Positions 1 through 64,000 of a stretch of 64,000 nt of DNA are shown piece after piece. Each line of letters starts with the position of its first letter. Within the stretch, counting starts at the first letter, position 1. The notes beneath the pieces are model-generated. The model did no database searches, was not told where the DNA came from, and saw only the letters and a list, made by a program, of their open reading frames with translations. The DNA lies in contig JABANN010000048.1 in assembly GCA_013115125.1 (NCBI GenBank), positions 1 to 64,000 on the forward strand, in the 5' to 3' direction. The translations under genes were made by a program, and so were the position numbers. The DNA is from Perkinsus olseni. Its lineage: Eukaryota.

Positions 1-571
1 TTAATCTGTTATCATTCACTCACCATGGCTTCGGGTTCATCAAACAACACAGGGTCTCCATGGAACTACAACAGCGCACCTTCAACTCTGAACTGGTGAT
101 TCCCAAAATCCAATGGAGTCCTCGGGTAACTCTATTTTCCCGTTCCTGCCTCCATCCGCAATTCAGGTTTACTTTCTGTAGCCTTTTCCTGGCCGCTGCG
201 CGCGGTTCCTTGGATTTTGTCCTTCACCGAATTTTGAAGACTCACTTGTCCCCCTCGAAATTGAATTGAGTTGAGTACTCGTCATTAGATATGGTTAGAA
301 AATATAGGATATACAATGAATCCTATTGTACAGGCCACTGCGATCAGTCCACGCGGGTCGTACATACGGCGATGAACGCCAGCCCGTAAGCCGGGTAATA
401 CGGTTGGAATTGAGAGTTGTGTAAGCTCACTCACTTGTGAAGATTGGTTCCCACATAAAGGGAGCGCGACGGCCTACCAAATATCTATGATGTTTTGTCG
501 AGAACCTTAAAAGAAAGCACCGACAATTCAGCATATCCGGAGATCAGTTCCACTTTTGCGATCCTTCAATA

Positions 572-3500
572 ATGCAAGTCGAACACAGTGGCACTCTCAT
601 CGCCGGTAAAAACTGGCTCGGCAAGCTCACGGCCATGAGTTGGAGCCCACGGGCTGACAGAATGGCAGTCGTTGGGATGGATGGCAAAGTACTTCGACTG
701 TCGAAGTTCGACATCTACCGCTTACCCAGGCAACGTTGACCATAGTTCGTAGGTTCACTTGATTAACGAACTAGGCGAGCTGAGAGACAGTTTTCCAACC
801 AAGCCGCAGGACAAGGAGAATCCAAGGTTCGTATCTGGGGAGTAGCTTGATGGTGAACGAGGAGGTTTGCAGGTATATGATAACGAGCATGAGCTTCTCA
901 CCAGACGGCGCTCGTGTAGCTGTTGGTCAGAGTGACTGTATCGTATACGTGTATAAAATTGGAACCACCTGGGGAGACAAAAAGAGCATTTGCAACAAGT
1001 GGCCCCAGACGTCGGCAGTGACGTGCTTGACCTGGCCGTCGTCCCAACCTACACAACTGGTTCTGGGACTGGCTGATGGCCGTTTAAGAGTGGCTAACTG
1101 CCGAACTCAAAAATGCGCAAATCTTTATCACAGCCAGGCTTCGGTCGTATCCCTATGCCAGAGTCCCGATGGTTACAGCGTCGTTGCTGCGCATTCTGAT
1201 GGAAGCCTGTTTCGCTTCACATTCGAATCCGCAGTCACTGGTGCCCCCCAGATATCCCAGCTAGCAAAACCTTCTAGTATCTGCTCAGTAACGTCAGTTT
1301 CGTGGGGGTTATGTGCACTGGTGGTGGTGGGGACAGACCACCTTGTGAGGTTCTTCGATTGCGATAATGGACGTGAGACCGGAGCTTTCGATTACTCCGG
1401 CCATCCGTCGCTGGGAAGAGGTGAGAAATTGAGTTCACGAGAATCTCCTGGCCCGTCACCTCAGGCCAGCTTGGATGTTGTGCTTTTAACCCTCCTGGGG
1501 ATACTCTCGCTGTCGGCGGACTGGGGACTGTTGCACTATTTAGTTGCAATCTTAACTCACAGGAATGGTCCGAGGTAGTGCAATGCTGTAACGACGGGGC
1601 ATCGCTACGGATCGCATCGTTCCCTTTGGGTTTCCGTCATTGGCCCTGTGCCCGAGCTGCATTCCCTCACCTGCCTAGCCTGGAGACCAGATGGTGCGAA
1701 ATTATATGTTGGGAATGTCGCCGGGGAGTTGGATCAGTTCGATATATGCTGGAAGAGAATACTGTAGGGTTGCGTCAATCGTATTTCGGCGCCCTTCGTG
1801 CGCTACCCAGTTACCGTGGTGAGTGGGAACTGCTCTACACCTCACCTTCTCAAGTGACTGTCAAGAGGATCAGTGTTGCTGGTAGAGGACTCAATGGAGT
1901 GAAATCGGAGTCCGGGGCATAGCTACTCAGATAACAGCGCACAGTCTTCCACTGCTATAGTATTCAAAAGTACCGCCGGGGACGAGATAACGAAGGTTGA
2001 TATACACAATGTATGCGAGTGCTCTGCCGGGCCCGAAACTGGGTGGGGACTGGGCGAGATTTTAGGACCAATTCATCGTAGCGTTTACCCGAGATACCCT
2101 ACTCCTGGGTAACATGGACTCGAACAAGCTCTCAGAGGTAAGCACCTTGCGAAGACGCTTTCTTTGGCCATAATTGAACACTCTTTTCGAGGTTCCGTGG
2201 AGCAATCATACTCGTACCAAATTCTTCTTCGATAACCCAGATGCAGTTATGGCGTTCAAATCTGGAGAGTTGCTCCTTATTGGTAATGAAGTTTCTCTGT
2301 GCGCTTCGCTCTCTGTGCCTTTCTGTCACTCTTGTTTAGAGTACGGCGAGGACGATGTCATGGGGTGTGCTCGAACAGAGTACGTTTCACCTCATCTGAT
2401 AAGCTATCGGTCTGTTCCTGCTCATCTGACCTCGTCATCTCATTCCTGGCATACTCATAGTAAGATGCTTTGAGGCAATGTCGCATCCCGGAACGACCTT
2501 TGGCGAATTCACGTCTCAGATCTGCGGACTCTTGGCGAAACTGCTTCTGACAGTGGCTTGTCTGGGAAGGACCATCACGACAAAATGATGGTCATGGCGT
2601 TCTTGTTCGATGCCAACACCATTCGAGTTAACGATGTCCGTCAAGCTAAGTCTTTAGCAACAATTGAACACGACTGCAAAGTGGGCTAGACACCCTTGGG
2701 ATGTCGAGGAAGATGTTTCTCCAGGTCGATTGGCTATCGCTCAACCCTGGCACCGCCCATAGACTACTCTTCCGCGACAAACGACATAGGCTGTATCTGT
2801 ACGATCTGCAACAACAGCAAAAGACCGCACTCTTGTGAGTAAACCACAGATCTTTAACAATAACAATTTGCCGTCCCAGGCCTTACTGCAATTATGTGAA
2901 CTGGGTCCCAGACTCGGACGTTGTTGTGGCGCAATCAAGAGACGAGCTCTGCGTATGGTGAGACTATGAGCACTGAGTCATTATCAAACGTCGTGTGCAG
3001 TTTGGATGCATCAGGTACTCGATAGCTACTCTGGATAGGATAACCAAGCATATAATAAAGGGGGATATCGAGGATATAATCCGTGCCAATGGACGAACCG
3101 TCGTGCTCGTCGACGAATCTCCGAGCAACCAAGTGGAAATGCCTTCTCATTCTTGCTGCTTTCAGTACGCTGAGCAGGTTGAGTATGAGCTGGACGAAGC
3201 TCTGATCAACTTCTCTGCTTCTCTGGAGCGAGGCCATTTTGCTATGGCTGTCGATGTCTTGGAATATCTTCCGCTTGGGCCAGAAACCACTGGTATGACT
3301 TTGAAACTGCCCCCGTCCGCTCCAGTTGCTGCAGGTATGTGGCGTCAGCTCGGCTCTGTTGCTCTGGATGCTATGTGTCTACCTGTGGCGGAGCGGTGCT
3401 ACGCGGTCCTAGGAGAAGTTGAAGTCAGCAGGTTCGGCAACCGAACCGTGTTCTGTAGGCGCTGGAAACTCTCTTCTACAGGGAGCTGCGGAAAGTTCAG

Positions 3501-6500
3501 CGTCTGGCACGGAGTTGCGGCGAGGATGCGGAAGGTGACACGGTGGAGCGGTGGCTACTATCCTTAGTGTACGTAGAACACTCATCTCATGCTGAGTAGA
3601 TGAGAGTGGACTGAATCATCCTACCGTGATGGCTCGCATCGCGGTACTGAAAAAACAGTTCTCCATAGCAGAGGAGATATGCATCGAAAGTGGCCATCTC
3701 GAGGATGCCATACGTATGTATCAAGAGATTCACAAGTAAGAGACTAGAGCTCGGGGGTAGCTGACTGCACTCGAGCTACTCTCGAGGTACGATGAGGCAA
3801 TCCAACTGGCCGAACGCCACGGCTATCCCGATGTGATGAGACTGAAAACAGAATATCTACAGTGGCTCCTGGAGACGTGGGCCAGCACAGGGGGATGAGA
3901 CTTGGAGCATCCCCCTCACAAGCTCAGGCATCAAGAAGACTCGGCAGGTGAACTCCATGAGAGAGAGGGCAACTTTGAAAAGGCGATAGCTCTTTATCTG
4001 AAGAGTGGAATGGCAGCGCGGGCAGCAGCCGTGGTCGCTAAGCATCCTGTACTCACGTCTGAAAGAGTACCAGCTAACAGCGTCCGTAGCAGTTGAATTA
4101 TCCTCAAGAGCTGCTTCAAAAGATAGCGAGCTCGTTGAAGGCTGTAGGATGCGAAAGCAAGGCTGGAGAGTTATACGAGAAAATGGGTTAGGCCAGCCAG
4201 GGCATCCTGCCTATCGAAGCATTCATCTTCAGGCATGCTTCAACCTGCGATGGATTCGTATAGACGAGGCCATGCGTACAACCAGGCTATTGAGCTAGCG
4301 AGGAGGCACCGGCAGTTCGCAGCGGTGCCCATGCTTCATGCGGAATGGGGCGATCATCTCGTTTCTAATAGGTCGGAGGCGAGGTGAACAATTTTCAGTA
4401 TATAACGGTGGTCTCAGGTATTATGAGAGCGCCATTGACCATTTTTCTCAAGCCAATAAGCCCCAGAAAGCGATTCATGCCGCAGTACAAGGCAGGCAGT
4501 GGTAGGGTTTTTAGAATATATACACCCCTCACATGGCGCTTGATAGCTGCATTCCTTCACTATCCAGGGCACGCGCGGAGCATTTGCTGGCAGAGTTGGA
4601 GGCTACAGGACAGGACTCGAGCATAGATCCCGACTTGAGACAGCTTCAAGAGAAGCTTGGGGATCACTTCTCATCATTGAAGTAATCGTTACAAAATTCA
4701 TAGTCCTGCTCGGGAGCTAATGGATTCAGGCAGCATCAGAAGGCTGAACGATGCTTTCTGTCGGCTGGTGCTATCCAAAAATGTGTTCAGATGTATGTCA
4801 ATGCCCAGGAGCACGACCAAGCCTCAAGGATCGCCAAGACAGTAGAGAGTCAAAGGCATGTTATTTCAGAAAGTCTGTGCCTTTCAGCATATGTCCCAGA
4901 GGGATCGAATTGAGCTGTACACTGGCATGGCTGAGAACCTTGAGTGCGAAGGCAAAACTGCCCAGGCTGAAGAGCTATACATAGTGGCTGCTGAGTACGA
5001 CATGGCTATAGAAATGTACAGAAAGATGGAAGATTACCTCAGCATGATGAGGTATCGCGTGTAGTCATTGGATGTTGAACAATCGCGCGTTATAGGCTAA
5101 TCCGCAAGTACAGGCCGGAGATGTTAGACGACACCTACAGAACAGTTGCAGAGCAGTTCGAGTCGAAGGGTAACTTCTCGAAGGCAGAGCAGTACTTCTG
5201 CGAAGGGGTAATGATTTGACAGTCGAATGCGATAAGTATTGAGATACGACTGGCGTGCTTCGTCAGCCCGGTGATATGTGGGAGTCTGCTGTATCCATGT
5301 ACCGCCGACGTGACCGATGGGAGGATGCCAAGCGCGTCGCCAAGGCTCGGGGAGGTGATATGGGTTACAAATTCCAATAAGTACCCGCGCTGTACTGTGT
5401 CCACGCACAATAGGAAAAGACGCATTCGAGAAGGTGGTTGTCGACCATGCGCTTGCCTCATGCCGAGACCTCATTTCCGCTGCCCGTATGATAGCGAGCA
5501 GCGGCCTCGTAGACGCCGCTATTGATCATGTCATCAACCTCGAGGTGATACGCTTATGTGCCCTTCGATTTTATGTGGGGAATCTTGATAGGATTACTCT
5601 GTTGCCATGCTGATAGCAGAAGAGTTTGGCGCTGAGCGAAGGATACCAGACATCCACCTGAAGCAAGCAATGCATTTGGAAGACACTGGCCGGTGCTCAG
5701 CCACTTATTGCTAAACTTCCTGATGGCTCTACCCAGATTTGCCGAGGCCGAGGCTGAGTTTTTGCTGGCCGGTAAACCAAGAGAGGCAATAGATATGTAC
5801 ACTCATCAGAAAGATTGGGTAGTCTGCACTGCTCCGCGGCACAAAGCCAATCACATTTCTACACCAGGCTGCCGCACTGCGCGTAGCTGAGATCAGCGGT
5901 GATGAAGATTCGAAGATACCCGTTCTAGAGGCTAGCGCAAGGTTCTAACCTCCACTTCCTAGGAGGAAGCGTATTGTTCGTGCATCGTAGGGACTTCGTC
6001 GACCAAGGCCGTTTCGGTGAGGCCGAGAAGGTTTTGATTGAGGCTGGCAAACCTCGTGTCATCGTTGAGGTATGCAGCAGAGGGGCAACACTCGATGTCT
6101 ACCTCACGTGCTAGGTTTACCTGGCCAACGGTATGCATCAAGAGGCTGTGCGTGTCTGCCGTACTCACTGCCCCACTCTTCTTCAAGAGGTATGAGGGAT
6201 GCACTTCTGTGCCAATGATACTCCTCATTGTGTCGAGGTTATGAAATATAGCGGACCCACAGACTTAGTGGGTCCAAGTCAGCAGCCTCCCTCCCAAGCG
6301 ACACTGCCCGCTAGAGCCAGCGTTGATGACCTACTAAGGGATGCTAAGGTGAGGAATACATCTAGGCAGTCGGAGCTCGACTCATTCTAACTTTTTACCA
6401 CCGGGCAGCTCTTGGAAGAAGCCGGGGAGTATTCAAAAGCTATTGACCTCTACCTGGAAGCTTCCGGTAGGTGCGATTGTGTTATCTCACGCTATACCAT

Positions 6501-8452
6501 CATTCGTGTTGAGGTTTCGACATCAGCCCTGATAGGCTAGAGAACATTCTAGTCGACAGCGCCGTACGAGTCGCAACTCATTTCCTTCCACAACGGTAGT
6601 GGCCCATACTTCAGTCCGGCGGCAGGGAACTTTGATTCCAGGTATACTGAGGTGGCTAGGAGAGCTGCAAGCACGCTGGAGACGTTGAAACGCTATGGCA
6701 TTGCTGCGGAGCTATACGAGAGTACGGACAAAGTTCGTGCGGCCGTCGAATGTTTGATGAAGGCAGAAGAATGGGTAGGGGATAATACCAATAAGGTGTC
6801 TCCTCCGTTGTGACGTCTAGGACCGTGCGATTGAGCTGACCAGGCAGAAGCTTCCCTCAATGACAGCATCGGTCGAGGAACAACATAGAGGTGTGTTGGT
6901 GAAAAGCGGCAAGGTGGATCAACTTGCGGGAAGAGGTGATGTGGTTCATGCTCTGGATGCGTAAGATCGTACCTATCGGCTCTGAGCACCGTTTACGGGC
7001 TCAGATATGCAAGGTCGGGTGAATGGACGAAGTGCTTGACCCTTGCCGAAACTTCAGCCCCTCAACACATGCAACACTACGTGCTGCAGTACGTGAAAGT
7101 AATGCCTCTTCTTCAGGAGACTATATTCTCGCCGTCGTGGTTGCAACTGCTAGATGGTAGTTACTGCTTCCGGAAGGCAAATTCGAGGAGGCATGCAGCA
7201 CTTTGCTTCGATACGGACCATACGAGGTACTATAATCGATGCTATCCTCTCACACCAACTCCGAGTTCAGGATCCTGAATCTCTGGATATATACCGAGTG
7301 ATGGTGTCTCGTTTACTCTCAACTTCTCCACCTGCAATCTCGGAGAAGGTCTACGAAACGACTCTCCTACATTCACGAGACCTGCTTCTCAAAGTTAGAC
7401 TCTTAGAAAGCTCATTTTCATGACTACGAAGGGCAGGTACTCGGAGACTGCGGCATGTCTATTCCATCGCCGAGTGGTATAGTCGAGGCCGTGAAGGATG
7501 ATAGAAAGGATCTTATTGAGTATTTATTGGCTACTCACTTGCTCTTAATGGGCATTGCATGCAGAAGTAATATGAAAGCTGGCATGCTGATCATCTCCAG
7601 TTCTCTGACTCAGATTATGGAGTCGATGAAGGGGTCATATGCAAAGCAGCAGTGAGCCTCTGCCGCTACTGCAATGTGGTACCTGTTGACCGTGTGTTCT
7701 ATAACGCGGTAATACAAACCGTGCGCCACTAGGCTATTTGAGCATCAACTCCTTCGATTCACAGGGACTAGAATGTAAGAAGTGTGGTGATGTGTCCATG
7801 GCATTTTTCTTCCTCAATCGATATTTGGATCTTGTGGATGCTATCCGCGACCCGGACAACGCCACCATAGACAACTCAGTGAGACCGATAGCACATATCG
7901 AATGGTTGTCTCATGCAGCAGTTCTCGTTCCAGGACTTCATGGAAACTGATATCCCTTCTCCGTATGACATCAACCTGCCTAACGCTGTTTACGGGGATG
8001 ATCACCTCGTCGAGGAGGCACGAGATTGGGTGAGGTCGGGTGAAGCTCTGAACGGGTACGCTTTCATTGATTGAAGGTTCTGGGATGGTCCGTTGACAAC
8101 AGAGTTCAGCAGCAGATGAGTACTCGCCAATGCGATCAATGCGAAAACGATATTTACGCAGCTGCACTGGCCTGCCCCAAATGCTGTTTCAAGTATCCAT
8201 GAACTTCGTCAGCTCAGGCTATCGTGATGGATAATGGGCATCAGATACTCACCCTGTGTTGTGACTGGGTACCCGGTACTAGCAGCTTCAAAAGTCGCGT
8301 GTACCAACTGTCGAGCAATGGCCAACAGAGATGATTGGAACGAGTGTGTCCCTCTCCACTCTTCGTGATATCGACGCGACTCGGATCGCAGGTTCATCCG
8401 AAAGGCTCGTGCATGTCCATGGTGTAAAGAAGCGCAGGGGCCTTTCTTCTGA
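572..8452 (+). CDS. IFT172: Intraflagellar transport protein 172 (N-terminal WD40 repeats, TPR-like repeats, C-terminal Cys-rich end); many short introns
   Basis: Spliced translation begins [26 protein letters not shown]. It contains [71 protein letters not shown] and [15 protein letters not shown]...DFMETDIP, and ends [13 protein letters not shown] (TGA 8450-8452). These match recalled IFT172 sequence. Confidence 0.95.
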
Positions 8453-8801
8453 TACATGGAACTTTTGACATCCTCGTGTCGCTCGTCGTAGATGGTTCAG
8501 CCACGTCTCTCCGAGTACCTGTCGTGTTGCTAGTACGTAGAGGTCATCGTGGGTTGTGAAGGACTTCTTGTGATAACCAGGGACACGAATCCCAATTCGG
8601 GATAGCCGTGAGCGACTGCGTAGTGATAACACAGCGATCGCCTTGAAGAATCCATGTGCTTGCCAGTAATACTGAATAATGGCCCAATATTCATCTGGTT
8701 CGGGTTTTGTTGACTGGAAATGAAGCGAATGGTGGTGACGAGATCGTGATGAGAATGGCTCGCCCTCACGGAGCACATGGAACACAGAGCCCCGATATAT
8801 A

Positions 8802-10631
8802 TCAGAAACACATGCTCTCAGAAACAAATCTAGGAGTATCACTCTTTTTCATCATACTCATCAGAGCCCGCTTTTGTTCGACGAGCGGTAAGCGTGAGAT
8901 CCGGCGGATATCGTCCTCTACCAATGTAAATACCTTCCACCCATGGCTCTCCAAGTAGCGGACCTTCCAGTTCGTCGCACCATCAGGAAACTTGTGTCCA
9001 GAATCACCGAGAAACTCGATGTAGTGGTGACTTCCATTTACCTCGACAGCTAGTTTCTCGTCCGGTTTGGCAATATCGACGACAACTCCTGGAACCACTG
9101 CGTATTCATGGCACCACTCGGAACCAAGTATGAGGCACACCTTTGCATGGAGGGCACTGCTCGAAAGCACTCTGGCTCCGGGATCACTTGCTATGGGCTC
9201 CTGTAGAGTGAGGCTCGCCTGATAGAGTTGAGCTCGATGAGCTCGTTCGTACGGATTTATTCTCGTTGCAAGCTGGCGTGCAAACAGAATATCCGTACAC
9301 CCACACATAGCAAATAGAGACCAGAGTGTGATAGCGGCTTCCTTTGACGTGAACTCCTCAACTGGTTGTTGACGAAGGACAGCATAGAGGACAGGGACGA
9401 CTTCACCAGCCCCACGGCCGTCGAACACAGCGATCGCCCACAGAATGCGAACCGAATTACCAACATCCTTCAGTAGCTCGGCATGCCACTTGACCACCCA
9501 TTGATAGAGGCGACTCATCACGTTGGAAGGGAAGCACGAGGCACATGCACATGCCCAGAGGAAGAAAGACATCTCTCGGGGGGGAGAGTCAACACTTAGC
9601 ACCTCTGCGAGACTCCGAAGCTGTGCCGTCACTTTCAACACTGACATTGTCGAAGCCGCTTGTCCGAGAGCGAAGGCATACGACGCACGATCCTGCTCGT
9701 TTATCATCTGCATCGATATACCGGAAAGTCTTTCCGGAGATACGGCCCAGGCTATGGTCGATGGGTCCCCACTATGGACGAGCGCCCATATTGCCATAAT
9801 AGCATCCCTCGCGTTCGGCTCAGTCCACTCTCGACGAACAGTGGGCACAAGTGTGTCGAGTTCAGGTCTCCATTCACCAGCAGACTTCACCACAGCCCAA
9901 AGGACATGCACGGCCTCTCTCAGCTTCAGATCCTTTCTTTTACAGCAAGTATCAACCACCTGCGATGGCAGAGATAAGCCCGCCTTAGCCAATCCGGACA
10001 ACCCCATAGCAATGTCTCGCGCTGCCACGGAGCTCCAATCGATATGGCCCTCAGAGAGCACTCTGTTGAGAGTGGCCAAGTTGTCTGTAGAGAGCGCAAG
10101 CCTTCCCACAGCCCAGAGTAGCATTCCAACGTCTTTTGATGACAGAGCCTCCACATTCGACAACGCCTTGGCGATTGCGGTATGGTACAGCTGCAGCACC
10201 GATCGAGTCAGTCCTCGATTCACAGCATTTTCCGGGTTCGCTGCACAAGAGGCGATACTCCACGACAGACTGCAAATATCCTGACATTCTACCGCCTGTG
10301 ACGCAAGAGGAATCAGCCTGTCGAACACAGTGTGATTTGGCGAGACCCCAAGCTTGAGCAGGAGGAATATAGCCTGAGCAGCCAGCGACGCGTTTAGCGG
10401 CTTCTCAGGCGTTCCACTGGTGACCAAGGCTCCCATCAGTTTATCAAGATCCTTGGCTGCGAGAGACGGCCTCTCACCTCTGCTCACGTCTCTACTAACA
10501 CATTTATCAATTTGTCGCAATGTCATTATACAGTACATAGGCGTGTGAGCTTTCTTCCAGCCCGGGACATTGAAAGGTCGCAGTAATCCTTCGACTGTCT
10601 TCCCGCCTCCGCGCAGCGAGCGATTCAACAT
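8802..10631 (-). CDS. Helical-repeat (OPR/HPR-like) RNA-binding protein with C-terminal RAP domain; intronless
   Basis: 609-aa ORF. C-terminal VDIAKPDEKLAVEVNGSHHY...DGATNWKVRYLESHGWKVF is a RAP-domain pattern. LW(A/S) motifs recur at roughly 35-39 aa spacing (LLWAVGRL, VLWAVVKS, AIWALVHS, FLWACACA, ILWAIAVF, TLWSLFAM). Confidence 0.85.
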   Translation of the reverse strand: MLNRSLRGGGKTVEGLLRPFNVPGWKKAHTPMYCIMTLRQIDKCVSRDVSRGERPSLAAKDLDKLMGALVTSGTPEKPLNASLAAQAIFLLLKLGVSPNHTVFDRLIPLASQAVECQDICSLSWSIASCAANPENAVNRGLTRSVLQLYHTAIAKALSNVEALSSKDVGMLLWAVGRLALSTDNLATLNRVLSEGHIDWSSVAARDIAMGLSGLAKAGLSLPSQVVDTCCKRKDLKLREAVHVLWAVVKSAGEWRPELDTLVPTVRREWTEPNARDAIMAIWALVHSGDPSTIAWAVSPERLSGISMQMINEQDRASYAFALGQAASTMSVLKVTAQLRSLAEVLSVDSPPREMSFFLWACACASCFPSNVMSRLYQWVVKWHAELLKDVGNSVRILWAIAVFDGRGAGEVVPVLYAVLRQQPVEEFTSKEAAITLWSLFAMCGCTDILFARQLATRINPYERAHRAQLYQASLTLQEPIASDPGARVLSSSALHAKVCLILGSEWCHEYAVVPGVVVDIAKPDEKLAVEVNGSHHYIEFLGDSGHKFPDGATNWKVRYLESHGWKVFTLVEDDIRRISRLPLVEQKRALMSMMKKSDTPRFVSESMCF

Positions 10632-11193
10632 CTGTAGCTAACTCTGGCTGAACGATAAAAGTCAAGTGCAAACACTCTATTTAGCCAGCTGAACACAACG
10701 AGGGAGTCCTCAACGGAAGCTAAGTCCAAAATGTGTACGAGTATTGTTACAATTACCAATTGTTGCAACACTACTGTACTGCGGCAGGATTTAAACAAGC
10801 GGATGTGTCCCAAGTGAGCCAAGCTCAAGAGATCAGAGTAGCCGGCTCTCCACCGACGTCACGCTGCCTGATGATACAGGCTACATCCAAGCCGAGAAGC
10901 CAGGAGTCAGGAATTTGGGATCAAATACGCAAGTAATATGAGGTAGTGATCAACGAAGCTGAGGGTTAGGTTCTACTCAGCAGGCCACTGTATCGCCGAC
11001 CTTCACCCGTGGCTACAGTGATATCAAATATATAATCGAACCACATTGTATGACGAACCACGAGTGTGACTCTATATGGACGGCGTTAGACGATGGAATA
11101 ATGACAAGTTGACGAGAGGCAGCTTCGGTGTAGCTTTCGTACTCGAAACAAGCGGCGGACTGGAGATGTTGCAGGGTGCTCAGCTCAGCTGAG

Positions 11194-13151
11194 TCAGCTG
11201 CGGTCTCTCTCATCATCCGCGGTTGCCAATTGGGTATCAGGGTTATCCATCAGGCACAACAGTTGGTAAGGATTAACATCATCTGAAGGTTGACCGTCAC
11301 AGCTGAGCGTGTCACGGGGTTACGCAGGGATGAACATCCAGATCGTGCACACGTTCGCATTCACTACCGTTGTCTTCTGCAGCCTCCAATGGGTTCTCTA
11401 CTGTTTCAGAATTCCTCTGAGCTTCAATATCTCTGGCTTCGTTTATGAGAAGTGTGCAAGCCGTAACTATCGTATGCAAATGGGGATGGACCTGAATGCG
11501 TGAGTCTTCCCTCAAGGACTTCAAAGCATGCACATCAAGTTGATGCGTTGGTCCGAATTGTTGATGTCATCAACAATTTGGATATCAGCAATCTGACCTG
11601 CTGGCTATTCTTATCAGGATGAAGGCTGAGCATCCAACGACGAAGCCGCCGCCGAAGGTCATCCTCATCGAGAGGCTCCTCGGGGCTGAGTCCGATTGTC
11701 TCCCGAGCCTGCGAGCCGACTCAGCTAATTGGCATTTCGGATTGCGCGCTTACCGCTTCGATCATCTTCGCATGAACAAGCTTGCCCTCGAAGATCTCCT
11801 CACCCTCGGATTGGGGCACCAGCTTCTTAGCTACACACGAGCGCTCAACGAAAAAATTCGAGTGAGACTGAAGTTCAATCAACCCGATCGGGTCATGCGA
11901 TCCTACCTGCCTTATCAGACCAGCCAAATGTTGCATCGCAAATATTGAAGGCAACACCACCAATGATGGCCACAATCAGGCCAGCTCCGGGCACAATAGT
12001 CAGTGCGCACAACCCTGCGTTTGCAGCACCTCGCATGGACTGAGAATGACAACATATTACCGACGGCAGTTTGAACATGACGGTTTCCGATTCGGCACTC
12101 ACTGCTGCTGTGACCTTCCGCCGAGTAGTACGGACGTGAAGCTTCCCCTGCTTGCATTTCCGTACGTGATAGCCCACTTCGCACGCAGTGATCGCAGCAG
12201 ACACCATGACACCCTGAGGCGGCACGGCTGGGGCTCCAATGGCCCAAGGCTTACAAGAAGCCGCCGTTGGCATGTGGTAGTACCAGTCCTGTTCCCATGC
12301 CCCTCATGACCGTGGCTGCTCCAACGTTGTTAGCTGCGTCAAACATAGCACCTGTAGCATTATGCTCAGATCGCGAATATCTCGGCATGGCTTGGCCGAT
12401 GGTGGAGACATGTTTACCAGCTCTAGAAAAGCCAATCATGCCACCCATAACGGCCGCCCCCACCGTTCCACCCATCACAGTGCCCCTCGCAGCACCCACT
12501 CCCGCCTGACACGATAACGGAGTCAGACTATCACACAGGTATCATCGTCATCAATTGCTATTACCTCTTTGACGACCTTCACCCAATCTATCGAGAGTTT
12601 GCCAACATATGCTACTACCAGACCCGCAGCCTTCTCAGACATCGGTGGATCAGGCACAGTCATAAGAAATGTTCGCAAAGCCATTTGGCGCTCAAGTTGC
12701 TGCCTGAGATGAATCAGGAATACTGATGTCTCCGCGATCAAGACCTTAGACCAAACACGCAATATGTGGTTGGACGTGACACTACTTCCTGTAAGAGTCT
12801 ACTCCCTTAGTAACTCCGCAGGTTACAGCAGATGTGGCCGCGCCGAAGACGTTACTTGAAACGAGGGAAGAATTGGACGTTTTCACGGCCTAAGCAAAAC
12901 AGCGACACAATGATTAGACTACGAAAAGTAGCTACTGCCATGTCAAGTATAAAGCTAGCACGTACCCTGTGCTTCTTCAAATGTGTCGAGTCGATCTTGT
13001 CTGTAGGTGATGTGAGCTTCTCTCCGTCCTTATCAGTATCCGACTTGACCGGTGCTATTGATTCGAGGCCACTCGCGGCTCCTGTTGCTGGGATTGGAGA
13101 GCTGGACAAATACGCCGCATCTTCAGATACTGAAGTGACGGGCTCGACCAT
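11194..13151 (-). CDS. J-domain (DnaJ, HPD) protein with glycine-rich hydrophobic segments; spliced
   Basis: Exon at ~11598-11710 reads ARETIGLSPEEPLDEDDLRRRLRRWMLSLHPDKNSQQ (HPD motif). Upstream exons encode GAARGTVMGGTVGAAVMGGMIG and TIVPGAGLIVAIIGGVAF. Both ends are approximate. Confidence 0.65.
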
Positions 13152-13254
13152 CTTGGACTCATGACCAGGGGTAGTCACTGAAACCACGTAATGTTCTATC
13201 ACCGCTCCTCACAAAGTGAAGAGGATTTGACCTCTAGAGCACAGCGCAAATGAA

Positions 13255-14441
13255 TCACGATCTCGAACTACAGGGCTGCTTTGAATCCCTCTTCTTCCAA
13301 CTACCTCTCTGTGGCTCCTCTCGTGCGAAGGTTGGTGTCATCGTAGAGTGGTCAGCGCCAGGAGCAGGAGAAGCAGGAGGAGCGGATGCCCATTGCCATT
13401 CATCTTCATCATCGTCTGATGCATCGGCATCACTTCCAATGTTTCCTGGGGTAGTGGTTGTCGAGCTGTCCCCCCTTGTGTCAGTTGCTGTTTCTGCTGA
13501 ATGACCGTTCGTGCGCAACTTATTCTCCTGAGAATTCATCGCGTGAGAATAGACAATAATAAACGAAGGTGAAGAGCGCCAATTCGATCTCACCTCAATG
13601 GCAGGCACTAGCTTCTCTACAGCGTCGACATTAACCACATAGAGCAACCTCTCCCCGTGAACTTTATTATCTCGGTAGGCAAGCCGCAGCGTCCTCAAAC
13701 CTAGAAACCAGAAACCTTAGTGGAGACTCGCGACCGAGTTGCCCTTGTACCATGGAGATTCTCTTCTATAACGAGATCTTTGGTCATACAAGATAGCTCC
13801 CATCTCTGCTTCGGAGTCTTCTTACTGTTTGAGCTTTTCAGATCCAGCCATCGTGCCGCCGATCGATTGCGTTGGTTTCGAGATGCCATGTGAGGGCCTT
13901 TAGATGTTGGAGGCATCTTCGGTATATCCGAGATGTTGCCGGCACCGCCAGCGGCCACTAGGGTTACCTGCAAGATCAATGAATTATTCCTTCTAAGCTC
14001 AAAGATAACCAAATAGACCACAAATGAAGTTGATACTACTCGTGTCGCTTTCGCGGGGAACTTCAGCGTTCTAGAAGTCTTAAATCCAACTGTTCCAATC
14101 AGATACCGGTCGACCGGCTCCGTAGGCGCTGCTGGGTTGGCGTCCCCCTTCCCTCTCGCGTTTGTTGGCGCCTTCTGGGCAGACCCCTCGCAATCTTCTG
14201 GGACACCTGCAGTAAGTCCATTGAACCTTCGCGGCCCGGCGTCTCACCGTGACTTACCAGTTATGCCGGTATGCCTCCCCTTAGTGTTGGAGCGCTGCTT
14301 CCTCGCTTTGGTTCCTTGTTTGATGTTGGAATTTATCCACTGTGTCCAGGTTTGATCGTCCACTTCGCTCGGTTTCACAGCATAAATCTGCACATCTCTG
14401 CTGGAGAGATTGTAAACGTGTCGCGTATTGGTTTGGCCCAT
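13255..14441 (-). CDS. Hypothetical protein, spliced, with low-complexity/acidic C-terminus
   Basis: Successive minus-strand ORFs (14244-14441, 13701-14021, 13255-13698) separated by GT..AG segments. No family recognised. Confidence 0.5.
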
Positions 14442-15190
14442 CAGCGAGAGAAAATAAAAAAAGCAAGCCGATTACCTACCGAGACATCAAAGCGCAGAGA
14501 CTGCCGCTGGCTCTCCACATCGTGTTCATACGAACACAAAGCATGACCGAACTACGTGGGTAGAAAGCGATTCAGCATATTGTTATGCATGCTGCCAACT
14601 AGGGCAAACAGTAATTAGCAGTTTCGGCCTCATAATTCCGAATGTAAGTGGCGCATCCACCGTGGCCAAGGTTCCTTAAATGGACACCGCTTGGCCATCA
14701 TCCACAGCATCGCAACAGTGAAGTACTCATCTACAGCAATGGACATGATATGATAAATGCTACCATGCAAGACTACCATATATCACAACATTAGCACTAG
14801 TGTACTTTGTACTGATAAATCAATTGGAGGGGTTGATAATCGAGACAATGCATTTCAATATGATACCACTGGAAGCGTCATCCGGTTGGAGAGCCCCTAA
14901 ATGAGGGCACCTACTTCCATAGTAATCAACTAACGCTATCAACGGAGGCATACGTAGCCGTATTACGGAGCTTGACAAATATCCTGCCACTCACTGACGT
15001 TGGGTAACTTACGTATAGTGATGGACGGCTCTCTTATTGGTGGAGTGGATTCAAATTGAGATAATCGGCGAATGAGACCAAACAGATATCCACTAAAAAC
15101 ATATAATAATAGATTCTTTGGAATTATGGAGGGCAGCGAGTTGACAATGAATATACGCGCGATGCTCGGCGACCTTACCGGTGAAAAGGT

Positions 15191-16606
15191 TCAATCCGAA
15201 GCATCCAGAACAAAGAGCGCACAGGAGAGCGATGTATAGAATGCCTTCGCACTATCGTCATTACTCGAAGACACCGCATTACGTCTCGGATATCCGTCGC
15301 AGGACGACGAGGACTCCCTTTCTGAGTGGATGGTTGTAGCATACGAATCCGTCGAAGGAACCCGGCGCCACCACAGATACGAGTCACCCTGCTGCTCCCG
15401 GTGCAGGTCGGCATCAATTCCGCGGAATCGACAAATATCATGATGATACCCGCCACAATCTCGAACCGAAATATAAGAGCCACTATGACGGCTTGGAGTA
15501 GTACCCAATCTCTGGCTGAAGCATGCGTGGGCCTTGACTTCCCCAGAATAACAGCCTGCGCAATCAACGCAGTCGGTAGAAGGAGTCGGAGCCTGTACCG
15601 GGTGGTTGAGCGAGCTGGGCGAAGAATCCTCTGCAGGCTTCGGGCCGACCTCCGGACAACTGCTTGGCCCACTATCCGAGGCAAGGCCAGGCCGATAGAT
15701 ATCAACGTCTGCATGGATCGGACTTATTGATGACCCGAAGCGCTTCGGAATTGCCGCTGAACGGCAATTGCAAGATGTTCCCAAATTAGCATCCACAGTG
15801 GTGGCTTCCGAGACAACAGAGTCACACCTCCCGTATTTCTCTCCCCCAGCAACCGTCGGAGATAAAGGAGTGCAGCTTTCCGGTGCAATCGCATCGTCGC
15901 GTACTTGCGGAGCAGAAGCTGGTACCGGTTCCCGCAAATCACACGGCGCGTCCATCGGAGACCTCCACTCTCTTCCCAGTAACCGATTCGCCGCAACCCT
16001 CAACTTGGCTTTCGACCTCCCCGAAGTTGCTGTCTTGCCTCCCGTTACACTACTATGCATTCGGGAAGGATCCTCACTAGCTTGCCCTGATACGGTAACA
16101 GGTCTCAACTCTGACTCCGCATGAGCATAGGCACATCCCTTTCTAGTGCAGTTAGGCAAGAAAGGGCACATTTTCGTGCAGTGGAAGTCGGGCTTCGGCT
16201 TCAGCTCCTCCGGGGAATGTGCAAACTTGCACTGGTCTCCCCGTTCGCAAATCTGCTTCTCGAAGAACGAACACATTCTTGTCTTGTACAACCTGGGCTT
16301 CAATCCGCCGCCTTCTGTATGCCCCGAAGGTTCGGACGAAGAGTGAGTAGAAGGGCAGCGTTCGTCCAAGACACGAGCTTTATCAGGCCTACATTCACTG
16401 CCTGCAACATTACCGATCTGCTCCTTGCATGAGCCTTTCCGAAGGGGAGTTGCTCCCTTTCTGGCAGTGTCATGATATTTAGCGGAACAAGAGACGCCGG
16501 GTCGTGGCGATAATTGGGGAAGCCGTGTGGGCATGAGACAAACGGGAAGGATACCTTTCGCGGTAACGTTCGGCCGTGACGCGACCCGCGCACATGCAAC
16601 TTGCAC
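15191..16606 (-). CDS. Tandem CCCH zinc-finger RNA-binding protein (ZFP36/TTP-like fingers)
   Basis: LYKTRMCSFFEKQICERGDQCKFAHSPEELK and CTKMCPFLPNCTRKGCAYAHAESELR within a 471-aa ORF. The true start codon is uncertain. Confidence 0.85.
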   Translation of the reverse strand: MQVACARVASRPNVTAKGILPVCLMPTRLPQLSPRPGVSCSAKYHDTARKGATPLRKGSCKEQIGNVAGSECRPDKARVLDERCPSTHSSSEPSGHTEGGGLKPRLYKTRMCSFFEKQICERGDQCKFAHSPEELKPKPDFHCTKMCPFLPNCTRKGCAYAHAESELRPVTVSGQASEDPSRMHSSVTGGKTATSGRSKAKLRVAANRLLGREWRSPMDAPCDLREPVPASAPQVRDDAIAPESCTPLSPTVAGGEKYGRCDSVVSEATTVDANLGTSCNCRSAAIPKRFGSSISPIHADVDIYRPGLASDSGPSSCPEVGPKPAEDSSPSSLNHPVQAPTPSTDCVDCAGCYSGEVKAHACFSQRLGTTPSRHSGSYISVRDCGGYHHDICRFRGIDADLHREQQGDSYLWWRRVPSTDSYATTIHSERESSSSCDGYPRRNAVSSSNDDSAKAFYTSLSCALFVLDASD

Positions 16607-16799
16607 AACAGCGCAAGATTCACCCGGGATGTTTCTTTGCGTTGAGCCAAGATTCTCGGCCCGTGAACTCCATCCCTATTCATTGCAAGAGACCGGCAAC
16701 AAGGCTTTTTGTGTCCCTAGGCGAGTCCCAGACTTGAATAGGAGAGCTCTACCGACTCGTGAGTCGTCAGTTATTACTTGGAAACCCTTCTCTACATCG

Positions 16800-19285
16800 A
16801 TGGCGAACACTTACGAAGGTCCAGGGCAGGTGCCCTCGGATAACCGTCTCTTTCCTGGCCAGATGCGCGACGATCGCACTACCGGGGAACTGGACGAAGA
16901 GCAAGTAAATCACTACCACTAACCGGGGAATATTTCTACCCGTTTCCAGTTATTGCACATCTTCAAGCAGATTGACACCGACAACTCAGGCGGAATTGAC
17001 GTCGACGAACTTGAGGAGGCTCTGCGAATGCTCGGAATCAAGCGTACACTCTCTTCGTGGTTGATGGAGGCCACTGATAAGTTGTAGATACGTTTTCATC
17101 TACTAGGAAGGTTCTCAAGAGCATAGATACTGACGGCAACGGTAATGGATGAGGTATGGTCGCACGAGCACTCGAGTGCTCTCAGGTACCATTGAGCCCC
17201 ACGAATTCATAGAGTTCTTCTCTAAGGTCACCAATCCCCACGAGTTCCGTAGGAGCTCGATTCGGTCTATTTGGTCTCAAGTTCAGAATTAGGCGACTTG
17301 TTGGGAAAGCAAAACCAAGCCTACTTCGACTACAAGACCATGGTGGCGGAAGACTCAGGTTTCGGCCGAAGATACCGTGTTCCGGAGACCGTTTTAAGTA
17401 CTCATGACATGCTCCTCAACGGTTCATGTATCATTCAGTTTTCCCCGCTCTCTTCAGGCGATAAGAAAATACCCGCCCACACAGAGAATGTTGAGTCCAT
17501 CAAATGGCTGGGTTCCAGCCGGTTTGCTAGCGCCTCGCTTGATCGTACAGTGAAGGTGGATACATAGCCCAGAATATCACCTAGATCGTCGAAGCCCTGC
17601 TAGCGTGTTCAACCCTCAGGTCTGGGATTTCTCTGCTACCGAGAAGCCTCTCGCTTCTTACGCCTATCCCTCGTCGATTTACTCCATGGACGTGGCATCT
17701 AGCGGTAACTCCGTCATTTCGTTGTTTCATGTTTGTATTGACATTCTCTTCACAGGAAAATGGGCCATCGTGGGTTTTGAAAAAGCGGTTGATGGAGCGA
17801 ACCTGATGTATTATCGCGTCTTAAGCTACGGAGAATCATCTCTCGGGCAGTTACATGTCTGTTGTCGACTTCGAAACTGGGAGCCCAATGAAGGCGAAGT
17901 TGAAGGGGCACGAGTCCGCTGTCTTCGCCTGCGAGGTGTCGTCAGACGAGATGTAGAACCACATGTCTTGGACCTCACATCTCCCATGTGCAGGCGTTCA
18001 GGTACATCGCATCAGGTAGTCAGCACGGGAGGGTCCTACTGCATGATGCTAGAACTTGCGAACAAGTGTCTGAGGTGAATGATCCTGTTTTAATCGTTTG
18101 CCGTATGTCTTACTTGATCAGTTACGTCGTAGTCCTCGCCTCATACAATCCGTTGATTTCAACGACTATGCTAGGCTCGTAGCGTCCTGTGGTAGCGATG
18201 GGGATGTTGTCATAACCGACATATCAGTGGGCTGCTTGCGAGCCCTTAGTTGACCATATAATTTCTTTACTCCAGGCTGCACCCACTACCAAGCCTGCTT
18301 TTGTTATTGACGAGGCCGCATCCACGGACATAGTGTGGGCACTCTTGAAATCTTCACTCGCTTTGTTACGAGTACTCCGTTCAGATATGATGTTGTCTTT
18401 CGCGGTGAACATGAAATCCTCACTTGTGGAGGGGACTACTGCTGCAAGCGGTGGGATATGCGGAAGCTCGAGGTGGCTGGTCATCGTTTTTCGAGGACCA
18501 GCCTGGTCTGCGTTTTCAGAACGGACCCGTTCAACGTTATCTCGGCCATACTTCACCAATTAGGAAAATAGTTCTCTCTGATAAGCGTGATGGGAAGTGA
18601 GGGTCGCGGCTCAGTTCGTCGTGATTATGTCGATGTCCGAGGTACTTCATTTCTGGGTGTGAAGACGGGTGTGTTCGCCTCTGGATTGTGGAAGAGATGG
18701 AGACGATACAGGATCAGATTGTACCGCCAGCAACATACTCGCGGAGGTCACTCTTCGTCGTCAATAGCGCCATTTGGAGAGGAAGTACAACCGCATCAAA
18801 GGAGAATTGGACGCGATAAAGGAGGACCTCCAAAGCTCCGCTGAGATGTTGAGAACTAAAGCCGAAGTATCGGCTTATTGATGCTCCTGCTGTGACGTGA
18901 CTAGCGCTCGGATTGGAGCTTGATTGGAGCGATTGATAGCTTGTTCAGAAAGAGAAGGCTGGAGGAATATCCACCAGGCTGGAGGCATGCCAAGCTGAGA
19001 TCAATTACATGAAGGACTGTGAGGCTGAAAGACAAGCTCTTGGATGCGTCCAGGCACAGTGCGTCCCTTGACTGCTCGGCACTACATAGATTCAACAACT
19101 CTGTTGTTCTCAGTCTGAGTCTCGGAGGACATCGAGGGGCAGTGACCTCCCTCTCGTGGCGGGAGGGAGACAGCCCCTCCCACTTCGAGGTCCTTTCCGC
19201 CGGCACTGACTCAAGTATATACATGCATAGCATCAATCTGCCAAGCACCGACACATTTAAAGTGAGAAAGATGCTCGCTGACTAA
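16800..19285 (+). CDS. EF-hand pair plus WD40-repeat protein; spliced
   Basis: Spliced IFKQIDTDNSGGIDVDELEEAL and SIDTDGNGTIEPHEFIEFF are EF-hands. WD repeats follow: AHTENVESIKWLGSSRFASASLDRTVKVWD, EILTCGGDYCCKRWD, GHRGAVTSLSW...VLSAGTDSSIY. Confidence 0.85.
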
Positions 19286-19299
19286 CAGAATTCTTCTAC

Positions 19300-19542
19300 T
19301 TACAGAAATGGGAGCCTCACAGCAGCCTCGTTCGGCGTTTCTCTGACGACCTCTCCTGATTTCACCCATGTGTCGTATACGTGCTTGTTCTCTTGTGGAA
19401 CGTCTCCATAATCGGCAATTGCGTTGCAGTAACCTTTCAACTCAGAGGAGCAGGCGTCAGAAAATATCACGCGAAATTCCCTGGTGTGACCAGGCCGGTG
19501 ATACCCTAGATTGAGAAAAAAGCGATTGCCACACGCGATCAC
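19300..19542 (-). CDS. Possible terminal exon of a small hypothetical gene
   Basis: Protein-like 80-aa ORF preceded by an AG acceptor. Upstream exon and start not identified. Confidence 0.25.
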   Translation of the reverse strand: MIACGNRFFLNLGYHRPGHTREFRVIFSDACSSELKGYCNAIADYGDVPQENKHVYDTWVKSGEVVRETPNEAAVRLPFL

Positions 19543-19856
19543 GACTGATACACAGTAATGTCAGCGTCCAAAACGTATCATATATTAGACTGTAAAAAGG
19601 TAGTTCCTACTGGGTGGATCCGCTTCTGCGTGGGTTCTATGATACTATTACTCAATGAGAGTGACTGCGAATGATTGATAGCATCCCCCACTGGCAGCAG
19701 CAACTCACTCAAAAGAAAGATAACCTTGAAACGCAAACATGTCACTCATACCAGCAGTAGCGCCATCCCCGCGACAGCCAGCGCAAGAAACAATAGTATC
19801 ATATCGAAGTCAAGCAACGTATCGCTCTCCAACCGTGCCTAGATTCGTGTTGGACA

Positions 19857-21615
19857 CTAGCCCGACGCTGAGAACTTATCTACACCTGGAAGAGCTTCAA
19901 ATCCGTGCATGGGTTGCCAGCCACCCGTCGAGGCATTATACGCTACCCAACCTTCCGTTCCGATAGGTGGCCCATCACCGTTAGACATGCAATGGTATGC
20001 AGATCGCACGCCCGGAATATGCATACTTGCGCCCAGTTGCCAGACCTTTCCGGTGAAATACAGTGACATCGGGCCATCCTTGCGGGGTTCAGTCCTAATA
20101 TAGTAGTGCTTGCCATTATGAGTACCCATTCGCTTGTATATTCCCTCAAGGCCAGCCGGGCATCCCCTTATAGTGACGTAGTCGTCATCCACCCCTGAGT
20201 TGCCGCCCAAGGTATTCGCACCGGGATGCAGCTCATTCATTAGAGATGCCCTCTCACTCGCCCAGTCAGGCAGCATCCGAAGAATCTCCTCCTTAGCGGT
20301 ACGGCTAGCCGCAGAGTTCTTCAAAGCCCATCGTAAGAAAGGTAGCGGCGAGAACCTCGCCTTTTTCGCACAATCGAGAAGCAGCAGTAAGCATTCCTCG
20401 GCATCAGCAGAGTCCTGTGGAAGTTGTGTTGGGAACCGTGGATGTATTGTAGATAGAGTAACGTACTTGAGCAGGGCCTGACCTCGATCGAGAGCTCCAC
20501 TCTCCAGAGTATTATGTACAGCAGTTGCCCATGTCGCTAAGTTCATGTCGGTCAATGCCGTCTCCTGCAACTTTATGGCCAGGTTACAGTTGATTTCAGA
20601 AGGGTTCAAGTGTATCACACGGAGGATGGCTTCGATCGCTGCAACTCGTTCAGCAACTTTCGAAGTGCTACCAATGATTCGCCGTTTCTTCCCAAAAGCA
20701 TCCACTGCCTCCAAAGCCATCTCTGATACATCCTGGACCACCGCGAGGGATCCGCACCGAATACTAGAACGCACAGCAACAACTGGCAAGAGCGATGTTT
20801 GCATCTTCGCACTATATCCGCTCTCTTTGCACGTCTTTTGCACGATGTTTAACAACGGCACCACCCACTCCTTGACATCACTGTCATCGAGACTGGTCAA
20901 CTGCACCAAGAGGAAATTGACGGCCTCCAAAGCGACATTCGGCTTCCTAAGTATCATGCGTACATCGTCCGTGAAAAGCGCACGGCATATATACTGATGG
21001 ACACTCGATAGTGAACTTGAGCCTTTCACATAGTCGGCTTGGTTCTGAAAGAGCCTAGAAAGGCCCCTACACACCATACCGATCTCGAAATCACCGGACC
21101 ACTGCTGTTGGCCGATGATGTGGGGCATTCTCTTGAGCAGCTCAGCTCCTTCTTGTGGCACGAGAACTCTAGCCAGAGCTACGAGTAATCGCTCCAATGC
21201 CAGGGGCTGTCCCAGTGTTGGTAATATTTCCAATGGCAACTTGTTTATTTTCTGAAACATGAGCGGCACTACGATGGCCGCGAAAAGGCCAAGTCGCACC
21301 CAAATAATGAACGGATAACATATTGAGGGATGGTGAGGACTCAGAGAATGCTACTACCTCGTTCCTGAGTATCAGAGCTTCAAGAAGCTTCGACCAGGAA
21401 TCCGCTGACCTTGGGTTAAGTTTCGCATCCCTCCACAGCTTTTTCATCACGTCATCATCGTGATAATTCAATGTAGCATCTGGGCTTCCCTGTTCCTTCA
21501 CAGCTGATGAAGCGCTGGCACTGGAGACACCAACTACTAGACCAGGGGGTACTTGATGCTGGTTTAGCTGCCCGAACTGCGCGCGGCAAGTCCGCCATGC
21601 CACTCGGCGAAGCAT
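19857..21615 (-). CDS. Hypothetical helical protein with candidate mitochondrial presequence and C-terminal aromatic beta-type domain; one intron near 21300-21358
   Basis: N-terminus MLRRVAWRTCRAQF is Arg-rich with no acidic residues. Long second exon (480-aa ORF) ends GIYKRMGTHNGKHYY...LYFTGKVWQLG...GPPIGTEGW. Confidence 0.65.
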
Positions 21616-21672
21616 AAAATACAGTCTGTAGGAAACCCACTACTGGAGAGCTCCGATTCGGAACGCAAGTAT

Positions 21673-23687
21673 TCAATAGCTCGGCCGTCTCCCATGGATG
21701 CGACCCGAGACGACCCCGCTAGGTTGGAAGATTCTATCATGCCCAACATACTGACGGCAACCCAAAACTGTGAACACGAACAGAAAACGCAGTTTCATGG
21801 TCGTGGTTGTCACAAATCCGATACATGTATCTCCGCTAAGTGGTCTCCAATTCCTCCCCTTCTTTGTGGAGAAGTCTTCCTGTATTGGGTGCCAACTCCA
21901 AATCAACCCAGGCAGTACGGTTATGCTCGTTGCCATACCTGCATCGGGAAAGTCTAATCCCGGGTTGCAAGGACTTCCGGCGACCGCAGCGACTCAAAGT
22001 TGCTACTTTGCTCGAAGTGCAGTGGGGAGCCTTTTGTCATCGGGTCTCAACGGCAGCTGTCGAGGCTCTCCCAAGACGACGTGCCAGAGGAATTCGAAAA
22101 CGTAACAGTGAGACGATCGTTTGGGCCTTAAAAACAGAAACCCCGCGCAGTTCACTCGGCACCTTGCCCTACTTGGCCTCGGCAACGCACAGATCAGGAA
22201 TCGAGCCGTCAACCATCCTGAGCATGTGGCGATAGAAGGAGAGGCTCCGTGCTTGAATCCGCTCTCGTGAAACTATATACTGCGAGCAGCAATATGTGCC
22301 GAGAAGATCTGCTGGCATGCGAAAATCCAGGCTAGTGTTCCGGAAAAGAGCCTATGGCAAGGCTTACTATCGAGTCGTCGTGTATGAACCCACCATCTCA
22401 ACATCCCGCATACACGGCGTGTCTGTCATCACATGGCGATGGTAGTTCAAATGCAAAAATGGTACCTTAGCCAATGAGGTTCTAATACCGTTTCACGTAT
22501 TTTCTTCTTACTCGATATGTTCCCAAACCAATGGCCATCAACGGGAGCTGTAAGTAGGCTAGAAAAGCATGATTATGTGGATCTGCTTGCAGAAACACCT
22601 GAGGTATGAAAAAGCCCTCTTCCCCCGAGCAATTCAAACCGTATAGTCGTCAAGCTGGTGATATTCCTCAACGATGTAGCTCAAATAAGCTGAACACTCG
22701 TCTCCGCGAACATCACCGTCCCGCCGATCCAACACGGAGACACCGCGAGAGAATCTGTCATGCCAGCGGTTTCACTTCGAGACTAAATGGCAGTTAATAC
22801 CGCTGCGATATATTCGCTGGTATGTTGGACAAGGTTCCGCATTTTTCATAGACTAGCAGTCGAGAATTAGGCGGTATGTACCTATTTACCAGTGGTACCC
22901 CCGAGTACTGGCTGTGAGACGTAGCTTACGGTATTCGGTGAGGATTCGCTAGCCAGGTGAGAGGCTCTCGGCAATGACATATTATGAAAGTGGTAGTCGC
23001 CGCGTCATTTCCTTGACTCCCAGCCGCCAACTACACAAACCGTGCGCAAACGATGCCGAGTTTCCTCTCACTTCTCCCATACGCTCAGCCATATCCCGCA
23101 CTCGGTTCAGTGCCTGGTCGTACAGCCACGTAGTTCTGATATCCTCCAACCTGCCCGGCGACAATTCACCGTAGGCTGCCAGTGCTGGCTTGAGGAATCT
23201 TGGGAACGAGCACTTGCAATTGATTCCCTCATTGTACATACCGCTCCTCTACTTCTTCGACTCCTGTCGTGAATAATTCCGCTTCAGCTACGACCAGACT
23301 GAGGGACAGGATTAAGTGGAGAGGGACGCCCTTGACAACCAAATCTAGCCACCACAACAGCCTACTTGGCCATTGTCCACATTTCTGGACAGTCGTCGAC
23401 CAAGTGTTCGCGTTGGGCTTGAGGTAACTTCAGAATAAAGTAACTCTCTTTCAACACAGGTCTGCCGTTGCTGAGATACCTAACGGAAAGATCCGATGTC
23501 AACCCATTGAATTCGCATAGTACATGGTTTCCAATTTACTCTGAAATTGCCCCGATGAAAGAGTGTAGTTGTGAATGCATCCATGTTCTACCGTACACCA
23601 CTCGAATGAGTATAAGCTCTTACACCCTCTGTCAGTCGCAGTTGCGAGTCGAGCTAGCAACGGTATTGATAAAAGGCATAACAACAT
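21673..23687 (-). CDS. Secretory-pathway DUF3431-like protein (putative glycosyltransferase-like); spliced
   Basis: Signal-like start MLLCLLSIPLLARLATA. Motifs GDECSAYLSYIVEEYHQLDDYT..FLQADPH, YIVSRERIQARSLSFY and YVFEFLWHVVLGEP match my recollection of DUF3431. Ends are approximate. Confidence 0.7.
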
Positions 23688-23887
23688 GAAGCACGCAACC
23701 TGTGATGGTTAAACACGCCGGCCGACGGAAAAGCGACACACTCTAGGGTCGAACCCGGCTCGGTCGGACCACCTCCCGCCGGGCCCATGTCAGTTTTGTA
23801 AGCGATGTGACGCAGCGTAGCCTACGCCGCGTAGGATATCTTTGTGCATTCCATAATTTGAAGAGTACTCGGCTTTCAGTTCAACTC

Positions 23888-25014
23888 ATGGCAACCGCGA
23901 CCGGTCAACCAACTTCGGAAGGATCGTGGACGAGCAAGGAAGCGCTGCTAGCTCAGCTAGCGAGTTTGCAACGCGTTATACAACTTCAGGATGCTACTTG
24001 TCGGACTTAGGATCGATTTTCACCACCACTTCACTTGGTACAGTTCGCTCAGGTGAGAACAGATCTCCAGCCGACCTCTCGTGGCGACATGAAGCAGTGA
24101 AATTGAGCGTAGAAAAGCAAGCGATACAGGACGAGTGCCTGGAGATGGTGAAACAAACTCATGTAGCCTGGCTGAATTATAATCTGCTATATTTTACTTA
24201 TCCAGGCTCGCCACCAACATCAGTGTGAGATGGCGCGGTCTACTATTGCGGGCCTTATCCACTCGCACAGCAACGCGTGCATCAAAGAGTTCCATCAATC
24301 CACAAGTGGAGCCTTGGACCGCTTGTGGCATCGATTATCAGCCGTTGAGATGGCACACAGCCGCGCAAGTGGTGAAATAATGTAGCGCTGTGCAGGAGGG
24401 GGATGGTTGTCCTCGATGGGTCTCAATATGAGGTACTATCAGGAGAGAACTCGGGAACATGTTGTGAAGGTGGAGTCGAAATTGATAGAGCTTGCAGAAG
24501 AGAGCGACGATGCTCAAAGAAGACTCAAGGTGTCTCAGAGGGAAGCAAAAGCCCTGGCCAAGGAGAATGACAGGTGAGATTCTCACAGCCAGAGGCTTCT
24601 CATGCATCAACGAACAGGCTCACCAAGATGGTCGCTCAAATGCACGCAGCAATAGTCGAGTCTCGGGCCTCGCTCGAGTCGTGTGAGAGACGCGCCTTCG
24701 CCGCTGAGAGTTTGGCTGCGAAGCTGGCAGGAGACCGAACTGGTAGCGACAAGCTGACACACACTGATGTATCAAGCTCCATGAGAGACGCGACTCCGAG
24801 GGCTGACTCACCCCCTGAGAGAGCTGCCGTTGAAACGAGCAATGGAGATGATCATGAGGCTTTGAGCTGTGTAGTTGGCTCCGACAAACACAGTGGGAGC
24901 ACCATAGCTAGACTGATAAGTGAACTGAGAGAACTCGAAGGTGAAGCTCGGTCGCTCCTGGCCAGTCAAGAATTGGATGTTACGGAGCTTGTACAACAGC
25001 GTAAGACTAATTAA
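23888..25014 (+). CDS. Hypothetical coiled-coil protein; spliced
   Basis: Heptad-rich exons (LLAQLASLQRVIQLQ; LQKRATMLKEDSR; IARLISELRELEGEARSLL) joined by GT-AG introns. Confidence 0.55.
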
Positions 25015-25111
25015 CCCCTCAATTGGATTCAATCATGGGCTGTTTCGCGGGATTGCTTCTGTTGTGTTAAGTTAGTTAAAGTAGCAAGCGGAAGTGTAGT
25101 TTTTACACTCT

Positions 25112-27355
25112 ATGACTTCGCCTGATACGGATGTACCGGTATCTCTCAGCAAAGAGTCTCGGCTCCTGTCGGCAGCATCAGCCTCGCTATCCCCGATGCC
25201 CGAACATATCCGAGAACTGGAGTCTCGGAGACTCGAGGTCAGTGGGCGCCCTAGATGCTTGAGCAAAGCATTATGTGACATGTCCTTCATGGGGTTCAGG
25301 GACTAGCTTCACTCCGAGAGTGGGAAACGGAACGGGAAATCTCGGCAATATCGTGGTCTGGAAGGGTCGAGGAGATACGTAATACGATAAGCTGCCGATG
25401 GGTATCGAGGCAGTGCAGCTTGGTGGCCTAGGTATACAACTTGGGAAGATCATGGAGAACGGGATAAAAGAAACTCATGGTGCTTGTGTTTTCCTTGAGA
25501 ACCGAATCGAGATTGATCTGAAATACGCCCAGGCCCTAGAGGTAATTCATGAGCTCTATCGTCATACGACGATCTCTCGGGCGGTACTTTCGTTTGTCAG
25601 GCTCTTCCGGATGAGCCCAGCAACTGGAATGAGTACTCGGGACGAACCGGAAAGCTGTTGCATGATTTTAATGAAGCGACACAAACGACTCTCATCGACA
25701 AGGGCCTGAAAGAAGTAGAGGTTGAATATAAAGGAAGAATGGTGATAAACCGGGCAGTTGCTATTGCAGACTCTAGCAATATGACCGCTCCTTTGATTGG
25801 GTAGGGAATTCAGAGTATTTTAGGAAGAAATTTTGAGGAGTCTTGATGGCGTTGTCGAGGAGTGCCAATCGGCTGAAGAGGCTGTAGCCGAGGCATGGAA
25901 GCAGCATGAGGGACTCTTCATGTCGCGCTTCACACATGGTGCTGGAGCCAGTGCAACTGATCGGTGGTCCAGTGAGCGGAACTACAGGGAGGCTGTCAGT
26001 GCAGCAGCACAGCGGAGGAGTATGGTCGAGGGTTATCTCGTCTCGTCAGTGGCCATAGCAAACAAAGCTGAGGCGTGGCGTGAACAGGTATTAGCTATTC
26101 GGGAGTGTCGGAGAGTCATGCGCGTTATCAGAATTGCTGGCTCAGAACACCACCTCGGTCGTGCGACATTGGCTTACCAAGCAGTATCAACTCTGGTTGC
26201 ACGTCAGTTCTGCAGCGCAAGATCAGCAACGAGTTCTCACCGAGGAACTCACTGAAGCCGCTTTGTCTGCGACAGGTAGTCCTCATTCCTGTGGTCCCCT
26301 ACTGGTGGCAGGTTCTGTCCCGCATCAGGTCAGGTTGATTCGGTAGCTGCATTGAGGATATCTCCGACGAGAAAAGACTCTATCCTGGCATCTCCTCGCG
26401 CGGAGGATTCGACTCGAGAGAAATCTGTGATTGCTACCAGCCCGGAGATGGTTTGCTTGATGCGGATGCTCGGGCCTGCTCCGCCGCCGAGGAGCACAAC
26501 CACGGAAGAGTCTAGGGAAAGATGTATTAATGTGCTACCCTGGGGTTTAACCTGTAGTCGGCCTTCTTGTTTAGCGGCTGAACCTCGTAAAGCCGGGATC
26601 ACGGCTTCGAAAGAGGTAGCCGATAATGATATTACCGAGACATCGCTGATTCATCGGCCCTTTTTCCATAATCTGCGTGAAGATTCTCGAAGGGCCGGAG
26701 GCCGCGATACTTGCCCGCGAACGGGCCTTGTCATACACTCGGCTATAGTCTCAGCGGCACCTAGTAAGATGGGGTACTGCAGTATCACGCTGTCTCTCCT
26801 ACGTGTAATTGTGAAGGTTCAAAAAGCGGCGGATGGTTCAGCGGTGGGCCAAAATGGACGACACAGGAGGTGACGGTGACGGCTGATGCCTATATCTACT
26901 TACAAGCCGAGCACCAGGATGATGCAAAGTTCGAACAGTTCCAATTTTGTCTTCAATGCATGCGCACTACTGTTAGGCCGATGACGGCGTTGTTGACGCA
27001 GTCTACGGTCACCCTCGCCTCTGAAGGAGACTCGGAGATCCTCACGATCAAACCTGTGAAGCAGTCAGGAATGTTCACTTCGGCTCCGAAATCGCTTCAG
27101 TTGAAGTACGTGTCGGGTAACAGTAATGAAGATTGCCAGCATTTCATTGTCTTTAGGTTACCCCTGGATGGACAGCATCTTGGCGGGCGATGGCTAGAGT
27201 TGCTCCACCGCGTACAGTGTCAGGCGAGGAACCGAGAAGAACTGCTTGCGGCTACTGTTGGTCGGAAGTCTTCCAAATCACATCGAGATAGTAATCACCG
27301 AAGTAGCGATGATGGTAACATGGAAGCGCCAGATCACCAGCAGAACAAGGCCTAG
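25112..27355 (+). CDS. Putative FCH/F-BAR plus PH-domain protein; spliced
   Basis: MENGIKETHGACVFLENRIEIDLKYAQALE resembles the FCH motif. C-terminal KSGGWFSGGPKWTTQEVTVTADAYIYL...GRWLELLHRV resembles a PH fold with its terminal Trp helix. Confidence 0.55.
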
Positions 27356-28003
27356 CCGCCGCAGGCTGTGTTCAGTGAATGCGAGGGGCAGGGTTCTCAG
27401 CCTTTCTTTGGAAATCCTGGACTTGAGCATTGCTTGTTTGAGATCAAGGACGATGAGAATATCATCGTGAGATAACTAGATAAGCAGTTGTTCTGATTGT
27501 GCATACTTATATTGCGAACGCTTAGTGTGTCTTCTGCTCATTTACGGTGTCAGCAATCGTTGCTCTGCTGCTTCTGTTCTCCGTTGGATGCTACTGGATG
27601 GAGTTGACTGTTTTCAATGGGCCCTACTCATCGTGAGCGGAGGCTCCGATCCGTGGCAATTGAAGAGCGAGTTGGTCCCGTTTCCTGGGAGGTCCCGGTG
27701 CTTAAGTTCTTGTTTTCTGCCTTAGAGATGTTCCACCACGATGCTAGTGCGAACTTATGCTTCCTGCTACTATCCGTTAACAGGGGCCATCGTCCGATAC
27801 TTCTTCGTAGACACTCTTGGGGAGAAGGGCTTTCGTAGTCGGTCGATCGATGTGAACTTGATTCGTGGCACACCCAGACTGGCGCGAAAACTAGATACAC
27901 GCCCCGATCTGGTGTGGCGTAGTGCTGCCGATGGCCTATGTGTCAAGGACAAGTAAAGCATGCGGAAAGCACGCAGGAGCGAACGGAGACCCACACTCAT
28001 GTA

Positions 28004-28047
28004 GATTACATGAGTTACATGATTAATGATGATTACATGATGTAATC
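28004..28047. repeat. TTACATGA micro-repeat with palindrome GATTACAT-G-ATGTAATC
   Basis: TTACATGA starts at 28006, 28015 and 28033; the palindrome spans 28031-28047. It lies upstream of the ankyrin gene. Confidence 0.7.
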
Positions 28048-28309
28048 TGTGCGTAGGACTGGAAGGAACTTCTTGTGTAATCGTATTAAAAACACGGCGG
28101 GCCCCTCAGACACTGCTCCGCATGGAGGCACGGTGGATTGTTACCTACGTACTGCTTCTGATGCATCTGTCCTCTGGTCTAAAAAGAAAGAATCCTCTCA
28201 AGGGATTTCCGGGTGTACTTGAGCATCGTATTCGTCTTCCTCACACCACGCGCTGTGTTCGGTGGATGACTCAACGCGTGCCAGCCCTTGATTTATTGAT
28301 TCTTTGGTT

Positions 28310-31300
28310 ATGGGACTGCTCATCGCGAAGCAGGAGGCAGAACGCCTGGACGTCGAGACGTCGCACAACAAGGCCATGGAGTTCATTCAGATACATCGAC
28401 CAGACTACCTTGGTACGAGCTCGGTCGGTCATCTGCGACTGGTCCTGTTATTGGCAAGTCCTGACTAGTCCTCTATATAAGTGTGTCTCGTGACAGGCAA
28501 TGGGGAGGTGCTTGGTTTAGAAATAGGACCCAGTAAAAGGAAGGGTAGAAAAGGGGCTGGTGGGCTATTCGACATAAGTGCGGATTCGACACCGTCTGAA
28601 TCGGACAGAGGTGAGCTCCTCGCGACGCCACTGGTTCCTCGTGATCTGAGCTATCTACAAATTGCTTAGGTGAAGAAAACGAGGATGATCAAGCCAACGG
28701 TGCGTTTATCAATGCTTGTAAAAAAGGCCGTTACTGGCAAGTTGAGGTGGTGACTGTGTCGATGTCTCGAGCAGCTCCGCTCATCGAAGGCTAGCTGTCC
28801 TTCGCAGTTCCTGGCTCTACGCAACATAGATTTCATCGACACCAGGGACACTCAAGGTTGCACGGGATTATACCGTGCTGCGGAGATGGGTCACGAAAGA
28901 GTCGTCAAGACTCTGGTCAACCGGCATCACGCCTCGGTAGTGGAGCAAATGAGGTGTCCGTAAGCAGTCGGTCGATTTCCATCCATATCTATGGTATTGT
29001 TTGTGTAGTCCAGGGCATCCTTGGGTCGCATTGTGCGCCGCTCTGCTCGCCACGCCAATGAGCAATATGCGAGCAATATCGTCCCAACGTGCTGTGGCAT
29101 CAGGTTGACCTGGCGAACAAGTTCGGGTGGACACCTTTGTTAGCGGCTGTGTTCCACGGGCATGTCCGAGTAATTGAGTCTCTGTTGAAGGCGGGCGCGA
29201 GCGTCGGGCGTAATCCCTGGCTGAGTTCGTACCGTATGTCTATCATTTTATTACCTAGTCAGGTGAGGATCTCTATGGTTGTGGAGTTTTGCATTTCGCT
29301 AGTTCAAGCCCCAAACTTTACATTACAGACTTCGTCAGCCGTAGGGATCGAGCCAAACGGAGAAAGGTTGCAGTTGATACTGATAGATTCCTTTGAGGTG
29401 GTATCAGGTTCGCCAACGCGAGTACGCTAGGCATCTGATGTTCGTCTCCATGAAACAAGCAACACAAAAAGTAGGCTTTAAGCAGTATACGTCTCGCTGC
29501 TATTGTCGCTCGAGATTGCGGCGCTCCCGTCTTGCAGGCGGCAGACGCAGATGCTGAAGCTAAGGCTCGGCTGCCGAAGAAGCGCCGGGGACGATGGACC
29601 AAAGCAGCCATTCACAAAGTGAGGCTTATTTACGTCACTGGCGCAGCGAGTGCGCAGGTTCAAGAGATCCGGGAGAGGATTATTCTTGGTGATGATGCGG
29701 GTACAAGCATTGGAGCCAAGGATGGCCACTTGAACCAGCTACGTGACCTGGCGGTACGGCCTCAGGGGACTCGACCTCAGAGCTCATGCTCGCCATTTCG
29801 TTCAGGAGAGGGAGAAGCAGAGAACGCAATCCCAAGGCGCCGGATCGCGCCGTTCGGGGCCGTCATCTTCGAACTCTCGCCCAGAGACGGCGGAAGTAGA
29901 GCGCTCGATTCCGAAGTTTGCAGACCTCTAATCTTGCCAGACACCTCTGCATGATCTCTTTGCTGATATGGCAAATTTATCTACAGAACAACAAGCCCGG
30001 CAGCTATGGGTCTATTACCCTAACAGGATAGAACTCATCGTGGTTGACAGGCTCATTACACTAGGGAGGTTCGGTCGCCGGTAATACGGTACAGTATACT
30101 ACTGCAAGAGTATGATGATCGCCTTTCATCACACCTCAGGCAGAAGGTATCGAAGAGAGACTTCATCGATAAAGTAGACAAGAAAGGCAGAACTCCGCTC
30201 TCTTACGCGGCCACCTATGGGCACGAGTAAGCTTCGTGGCATGGTGGCCTACCGGAAGCATCCCTTCGTAACCCGTTTCCTTCCAGCACTCCCCTCCGCA
30301 GGTATATCGCGTCTAGATTGCTGTATGAAGGTGCACAAATAGACTCGATGGACCGACAAGGGAGAACTCCGCTCATGCATGCTGTTTCGAATCAGCATCT
30401 TGGAGTGAGTACAGAACTCATAGTAGTACGATAGTTGTTGCTTATTGGCACCTATGTGGATGTGGACCTTGGATAGAGGGTCAAGTTCCACCTCTCGAGT
30501 GACAGGTTGTTGAGGTCCTGTTGAACAGCAAGGCCGATGTCAACGCGAGCGACATCACCTTCAAGTCGCCCTTGCACCTAGCTCTGGAGACTAAGAACTC
30601 CACCATGGTATTACCTGGTATTACTTGAATACTGTGATATGAGTGTGTGCAGGCTGAGGTACTCCTTTCTTACGGTGCCGATGTCAATGCATTTGATGCA
30701 TCTGGTAAAACTCCGCTGATGATCGCCATGGACCAGAAGGCGAGCGCACTGTTCAATCAGGTGAGGAGGTGGGCAACTTGGATTGTATCATTCGGCGTGA
30801 GGCAGGTCTTGCTCTATAATCCAAGCCTAGACGCTCTTGATGAGAGAGGATGGAATGTCCTCATTTATGCAGTGAGGAGTAACTTGCTGGAAGCTCTTTC
30901 ACCTGTCTTCAAACGTCTGTCCCAAGAAGAGATAAAATCAGTCACTCGGTAAGCAAATTGCAAGAAGGCCGGATCATCGCCACGCTTTGTGGCTGTAGGT
31001 GGCAAGACCCCAGAGGTTATGTTGCTCTTCACCATGCCGTCGAGATGGGCAAGCTCGAGGAAGTTAACACGCTGCGGAACATGGATCCGGAGACGGTGAG
31101 TGTGCTCGCTGAGCGAACTTCGAAGTTCGCCGAAGTTCGGACTTCTCGAGCGAACTTCGCTCGAGATTGAATATGACGATTTCATGGGTCACAGGTTCTA
31201 CTAACTGACTGCTTGGGCAACACCCCGCTCCATGTGGCAGCTATTTGTGGGAATATGGAGATTCTTAATTCTCTCGCTACTCACGTTGATGATTTGGACA

Positions 31301-33759
31301 TCCAGAATAGCATGGGTGGGTCCTTCTTGTACTGTGAACCACGAAGACTTACCAGGTGAGAGTCCTCTTCAATGTGCGGCTCATAGCGGCCACATAGCAT
31401 GTGTGGTCGCCCTACTCTCACCCCAGCGTCACTTACTCCCAGCCAATGCTGATCATATAGACTCTCGAGGTAGAGGGCGCTGGAAAGGTTGCATTGTCAG
31501 CCGACGCGGGATTGGAGTTCTCTCGTAGGCAAGACACTCCTCATGCATGCTTGCAACAGCGGAAGCACAGCCTTAGTACGTATGATACTTCTGAATGCAT
31601 CCTCGACCAATAGGAACGTCGCCTTTGGACAGGCTAAGGTACTCGGAGGCATTCTATGAGAATTTCCCTCTACTTCTGTAACGGTAGGTGAATGCGCAAG
31701 ACGCTAAGGGTGTCACAGCACTCATGGTTGCTTGCATGGAGGGCTCCTGGGCTCTCATTTCTCCACTCGCCCTTGCTGGTGCCAATATATTGTCTACCGT
31801 AATGGCGCCGTTCTCGACCGTAACTGTAACTTGAATTTGGATCAGGACAACGATGGATGGGCAGCACTACACTTCGCCTGTGATGCCGGTGAAGTATTGT
31901 GTGCATCATCTGTTCTGGACTTGGGTGAAGCGCTCACCGGCCGAAGACATGGATCTACATTGCGAGGCCGTAGGTGCTGAAGGCAGTGATTTTATCTAAA
32001 GCTCGCTCGGTCGGCAGTTCCCTTGTGTATCGATGCGGTACTTAACCAGAGGGATAAGCAGGGATGGACTCCCCTGATGCATGCCGCTTCTAAAGGATAC
32101 ATAGACTGCGTGCAGGTCAGCCAGCGGCCGGAATCCTCAATGGCTATCGTTTCTTCAGATGCTCCTCGACCGTAGGGCTGATGTTAACGTAAAAGCGTAC
32201 AGTGGGCATAATGCCCTGGCTATCGCCAAGTCATCTCACCACGATGTTGTTATCGAGGCTCTTGTGGACACTATCCGCTGCAGGTAATGACTCGGTGGTG
32301 TTAAGGATGCCGGCATCGGCTATCAACTCTGCATGCTCAGGTCGGGAGAGCTAGTAACGGGTGGCGCAATCTGTCGCGGTGTTCGCTCGCCAGACTCCCG
32401 GGAAAAGGATGGGGTACAGAAGGTTCTGAGGCTGGGCAGACGCAGTGCCTTCACGGGCGAAGATACTATCGAGGAACCTTGCAGATACCCAACGCCTACG
32501 GGCATTTCATGATAACTATCCTACAGGCATGTGACCTTTTTGTTGAAGGAATATCCGGTGATCGTCTCAACGTGTACGATGAGCGGATTGCATAAGTTAC
32601 CTTGAATCAGCTGCTGCATATCAGGTATGCATGTATGCTATTCTGCCCTTCTCGTGCTGGTGGGATAAGCATCGCTACTACCAGTTGCTGCGTCAAACCT
32701 TACGGCGGGGCCAACTCGCATTCCCGACAGCACCCGTCTATTATGGCCAAAGCGCAAGGCTTTATGGGTGGAAAGGCTACCGCCCCAGTGCCCTCTCCAG
32801 GAGCAGCTACCCTGAATGGCGTAGCATCGTGGCACGAAACATTCAGGTGGCATTCTCCACACCCATCCCGTGTGCTTCAAGCTCATCTTAGATTCGATAC
32901 GCGATACATCGATCACGACGGCTGGCTTACGGTAGAGCTGTACGCCGTTGATGCTAGCGATCCAGCTAACCTCACCTTCGACGGTGTCGTAGGTCTTTCC
33001 GATGAGTATATACAACAACTGTCGTTTTCGGTTGTTATTGTGAATCCCAATCCCAGAGTGAAGATCCATCATGACCTCGCTGTCAATGATCAATTCGCGA
33101 AGGTCCCGCCAGAGAAGCGGGTGGAGGCCATCACGACACAGGTGGATTCTTGAGAAGCTATCGCCACATCATCGCCTTTCAGTCAACTCGGAGTAACCGT
33201 GTGGATGATTCGGAGGGACATGGGGATGGTGTACGAAAGGCCTCGAGTGCGGAGCAGACCATGGTACTGATCACCGCGGACACAGCTGCTTCGCATGTGG
33301 TCGGTGACAGGCTGATAGTATGATGAACAGACGGAGGCTGGCAATGTTGAACGCTAGGCTTCAACTCTCCCTGGGGAAGCTTGCCGATGTCCCGGAGAAC
33401 CCGATACCAGCCGATCAGGGCCACATTCCGCTAGTAAGTGGCTTGCACCGCGTTGCGTATCGGGAGTCAGTCGGTGGGTTCAGGGTTTCGTGTTTTTACC
33501 ATTTGCGCATTTGCGAGAAGCAACACTCTCGGCTAACCCCGTGAGGATTGACCGCCCGTTGAGAGCAAACGTCCGAGGACGAGTAGCCTTCGACCTTGAT
33601 TTTCGGTGAGACGGTCCAGGGATGACACACGGTGAGCAGCCTAGTTTCAGACCCCGCCTATGGTCATCGGCGACAGACCGGCTGCGCGAGCTGGACGACC
33701 CTTACTTTGCTAGTCAGGGTGTGGTGTCCATGCGCGCAGCAGCTCTCGATGTACCCTAG
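28310..33759 (+). CDS. Large ankyrin-repeat protein with C-terminal C2-like domain; heavily spliced
   Basis: More than ten ankyrin motifs (GWTPLLAAVFHGH, GRTPLSYAATYGH, GRTPLMHA, GKTPLMIA, GNTPLHVAAICGN, GESPLQCAAHSGH, GWAALHFACDAG, GWTPLMHAASKGY). C2-like GHFMITILQACDL...WHETFRF...WLTVELY...LGFVFLPF. Candidate start MGLLIAKQ at 28310. Confidence 0.85.
31113..31166. repeat. Cluster of perfect short palindromes inside an enlarged intron
   Basis: GCGAACTTC|GAAGTTCGC (31113-31130), CGAAGTTCG (31131-31139) and TCTCGAGCGAA-C-TTCGCTCGAGA (31144-31166). Confidence 0.85.
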
Positions 33760-33838
33760 TCGGGCTCGATTAGTTGTGAACTATTCGTGCAACCCAAACT
33801 GATCTACTTTTCTGGCTCTTTGGGTGTATTTGACTTAT

Positions 33839-34430
33839 TCAGGGACGACTACCAACTCCTCGACCAGAACATGTCGCATCGAGTGACCATTTCGGTTCTT
33901 TGGACAATCCTTCAGTAAGGCAGGCGGCTTTGCGGGTAACCCAAGATAAAAGGTCGTTGTAGGTTACTACCATTCCGTGGGGGACCCTCCACAATCCCCC
34001 AAATGCGGCAGGGGGGGCCTCTAAGGCTGCGCGTTCCGCCATTTCCAGTATGAGTCCGCACTCGTCTCCTCACAGTATAAATGAACCTAAAAGGCATGTC
34101 TCTATCACTGGAGTGAAGTCAGCATGGAGTGATGTCGCAGGTGGGTATGGGACCCTGAGGGGCGTAGCCTCCTCATCTGAGCGGTCAAAATGCTGCTTAA
34201 CTGGTAGGTTCTAGGCGCAGTATCATACGACGGTTAGCAAGCATGCAGAAGTCTGTGGGCAAATATTTCCTGAGGAAAGGCAACTCTGATGTCAGAAACA
34301 CGAACGCAGGGAAAAAGTACTATTAGCCGCTTCCACTGTACCCCTCCACCTGTTGCTGATAGGCATGCAGGGGATAGTTTGGAGGAACTAGAGAGAGCCC
34401 GGAAGGCCAAACGTGCTACCATATACGCCA
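33839..34430 (-). CDS. Small spliced hypothetical protein, possibly mitochondrial
   Basis: Start MAYMVARLAFRALSSSSKL is presequence-like. A plausible spliced continuation is YFFPAFVFLTSELPFLRKYLPTDF..KQHFDRSDEEATPLR. The 3' end is ambiguous. Confidence 0.35.
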
Positions 34431-34755
34431 TAAAGGATGCATTCCACCCGAAAACGGCGGGATAGGAAGGTTGCACGCCAAAATCGAGGAATCCTTGATT
34501 TTGGAAGGCATGATAATTGAGTCGAATATTCAATGATGCAACATATTTCGAAGATGTTGAATGCAGTGGTGTGCGATACTTTCCCTGAGATGGCAGTTGC
34601 GTTAGGTGTTCTCCGCTGAGGTTTCGGGTGGAATAATGGTTTCGTTGAGTCTCCCGCAAGCGAGTGATGGAATAATACACGCGTTTTTTATCTCTTGTCG
34701 CGTTTCCCGGACTTTGTTGAGCCAGTTAGGGCGCACTTGGATACCCTTCACGTGG

Positions 34756-37441
34756 ATGAACAACGCTCATGTCACACCTCGGCGTTCTACCCGTACTAGA
34801 GGCGGTAGCCTCTCCCCAACAAGAACCCGAGAAGAAGACCACGGTGTAGCTGGAAAAGACACAGCAGGAACGGAGGGGGAGGCTGGTTTGTCGAACAATG
34901 GCCGGGAGGCAGATGGCCCCGAGCATCATCCTTCATTCATGCCACCATGGATGAACGTGGATGACCTGCCTGATATACTTGGAGACAAAGCCATTTGCGA
35001 ATCATGCCGTCTGAGCTTCCGTGAGTCCATAAGTCATGTCTCTCCTTACGGTTAAGACTGTCAGAGTCCCTCAGGTCTCACTTCCAACGTCTATATTGTC
35101 TGCGCCGAGTGCCCAAAGGAAGCTGGCAGAGTATGCCTCTGTGTTAAGTGCTTCGCTAATGGGGTTGAGTTCGGCAATCACTTGAGAACTCACAAGTACA
35201 TCAGGACCCTGCCCCAGGTGCATTTCGAACTCTATCTCGGCGAGGTACTTTGTCGTCCCTCGGATCGGGCATGATAATCGAGGAAAGCAACATGCTGGGG
35301 CTTCTGCCGCAACAACAGGGCTAAGCAGCAGTAGTAGCAGCAGCCCGGCCAGCATACGGCAGCGTGACTCACAAGACTCTACTCTTCCTCCGAAGAGCCC
35401 CAAGGTCCCTGGTATTCAGCTCTGACCGTTTTTCTCAGCGAGGATGTGCTGAAACGCAGGTGGCGTTCCCCCGGTGAGTGGTGGCACTGTGCCTCACCTA
35501 AGGCTTAAGTTGAACAAGCGTGAAATCGTGGGACTCATGGGTGTCACCGGGGGTTCTGGAAAAGCCGGGAAGTAGGCGGAAGAGGCTTAATAATGTATCT
35601 ACCAATTCTTCTCCCCAGGCACCCTCTGCACCTAGAAAGAATCATTCATCAATGCGCTCAGATTGGCGGTGCAAATTTGCGACATATTTCCGAGGGGCAG
35701 GTCGAGAAATGCATTAACAATATTTCTAATTAGTACTGGATTGGAGGATTTACGAATACGAGTATACCTGTCTCCATTGCATTAGTTTCAATGCGACGAT
35801 GCAGCATAAGTTTCCATCTTCTCCGAGCCCCACTCCTAGGGACAGTGACCCAGAGGTTGTTACCACTGGTAGTGATGATGGGCGAAATATGTACTCTCTG
35901 TTTCCCCCTGTGTGCCTAGGTGACCACTCGCCAGCTGCAAGTGACACGAACAGCTTTCCCGGTCCCTCGAGCCCGGAAGGGAAGGTCACATCTCCCTCTC
36001 CCGAGCCAGGTGCCGTTTCGCCACGAATTCGGATTCTCCACGGTATGGATCGTTACTTCAGATCCACTAACGAACCAAGCAACCCTGACGGTGGTTCCTC
36101 ACTTGCCTGGTGGGCGCGGTAAGATCAAAGATATACCTGACATTAATGAATTTCTAAAGTAAAAAACTGGGGTAGGTGAGTTCTCTTCGAGTCGTTCTCT
36201 CAGATGCAGCGTGTACAGAGATGAGTTCGAAAACGACTGGAATCCCGACGCGGAGAGTTTAGTAGCGGAGCTGCTTAGCGAGAATCAAACCGACAAGCTA
36301 CCCGATATGAACGACCCGGAGACTGCAAAACACGGCCGGATCATGATGGCCTACCATCAGCTGGTGCGGGGAACATTGCGGCGGTTAATTTGGAGTGGAA
36401 CTCGTAGCTGTGATTTCTGCAGGTGACTGAAAGAGAACGGAGGAAGATTCTGCTCGTTCACCCACACGACCGCCCGAGCTTCATTTATAATATCGGAGCC
36501 AACTTTGGGGAGTATCAGTCTTCGTGCAAGAGGCGTAAAACCGACGAAAAGGTGATGCGGACAACGTCGTCGTTGTCGAAGAAAGCATTCGTCATTATAG
36601 CTGATCTTCGAGCGTCTCAAAATCTTCGCGCCAGCCATTGATGAGACTGCGGATGAGGTTTTGAGCCGGATGGCGAGTGGTTTGAGTCACGAGTTTAGAT
36701 TGCGTGAGGTAGGCGTCTATCATCTATAGCATCAATCTCGGACAAACACACGTTTTCTACAGGAGATGGATAACCGTACAGATCGACGGCTCCGGGGATG
36801 TGGGGACGAGAAGGAGTATCAAAGATACCTCCACGTCGAGAAGGTCCGCCGAGACACCATGAAGTAACGTATCTTCAGGGGCAGCTTTGCCGCCTCCACG
36901 ATCACCTCAGGAGATGTGGTGCGAGTTCTGCGTATGTCTACACAGACAATGCTGCCCTTTCAAGATCGCAAATGTCACCTCTGGATGGAGGGAGCGTTTC
37001 TGCGAACTGGTATTCTCGGCCCTCGTTCGATCGTACTTCAAGAGTCCGTGCTTCTTTCAGGACGGCGAGTGCTCTTCCTTACTACGACCAGCTACCGACC
37101 GCCGATAGGTCCAAGTGCGAAAGCCTAGGTATAGCTCCAATGCACTTTGAAGCAGTCCAGGCCTTACTCACAGACATTGTTCAACGCATGCCGCCAGGGT
37201 AGGGTTGTGCTTGGGAAATCATGCGCCCAAAATTGATGAGGCTTGAACTGAACGAGTCAGGGTTCTGCTTACCAGTCGTTTTAACTCAAGTTATGGTATT
37301 ATTGGCTTTGGTAGGAGTCCTCGACTCAAACCGGACGATGTTTTGGATCTGATTGATGATAGAATTATCGGTGCTATATCGAGGCAGCACCAGAATACGT
37401 GGCATCGGAGCGATGTAGGAATCCCTATCAAGATACCTTGA
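34756..37441 (+). CDS. ADA2: Transcriptional adaptor ADA2-like (ZZ zinc finger, ADA box, SWIRM-like C-terminus); spliced
   Basis: ZZ finger CESC...CAEC...CLCVKCFANGVEFGNHLRTHKY, ADA box YRDEFENDWNPDAESLVAEL, AYHQLVTERERRK, and SWIRM-like LPYYDQLPTADRSKCESLGIAPMHF. The 3' end is approximate. Confidence 0.8.
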
Positions 37442-37952
37442 GCGATAATAAAGCCCTTGTCAGGCCGAACATCTGAAGCGTATGAGGAAAAAGAAACAAG
37501 ATTTGGTTGTGCATATACTGCATCGGCTATATTCACCTCGACCACCATAGGTTTCATCATTCTACATCGAATGCTCGTATTGAGTTGGTTGAACAAGAGT
37601 CTAGTCTTTGGATTGGCGAAACACACATGATGTGTGACACATCCCCGGGGGCGCTGATCGACCAACCCTATCAGCGTTGTTACTTGCCTGTTACGCCGTG
37701 TTGGAGCAAAGCGGCTGATAGTTCTGGCTGAATGCAGGGAGAAGGCTCAGAAAGCATCCCTTTCCCTTTTGGGGTGATTACAGGGGCAGTTCGTAGCTTA
37801 TAGCTAGTAGAGTGTCTCACAGCAACATCATGTGACTTGGCCACGCCAAATTCGCCTTCACATACGAAATACTGCATCTCGAATGCAGCATACTAACTTA
37901 ATTCAAGAAACACGACATACGTTGGAAACTCCTCTACCGCGTTGTGACAATC

Positions 37953-40900
37953 TTAAAGATGGCTGCTACTCGCTTGCTCCGATAAGCGCATCTTCTTAAA
38001 CATCTTAGCAGCCTCCAACAATTTGATCTTGGGCTTCTTCGCAGCATCGCCGGCCACCTCATCGTCCGGGAATTCCCATACAGTAACCATTACCTGCAAT
38101 AGACCATTGAAACGGTCATTATTCGTGCTGCTATGGGCGGAGGAGAGCTCAGTAGCCGTCTTTCTGAACGTACTGTATCTTCCGCGCCAGCCTCTCCGCC
38201 GCCGTGACTTTGATCAACTCGTCCCTTATGCTTGACAGCCTTCGGTTGTCGGCTCTCGATGTTTGCGATATCACTACGCAGTGAGGAGATGATTGAATGA
38301 TCTCCCAGTAAAAGCCTTACTCATATTTAGCCTCTTTCGCCAGTTTGAGCATGTACTCTAGCAACAACCGACGTGATTCAGGATCCTCGTCCTTCTTGGC
38401 CTCTGCGATGCCGCGTTCGAGGACCTTATCGAGTTGGTAACAGTATCACGACCCGCTTGATGAGGGGACGACGGTATCATAGTCTACTCACCTCCTTCGC
38501 CTTTGAGAACGACTGATCTGCGTGCTTCAGTTCGAAGTCAGCATAGGACCTCCACACCTTGACGTGGGTAGTTCGATCCAGTAGGCGCTCGAACAAGTCG
38601 CTGCAAAAATCAATGCTTCCCCCCTCTAGAGGAGCCACGTAATACCGAGCATTCTCCATCTCTTCCTGATCGATTTCTATATCGATACACTTCTTCCAGA
38701 TGAGTTCTGGCTCATTCATAACCTCCTCGCTCTCGTCGGATGCCGACTCGTCCGCGAGCTGAATGACAAACGGTTTCGTTGAAGTCGAAAGAAGTACGAG
38801 GATTACCTTGATGGCCATCTCTCCCAGTTTACGAGCTCTGTTCACCTCTGAGAGTTTCATCTCCAAATCCATCCAGCAGACCCACGAGGCGGCTTCAAGC
38901 GAGTGAGCGGATACGTAACTATTCGGCGGAACAGTAGTTGACTTCTCCTCTTCGAGCCCATTTGAGATAAGCCAGTAGCGCGCAGGATGAAGGCATTGAC
39001 TCACCTCGCACAGATCCTCCGGGCCCGGTCCACCTGGCCAAGGTTGAACTCGAACTGTATGTAGGAGCGGAACATGGAAGCCTTCTTAGACTCGCCAATA
39101 GCTCGGCCGTATCTAGAAGCGATGCCATTCCCAGCGGGGCTCACTAGGTAAATCACAGAGTGAAGTAACCTTACACAAGCCTAGCGCGGGCCACATCCAT
39201 CTGACGGATCTCGAACTCTGCATATGCGTTATACAGTTTGCTGAAGTATATCTTCCGCGAGCGGAAAAGACTGAGGGCTGTATGATATCTGACACCGTTC
39301 GACGCAGTGAATACCAGGGCACCCACTGCAACACTGATTCGCGACACTCACACTTCCCGCACTCTATCAGGTGTCGACTCTCCGGACTGGATGAGGGACT
39401 CCTCGTAGTTAGCATAGAAGAGCCAGATGTATCTGCCTCAGATAATAGCCTTGTAGGCGCTGATATCACCGAGCTGACGCATCTTACACATATCGCCTGT
39501 AGAGGTCCTTTCGCCCTTTCGGTGCCGCTTGTTCAGGGGGAAGGGCCGCGGCAATGGCTCTCTCGTACACCTCTCGGCACTGGGCCGCGGAGTCTCCAAT
39601 GCTCTCTTCGAGAAGGATCTACCGTGGGAGGCACATGGCATGTACGTGAGCAGCGCGGAGAGTAAGAAATGATAGCGTACGTAGTTTATCCAGATGTCGA
39701 CATCAACCCCATCAGAGTCAGACAGCTGCTTCTCATATTTCAGTCTGCACTTCTCCAGGAGGAGTCTCTCGATGTCCGTTCGCGTACCCTTCTGTTTCAT
39801 GTACCTGGATGCCGTCATTCCGCCCAAGTGCGGGATGGTCTGCAGCCTACTTCGCATATTTGTCCCGCAGGTTGGCAGTTCTCTCAGGCGGCAAAGTATC
39901 GATGCCAAGCTTATAGACCTTCGCCGCTGCCGATGGATCATCTCTTGCAGCGCGCTGCTCGAATTCTGCCCACTTGATGTATCTGCAGCGCGAGCTCGGT
40001 GTATCTCCGAGCAGGTTTTCCCTAAAGTCTGTATTACAAATCCTCCGTAATGCCCTCCGGGCTAAGGTCATCTTTCAAAGTGTCGTGACACGTCTGGTAA
40101 CCGGCTCGTGCGCGGACCTAATGGGGCTCGTGATGTCCAGCTGTACGGCTCACGATCTATTACATTATTGCCGTGCCTCTCTTCAAATTTGGCGAGCCGC
40201 GTGAACGACATGACCGTCTGGATTTGGGATACATATCTACCGCATCAGTAAATGATCGATGAGAAGATTACCCTTCCGTTACCACCTTTCGTATATGGCT
40301 CTGGCCCTCTCAATCTCATGGCAGCGGAGCTCGAACTTAATGTACTGGAGCCAAGCATTATCGCTAGGCTGCCACTGCATCCATCTCTCGTACACCTGAA
40401 CCGCACTCCACTGACACCATCCGTATGCACTGCGCATCAACCGTACCTTCCTCGCAGCTGCGTAGTCCATGAGAAGCTCTTCCATGTAGGCATACTTATA
40501 CCAGAATTGGTCATGGCGAGGTAGAAGGCTTGTGACTCGGTCGAACCTGTAAATTTTGCATCTGTCAGGTGGCAGGAGGCTGCTGTGGCTTACAGGTTCC
40601 TCGCATGGGCTACGAACTTGTGCTTCATCTCCATCTCTATATACTTGAGCCATAGAGAGGAGTTGCGGTAATCGATTTGGAGTGCTCTCTCAAACACGGA
40701 CCGTGCCCTCCTGAACTCCTCTTGGGACTCTTCCCACTGAGCATACCTGGCGGAGCCATTTTTAGTCAGTGCTCCATCGCCCTCGCTCTCACTTGATCCA
40801 TGTGCCCATATGGTGTCGTTGTTTACGCAGAGTATCCTCAAATTCCTTCCGCTTGTTGACCCTGACAGAGAGTAACTAACGGTCAGCCCCAAATGAGACC

Positions 40901-41121
40901 CGCTCTCGTACTTGTAGTCTGCAAGTTCCTCCTTGCTGGCAATCTTTCGAGAAGGCCCGGGGCGCTCCTGAAAAAAAAACTCGGACTTAGGGCTGCTGCA
41001 AACAGAAGCGCGCTACATCGCCCATCCGCTCGACGGCCTCTCTCAGAATTTGCTCAGCCGTAATCTGCTGCGGGTTAGCCGTCGCATTCTTGACAGCGAA
41101 TTTATCCTGCTTCGGTGGCAT
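37953..41121 (-). CDS. CRNKL1: Pre-mRNA splicing factor crooked neck / Clf1 / Syf3 (HAT repeats)
   Basis: [103 protein letters not shown]-terminal [10 protein letters not shown]. Confidence 0.95.
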
Positions 41122-42064
41122 CTTAATGGAGTCGGCTGTTACTCAAGAAGCAGGTTCACAGCAGAGAAGTGGGAACAACAACGAAGCCACCACTACAGAG
41201 GGACATCACATCAGTGCGTGGAACAGAGCAAACGGATTAAACTCAAACCAGGAAGATGGGTCAATGTAACGGCTAGAACAACATCATTTTAAGAGCTCCG
41301 CAGCACTGATCAACATAGGGCTGTAGGTCCGTCTGAAACAGAAGGAAATTACTTTCACACATCGCTGTTACACCACCACATACTGGTGCTTTGGAGTTTT
41401 GCAGTGCTAAAAGCATCCGATTCAAAAGTTGCATACGTGTCTTGATCGCAGATTGAAGAGCCAGTTCGTTAACCTATCGAGGGAAACCTTGCAAACCGCG
41501 CTAAGCCCAACTTCACTTGTATTCACCTGTAGTTCGATCGCCACGAGGAAGGTGTCAGCAAATTCGCAACCCAACGGAGTCAACTGGGACCAGTGCGTAC
41601 CAGTGGCTGAAGAGCGGCACTACCGATGCATAGGCTTTGAATACCATAGTATCTTACACCGTAGAGGAGTGGAGAGTTCTTTGATATCCTTCATCAGTCC
41701 TTCCAACTTGGTACATAATACTGGGCCCTTCATGTTGCGTCTGAGAGAGTTCCATGCAAGGGGAGGCAATTTGCACAGCTGTGGACTCACTTTACAACAG
41801 TCGGAGTGATTGGTCGCACCGCATCAGCATGATCGGGGAGTAAATGAGCACGAATTTTATCCAGCCTCTCTCGCAGGGCCGGAAGCGATTTCAGGGTTGC
41901 TGAAAGTGGCAACTACGGCTAGACTGACCAACTGTTCAACGAATTACGATCATTTTTCGTCTTGGTGGGATCGTATCCGTCAGCTGTGTATCGGACTTTC
42001 TTATACTTGGGCTCGAAAGCGCCTAGCCCTGACGCCTGGTCACGCCTGCGAAGAACATTAAGAA

Positions 42065-43937
42065 CTAGGAATATCGTCTGGACGCCCTCCTACGAGGCTT
42101 CCTCGTCTTCCAGGTCATCTTCGCTCGTCTCGTCCTCGGACTCAGACAAGGGCTCACCCGTGTCATCTCCTCTGCCTGCTTCTCCCTCTTCTTCCTCGAA
42201 GTCCGCATGTTTCTGGATGCATTCGAGAGCAGATTCAAGGGCAAAAGCGGGGCATGAGCCGGGTCTACCTCCATCACCGGTTTTGAACCTATCTCATCGT
42301 CCCCTGTGCTGAAGACAGGATGCTTCCACGTAACCTGAAATCCACTTAGAACTTCCGATGACCACTGCGGAGAAGAATTGTGCCTTCTGAGTGGCGTTCT
42401 CGACATAATAGTGCCGCTGCTGGTCCTCATCCCAATACTCAGTCCATCCCTCTGGCACCTTTACTCGAACATTTTCCTAAGGACAGCTATCTGCTCCGAT
42501 CCGAACTGTGGAGGTCAATTCAAAAACTCTAGTCATCATTACTGGTTTCAGTTGCTTGATCGAGCCGTCGCAGTTCAATTTGACATCGTATCGCTTCTTA
42601 TCTGGGTTCCATCCGATCACAATCCCTTCCTGCCCGTTTATCCAACTGAAAAGTGCGAGTAGACGAGCGGGTGACACACGACTATCCTACGACTTACGTT
42701 GCACTCACACTCTTCAGACCAGAAATATGAACGGCGCATCCATCAGGGAATATCTATTGATAAAGTCGCCGCATGGTCGGTGAGACGTGGAGCCTAACCC
42801 ACACTACTCCAGACTCTTCCTGCTTTTTCTTCCTCTCGGCGACCTGCTCAGCCGTCTCAGGGGCATACATCAGATTGTCAGGCTTGATAGCCATGATAGA
42901 GCCAGTCTTATCAAGCTTGACTTCAAATCTGCCGCTGCTTTTATTCTTTCCCACTACGGTACCTGACGAACGCAGCTCATCTTCCAGCACGCCTCTTGCA
43001 TGTGGTAAGGAGTCCCTACCGCAAGTGCCGTTTAGCTCAGGCTTGCTCTTCAATCCTAATACTTCCACACGTGTGCCTGTTCGGTATCATTTAGCGGTGA
43101 CAAGTCGTATAGCCGCAATCGTACCGATGGAGAAGTCCGCTATAGTGTCCTTCAGCTCTTCCGTTTGCTGTTGCTTGCGCTTGATACTTTCCTAAGGGCA
43201 AGCTCCTAGCCACTGGGAATGCGTTTGTGCAAGAGTCATACGTTTTCCGGAGTTATAGATTCCCAGTCCTTAACTTCTCGACTTATGCAATGCTTTGCCC
43301 AGAGATAGTACTGATGGGCCTCGTGATCCTCGTCTCGGATGAATAGCATCTTAGGGTCCTTCGAAGACCTAGCAAGACCTAGCAACACGCTCGAAGTTCG
43401 AAGACTACGTCCACTCCAAGCAAGCTATGAGCAAGTCCAACGAAGCAGCAGCCCCTCCGTAAAATTGCTTTCAACCGCCCGATCACTACTTTATTTTGTT
43501 TTCGAGTCCTTCAGGGTTCTTGCTTTTGCAAACGAACTCAGCTGTCTTTACGATCCGATTTCTTAAAACTGAGAGACCCCAGCGAGGGGAGCAAAACTGT
43601 ATGGCAAGGTGCTGGTAACCTGACTGCTCCTAACCTTCATCATCGGGAGCCCTAACGGGTCTCATATCATATTTCCCCTTCTTTCGTTCTTTTTTCCGCT
43701 TCTCAGACAACATGTCTCTGCCCAACTGACCTGATCAGCAATCAGCATTGCTCATCTACGGCTCTTTCAGTATTACCGTGAGCGGACGTATGCCAATTAG
43801 TGGCAGCAGCAGGAGCAGGAGACCTCACCTCCTAAGTAGTCATAGGATACATGATAGTCGTAATCTTCACGCTTGTTGAAATCATATGTTGGCACGTAGG
43901 CACCTAGTCCGCCGTCGCCACCTCCGGAGCCATCCAT
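42065..43937 (-). CDS. SURP (SWAP) module protein with two SH3/KOW-like 'LNG/ING' repeats; spliced
   Basis: RNRIVKTAEFVCKSKNPEGLENKIK...DPKMLFIRDEDHEAHQYYLW is SURP-like. Repeats: EVLGLKSKPELNGTCGTVVGKNKSSGRFEVKL and WINGQEGIVIGWNPDKKRYDVKL. The 3' end is uncertain. Confidence 0.7.
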
Positions 43938-44231
43938 AAGAGGTTTCAATGAAGAGTAAAATCTCAACTGCATCACGTACCAGTCAAAAACAGCTGCCCT
44001 CCACCATTCGTCGTACTATGAACTCAACATACTAGAACGTGGTTTCAGAATTGATACATGTGGGGCTTCGAGACGTGCATGCAACGTATTCAAACACTTA
44101 CGAGTCTCCCAGGGTAGGTAGACCGCACAGAAACCAACCTGTATGATACTAATTGTCATGCGGTCCGCCAAAATCAGCATTCACGCGCTCCTTGAGCGCT
44201 TGCCCCATTCCTGCAGCATGGTAAGAGGATC

Positions 44232-44600
44232 CTACCAGAGTCCCCTGATAAAGGTATATCCTTTACCTCCCGGTATGAGATTCGGCATCAGGGTCTCGGA
44301 TGAGTCCAGTGAGGGTCGGTCTTCGTTGCCATCAGGTATAATGCCCTCTACAAACGTGAACGACAATCCATTTACAACCAGCGTCCACGGGTTACGCCTC
44401 ACCACCAAGTGGAGGCTGCGCACCTCCTAAACTGGTATTGGTCCGCATTGCTCTAAACTCTAAAACAAGAAAGCCATCATCCTTCAAGGTGGAACGAATC
44501 ACGAAGTCAGCAATCAGCGCCCTACCTACGTGTTTTGCTGGCGACTTCCTCTCGGTAACTGATGTGAGAATCCACGCAAGCAATAAGACGGCTTAGAGGA
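44232..44600 (-). other. Possible small lineage-specific gene or gene relic
   Basis: Two ORFs can be joined by a GT-AG intron (~44340-44400) and have a hydrophobic start, but no in-frame ATG was found. Confidence 0.2.
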
Positions 44601-45477
44601 AACGTGTATAACTTACAGTTTAACGCCTTCACTACCGCTTTTTGTTCGCAGAAGCACATCAAACAACAGCCTGTGCAGTCTCGACCGACCATCTACCCTA
44701 TTGTACGCCCTAATCAGCAGCAAATATTTCGACCAGCACAAAGAATAAACCACCACCCACTACTTGCGCTGGCTCAGCTGGATTTTCTCCTGCTTCACGT
44801 ATTCCTTGATGGAATCTCCGATAGCCTCTCGAACTTCTGGAACCGCAGAATAGAGCTGATCAGTAGTACTCAACGACACGCGAGAGAGTGATTGAATCCA
44901 CTACCGTGCCGATCGCGGGGAACATCGGCATGAAAGCTCCGACTGACTTCTGAGGAGAGGAAAATCTATTGCGCCCGAGGCGAAGGACTCCATATAACCT
45001 CGAAGGATGCACACTCGGATGCGCTAAGCAGGCATACTCCTGAGTAACTGAGGGCGGTCGTGTGGCAATTGCCAGGAGTAAACGGATTGCATCTTACAAA
45101 CAGCAGAATAATGACACTGAGCCCCACACTACATTAAACAGAGATACCATGGCACTCTCGGACGCGCACTGACATTGGCAGAAACAAGGAAATAGTTGAC
45201 AAGCCAGCATAAGCACCTTTAGAGCTGACAAACTCGCGCCTGTTCCTAGGAAAGCAGCTGCGACCAATGGCAAGGTATAACACTGGGCTGAGCAGCTTCC
45301 TAAAGCATCATATGACCCTAAGGAAAATACCATATCACACGCGGGTCATTCCGACTCCGTACTACCTAGTATGAAAGGTAGCGACTCGCATACGCAAATA
45401 AGAAAAACAATCATCGTATCACGCCACTGAAACAGCAGCAACAGTTCAGGTGGAATTGCTCACTATCATTCAGCACC

Positions 45478-46911
45478 TTGTGGTGGAATGGTTCCTTATG
45501 CTGCTGGTTTTTACTCAACTGGGTCTCGGTCGATTCCATAGGCGACCATGAAGTCACACGACTCAACAATGAGGTAGCCAAGGAGGCCGCTCGATGGCCC
45601 AGACGCTGGAAGATACTCCGCCGGGATGCTGGACATGAAACTTTTCTTAGGGTGACTGTTCGCTACTACCAGCACGTAGAGGTAAACCCGTCAAGTCAAT
45701 CATTTCAGCGGAATGTCGTCGAATGGCGTCCACCTCCTTTGCGTTATTGAGGTTCACTGCACTCGCCCCAGGAACCAACCTGCCCGGTCGCAGATTGCCG
45801 CTAAGCTTGCTCAGCATTCACTACCCATGCAGGTAGCCTTCCCGTGACGACTTCCTGGATTCCCTCCTCGCACTACCCCGCCTCCCACTATTACGTCTTC
45901 CACTGTTTCCTCTTGCCTGACCACTTTTCGATGTCTCGCGAGCCAATCACCGCCCTCCTACTCCTGGAATTGAGCTCTTTTCCATATGGCGCGGGAGAAT
46001 GAAAAAAACTGCGACGATTGAACGGGAATATATCACGAACGTTTTCGCGCGACCTTCGGAAGTCAGGCTCGGGTAACTTTTCGCTGAGATTCATGTCAAA
46101 CACGGGTAAGGTGCAGAACTAAACTAATTCGTAATCCCATCAATACTACAGAATTGCAAAAGCGAGACCATGCATTTCTGGTAGGAGACGACCAAGAATG
46201 GGTACCCCCGGTGAGTGGGCTGGAGAACGTTGAGTCGATATCACGGGATGTCGAGAGCGAGAGGGCTAGTAGCGATCATGACACCGCGGAAGAGGATCAC
46301 GAAGCGGATTCAGATCAGGCAAGCTCTAAGCAATCGTCTCCAAAGCGAGTGCTAACAAGCCGTTTATCTAGGTCTTCGAAGACGAAGCCGGAAGGGAGGA
46401 CACAAACGCAACAGACATCGTGAGGACGCTCGATGAACTGATGGAGACATACTTACAGCGTATTGGGGTTAACGAGGATGGCAGAACGAATATCCAGCGT
46501 CAAGGTAATTTCCGTTCTGGGCAACCCAAAAATTCAAGTGTCCTGAAAATGTCAGGCATGGATGGCGAGACTACTCGAAGCTTAGAGGCAGAACTAATAT
46601 TACGACAATGCATCAGAGAGAAGTGGATGGTACCGAACGATTACAATGTAAGGACACACTCATTCTTCATTACTCAGGAAACCGATGGCGACGACTCAGC
46701 CCGAGATGGTGGTACCGAGGCACAGTTCTATAGAATGAGTACACGACCCGCTAACGGCAGGAAAGAGCGCTCCGACTTCGGCATACTTGCGGACCAGCTT
46801 GAACGCGGAATCCGACGGAGCATGAAGAAGCTTGCTAAAAAGAAAGCGTACAAGAGCTCCGATTATACGGAGCATTGGCTACGCATGGCGCGGCACCCTC
46901 GCCCGCTTTGA
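45478..46911 (+). CDS. Hypothetical protein; spliced; start not resolved
   Basis: Plus-strand ORFs 45478-45750, 46154-46423 and 46420-46911 with GT..AG gaps and protein-like composition. No family recognised. Confidence 0.45.
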
Positions 46912-47275
46912 AAAGCTTGGAAGTTTTGACTTGTGAGTTCTTCATAGGAGTTCAAACTGAATTGGGAGCAGGAAAATAGTCCACCCAACCCAGGGCTTGG
47001 CACACTACACTCAGAACACCCGACACTTAACAGGAGACCGTAAACTTATAACTGCGAAATGTGAACAGCGGACAGGAATTTAGGATTGGTGTCCAACAAG
47101 TATAATTCCAGTAGATCAACCATACATGAACAACAACTAACGCTAACCTCCAACCAATGTCAACGACAGCAGCGAGGAGAAGCCAGGTGACAGCGGCACG
47201 AAAAGGTGCTACCAGGTCAGGAATGATGGAGCAACTAATACTATGGCAAACTACGAGCGGTCATCAGCGTCTTCG

Positions 47276-48844
47276 TCAACTCCCAGGATGCAGAATGTCG
47301 GTATAGATGATACCGTAGAGGCAGATAGGCACCAGTGCAAGACCAATCACGAAGATGACAGCAGATAGGTACCAAGTAACCCGCCCCTCCTCCTCAATGT
47401 TCTTTCGGGTTAGCATACAGTAAAGGTAACATGGCATGATGAAACTCGTACAATCACCACCGATAAGGCCAAGCAGCGAGAAGGTAACGCCCAGAGACTT
47501 CACGAAAATGGCCACCACAAGGCTAATTAGCACTATACCTACAGTGAGAATAATCCTCAACTTCAACTCTGCTGCGGGTTTAAGCTCCTTCCCCCGAGTT
47601 AACAGAACTGTGAGGGATCTCCGACAGGGAAAAACTTGCAATGGGAAGGAGCAGACTTCCGATACTGCGAGAGCCAAGTATCCAATCTGTACTGGAATAT
47701 AGTTAACGCTAAGATTTTGTAAACTAAGAGCTTCGACGTTATAGCCAAAAGTTATATAAGGAAATACCATTGCAGGTATGAAAATAACGATGGCTGTGGC
47801 GATAGCGGCAGTGGAAACGATATCCACGCGCAACTGGGTTCGATTCTTAAGATCATCAGTAACAAGGAACGCATTCATATGGCATCCGAAGGACATGATA
47901 ATAATCGGCAAAACACCCATGACTGTCCAGAAGTTAGCAGGCGGCCATACCCTCGTGTTCTCTTCAGCCCTAGAGCAATCACTGTAAACAATTCCTAGGA
48001 TGACAACATAAACCAGACTGAGAAGGCCGACCATGTTAACAATGGCCGTATTGCCTGCTGATCTCCAGAAACATACTGGTGACACGATCGCTACACATAT
48101 CAAAATCAGAATCGCTCGTGTAGCAAAGGAGCCGATGGTATCAGGTATAATCGGAATCCAACGGGCTATAAGGGGTTCGAGCATGTTACCAACAACTTGT
48201 AAATAAACTATACATACTCCAATGCTTGTGATGACTAGAATAGTATCCACTATCCACCTCGAACGTGGAGAACACGCTTGTGAAATAACGAAGAAGCTCA
48301 TTGGCCTCACTTCAAGCTTCAGAGCACACCGATTCAGCAGGTGAAGGGTGAACAAAGATGCCAAACCACTGATGAGTATGGCCAGTAAACCAATAACCCA
48401 GCCGCATCTCGATACAGAGTAGGCAAGACCAAGCATACCAACGCCAATCATAGTCTTCGATAGCACCGTCCAGAGAGAAAGAATAGTCCCACTTGGTTCC
48501 AGAACGGACCCCTCCGCTCCTGTCCTATCTTCGGAAGAATCCAAGATTTTACTCTTGCCGTCAGAAATGGTGGCCGCGGTGACATCCTCAGTGGATAATG
48601 TAGGGTGTTTTATACCACCGATAGTTGCAACCCGGCTGGACCTCCTCGTAAGACCTCCGCTAGTCGCCAGACTAGCTGCAGCTGATGAGTGCCTCGAAGA
48701 TGCAGGCGATCCTGATGTCGCTGATGTGGTTGAAGACGCAGCAGTCGGGAAATCCATAACACTGTCTGCTGCTGTTACGGCACCGAACATGGCCGATCCG
48801 ACGCTCGGATGCCGGGGAGCTGTCTCGTGGGTTGCCCCATTCAT
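47276..48844 (-). CDS. Amino acid/auxin permease (AAAP, Aa_trans; SLC38/Avt-like) transporter; intronless
   Basis: 522-aa ORF with about 11 hydrophobic segments. Family motifs LSKTMIGVGMLGLAY...GWVIG, LPIIIMSFGCHMN and SFPLQVFPCR. Confidence 0.92.
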   Translation of the reverse strand: MNGATHETAPRHPSVGSAMFGAVTAADSVMDFPTAASSTTSATSGSPASSRHSSAAASLATSGGLTRRSSRVATIGGIKHPTLSTEDVTAATISDGKSKILDSSEDRTGAEGSVLEPSGTILSLWTVLSKTMIGVGMLGLAYSVSRCGWVIGLLAILISGLASLFTLHLLNRCALKLEVRPMSFFVISQACSPRSRWIVDTILVITSIGVCIVYLQVVGNMLEPLIARWIPIIPDTIGSFATRAILILICVAIVSPVCFWRSAGNTAIVNMVGLLSLVYVVILGIVYSDCSRAEENTRVWPPANFWTVMGVLPIIIMSFGCHMNAFLVTDDLKNRTQLRVDIVSTAAIATAIVIFIPAMVFPYITFGYNVEALSLQNLSVNYIPVQIGYLALAVSEVCSFPLQVFPCRRSLTVLLTRGKELKPAAELKLRIILTVGIVLISLVVAIFVKSLGVTFSLLGLIGGDCTSFIMPCYLYCMLTRKNIEEEGRVTWYLSAVIFVIGLALVPICLYGIIYTDILHPGS

Positions 48845-48975
48845 TAAGACTCAAGTTCCCAAACGGAGATATAAATCCTTGCAACAACATGAACAATGAA
48901 GTTGAATCCCTTCGAAGCGAGAAAGCTCCCACTCTCGCAACGCAGTATCATGATACCCGTCAGAAATAATTACGC

Positions 48976-51096
48976 TTACTTCGACATCGTAGAATTTGTC
49001 TCAATTGTCCATGGGAACACCGCAAGTTCATCAACCGGGATACACTCATCCTCCACCTGCACATCACTTCAGAGAGCGTAAGCCAACCATCTAATACCTT
49101 ATTAATCCGGCACATTATCCGATAGTAGTTGCCGTACAGAACGCTCACGACTGTGGGCGAAGAAGCCTGTTGCACACCCGAAAAAGCAAGCACGAATTTG
49201 CCTGCAGCAGAGTCCAGATTCGCTGACTGGAGTAGCAGGCTGTCTACCAGGTTCCCAGGTGTCATGTTGGAAGATCCGTGATGTAATAGGATGATAAGAG
49301 TTGAAATCCACTTGAGGAGCAACAACAACCTCTTCAGGGTATATGCCATCCATGTCGGATACACTACCATGGAGAAGGGTCTGAAGCTCCACATGGGATA
49401 GCGGAAGCTACGCTTGGTTCATGAACTCGGAATGATTTTCTTCAGCCAGCTTCTGATAGTTCGAGCCTAGAAACCAATGGCTGAAAGCTGCATTCTCCCA
49501 CCTGACGAAAATAGTCCAAGAAAGAATTGCAACAATTGGACTACCAAGGATGGTGTATCCACGGAGAGTCCGACGGGCCGTAGACCTGCGCGAGCATCTT
49601 TGCCGCCCATTCGGAAGAGCGCACAAAAAACACTCCTGTGTTGAGCATTGCGTGATCCTGGACATGAGCCAGCTACCAGCGATCTACGCTAGCCTGTAAG
49701 TGCACGCCTTACCTCTTGTATGAGCATGTGAAAATCGTCATTCAGGACTCGACGGCCGTCGCTGGAGACCTTCGATCCAAATCTGTGGAGCTCACCTTGA
49801 TCCACATGCCACTCTGTTACACTACTTGTAGAGGATGCTTTCCAATGTCCTAGAAAGGTCCATAAAGTAAGTGTCGCAGTCGAACCACAGAAGCCAGTCA
49901 GCCGTACGCTGTTGCACATGCTTGAGCATGAGAGATATCTGGCACGATATCTCTGGTGAAATGATATACTCGCTAACTCAGGTACTTTGGCCCATGCATG
50001 AGGTCGCGACGGGTCATCTCGCTTGTGTTCAGCCAGTACACGATACCCATGCCGCTTACTATACAGGTCTTTGTTGGACATCGAGTATTTTGGTAAGCTG
50101 AGTAGTGAGCGCTGCAAGATCACCCGCGGTTCGCGGGGCAACCCACACGTGATCTTTCGGATAGTCGCACATCGTTACAATCGCTATGGAGATGTTGTTA
50201 TCTCTGTAGTCTTTCGGTACATCCTGCGACAAAGAATTCGGCAGAAAGCCGACCAGGGAAGAATATGACCTCCCATGATGGCGAGTGACCATGAGGTCCT
50301 GCTTTTAGTATAGCATTCTGAATCGCGGTCTGTTCGTCATTCATCTGCTGAATGGTGATAGGCCAGTCAGATTCATCAACCCAATAGCCATCGTTCTTCC
50401 CCTATGATCCAAAGCTCCATATAAACCATGTGAAGCATATTACTTTCACAACGAATGCATGAGTAAGCCAATTCATTCCAACATGCATCATCCTGAGCGA
50501 TACTTGATGGGCACGCCTATATCCATGCCTGAATAAGCTACTTGCTCCCTCAACGGAGCGAAGACCTGGTACTTATCAGTCGCCTCTAACACCTCCCCAC
50601 CCGCAGCATAAGCGATTGCCAATACACGATACGCAGCTGCTATTCCGATCGAACAGTTGAACGCCTGAACGACCAAAAGATCACCCTGTAGTTTCTTATC
50701 GTGTAGTTTCCGAAATGCGTACCTCAGCAAGAGGATCCAGCGCAGCCGCAAGGCTGTCACGGAGCCCCAGTTTGGCCGCTTCGAAAGCACCCCCTTGAAC
50801 CAACCCGCTATTACTATCAATACTCTCCAGCAGCTGAAGTGGAAATCTTTTCTGCGATATCACTCAGAGACTTCGACGTACGTGGGTCCACTTGGGTATC
50901 AGAGGACATCGGAAGTTCCTGGTTGGCTGATTTCCGAGACCTTCAATATAAACAGTAGTAGCATAGAGCCATATAACCCATGTTGATAAAAATCGACACG
51001 GAAACATCTGCTATAATGAAGACATAACACCCATCTATGTCGGACGCAAGTATTGTATAATTCACTGGGCGAGAAGTACCTCCCAGAACCGTCCAT
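48976..51096 (-). CDS. Glycosyltransferase family 34 (GMA12/MNN10-like); spliced
   Basis: NKDLYSKRHGY...SRPHAWAK, DWLLWFDCDTYFMD (DxD), DHAMLNTGVFF, VAPQVDFNSY...WEPG.FVLAFSG. Short hydrophobic N-terminal segment; start approximate. Confidence 0.85.
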
Positions 51097-51411
51097 TAGT
51101 TGCCAGAAAATGGCGAGTCGGTAGTCTGACGGAGGGGGAACAGCTACTAGTGTGTTGTTTACATTTTGAGAAGCTTCTCTATCGTGGCATCATTCTCTAC
51201 CCCACACGAGTTACCTCTTTGAATCCTGTGCAGCCCACCCGTATCCCTGGGATGCCGCTTAGTCCTCAAGATGGCTCTAGGAGGTTGAACATCGATTCAA
51301 TCGGCGTGCGCAGAGCGGAAGATCTGAAACCGTCAAGAGCTAGAAACCCCGAGCCCGATGGTGCGTCAAACTATCTCGCTTAGTTGTCAATAATTGAAGA
51401 CGGCGTAAATC

Positions 51412-51705
51412 ATGCCGAAGGGTAATTCGTCCCGCTCTGGTGGAAGCAACAATGGTGGAGGTTCCCGCGGTGGAAATGGGGGCTCGGCTACTAGAAGCAG
51501 TGGTGGTTCTTCGAGGGGAGGTGGCAACAATGATTCCTACGGTCCAAGCTGGCTTAACAGCAACGGCACTGTCGATCCCGTTGAGTTCGCCCGCACTGAG
51601 GTCGGCTATGTCGCTCCTGGGCATGACCACTTCGATGAGAAGTTCAACCAAGCCTGTGCCCAATACGGATTCAAGCCTTGGGAGATGTGGGGTGGCGGTC
51701 AGTAG
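51412..51705 (+). CDS. Small protein (97 aa): Gly/Ser-rich N-terminus plus conserved ~50-aa C-terminal domain (paralog 1)
   Basis: Clean ATG-to-stop ORF. C-terminus GPSWLNSNGTVDPVEFARTEVGY...CAQYGFKPWEMW is colinear with the next ORF. Confidence 0.75.
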   Translation: MPKGNSSRSGGSNNGGGSRGGNGGSATRSSGGSSRGGGNNDSYGPSWLNSNGTVDPVEFARTEVGYVAPGHDHFDEKFNQACAQYGFKPWEMWGGGQ

Positions 51706-52108
51706 ATACTCCACCTCTGAGGATCCCGTCACGCTATTATCTCGGTCGGTGAAGATCGGTGAACGAAGAAAATTAGTATAGGTAGAGTCTGATCGCTACA
51801 TCTTTTTCCACATATTTCCTCTATGATTGTTGGATCCTCAAATTCATTAGTCTATCATTTGAGTCTCGATCAATGTGTGTTGCGTTACCACTAGTTTGCG
51901 ACGCCCCTGCGGAGTCCATAGACGTAGCAGTGTGTGGTATTGTGTGGAATAGTTGATGAGCGAGTTAGAGCGACAGCTGCGATGTGTGTTAAGCTGTTGG
52001 TTCATCTAGCGGCTCCTGCATGGTGGACAGGCTTAGTGTTGCGAATCTTGCGGATGATGCGTAGTGAGATAAAGTGCCTCGTACAGCTTCCTTTCTTTAA
52101 TTCTGTCC

Positions 52109-52459
52109 ATGCCTGGGGACAACAGCAGCGCTCAGAAGAGCGACGCCCATCAGAGGAACGGCGAAGCGAGTGGTACGGCTGCATCCGACAATAACACCAG
52201 CGATCACCATGAATGCAGCGTGTGCCATAACAGCGAGCCTATCGACAAGGTGAGCAAGGACGGCATGAGGGTCACCAGGGTTGGCGAAGCTCCGGCCAAT
52301 GAGAATGGTCCTAGCTGGCTCAAAGAGGACGGTACTGTGGACCCCATTGAGTTTGCATTAGCTGAGGTCGGATATCTTGATTTCGAAGATGACAACTTCC
52401 AGGATGACTTTGCCTATCATTGCGCTATGTACGGATTCAAACCGTGGGATATGTGGTAA
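52109..52459 (+). CDS. Small protein (116 aa) with CxxC motif and the same C-terminal domain (paralog 2)
   Basis: Clean ORF. HHECSVCH motif, then GPSWLKEDGTVDPIEFALAEVGY...CAMYGFKPWDMW*. Confidence 0.75.
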   Translation: MPGDNSSAQKSDAHQRNGEASGTAASDNNTSDHHECSVCHNSEPIDKVSKDGMRVTRVGEAPANENGPSWLKEDGTVDPIEFALAEVGYLDFEDDNFQDDFAYHCAMYGFKPWDMW

Positions 52460-52763
52460 TTGTTGCATATCGATATTGATTGATCTGGCTCTGTCGTACT
52501 AGTAAATCGATTTTAATCTTGATCCCTGAAGACTTGTGTTTGTACGGTTATAAACAGCGGACTCGCCCCCGCCAGCGTTGACGCGAGCGGAGGAGCGATT
52601 ACCCGCAGCGCGTGCGAGCTGGCACGTACTTCTACGATTAACTACGCTCAAATGATAGTAGTGGCTGTGTTGTCTTGCCCGCAGGCTTTTCTGTAGTCTT
52701 CCGGTCTCGAGTCGATTGATGTGACCGTAGCCTGGGTCTCACACTGGCGCGCAGTTTTTTACC

Positions 52764-55700
52764 ATGAACCTACGCGCTGCAACTCACAGTTTCAATGACT
52801 GGTTCCGTAACGCGGCAACAATCCATGGAAGTACCACCGCGGCGGTAGAGATGAATGAGATCGGAGAAATAGTGAGAAGAGTACGAACAGGTTTTTTGCG
52901 TTCACAATTTCGGCTGGCTGTTTCCTATCCTAAAGAACTCAGGTAACGTATTCCGATCTCTACAAGACTGCTTGTGAATGCGGCGAAGTGATAAGTCAGA
53001 AGCTGGAATCACAGCGCTCGCCGCGGTGTCGTGTTGATGTTCGAGACGTTCCACGTTGGACGGTGGCTCTCAACATACCAAGAGGAATCGATTGGTATAC
53101 CATGTAAGCCTTTGTATTTCGAAATCGGGCTTGCGAAGGAGCCTCGCATTGTATAGATACTTAGCCTGTTTACTAGCTGGTATACCTACAGTCAGTCTCA
53201 CTAGCGGCGGAAGAGAAGTGCCGGCTGATCAGGAGACTTCCAGGGCGCTACTACTGGCTCAGAGCCTGTTGACGCCGCCGTGTTTACTGATCGGCGGAGA
53301 ATGTGCTCTCGACTGTCCAAGGGTCGACGTTGAAGACATACTTTCATCTGTCGGCCGTGAGACCTCCAATGAGGGATCCCTCCTGCACCGGGCTTTTAGG
53401 GATGGAGAGACCGTCGCGTATCATTTCACAGGAGGTAGGTATACAGCTGTTGGCTATGGTCGGGCTCCGGGACCGTTCTCGGCATCAGTTCGGGCGTAAA
53501 TATCAAAAGAAACTGTGTACAGGTACAACTTCTTCCAGTAAATGTGTTCGTATCACTCTGGGAATGATCATGCACGAACTCGACAAATATGCCGATGTCA
53601 TTCCGAGGGCCTGGAAAGGAGTTGGCCGTGCCGCTGTGATTCATTCAAGTGAGAGTTGAAGCCTCCCTTCTTAGTCGAGCATCACTGGCGCTCTCTGTCA
53701 GGCAGTGTCTACTGGGCGGCTAGCTGCTATGGGCAAGTGGACATATGCTTAGCGTTCTATGGGACCCTAGTAATGCAGACAGCGAAGTTCGCTATACCAC
53801 GAGTGTTTTGCTCAGATCCTCCCTGCGGCCCCGCCTACTGGTAGCAAGCGATGTTCTATGGATGCGACGGAAGTGCCTTATCGTCTCATGAGAGATGCGA
53901 TGACTTCGGGCCGGTTTGATACTGTCATCGCCGGCCTTGTACCCACTCTTATGGACGCGATGCCTTCCCCTGAGACAGACTGGTGGACAAGAGGAGGAAC
54001 CATACGGGAGAAGAAACTCGTAAGTTTAAGCAGCCGGTGACTCCTGTCGAGCGTCAGTCACAAGTTTTCTGTGTAGTTGGTGTTCACCTGGGGCGAAGCT
54101 TGTCCTCAGTCTGTGGTCGACAAATGGGCTAGAGCAACGATAATCGAGTTATTGGTGGCCACCGAGTAGGTCACTGATAGAAACTACTGTGCATCTGTTT
54201 CACACAGGTATTGGCTGTCACTCTACTGCGTGCGATCCACCAGCACCCGGGGAGACCCCGCACCAGTACAGTACAGCATTGTTTCGGGGTGCACCGTTAG
54301 CGCCAAGCGGTTGAGGCCGGGCGGGGATGCGGGCATGATGATCATGAGCGGTAGAATGGTGACCCCTGGGTATGTCACCGGGACCAGTTTACTTGGGGGC
54401 AACGAGATGCCTTCAAAAATCGCCGATGCTACTGAGCACACCGCTACATTCGAGACGGAGGATGTCGTCCGGCTTGTTACGCGTGCAGATAATTCCTATC
54501 GTTTGGTCGAGTGTTTGGGCCGCGAAGGAGATCTCGTCAAAGTAGGTGGAGCGTTTGCAAGAATCCCTGCCCTAGAAGATGCGATAGGGCAGCATTTCGG
54601 GAGTGGGACGAAGGTGATTATTGTGGTGGGGCACGAGGTCCCTGGTGGTGAGATCCATGTGGTAGTTCGAGTGGGGCGGGAATGCCGTCTTGGCGTACCG
54701 GGAGCAATGGCAGCTATCCGGGGTGTTCTGCCGGGACTACCAACGAGGTGTATCCATATCTTCGTTCCCGGTGCGTGGATTCCTACGAATGCGGTGACTG
54801 GGAAGGTCATGAAAGGTGAACTGTTGTCAACTGTTATTCCCCGACCACCTCCTCTGCGATTAGCGGACGATGCCCTCTTGGAGGATGCCCCTTATCGCGA
54901 GCAGTATGAGCTCGGTGGTAGCCTCTTACCCAAATCCGTGGCGAGGTCTAAGAAGGCACTATACGTTGGCGTGCCCATGCATGTTGTCCTAGTGTCAGTG
55001 ATCTCCATACTGGCAAGCCTCTGTTGGAATAACATTGGCCTTGCTCGATTCTCTCTTGGGCTGGTTGCAGCGTTGATGGTTTACTATCCGTTGCTGGATT
55101 ATGTCGCCATCGCTATGCAGTCAGACACGTCGCCAGCTTTCGGATCCTCTATTGATACGAAGGATTGCCTGGAGCGTATGGCACTGAGCTGGGCTGAGGT
55201 TTGTACTTCGGTTCTACTTTGGCTCGAGAGTACGATCCCCTATGGCGAATATCTCTTTAAAACCTCGTTCGCTGCGGTACTTGCTCACATGCGCTGGGGC
55301 ACCCAGATATTCCTACTCATCATCGTTTTGATGAGTTTCACGTGGAGGCATCTCCTTTTCTGGCCCACTATCAGCTCTATCGAGGCAGGGGTCTACCTCT
55401 GTCACAATTGGCGATGGAACAACTGGCGGCCGTATCTTCGCAATCCGCTCCGGCTCGGGTGTTGGTATATTTGTTGTGCTTCATCTTGGCTCGGTAAGCG
55501 ATCTCTACGCTTGTCAAGAATAGATAAGGTCGTCGCCGAAAGCAGACTCGCCAATTATGCTACCGTGCCAAGGCCCGCGGGCCGAGGCAGGCGGCGGGGT
55601 GGTTCCCCCCGCAAGAAGGAACGCTGGTACCAGTGCGATGTCCGGAAGTGCTGCAGAACCAAAGATAATCGAGAATGCTGGTTTCGAGAGAGCCACGGCC

Positions 55701-58240
55701 GATGGGAATGGGTAGAGACAGATAATACACGATGGAAGACAAAGTGCGATGCCAGCATCAAGCTTGAGTAATGACGATTCTCCATTCAGGTGTTCGGAAG
55801 TCGCCGACCCTTCTGCAGCAAAGGAGGGACTGGGAAGGACGGGCATTCACAGTACATGGAAGGGCAGTCGATATCAGTGAGTCACGCCCATCTCTGTGAA
55901 CTGTCTCACGTATCCTCCGCAAGGTTTGTTTGCGAGTCCTGCCTCTGGGACAAGCTTCAGCATGTGGACGTTAAGCCGGCTGGTGGGGACTCTCGACCTC
56001 CAGTGAGACGCCCACCAAGGACCGCGAACCAGTCCACTGAAGCCGTGAATAAGGACACAGCTGCTTCTGATGTTGAAGGTCACATCGTGTCCATGCTTGC
56101 AAGTCTTGGCGGAGAGTGTCCCTATGTCGACGAACAGTCTAGGGGTAGGATGCTCGCTGGATTGTCCTCCCTAAGTGTGGTGCTACTGAGCAGCAAAATC
56201 GCTCAGAAGTGGAATATTAAGGTGAGTCGCCTCTCCGGATGCGCATACTGACGTCTTATCGACACTCCGTTCAGCTGAGTCCCCGAGAAGTAATGGCCTT
56301 CACCACCCTGGGCGACTTAACAAACGAGGTTCGGAAGAGAATTGATGAAGTAGAAGCCGTATCCAATACGTCTAGGGAAACTACGAACTCCTACTCTGGT
56401 CGTCCTCCGGAATATCGCATCAATATGTTCGCAACCCATCTCTGGAAGAGAGCTCCGTGCGATTGGCTCTTCGAATACACTGATTCCGACCACCCCATGA
56501 CGGTCACTGACATCAAAAAAGCTCTGCACATCCTCGTGGATAGGTAAAAGCAATGACTATGAAATTGACTTCTGACGAGTTCTCAGTTCTTCATGCTCAG
56601 GCACACAGTATTCCGCTCCTATCCTCTGGACCCACTAGAACTGCAGGACTGCTGTAAGGAGGTTTTGAGTCTATCATCCGCAGCGGGGATCGAGTCGGCA
56701 TGGGTGCGCAGAGCAGTAGAGGCTTGCTGGCCGAAAGTTGGGCCCCGTAAGGGGCATTCCGGCTCTTCCGTGCCGATCCACACCAAGTGGGTTACACTGG
56801 GGGCAGCAGTTCGCTCAGACACGCCCAATAGGTCTTTCACGAGTTCCAAGTCCGAATCGAGGGCGTCAAAATCCCTCCGAGAATTGGTGGTCCGTCTGAA
56901 GCACACTGAGGCCTTCATGGCTCCTATTGAGTTCCATATCCTCTTGCCGCGAGGTGTGGACAAACGGAAGGAAGGTTAGATCGATGTATACTAGCTCCGC
57001 AAGCAATACAACGGCGTCGTCTTCTCAGCATTTCGGTGGTTTTACGTCTACGTTCGACTCACACATCTGTTCGCGGATGGGTTCTGTGTGGCACCGATGG
57101 CTAAGGAGCTGGACCACGCTTTCAAGCAAGTTACTAGAGGAGAGGTATTGTTCCGGCCAATTTGGTTGTATAGAAGGTCATCACCAGAGTTGTGCAGGTG
57201 TCTCCGGTTGCTGCGTGTGGCTTTCCTACACTACACCATCGCCTCTCAAGTGCCATCCGTGGGAATGAGGCCTTCATTCGTCTCAGACAGGCGATGGAGA
57301 TCCGACGCCCAAGTGCTGATAACAGAACTCGTAAGACGGACAACTCGAGAGCTTATTCGGGGTGTTCCCTAGAACACAGGCACTCTGTGGCTGAGCCGGG
57401 GTACGACTCGCGGCTTGGCCGCTATTGCAAAGGAGCTCCAGGTCCCTACGGAGATCGTCATACTGGCAGTTGTTTTGATAAGTCTTGGTCGGGCATTGGA
57501 GTGGGACTGCATACCATTGAGCCTTATGCGAGCTAATCGGGATGAAGATGCAGTGAGAACACATCAACAGCCTACTTTAAGCCCTTCATTGCATTGTTTA
57601 GGACCAATCACGAATGTTCGGCTTTTTTGCCGAGTATGCAGATCTTGGTTTAATCCCGTGCGATTACAACACCTCACTCTTCGGCGTCATAGCGCAGCTG
57701 CAGGGGCGGATTCAGGAGAACGTTAACAACACAACGGGTCCTCGCCTTTATTCGACATCGTTGGGGGATCGGCCGTGGACCAGAAAGTAACTCTCCTTGC
57801 TTCGAGCGAACATCCCACAGCAGAGGCCATGAGCGGGTTTCACCTTCTTAGATGCTTTCCTATAACAGTGAATCTGATAACCAGTCTGCCACAGATGGAC
57901 GACCTCTGCGTTAGACACGTGTCGTCATACGATCGCATCGAGCGAAATGGCGAAGCTGATGGCCGTGGGATGCGGCCGATCCATCTCTACATCGAGGAAT
58001 CGCGTTATGTGTACGTCTCGGCGCTGATCTCTGCCAGAATGCGTATCTGATGTTCCTGTTACTCGCAGGTCAACCAGCGATACGGACTGGGGCATTCGGA
58101 TGATGCTCGATTGGGAGTGGTTCCCTTGCTCGTGGCTCGTTAAATACGTTGACAGAGATCTACCAGCTGTAATTCAGCAGCTTTTCGAACGGAGGGCACA
58201 TCGCCAATGGGCGAACGAATACTTCCAAACGAGAGAGTGA
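52764..58240 (+). CDS. Single-module NRPS-like enzyme: adenylation - TM/Cys-rich insert - carrier (T) - condensation; spliced
   Basis: A-domain motifs: TYSDL, AYHFTGGTTSSSKCV (split by an intron ending 53522), TWGEAC, SGRMVTPGY, FETEDV, CLGREGDLVKVGG, TGKV. T-like LAGLSSLSVVLLSSKIAQKWNIKLSPREVMAFTTLGDL. C domain: KALHILVDRHTVFRS, RLTHLFADGFC (57061-57081), IAKELQVPTEIVILAVV...ANR. Confidence 0.8.
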
Positions 58241-61157
58241 ATTGAATGAAGATGGTGCTTGTGTGTGGCTTATGTTTCTATGGCCGTTTTCTGACGATTT
58301 CCGTGTATGAGTTTTATTCGGAGTTTGCGATCCCATGCACTCGGTCCTTCGAGGCTTTGATCTTTCTATGAACGGCAGAAGACCGAAGGCGATAGCAGAG
58401 GCAATCACGGCCCTGCCAGTTCCCAGCAACTGGCTCGGAGTGGGAGCCCAGAGGAATCAGGTGTGCGTTTTAATGATGGCGTTGAGCGGAAGCCAACTCA
58501 GATACGGTTTGTAGCCCGGCATCTGCGACGTCATTTCCGCGAAGGCCCCCAGAGCCTGAGCGAAACCTCCCTACGGTGCATTGGTATAGTTCCCACAGCG
58601 CAGGCTATACGGGTGAGTTTGCGATAGCGATTGTCGGGTTGACAGTTCTCTTCTTAGGCTCCCGCCAGAGTCAACAGCAAACTGGTTCGGGTTCCTGCTG
58701 AAGCTGACTATTTGTTAGGAGTGACGCCGATTAGGGACCTCCAATACCATACAAGAGATCAAGTGCAGAAGGTGTGAATCCATGCATTGAATCCAGACAC
58801 TTCACACGGCTGTTATTGTTCCTAGGCTATGGGTCATGGCTCGATTCCAGGAACGAACGATCCATCTCTGAGGATATACCATTTGCTTCCAATAGCTTTC
58901 CCAGCCAGTGAATCAGTAAGCTGCATCGGCGTTATGATGTCCGAATAATGTGGTTTCAAGCTCTGGACCGCACCTGATCCGTTGGTCACCGACGTGATCA
59001 AGGTGTCGCGGTCGACTGAGCCCCATCGACTGGGAACCTTAATCTACAATCGCTGCAGAGACGGCGAAGAGGATATCACAGTGCACGCTAGAGGTGACAT
59101 AGCACTTGCGATGGCCGTCAGGTATGACAACCGCAGCAGGGCATATTGAGATTCTCCGTTCCTGGTTCAGGGGCATCGCGAAAGCGACAGCTAAGTTGGT
59201 ATCCTTTGAAGCCAAACGACTAGTCGCGATTCCAATCTCATTCGAACCGAAATCATTCCAAGAATTACAAATCTCCATCCGATGCGTCGATCTCTCTCCC
59301 TCCGAGACGGGAAAGATACAGTCCCCGAAGTTGTTGGATATCTTGTTCGAAGCTTCCGAAGTGGAGGATGATGTTTCTGACCTTCCCACTCCGAAATCAT
59401 GATGAGTTAGGATTATGTTTCCGATCAATTCGCTGTCGAGGTGTTTTAAATAGATGGTTTCATCACGACTGTGACGCCGGAAACCAGTATTGAACTGATC
59501 CTTATTTATCCACGCAAAGCAGCTGAGAACAGAAGTTAGAAATCGTCAAGCTCATCGAGCATTCCGTAGATCGTATCGGCGCCAGCTGTTCCTGCGATGA
59601 GAAGCTCGTCGCTTTCGGGAGGCCTGACGATACAAAGCACTTGAGGGATGAGTCCGGTCGAAAACGCGTATGATATAAATTTAGATCACTCCAGACGAAA
59701 AAAGCGCATGAGCAATGAAGGCGTCCATCTCACTTTTCATCCTCCACAGAGTGTGCCCTTGGCCAACACTCATCGTAGCACGGAACATCGATCTCTTGGC
59801 TTGCGCACTGACCGTTCAGCAACGACAAGTCGGCGGGATCTTCTACACCGCCATCGGAGTCTCGTACTCGGGAACCTGACCGGACCCGCATGAATCTTAT
59901 CTCAGGCTGCGATCCCACGTTTTGTTTCTGGTTGCTGTGCATCTTTCATCCATTCATCGAAGACTCTCTGTGACACTTCCCTTCCTCCAAGGGTAGTATG
60001 TACCACTTTGACGCCTCTCGCTTCTACTGGGAGAGATATGGTTGAGCCCTCTGCACAAGCGACCAACTGACGGAGACGTGAGGCAGCTCCCGCTCGCTCG
60101 TGGAGTGTCCTCACAGAATCCGGAAGTACTACTGTGTACTGTATAGTAACAGTCTTCGGCACCACCGAGTTGCGGAGCCAGCTTCGATAGGATTCCAGTA
60201 AGTGGCACGAGTCGAGCAGGACGGAGTTGCATAATGGCCACCGCTTGGACATCTTCTGCAGTTGCTTCCAAACGAAAACAGCATGATGGCGACGCCAGTT
60301 CGACAAAGGTGGCTCGTAGGCTAACATGATCTCGTCAAATGCGACCTTCTCGGACTTGCCTGCATTGGGATTCTTTGCGTCTTTATCGAGACAGGCCCGG
60401 TTGAGAATCGCCCTCTCTGAGAGGTTCAGAACCACTCCGGTGATCTTGTCGGCTGCTATGGTCTTATTGAGCTGGAATGACTTGCCGCTCAATGGTGGCC
60501 CACAGGTGCAGTAGACTGTCCTTGGGGAGCCCAACGATGTAGAGCCGACTTCGAATGGAGGAATCGATTTAGCGTCCAGCTTCGAAACTCTACAGTCGCG
60601 AAGGGCGACGAAGGGGACCCAAATGCAGTTTTTCGTGAGCTGCCATGTGGGTATCGGTATCGCCTGTGGGTTGTCCAGACCTTCGAACCAGACCTTAGAG
60701 TCTTTCAAACTGAGCTCAGCACTGATGGTAGTTGGATCATGCGTACGCACGCCACCGGAAGGTTTCGACCAGAGCACAATCAGGGGATCAGTGTTAGACG
60801 ATTTGCCAAGCCGGCCAGTTCGATAGTCGATACACAAGATGCAGGAAGTGGCATTCGTTGTACTATGCGGTACAGCGGCGAAGCCGGCTATGGCACCGCT
60901 CCGTGCCTCGGGGCTGGGATGGACTTCGACGCTGTAACGAAACCTGAAGGAAAGCTCAGACTGATAGTTCTCTCAAGCGGTCGTAATGAATCTTACTTTC
61001 CAGAGCGCTCAGTAGATCGAACACCCCAACTGCCGAGTGCCACTCCCCAGATCGAAAAGCCAAACCCGATCGACTCCCTACACTGCAGTGAATCATTTTC
61101 TATCTCCACCCAAGGATCGCTCCATTCTCTCGAAAAATACGGCCGATCGGACGTCAT
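58160..61157 (-). CDS. hnRNP U-like SPRY plus P-loop (AAA_33-type) protein with unrecognised spliced C-terminal extension
   Basis: FSIWGVALGSWGVRSTERSGKFRYSVEV resembles the hnRNP-U SPRY start. IWVPFVALRDC, Walker A CGPPLSGKS and Walker-B-like VLLDSC follow. The stop at 59902 lies inside a plausible ~43-nt GT-AG intron, so the gene probably continues towards ~58.2 kb (uncertain). Confidence 0.55.
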
Positions 61158-62329
61158 ATCAAGAAAGTCAATAGCTGCAAAAAATTCACAATTGTAGCAG
61201 TTGTTACCAATCCATCGTATTTTGGGAGACTTAAGTCCGGTCCTCCGCATGAGAACGAAACACGACACGAAGAAGGGGAGATAAACAGCTCGCGAAACAT
61301 GGTGCCAACATCAGAGACGGTGACACGGAAATGAAGAGAGCCCGTAACATTTTCTCGACTATGCTTCTCATAGCCGCAGGGTTCTCCTTCGCTTAGCTGA
61401 AGCCGAAGCTTCTCGCGAAGCCTTGCCGCATGCAATGCCTTGGCAGCGAAGGAGTTGAACCCTATAGCAAGCGCATGTCACCGAACCAGGGGATCGAGAA
61501 CGACTCCCTATACAGTCGCTGGAGTTCCTGGTTCTGCTGCGCAATGGCTTGCTGCAATCTTTTGACCTGTGTCTCTACCCGGGTAAATTTCTTCTGGATC
61601 ACTTGAGCTTGAGTGCGAGCCTGATAGTAACATCCTACTAGCGCGATTGTAGCGGTTCAATCATCACAGCGCGCCTACTTCCTCCGCGTGCTTGGCGTAT
61701 TCTCTCGCGGTTTCCGCGATCTTTACTTGAGCAACTATAAAGGCCAGCCTTTGCGTCAGTATTGACGGGATACCACGGTTACCTCTCCTTGAAATCATCG
61801 TTTTATCAACTTCCACCCGTATCTGCTCAGAACGGAACTCGAAGGCCTCGAAAAGAGCGTCGGCGAGGGTCGTGAGGGAGTGACCCAATAGAGGGTTCCG
61901 CGTGACAACCTGTGACAACCCTCTTCAAGACACATGATCTAACTCGTACTGGTGCGTGGATGTCAATTGGCGAGGACAAAGGATCCAGAAGTAACTGAGA
62001 CACTCCCGTTCGGGTATCGCATATTGGGCACACCCGACCTGACCTGAGAAAATGAGGGCGCGGAGATAGCCTTGCGATGGCCACCAAGGAAAATCCGACT
62101 TGAACCATTTCACGGCATGCTTCTTGCAGAATATATGTGGGCATTTCAAGCACTTGTACGCCACACGTGTTCGGTCGGGTGCAGTGTCCAGTTGGTCCAA
62201 ATTAAACGGCTCATATCCACCATTCAAGACGGAATTGCATGTCGTATCGTTGCCTGCTGGAGTACATCCGGAGAGATGCGCTAATGAGTTACCCTTACAC
62301 CGCAAAGAGAAATCTTCACAGACAGCCAT
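61154..62329 (-). CDS. HEI10: HEI10/CCNB1IP1-like (Zip3 family) RING plus coiled-coil E3 ligase; spliced
   Basis: MAVCEDFSLRCK..NDTTC...CPHIFCKKH...CPIC, then PLLGHSLTTLADALFEAFEFRSEQ and a coiled coil. This parallels recalled HEI10 motifs (MSLCEDMLLCN, CSHIFCDQH, CPAC, LAGL..ALAFWTYQ). The 3' end is approximate. Confidence 0.65.
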
Positions 62330-62507
62330 GTGCGAAATTATCCGATACCAACACAGCGTTGCCGATACCATTGTTGAAGACTGTCTGACTAGCGCGACAC
62401 GGACATGTGTAGCAGTAAACGCCTTCTAATGTAACAGTAACTATCAAATATCATCACAAATAGTTCGCAGTTGTTATCCTATATCGCAGCTCAGCTATGC
62501 CTCTCAT

Positions 62508-63882
62508 TCAAAGGTCAATATCTTCGACGACCGTCACCGCATTGGCACTGAGATAGTGGGCGCTTGGTATCTTAGGGCCGATATTAACAGAGAGCACCTC
62601 GCCATCGCTTTTGACTCGTCCGTGAGTTCCATTTGCAGATCGCCGAGGGCGGGACCCGAGGGGAGAGTCATCCACAATCTCGACGCAATCGCTATCACTG
62701 CTTTCGGTATCGCTCCCGTCAAGATCAACGACGGGAACTTCACTGACGGAATCCTCGCTGCCGTCACACGATTGTACCTCTCCAGTGAACAGAACATCAG
62801 GCTCAGAGAACTCGATTTCCACGCCAGGGTCGGCGCAGGCAGCACCGAAAGAATCCCAATTGAAGGAGCGGTTGTGCGACTTAAGCGCGTTGTAGAACTG
62901 GTCGAAATCATCCTCGTTGCCCGACGCTGCCGCGCAAAGTAGGGAATAGCCAAACTGCCGATGCTCGGATATGGATTCATCAACTCGGGCACCCAGAGAA
63001 TGGACCGCGAGCGATATTGCCGAACGACACTTCATATCACACACCAAGCAATACAAGTTGTCCACATTCCCACTGGTGGTCTCTGAAAGTCTGCCGATGA
63101 GCTGAGGATGAGTTGCATCAGTTGGATTGGTCGGGTTCACCACGATCTCGGTAAGATGCAGGATGCAGGCATCCCTAGTAGGGAAGGACGCGCTGCATTC
63201 GCACACGATAGTGTCGGCAGATAGGTTCCTTAGCACCACGTGGTCCTCTCCCTCATAGTGTGTAATTTGGAAGTGCTTGGGATAAAGCGATAGTATCCTT
63301 CTGAGTTCTTCAGGATTCGTGTGCACCTTGTGAGCAGCCAGCCACAGAGGCATCTGGTCTTGTCCTGTCGTTCGGATCAGCCGCACCAAACCTTGCAGTA
63401 GCTTTTCACGCGCTGCAATATCGCCGAGTGGCCCGTGGGCAGCTCTCTTCTTCTGGCGCCGGGACCGCCGATGGAGCTTTTCTTTGAAGCGCTGCTCGCG
63501 TTCATCGTCTCTTAGCCCTGAACGGTTGAGCAAACAATATCTGACAACTCTATGAATTGGCGGGAGCCTCACCCTCCTTATCCTTCCTACGATATACTGC
63601 TATGGGTGCGGCCACTCCTTTATTGGTCTTACCCAGCGAGCCTTCGCCAGAATACCCGTTCTTACGTAATAGCCGGAAGCCAATACCGTACCTGGCGCCG
63701 ATCGTGTATCAGAAAGACTCTTAACCGAAGCCTTACGTCTTATCCATCTGGTCAGTGCTCATCGTGTCCATATAATCTTCTTGCTTCTTACTCCCGTTCG
63801 CAGCCTCCAAAGCCGAGCCTTTCGGGGCTGAACTCGATGAAGACGCCGCATCCGGGTGGAGAACTCCCGCCCGACGAAACAT
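62508..63882 (-). CDS. G-patch protein with two C2H2-like zinc fingers and acidic C-terminus; two introns
   Basis: Spliced YGIGFRLLRKNGYSGEGSLGKTNKGVAAPIAVYRRKDKEGL is a G-patch. Zinc fingers: CECSASFPTRDACILHL and YCLVCDMKCRSAISLAVHS. Confidence 0.75.
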
Positions 63883-64000
63883 GACTCCATTAATTAAACG
63901 TAGCTACAGTAGTATACATCACCTATCAGTAGAACACATCGAAGAGGCCAACTTGAAGAACACTCAACTCAGAAACGAAAGCGAGCCATACGAGACAGTC

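What the first reader, a model, noticed from the sequence alone, without database searches (positions are those of the whole stretch)
51412..52459. Tandem intronless mini-genes sharing an unrecognised ~50-aa domain directly upstream of the NRPS-like gene
Seen: two ORFs with unrelated N-termini (Gly/Ser/Arg low complexity versus acidic with HHECSVCH) share a gap-free C-terminal domain, GPSWLxxxGTVDP(V/I)EFAxxEVGY-x7-F-x3-F-x3-CAxYGFKPW(E/D)MW. Many codons differ synonymously, which implies selection on the protein. I do not recognise the family. Speculation: NxxGPSW...GY...CxxYxxxxW(D/E)M loosely echoes MbtH-like A-domain activators (NxEGQYSLWP...PxGW...CLxYIxxxWTDM), but the spacing differs. 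They could instead be independent adaptors or peptide substrates.
Basis: partly seen in the sequence, partly recalled or inferred. Interest (0 to 1): 0.7.

Follow-up and report, generated by a model that had tools for sequence, protein, structure and literature searches.

The report
Two Perkinsus-only small genes, orphan domain

Summary
ORF1 (51412-51705, 97 aa) and ORF2 (52109-52459, 116 aa) share a gap-free C-terminal block: 30 of 50 residues identical, E 1e-23. dN/dS is 0.17, and the N-termini are not alignable.

Named homologues place the window in Perkinsus olseni. RNA-derived contigs from three runs show two separate intronless messages, 51382-51863/7 and 52085-52522. The second carries the 3' end of the Perkinsus spliced leader.

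The family appears only in Perkinsus. A profile search of 1.84 billion proteins hit nothing else, and Pfam, NCBIfam, PDB sequences, the ESM Atlas and a metagenome scan gave nothing.

AlphaFold gives a confident small helical fold (pLDDT 85.5) with no structural match (best Z 2.9).

The MbtH reading fails:
- No PF03621 hit, while a YbdZ control scores 4e-21.
- hhalign probability is 0.1%.
- The predicted secondary structure differs.

The neighbour is an A-T-(C) NRPS-like gene. In P. chesapeaki an ORF1-type gene lies two locus tags from it.

Verdict: a real, undescribed, genus-restricted small-protein family of unknown function.

The parts
51382..51867 (+). Mature mRNA of mini-gene 1, intronless
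   Evidence: Contigs of X1, X2 and X6 all begin at 51382, at a genomic AG, and end at 51863, 51814 and 51867. They show 0 other letters and 0 gaps. The X1 contig is followed by sequencing adapter.
51412..51705 (+). ORF1, 97 aa: basic Gly/Ser/Arg/Asn-rich N-terminal tail (43 aa, pI 11.6), the shared domain, then GGGQ
   Evidence: The orthologue P0003 in P. chesapeaki is 79% identical.
51541..51690 (+). Domain copy 1 (ORF1 residues 44-93)
   Evidence: It shares 42 of 50 residues with P. chesapeaki.
52085..52522 (+). Mature mRNA of mini-gene 2, intronless and spliced-leader trans-spliced at the AG at 52085-52086
   Evidence: Contigs of X1, X2 and X6 all begin at 52085. In X2 and X6, 9 loose letters precede it. 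Together with the genomic AG these equal the last 11 nt of PmaSL1 (PMC3101222 passages).
52109..52459 (+). ORF2, 116 aa: acidic N-terminal part carrying HECSVCH, then the shared domain ending at the C-terminal Trp
   Evidence: The orthologues P0002 and P0007 in P. marinus are 70% identical.
52307..52456 (+). Domain copy 2 (ORF2 residues 67-116)
   Evidence: In the AlphaFold model of residues 61-116 (pLDDT 85.5) the helices fall at ORF2 residues 79-87, 95-108 and 112-115.
52764..58240 (+). Neighbouring multi-intron NRPS-like gene. This is context, not shown to belong to the same system.
Evidence: The start is confirmed against P0006. There are 15 listed GT..AG joints of 41-57 nt. Homologues carry AMP-binding (7e-16), PP-binding (2.3e-4) and a sub-threshold Condensation match (3.2e-3).

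Best explanation
These are two paralogous protein-coding genes restricted to the genus Perkinsus. They arose by an old tandem duplication that predates the split of P. olseni, P. marinus and P. chesapeaki. Each is matured into its own short message. Each encodes a small soluble protein with no hydrophobic N-terminus. Each protein has a disordered, type-specific N-terminal tail: basic and RGG-like in ORF1, acidic with a conserved HxCxxCH in ORF2. The tail is followed by the same compact, acidic, aromatic-rich domain of about 50 residues: a short hairpin, two helices and a short C-terminal helix. The domain is under strong purifying selection.

Shown: gene reality, separate messages, paralogy, selection, genus restriction, no sequence kinship with MbtH, and a predicted fold unlike MbtH's.

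Inferred: the domain is a small binding module that docks on a common partner, and the different tails bring different cargo or regulation. The position next to the NRPS-like gene is conserved but is not evidence of a shared function.
For: Coding and selection:
- The pair aligns at E 1e-23, with dN/dS 0.17 and Fisher p 2.8e-5.
- Orthologue domain identity is 42 of 50 (P. chesapeaki) and 45 of 50 (P. marinus). The long exon of the neighbouring enzyme is only 54% identical between P. olseni and P. chesapeaki.

Expression and processing:
- Separate colinear contigs appear in 3 of the 3 runs that held the organism. X21 laid 0 reads and is no test.
- A spliced-leader remnant precedes 52085 in 2 runs.
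- These runs are RNA-derived: the listed GT..AG joints of the neighbour are present in X1 (15 of 15), X2 (15 of 15) and X6 (8 of 15).
- Contig word depth of genes 1 and 2 against the neighbour's contigs is 1592 and 528 against 70 in X1, 73 and 27 against 3.7-7.8 in X2, and 31 and 8.4 against 2.8-4.2 in X6. This is a rough measure only.

Restriction to Perkinsus:
- A profile search of 1,835,955,588 proteins gave 2 hits, both Perkinsus.
- Word-indexed searches of 5.8 billion clusters gave only Perkinsus.
- The metagenome scan gave 360 pattern matches and 0 relatives.

Fold:
- The domain-only model has pLDDT 85.5 and pTM 0.69, and all five models score 83.4-85.5. The full-length model shows the same helices.
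- The tails score pLDDT below 50.

Composition: tail pI is 11.6 against 5.1, domain pI is 4.1-4.7, and aromatic residues make up 18-22% of the domain.
Against: No experiment or co-fold bears on what the domain binds. The 'binding module' step is inference from size, composition and the two-tail architecture. Three facts leave a functional link with the NRPS-like gene open:
- The three genes are packed tightly on the same strand. A neighbour transcript contig starts 11 nt after the longest gene-2 contig ends.
- In P. chesapeaki the ORF1-type gene is two locus tags from the NRPS-like gene, on a contig of the same length.
- Three Trp residues are invariant, the same number that PMC8788816 (section 18) reports as conserved in MbtH-like proteins.

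Contig depth is a poor measure of expression (tool note). Only four to five sequences from three species support the alignment and the model.
Confidence: 0.6

Rival explanations
1. The domain is a non-homologous functional analogue of MbtH-like proteins. It binds the adenylation domain of the neighbouring membrane NRPS-like enzyme and acts as its chaperone or activator.
For: The genes are immediately adjacent on the same strand. Linkage is kept in P. chesapeaki, where FOL47_008165 and FOL47_008167 share a contig length. It is also kept in a second P. olseni assembly, where P0001 and P0005 share the contig length 99101. The proteins are small, with three invariant Trp. Both the domain and the homologues of the enzyme's long exon were found only in Perkinsus.
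Against: There is no sequence or profile similarity to MbtH. The predicted secondary structure lacks the three-strand sheet (PMC8788816 section 18). The mini-gene contigs are 2-23 times deeper than the enzyme's, which does not suggest a 1:1 partner, though depth is a weak measure. The domain is far better conserved than the enzyme (42 of 50 identical against 54%). Synteny among congeners is expected by default. According to PMC8788816, MbtH-like proteins appear absent from fungal NRPS systems.
Confidence: 0.12
2. The small proteins are ribosomally made substrates, scaffolds or acyl acceptors. The terminal condensation domain of the A-T-C enzyme would transfer its activated acid onto them, for example onto the conserved Lys, Cys or Ser, or onto the C-terminus.
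For: The genes are adjacent, and contig depth is higher than that of the enzyme, as is usual for precursor genes (recalled knowledge, not from a call). Ser69, Cys105 and Lys111 are invariant, and ORF2-type proteins end exactly at the conserved Trp.
Against: The conservation pattern is the reverse of a leader/core precursor: the tail varies and the C-terminal part is a folded domain. ORF1-type proteins carry 4 further residues after the Trp. No protease, transporter or tailoring gene was identified beside them. The only named neighbour is an amino-acid transporter family gene.
Confidence: 0.08
3. The two ORFs are exons of one gene that encodes a two-domain protein, as in the public model FOZ60_011880 (246 aa).
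For: P0009 joins both ORFs through a translated spacer.
Against: ORF1 ends at a stop codon in this window. Contigs of three runs end at 51814-51867 and restart at 52085. A spliced-leader remnant lies at 52085, inside the supposed joining exon. P. marinus and P. chesapeaki models are single-domain proteins of 113-115 aa. However, 52 contig pieces and 6 joints were not listed, so a rare joined form is not excluded.
Confidence: 0.04
4. The ORFs are chance reading frames in non-coding transcripts.
For: None beyond their small size and the low-complexity tail of ORF1.
Against: Pair E-value 1e-23, dN/dS 0.17, orthologues in two other species, and a confident fold.
Confidence: 0.01

Closest known systems
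MbtH-like proteins (Pfam PF03621), small partners of bacterial NRPS adenylation domains
   Same: Both are small proteins encoded next to an adenylating NRPS-type gene. The number of conserved Trp matches: three invariant here, three reported in PMC8788816 section 18.
   Different: No HMM or profile similarity. The MbtH invariants seen in alignment A6 (N, Q, LWP, P-x-GW, W, P) are absent. The predicted fold is helical with one beta bridge, not a three-strand sheet plus helix. The host is a eukaryote. The proteins carry long disordered tails. Binding was not tested.
Taxonomically restricted (orphan) small protein genes in tandem arrays of spliced-leader trans-splicing alveolates
   Same: The family is restricted to one genus. 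The genes form an intronless tandem pair on one strand, each matured by spliced-leader addition.
   Different: Unlike many orphans, these have a confidently predicted folded domain and strong purifying selection across three species.
Ribosomal precursor or scaffold peptides that work with peptide-ligating enzymes (RiPP precursors, pearlin-type scaffolds; recalled knowledge, no call)
   Same: Small gene products beside a carrier-protein-dependent ligating enzyme. ORF2-type proteins end at a conserved Trp.
   Different: The conserved part is a folded 50-residue domain, not a leader. The variable part is N-terminal. No cognate modifying enzymes were recognised.

Membership tests
MbtH-like protein (PF03621) | Match to the Pfam MbtH model | tested here: not met
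   0 of 4 family members match any Pfam family at E<=10. The positive control, E. coli YbdZ, matches PF03621 at 4e-21, 74.6 bits.
MbtH-like protein (PF03621) | Profile-profile similarity to aligned MbtH proteins | tested here: not met
   hhalign of A5 against A6 (7 MbtH proteins) gives probability 0.12% over 4 columns. A1 against A6 gives 0.10% over 1 column.
MbtH-like protein (PF03621) | Signature residues (invariant N, Q, L-W-P, P-x-G-W, W, P in alignment A6) | tested here: not met
   A6's invariant columns have no counterpart in register with the invariant columns of A1 or A5. Only a Cys-centred stretch of 4 columns aligned.
MbtH-like protein (PF03621) | [quoted passage not shown] | tested here: not met
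   Two AlphaFold models (pLDDT 80-85 on the domain, and 85.5) show helices at 19-27, 35-48 and 52-55 and no strand of 3 or more residues. This rests on a prediction from 4-5 sequences.
MbtH-like protein (PF03621) | Structural match to solved MbtH-like proteins | tested here: inconclusive
   Foldseek against PDB: 0 matches at E<=0.001. VIA-align against 48,161 chains: best Z 2.6 and 2.9, and no listed row is an MbtH protein.
MbtH-like protein (PF03621) | Binds the adenylation domain of its NRPS | not testable with these tools
   The complex-prediction job (P. chesapeaki A domain plus domain alignment) met a full queue, and the tool was then declared unavailable.
MbtH-like protein (PF03621) | Encoded beside an NRPS gene | tested here: met
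   The ORF2 stop at 52459 lies 305 nt before the start (52764) of a gene whose homologues carry AMP-binding and PP-binding domains. The same neighbourhood is inferred in P. chesapeaki from locus tags.
RiPP-type precursor peptide | Conserved N-terminal leader with the modified core at the C-terminus | tested here: not met
   The N-terminal parts are unrelated between the paralogues (10 of 41 identical). The conserved part is a folded C-terminal domain.

The most novel reading that the evidence does not exclude
The shared domain is a eukaryotic partner of the membrane-embedded A-(TM)-T-C enzyme next door, unrelated in sequence to MbtH. It would act either as an activator or chaperone of the enzyme's adenylation domain, or as the protein acceptor or scaffold onto which the terminal condensation domain loads its product. 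That would give perkinsids a small-protein-dependent NRPS-like system of a type not described in any eukaryote.
Probability: 0.15. Interest if true: 0.75.

Novelty: new member of a known kind. Interest (0 to 1): 0.33.

Why it matters
Perkinsus olseni and P. marinus are major parasites of clams and oysters. They branch near the base of the dinoflagellate/apicomplexan lineage. A strongly conserved, apparently well-expressed, genus-specific folded domain could serve as a lineage marker. It is also a candidate for a parasite-specific function.

If the domain works with the unusual membrane NRPS-like enzyme beside it, it would be the first small accessory or acceptor protein of such an enzyme in a eukaryote. 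As it stands, the result is more modest:
- It defines an undescribed domain family.
- It corrects a fused public gene model.
- It removes the MbtH reading.

Tried and rejected
- **MbtH kinship:** rejected by HMM, profile-profile comparison and predicted secondary structure.
- **Fold searches:** both models gave nothing above Z 2.9 or E 3.9. EF-hand proteins appear only among tied noise rows (Z 2.0-2.3). No EF-hand, villin-headpiece, GYF, WW or PAM2 Pfam model matched at E<=10. Those resemblances came from my reading of the motif and were dropped.
- **Other libraries and scans:** PDB sequence profile search, best E 1.2. NCBIfam and PHROGs, only E 0.02 and 0.097. ESM Atlas, no usable hit for either query. 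Metagenome scan, 0 relatives.
- **Similarity to the NRPS-like protein itself** (docking-domain idea): best BLASTP E 0.71, HMM E 0.42.
- **Window fragments of the neighbour:** no Pfam hit at E<=10 except a chance HepT-like match at E 0.1, and no PDB hit. Its NRPS-like nature had to be shown through full-length homologues.
- **Whole-genome search:** no genome is held for this window.
- **Earlier-findings look-ups:** the look-ups by sequence and by relatives found nothing.
- **Complex prediction:** queue full, then declared unavailable; nothing was folded.
- **Raw-read run X21:** laid 0 reads, so it is no test.
- **Literature:** 0 papers for any of 13 accession or locus-tag terms. 'Perkinsus' with 'nonribosomal peptide' returned 3 papers, none on this locus judging by the titles and abstract openings in the listing. 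Supplementary tables were not searched, so the proteins may still be listed in an omics supplement.

Full report
**What is there.** BLASTP aligns ORF1 residues 44-93 with ORF2 residues 67-116 without gaps. Thirty of 50 residues are identical, and E is 1e-23 for the pair. Outside this block the proteins are unrelated. Ten of 41 aligned N-terminal residues are identical. The N-terminal DNA aligns no better than shuffles, scoring -19.5 against a mean of -16.8, sd 4.4. In an alignment of the two messages, DNA similarity is confined to the domain-coding part. No third copy lies in the 64-kb window.

**Selection.** Within the 50 shared codons, 13 of the 30 identical residues use different codons. 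Differences by codon position are 15/8/26. Nei-Gojobori counts give pS 0.68 and pN 0.25, so dN/dS is 0.17 with dS saturated. A Fisher test on synonymous against non-synonymous changes gives p = 2.8e-5.

**Organism and relatives.** The only relatives in a word-indexed search of 5.8 billion protein clusters are from Perkinsus:
- P. marinus PMAR020720 is 70% identical to ORF2.
- P. chesapeaki FOL47_008167 is 79% identical to ORF1.

Homologues of the neighbouring gene are named P. olseni at 97-99% identity, so the window is P. olseni. A profile of the four sequences was run against 1,835,955,588 representative proteins of all lengths. It hit 2 proteins at E<=0.001, both from this family. A pattern scan of JGI metagenomes gave 360 pattern matches, none confirmed.

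Cluster look-up added three more entries:
- a second near-identical P. marinus copy, PMAR011344;
- a Logan-derived model with an extended start;
- a P. olseni model of 246 aa, FOZ60_011880, that fuses both ORFs.

There are two types. The ORF1 type is seen in P. olseni and P. chesapeaki. The ORF2 type is seen in P. olseni and P. marinus. Domain identity is 42 of 50 and 45 of 50 within types and 30-33 of 50 between types. The duplication therefore predates these species. Between P. olseni and P. chesapeaki the domain (42 of 50) is much better kept than the long exon of the neighbouring enzyme (54%).

**Transcripts.** Contigs of three runs were laid on 50900-58900. A fourth run, of raw reads, laid nothing and is no test. 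The three runs hold spliced forms of the neighbouring gene. Fifteen GT..AG joints of 41-57 nt are listed, and they are present in X1 (15), X2 (15) and X6 (8). The runs are therefore RNA-derived.

- **Gene 1** is covered by a colinear contig from 51382 to 51863 in X1 (followed by adapter), to 51814 in X2 and to 51867 in X6.
- **Gene 2** is covered from 52085 to 52522 in X1, to 52499 in X2 and to 52496 in X6.

All of these contigs show 0 other letters and 0 gaps, so both genes are intronless. All six contigs start at a genomic AG preceded by a pyrimidine-rich stretch. In X2 and X6, nine loose letters precede 52085. Together with that AG they spell the last 11 nt of the 22-nt P. marinus spliced leader PmaSL1, as printed in PMC3101222 (passages read).

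Gene 2 is therefore trans-spliced 22 nt before its start codon. That junction lies inside the 'exon' which the fused public model uses to join the ORFs, so the fusion is probably an annotation artefact. Because 52 contig pieces and 6 joints were not listed, a rare joined form is not excluded.

Contig word depths for gene 1, gene 2 and the neighbour's contigs are as follows.

| Run | Gene 1 | Gene 2 | Neighbour |
|---|---|---|---|
| X1 | 1592 | 528 | 70 |
| X2 | 73 | 27 | 3.7-7.8 |
| X6 | 31 | 8.4 | 2.8-4.2 |

The tool warns that this is a poor measure of expression. I take it only as a hint that the small messages are abundant.

**The proteins.** Neither protein has a hydrophobic N-terminus. 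The ORF1 tail (43 aa) is Gly/Ser/Asn/Arg-rich and basic (pI 11.6). The ORF2 N-terminal part (66 aa) is acidic (pI 5.1) and keeps HECSVCH in both species. The shared domain is acidic (pI 4.1-4.7) and 18-22% aromatic.

AlphaFold on the full ORF2 alignment leaves residues 1-64 mostly below pLDDT 50 and gives the domain 80-85. Folding residues 61-116 alone gives mean pLDDT 85.5 and pTM 0.69, and all five models score 83.4-85.5. The model has a single beta bridge (residues 11/17), helices at 19-27 and 35-48, and a short helix at 52-55.

Neither Foldseek against 350,542 PDB chains nor VIA-align against 48,161 representatives gives a meaningful match. Foldseek found 0 matches at E<=0.001. VIA-align's best Z was 2.6 and 2.9. 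For a 56-residue model this does not prove a new fold.

**No known family.** Four libraries and two other searches gave nothing:
- Pfam: 0 of 4 members at E<=10.
- NCBIfam: best E 0.02.
- PHROGs: best E 0.097.
- PDB sequences: best E 1.2.
- ESM Atlas: no usable hit.
- Papers: 0 for 13 accession or locus-tag terms.

**The MbtH idea.** For a control I fetched E. coli YbdZ from NC_000913.3. It hits PF03621 at 4e-21. I also fetched six annotated MbtH family proteins from plasmids and aligned all seven (A6). hhalign of the Perkinsus alignments against A6 gives probabilities of 0.12% and 0.10% over 4 and 1 columns. The A6 invariants (N, Q, LWP, P-x-GW, W, P) have no counterpart in register.

PMC8788816 (section 18, read) describes MbtH-like proteins as follows:
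- about 70 aa long;
- a three-strand antiparallel sheet plus a C-terminal helix;
- three conserved Trp that contact the A domain;
- apparently absent from fungal NRPS systems.

The Perkinsus domain also has three invariant Trp, but its predicted secondary structure differs. Membership is therefore rejected. An analogous function is not excluded, because the co-fold that would test binding could not be run. Complex prediction met a full queue and was then declared unavailable.

**The neighbour and the linkage.** Window fragments of the downstream gene match no Pfam model. Its full-length homologues do:
- AMP-binding, 7e-16, in P. chesapeaki FOL47_008165 (1692 aa).
- PP-binding, 2.3e-4.
- A sub-threshold Condensation match, 3.2e-3, in P. 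olseni FOL46_007011.

The neighbour's start codon at 52764 aligns with residue 1 of the P. chesapeaki protein. I confirmed the domain content and the introns only in part.

The three genes lie head to tail on one strand. A neighbour transcript contig starts at 52533, 11 nt after the longest gene-2 contig ends. In P. chesapeaki the ORF1-type gene (FOL47_008167, KAF4675160.1) and the enzyme (FOL47_008165, KAF4675158.1) are two tags apart, on a contig of the same length. I could not see what FOL47_008166 is, nor the neighbours in P. marinus, because no eukaryotic genome is held.

Conserved order among congeners is expected whether or not the functions are linked. No similarity exists between the small proteins and the enzyme itself.

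**Reading.** The well-supported points are these:
- The genes are real and separately matured.
- They are paralogues restricted to one genus.
- They share an undescribed, selected and probably folded small domain, with divergent disordered tails.

The mechanism is inferred, not shown. I read the domain as a docking module for a common partner and the tails as type-specific additions. I put 0.6 on this package. The remaining weight goes to an MbtH-like accessory role by analogy (0.12), a role as acceptor or scaffold of the A-T-C enzyme (0.08), a single fused gene (0.04) and chance ORFs (0.01). What is left stays unassigned.

**Novelty and interest.** The family is undescribed as a family; its members are 'hypothetical protein' entries. 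As a kind of thing it is ordinary: protist genomes hold many lineage-restricted small genes. Interest is therefore modest, at 0.33. It would rise sharply if a physical or genetic link with the membrane NRPS-like enzyme were shown.

Noticed in passing
window 51412-52459 (public model P0009): A public P. olseni gene model (FOZ60_011880, 246 aa) fuses ORF1 and ORF2 through the spacer. The RNA contigs and a spliced-leader junction at 52085 argue for two separate genes, so ORF1 has no stand-alone entry for P. olseni in the protein collections searched.
   Followed up: partly
window 52205-52225 (ORF2 residues 33-39): HECSVCH (an HxCxxCH / CxxCH pattern) is kept in the P. olseni and P. marinus ORF2-type proteins, inside an otherwise low-confidence region. 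It could be a metal or haem site or chance. No family match.
   Followed up: no
window 52522-52533: A transcript contig of the NRPS-like gene starts 11 nt after the longest contig of mini-gene 2 ends. Mini-gene 1 starts 29 nt after an upstream 2348-nt contig ends at 51353. The dense same-strand packing is compatible with polycistronic transcription resolved by spliced-leader addition.
   Followed up: no
window 47276-48850, minus strand: A single 524-residue open frame matches the Pfam amino-acid transporter family Aa_trans (7.7e-54). It lies about 2.5 kb upstream of the mini-genes on the opposite strand.
   Followed up: no
window 58109-58900: Another spliced transcript with higher contig depth (115-209 per bin, contig 283.5 in X1). 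It has three short GT..AG introns (58456/58498, 58611/58657, 58769/58824) and follows the NRPS-like gene. Not identified.
   Followed up: no
P0003 residues 1-23; P0008 residues 1-54: The P. chesapeaki model and a Logan-derived P. marinus-like model carry N-terminal extensions ahead of the conserved start (MPKGNSS / MSSDGG). These are probably over-extended start calls.
   Followed up: no
window 52764-58240: Window fragments of the NRPS-like gene, including its 511-residue exon, match no Pfam model at E<=10 and no PDB sequence. Only the full-length homologues reveal the A and T domains, so the enzyme is very divergent.
   Followed up: partly

Follow-up and report, generated by a model that had tools for sequence, protein, structure and literature searches.

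A spliced and transcribed Perkinsus olseni gene predicted to encode a membrane-built, single-module NRPS-like enzyme

Positions 52764–58240 of the window, the whole 64,000-nucleotide stretch of DNA that was analysed, hold one transcribed gene for a single protein. This protein is probably a single-module NRPS-like enzyme built into the membrane, and we put the probability of this overall reading at about 0.62. An adenylation (A) domain is followed by three to four hydrophobic helices, a Cys-rich segment, a carrier (T) domain and a C-terminal condensation-type (C) domain. The resulting A–membrane–T–C layout is unlike any described NRPS-like enzyme. The first-pass annotation had proposed an A-(TM)-T-C order, and this order held up, with membrane insertion judged by hydropathy only; the Cys-rich segment between the membrane region and T was missing from that account. 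The features are collected in Table 1.

Table 1. Position and basis of the features of the NRPS-like gene and its predicted product
Feature	Position	Strand	Basis
Exons 1–7	52764-52880, 52943-53103, 53157-53434, 53523-53648, 53702-53769, 53816-54019, 54077-54165	+	spliced contigs and translation
Exons 8–13	54208-55743, 55790-55876, 55924-56221, 56275-56543, 56601-56786, 56832-56974	+	spliced contigs and translation
Exons 14–19	57029-57144, 57198-57330, 57380-57552, 57602-57786, 57852-58010, 58069-58240	+	spliced contigs and translation
Predicted adenylation (ANL) domain, aa 1 to ~575, exons 1–8	52764..54889	+	Pfam on orthologue, PDB profile, local HMM, Foldseek
A3 P-loop FTGGTTSSSK, interrupted by intron 3 (53435-53522)	53425..53542	+	translation; aligns with PDB A-domain ftsGsTG.pKgV
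A4 region SVYWAAS, Trp at the FDxS Asp position	53704..53724	+	family profile against PDB A domains
A10 catalytic-type Lys547 of TGK	54803..54805	+	invariant (K199 of exon 8) in 8-sequence alignment
Hydrophobic, predicted membrane-spanning region, aa 601–733	54965..55363	+	Kyte–Doolittle
Cys-rich segment, aa 824–895 (WYQCDVRKCC...C...H ... FVCESCLW), spans introns 8 and 9	55634..55942	+	Cys/His positions
Predicted carrier (thiolation) domain, aa about 930–1010, interrupted by intron 10 (56222-56274)	56045..56340	+	PF00550, AF2 model, Foldseek
Ser971 of GLSSL (second Ser), expected phosphopantetheine site	56168..56170	+	family alignment
Predicted C-terminal condensation-type domain, aa about 1020–1499, exons 11–19	56368..58237	+	hhalign, Foldseek, VIA-align
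THLFADG, C3 motif	57061..57081	+	5-sequence alignment; in register with HHIxxDG in genuine C domains

The coding sequence lies on the forward strand and runs from an ATG at 52764 to a stop codon at 58238–58240. The splice model comprises 19 exons and 18 introns, and its translation gives an open frame of 4500 nt and 1499 aa. All 18 introns, which are 42–88 nt in size, have GT..AG borders. The ‘about a dozen’ ORF fragments counted in the first pass were thus too few, and its positions for the ATG, the stop codon, the GLSSL serine codon and THLFADG all proved exact when the sequence was read and translated. Thirteen of the introns are directly visible as joints in spliced transcript contigs from four runs (three of the four being taken as RNA by guess only), and each of these joints is present in at least three of the runs. 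Introns 1–3, 17 and 18 were deduced from contig piece lengths. The last two are additionally backed by 100% identity between residues 861–1499 of the model and residues 616–1254 of P0011, the public Perkinsus olseni protein KAF4673521.1 (1254 aa). This identity over the final 639 aa agrees with the perkinsid origin that had been suspected, the gene being from P. olseni. KAF4673521.1 itself lacks exons 1–3 and is wrongly spliced across the membrane region.

Among the transcript contigs, one of 3958 nt covers 53554–58285, starting within the adenylation domain and ending 45 nt beyond the stop, and one of 849 nt runs from 52533 to exon 4; a 961-nt contig from another run joins the two. Together, the overlapping spliced contigs cover 52533–58285 with an unbroken frame, and they leave the locus unsplit, as the earlier claim of one transcript had it. 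The whole coding sequence, all 4500 nt, is spanned by no one contig, and both public P. olseni models of the locus are partial (931 aa and 1254 aa). These two points would suit a locus made of two or more genes, or a decaying gene, whose long frame was an artefact of manual splicing. Such an explanation is nevertheless extremely improbable: the overlapping contigs run across the locus, the 13 joints recur between runs, no stop interrupts the 1499 codons, the P. chesapeaki orthologue (P0003) is 61% identical over residues 1–1470, and distant relatives have the identical domain order within one chain. In their unspliced form, none of the 14 stop-to-stop ORF pieces gave a Pfam match to the AMP-binding, PP-binding or Condensation families at E ≤ 1, and the gene is therefore undetectable without splicing. 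No biosynthetic-looking genes were found among its neighbours.

The family to which the protein belongs is tiny, comprising three Perkinsus species, with a paralogue, and two further eukaryote lineages. P. olseni is a parasite of shellfish. The same architecture is found in P. chesapeaki, in one orthologue and one paralogue, and in both of the further lineages, and there are family fragments in P. marinus and in a Logan assembly. Beyond the family, the closest sequences are those of bacterial NRPSs with PF00501, PF00550 and PF00668.

Judged by motifs and profiles, the first 575 residues are assigned to a divergent ANL/NRPS-type adenylation domain. The motifs occur in order, as first reported, and include VTYSDLY, LLAGIPTVSL, FTGGTTSSSK, LLVATE, GMMIMSGRMVTPGY, FETED, GREGDLVKVGG and TGK, which we take to be A1, A2, A3, A5, A6, A7, A8 and A10, respectively. 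All of the ANL core motifs are present, namely the P-loop (A3), the A7 Asp, the A8 Arg and the A10 Lys, and the latter three (D85, R105 and K199 of exon 8) do not vary among eight sequences. The AMP-binding HMM search points the same way: PF00501, with a gathering cut-off of 29.9 bits, was passed by four of five full-length or near-full-length family proteins (P0003, 58.4 bits; P0006, 47.5; P0008, 121.3; P0010, 87.3), and there was no match in P0011, whose N-terminus is missing. The spliced product of the window was itself matched by a local HMM made from eight bacterial A domains (E 6.3e-8; the reversed control gave no match). In addition, the family profile matched NRPS A domains in the PDB with E down to 1.4e-28, and Foldseek matched the exon-8 model to ANL enzymes at E about 1e-7. 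TIGR01733 was the best NCBIfam model for all five proteins, yet their scores of 19.4–103.1 bits lie far under its cut-off of 317.4.

In A domains that act on amino acids, the Asp of the A4 motif FDxS binds the α-amino group of the substrate. This Asp is missing here, its place being taken by Trp (‘yWaa’ versus ‘FDvS’) in both printed alignments. For this reason, an α-amino acid is an improbable substrate.

Downstream of the A domain, three strong hydrophobic segments (residues 601–619, 633–651 and 715–733) and a weaker one (673–691) have 19-residue Kyte–Doolittle means of 2.19, 1.81, 1.89 and 1.14. Each of the six sequences examined, the window protein and five relatives, has a hydrophobic cluster of comparable strength in the interval from A10 to the carrier Ser. 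Because a simple hydropathy scale gives peaks of 1.8–2.2 which are kept in every one of these sequences, we infer that three to four helices span the membrane. The stretch might instead be a buried or lipid-binding insert in a soluble protein, making the enzyme a cytosolic A-T-C protein in which the linker is long, although we consider this unlikely. The membrane case uses the hydropathy scale alone, and the AF2 model has long helices in the region, but at pLDDT 25–48. No known membrane family was matched (Pfam; ESM Atlas best score 0.85), and a helix of the C domain (residues 1292–1310) scores 1.98 without being a membrane helix. A soluble insert is, however, difficult to reconcile with three separate 19-residue windows of this strength inside 135 residues, with the basic flanks (SKKALY before the hydrophobic windows and RPAGRGRRRGGSPRKK after them), or with equally strong clusters being kept at the same place despite low identity there. 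Membrane-spanning helices are thus the preferred reading. The Cys-rich segment that follows is probably a zinc ribbon. In P0006 and P0010/12/14 a CxxC...CxxC pattern aligns with it, P0002 and P0003 have a related one, and P0008 has none.

A carrier domain with its serine in GLSSL had also been claimed, and the PP-binding HMM search bears this out. PF00550 (cut-off 20.8 bits) was passed by three of five family proteins: P0011 with 21.8 bits, at residues 722–760, which are identical to the window product, P0006 with 23.5 and P0008 with 27.1. P0003 and P0010 gave no match, and P0001, the other P. olseni allele, scored 19.1 bits, under the cut-off. The Ser-Leu pair is invariant in the family alignment, and in P0008 it belongs to a canonical DSL. 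The AF2 model has four to five helices in the carrier region at pLDDT 50–80, consistent with the helix bundle anticipated in the first pass, and the top Foldseek matches are PCP-C didomains. These results indicate that a carrier domain with its attachment serine is present, and phosphopantetheinylation of Ser971 is predicted.

The active site of C domains is HHxxxDG, in which the second His is catalytic. The window protein has Thr in place of the first His and retains His1200, Asp1204 and Gly1205; five of five aligned family sequences share the T, H, D and G of the motif, in agreement with the catalytic-type second His that had been noted earlier. When the family domain was compared by hhalign with seven C domains of two bacterial NRPSs, the match had a Prob of 90.3% and P 1.4e-6 over 365 columns (query 19–452 of 466), and the C2, C3 and C5 motifs of the two lined up; the controls gave P 0.51 (reversed) and 0.9 (A-domain). 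PF00668 (cut-off 30.6 bits) was sub-threshold in all five proteins, P0011 reaching 16.7 bits (E 0.0032, profile 219–293) and P0003 11.2, with no match listed for the other three. The earlier claim of a terminal C domain thus stands by hhalign and by fold, but not by the Pfam cut-off. Of eight weak matches in a PDB sequence-profile search, seven were C-domain family proteins, the best being PapA5 (E 0.25), whose HHCMADG aligned with THLFADG.

Both AF2 models are low-confidence (mean pLDDT 48.9 for the T-C part, and 48.1), and as a result the fold matches overall have rmsd values of 5–8 Å and TM-scores of 0.3–0.4 only. For the low-confidence model, every listed Foldseek match was a PCP-C chain or a C-family chain (E as low as 9.4e-15, TM 0.28–0.43), as would be expected of the condensation/CAT-like fold proposed for 56280–58240, and VIA-align over residues 185–606 of the model gave Z 12.4 with 308 aligned residues and an rmsd of 6.5 Å. 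Profile and model data together place the terminal domain in the condensation superfamily, with the catalytic-type His-x3-Asp-Gly kept. Three points could suggest a scaffold without catalysis, comparable to the X domain of glycopeptide synthetases, with a separate enzyme removing the carrier-bound acyl group: X domains tie with the other structural matches (6m7l, Z 12.0; 4tx3, Z 11.0), the motif has lost its first His, and the Pfam score is sub-threshold. We think this improbable, since the second His, Asp and Gly are invariant in five family members just 22–31% identical to the window protein, and C2 and C5 are likewise kept. A catalytic condensation-type domain is therefore favoured.

No thioesterase (TE) or reductase (R) domain follows this C domain. 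As first proposed, the protein terminates with it, and the 3′ ends of the transcript contigs are at 58285 and 58295. In the account given in PMC10522769, A-T-C is a rare form of NRPS-like enzyme beside A-T-TE and A-T-R. The window protein is like the A-T-C enzymes in having one A domain, one carrier and a terminal C-type domain with xHxxxDG, without TE or R. It is unlike them in the ∼390-residue stretch from A10 to the carrier Ser, which contains the three to four hydrophobic helices and the Cys-rich segment, in A and C domains too divergent for the curated thresholds (TIGR01733, PF00668), and in being the product of a eukaryotic, intron-rich, alveolate gene. Chain-releasing or stand-alone comparators, namely PapA5 (1q9j), the enacyloxin release C domain (6cgo), the AmbB terminal C domain and a fungal CT domain (HtmB2-CT), have Z values of 11.0–12.3, no more than 1.5 Z units below the best structural match, at identities of only 12–17%. 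The reaction that these enzymes carry out, passing an acyl group from a carrier to a nucleophile that is either free or in the same molecule, is also the one suggested for the window protein. These matches are statistically inseparable from elongation C domains, X domains, and BAHD and WS/DGAT acyltransferases in the same list, and for that reason assignment to a C-domain subtype is withheld.

As far as the account in PMC10522769 extends, the described single-module NRPS-like group with transmembrane helices is the ε-poly-lysine (ε-PL) synthetase family, in which six helices, as three pairs, follow the carrier in a ∼730-aa terminal domain that is modelled as left-handed β-helices and has three repeated soluble segments. 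The window protein resembles the ε-poly-L-lysine and δ-poly-L-ornithine synthetases in being single-module and NRPS-like and in carrying predicted transmembrane helices on that one chain. In that description, the ε-PL helices come after the carrier and the chain ends in a membrane-bound polymerisation domain, whereas the helices of the window protein lie between A and T and its end is a two-lobed C-type domain. The substrates also differ, being diamino acids for these synthetases, whereas the window protein lacks the amino-binding Asp. Pfam found no match to PF00132 (hexapeptide family) in any member of the family studied here. Membership of the ε-PL family was rejected on the position of the helices, the C-type terminal domain and the lack of PF00132.

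The single module and the hydrophobic mid-section could still suggest an iterative membrane polymerase, loading one monomer repeatedly while its C-terminal part strings the monomers together and passes the polymer outward. This we regard as very unlikely. The helices precede the carrier, and the chain ends in a domain that matches ordinary C domains; the proteins which do carry PF00132, P0026 and P0043, were picked up only distantly (E about 1e-19 and 1e-11), by a profile in which A and T are also included; and diamino-acid monomers require an α-amino-binding A domain, whereas the Asp aligns with Trp here.

In the preferred reading, that of a membrane-built NRPS-like enzyme, the A domain would use ATP to adenylate a carboxylic acid, which would be loaded as a thioester onto the phosphopantetheine arm of Ser971. 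With the help of His1200 in the terminal C domain, a second molecule would attack this thioester by way of a free amine or hydroxyl, and the product would leave as an amide or ester, with no need for a thioesterase or reductase. The hydrophobic helices between A and T would anchor the enzyme in a membrane and leave its two soluble halves on one (cytosolic) side, which calls for an even number of passes; hydropathy gives three strong and one weak, and an odd total would set A and T on opposite sides. The placement of the helices suggests a lipid donor, acceptor or product, or a product passed to the membrane.

More speculatively, and with a small but real chance of being correct, the helical bundle and zinc ribbon may be a working part rather than a passive anchor, presenting a lipid or far-side substrate to the C domain, in an undescribed membrane-integrated NRPS-like class of perkinsids and a few other protists. 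If this were true, an acid activated in the cytosol at the expense of ATP would go straight into the acylation of an acceptor that is membrane-bound or exported, and these parasites would have a lipid-linked amide or ester metabolite peculiar to them.

The gene is a divergent A-T-C enzyme with a predicted membrane and probable zinc-ribbon insert between its A and T domains. Reading the sequence over 52600-58400 together with the frame listing gave a series of short open frames on the forward strand, carrying NRPS-like motifs. None of the 14 stop-to-stop ORF pieces matched the AMP-binding, PP-binding or Condensation families in Pfam (E ≤ 1); because the unspliced pieces give no match, the introns conceal the gene, and the first-pass annotation was right to call it intron-hidden. 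Of the public sequencing runs listed for the stretch, X1-X21, the contigs of four (X1, X15, X2 and X9) were placed on 52400-58600 of the window. X9 is recorded as RNA-Seq; for the other three, RNA is a guess or the type is unknown. Introns are missing from the contigs, which can hardly come from genomic DNA. At least 13 GT..AG joints lie within the gene, and each of the 13 listed is found in three runs or more (eight in all four). A 3958-nt X1 contig, with a 3968-nt equivalent in X15, spans 53554-58285. An 849-nt X1 contig comprises 52533-52880, a 161-nt piece corresponding to exon 2, exon 3 and the beginning of exon 4, and exon 3 is bridged to exon 6 by a 961-nt X2 contig.

The model built from these spliced contigs has 19 exons and 18 introns, all of the latter GT..AG and 42-88 nt long, and its 4500-nt coding sequence forms a stop-free frame of 1499 aa. 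Introns 1-3, 17 and 18 fall outside the 13 listed joints and were deduced from the lengths of contig pieces. Introns 17 and 18 are also backed by the P. olseni database protein P0011, residues 616-1254 of which are 100% identical to model residues 861-1499. The overlapping contigs thus give one transcript with a single open frame, as the first-pass annotation had proposed to check by RNA-seq, with three of the four runs being of guessed or unknown type; the start, stop, carrier serine codon and THLFADG motif that it had placed are all exact in the spliced model. Two other joints were considered and set aside. An alternative 297-nt intron, 55494-55790, would remove a basic and Cys-rich stretch, but the contigs read through it and splice 55744-55789 instead. 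The joint 53363->55793 (CT..TG, side 20) occurs in one high-depth X1 contig (depth 218), which over 53328-53363 also carries differences at 53328 and 53332 and a 1-nt insertion; we took the joint as an artefact, the contig probably being a chimera or reflecting a short repeat that also occurs in a more abundant transcript. A tblastn search of the window with four family proteins found a single copy of the gene.

Domain searches were made with exon references and with identical or orthologous database proteins rather than with the joined product. The AMP-binding profile (PF00501, cut-off 29.9 bits) was exceeded by the P. chesapeaki orthologue P0003 (58.4 bits), its paralogue P0006 (47.5) and the distant members P0008 (121.3) and P0010 (87.3), so that the HMMER comparison proposed at first pass finds this family among the relatives; the N-terminally truncated P0011 gave no match. 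A profile of the family alignment A1 matched 105 PDB sequences at E ≤ 0.001 (best 1.4e-28), and the best 60 of these were nearly all adenylation domains of NRPSs, a few being CoA ligases. A local HMM of eight bacterial A domains matched the spliced window protein at E 6.3e-8, and did not match its reversed sequence. For exon 8, AF2 gave a generally poor model (pLDDT 48.1), better over its first 210 residues (60-83); all Foldseek matches to this model were ANL enzymes, at E ~1e-7. The top NCBIfam model for all five proteins was TIGR01733 (amino-acid adenylation), at 19-103 bits, which misses its cut-off of 317. All eight aligned sequences keep the A7 Asp, A8 Arg and A10 Lys. In both alignments shown, the FDxS of PDB A domains aligns with YWAA in the family, and the Asp which holds the alpha-amino group is therefore Trp here. 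A-domain specificity codes that have lost this Asp typically belong to domains taking aryl, keto or fatty acids.

For the carrier domain, PF00550 exceeded its cut-off of 20.8 bits in P0011 (21.8 bits, over residues 722-760, which are identical to the window product), P0006 (23.5) and P0008 (27.1), bearing out the PP-binding reading in these three proteins. The other P. olseni allele, P0001, scored 19.1 bits, under the cut-off, and P0003 and P0010 gave no PF00550 match. The Ser-Leu of the GLSSL motif is invariant across the family, P0008 having the canonical DSL, and the first AF2 model has four to five helices over the carrier region.

The condensation domain was approached by several routes. 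PF00668 remained below threshold in P0011 (16.7 bits, E 0.0032) and P0003 (11.2 bits), with nothing listed for the other three of the five proteins. A profile of A2, the alignment of five C-terminal domains, gave weak PDB matches (E 0.25-1.9), of which seven of eight were C-family proteins (PapA5, an enacyloxin-type condensation domain protein, Txo1 and PCP-C didomains) with their RHxxxR and HHxxxDG motifs in register. We then compared A2 by hhalign with an alignment of seven C domains taken from two bacterial NRPSs, P0005 and P0009. Across 365 columns (query 19-452 of 466) the probability was 90.3%, with P 1.4e-6. The motifs pair as RHxxFRS with nHpxlrT (C2), THLFADG with HHIxxDG (C3) and MxGFF with iGmFV (C5), and the controls, a reversed C alignment and eight A domains, gave P 0.51 and 0.9. 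Thus the Condensation assignment made at first pass fails as a Pfam match but stands as homology by profile-profile comparison, and these results show membership of the condensation superfamily.

The structure prediction that had also been proposed was similarly mixed, giving C-family fold matches from models of low confidence. The T-C model, made from five sequences, has a mean pLDDT of 48.9, and with only five and eight sequences behind them both AF2 models are of low confidence. Among the Foldseek matches listed for the T-C model, all were PCP-C didomains or other C-family proteins, with E down to 9.4e-15 and TM 0.28-0.43, and VIA-align superposed 308 residues (Z 12.4, 6.5 A) over model 185-606, the whole domain. 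A condensation fold is therefore likely, modelled at less than good resolution. Starter, terminal, X, CT, PapA5, WS/DGAT and BAHD matches are tied within ~2 Z units in VIA-align, so that the domain cannot be given a subtype.

Between the A and T domains, mean Kyte-Doolittle hydropathy over 19 residues peaks at residues 601-619 (2.19), 633-651 (1.81) and 715-733 (1.89), with a weaker peak at 673-691 (1.14). A similar hydrophobic cluster separates the A10 lysine from the carrier serine in all five other relatives examined, and AF2 places long helices over the region (pLDDT 25-48). The membrane segment claimed at first pass is thus a conserved hydrophobic cluster at the A-T junction, in which membrane helices are predicted from hydropathy. 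It is followed by a very basic stretch and then a Cys-rich segment, which reads CxxC...CxxC in P0006 and P0010 and C-x4-CC...C...H, with CESC ~60 residues on, in the Perkinsus orthologues; P0008 lacks the pattern. From this spacing the segment is a probable zinc ribbon. Pfam has no named family for the middle region, and the best ESM Atlas score for the membrane and Cys-rich part (0.85, to eukaryotic clusters) was within chance range.

We scanned exon 8 (511 aa) by HMMER against 1.84 billion representative proteins, and only 10 matches were found at E ≤ 0.001. Three word-indexed homologue searches, which are lossy (the A2 query missed P0006 and P0010), found no family member beyond this full scan.

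Database proteins related to, or matched by, the window protein
Protein	Source	Relation
P0001	P. olseni, partial, 931 aa	98-99% identical to window protein
P0011	P. olseni KAF4673521.1, 1254 aa	product of this same gene, retrieved by a later search
P0003	P. chesapeaki, 1692 aa	61% identity across model aa 1-1470
P0004	P. marinus, 188-aa fragment	piece of same gene
P0002	Logan assembly	56-64% identical to window protein
P0006	P. chesapeaki	paralogue
P0008	EukProt transcript	distant member of family
P0010 (with P0012, P0014)	ENA	distant member of family
P0005, P0009	bacterial NRPSs	not part of family
P0007	YadA-type adhesin	stray match

These matches identify the window as P. olseni. The family is so far confined to perkinsids and two further lineages of eukaryotes. 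In P. olseni, the public model P0011 begins inside exon 3/4, without exons 1-3, and ~50 out-of-frame residues take the place of its membrane region's second half and of the basic, Cys-rich stretch. Unlike in P0011, exon 8 is uninterrupted in the transcript contigs, and the public model is mis-spliced in the membrane region. At its C-terminal end, P0003 is fused to the next gene (residues 1483-1678 match window 58574-59357). The public record of the gene thus consists of partial or mis-spliced 'hypothetical protein' models, and the transcript-supported 1499-aa model is the first complete one found.

Features of the window
Feature	Coordinates	Strand	Details
WD40 repeats	784-1578	+	Pfam
RAP-domain, weak	8802-10637	-	Pfam, 22.5 bits vs cut-off 24.2
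CCCH zinc finger	15191-16675	-	Pfam
Amino-acid transporter	47276-48850	-	intron-free 524-aa frame; Aa_trans PF01490, E 7.7e-54
Tandem small ORF	51409-51705	+	no Pfam match
Tandem small ORF	52073-52459	+	no Pfam match
NRPS-like gene	52764-58240	+	
Exon 8	54208-55743	+	
Carrier Ser codon	56168-56170	+	GLSSL
THLFADG	57061-57081	+	C3 motif
Downstream gene	58300-59400	+	41-nt intron (joint 58456->58498); no Pfam match in ORF pieces

The neighbouring ORFs gave no Pfam family marking a biosynthetic cluster, and the WD40, RAP-domain and CCCH frames are ordinary eukaryotic genes. The nearest named neighbour is the transporter, ~4 kb upstream, and linking it to the NRPS-like enzyme would be pure speculation. 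The tandem small ORFs have a common motif, GPSWL..DGTVDP.EFA..EVGY...YGFKPW.MW. X1 contig depth over 52400-52606 is ~5x that of the NRPS-like gene (338 vs ~70). The downstream gene is separate, and syntenic in P. chesapeaki, where P0003 wrongly includes it.

The order proposed at first pass, A-(TM)-T-C with no TE or R domain, holds, with the TM part as a prediction: one chain carries the adenylation motifs, the carrier serine and a terminal C-type His-Asp-Gly. By analogy with NRPS-like enzymes, the A domain would adenylate an acid, which would be loaded as a thioester on Ser971, and at the C domain a free amine or alcohol could attack and free the product. Since T has to reach A as well as C, the two soluble halves should share one membrane face, and the number of passes is predicted to be even. 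Helices placed between A and T would tether the chain in a membrane, which makes it a puzzle how the carrier arm could get to the two active sites. The membrane setting suggests that the donor, acceptor or product is lipidic.

NRPS-like proteins ending in a condensation domain are known but rare, according to the part of PMC10522769 available to us. There, the A-T part of the epsilon-poly-lysine and delta-poly-ornithine synthetases is followed by a domain of ~730 aa, which is modelled as beta-helices and carries six helices arranged as three pairs. As far as that part describes them, the window protein, with its predicted helices between A and T, differs from these in order, predicted fold and probable substrate type; theirs was the only membrane-bound layout that our literature search found. 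Full-text searches found no description of an NRPS-type enzyme from Perkinsus, and nothing closer; in the portion of PMC8283056 available, which treats dinoflagellate PKS and NRPS domains, Perkinsus appears as outgroup only.

The A-T-C order recurs in three species of Perkinsus, in a paralogue and in two further lineages of eukaryotes. Its retention across the family implies that it is under selection, and that the enzyme probably makes a specific small molecule or lipid. Perkinsus species are major oyster and clam parasites, and a product specific to them, if there is one, would deserve attention both for the biology of the parasites and as a marker or target.
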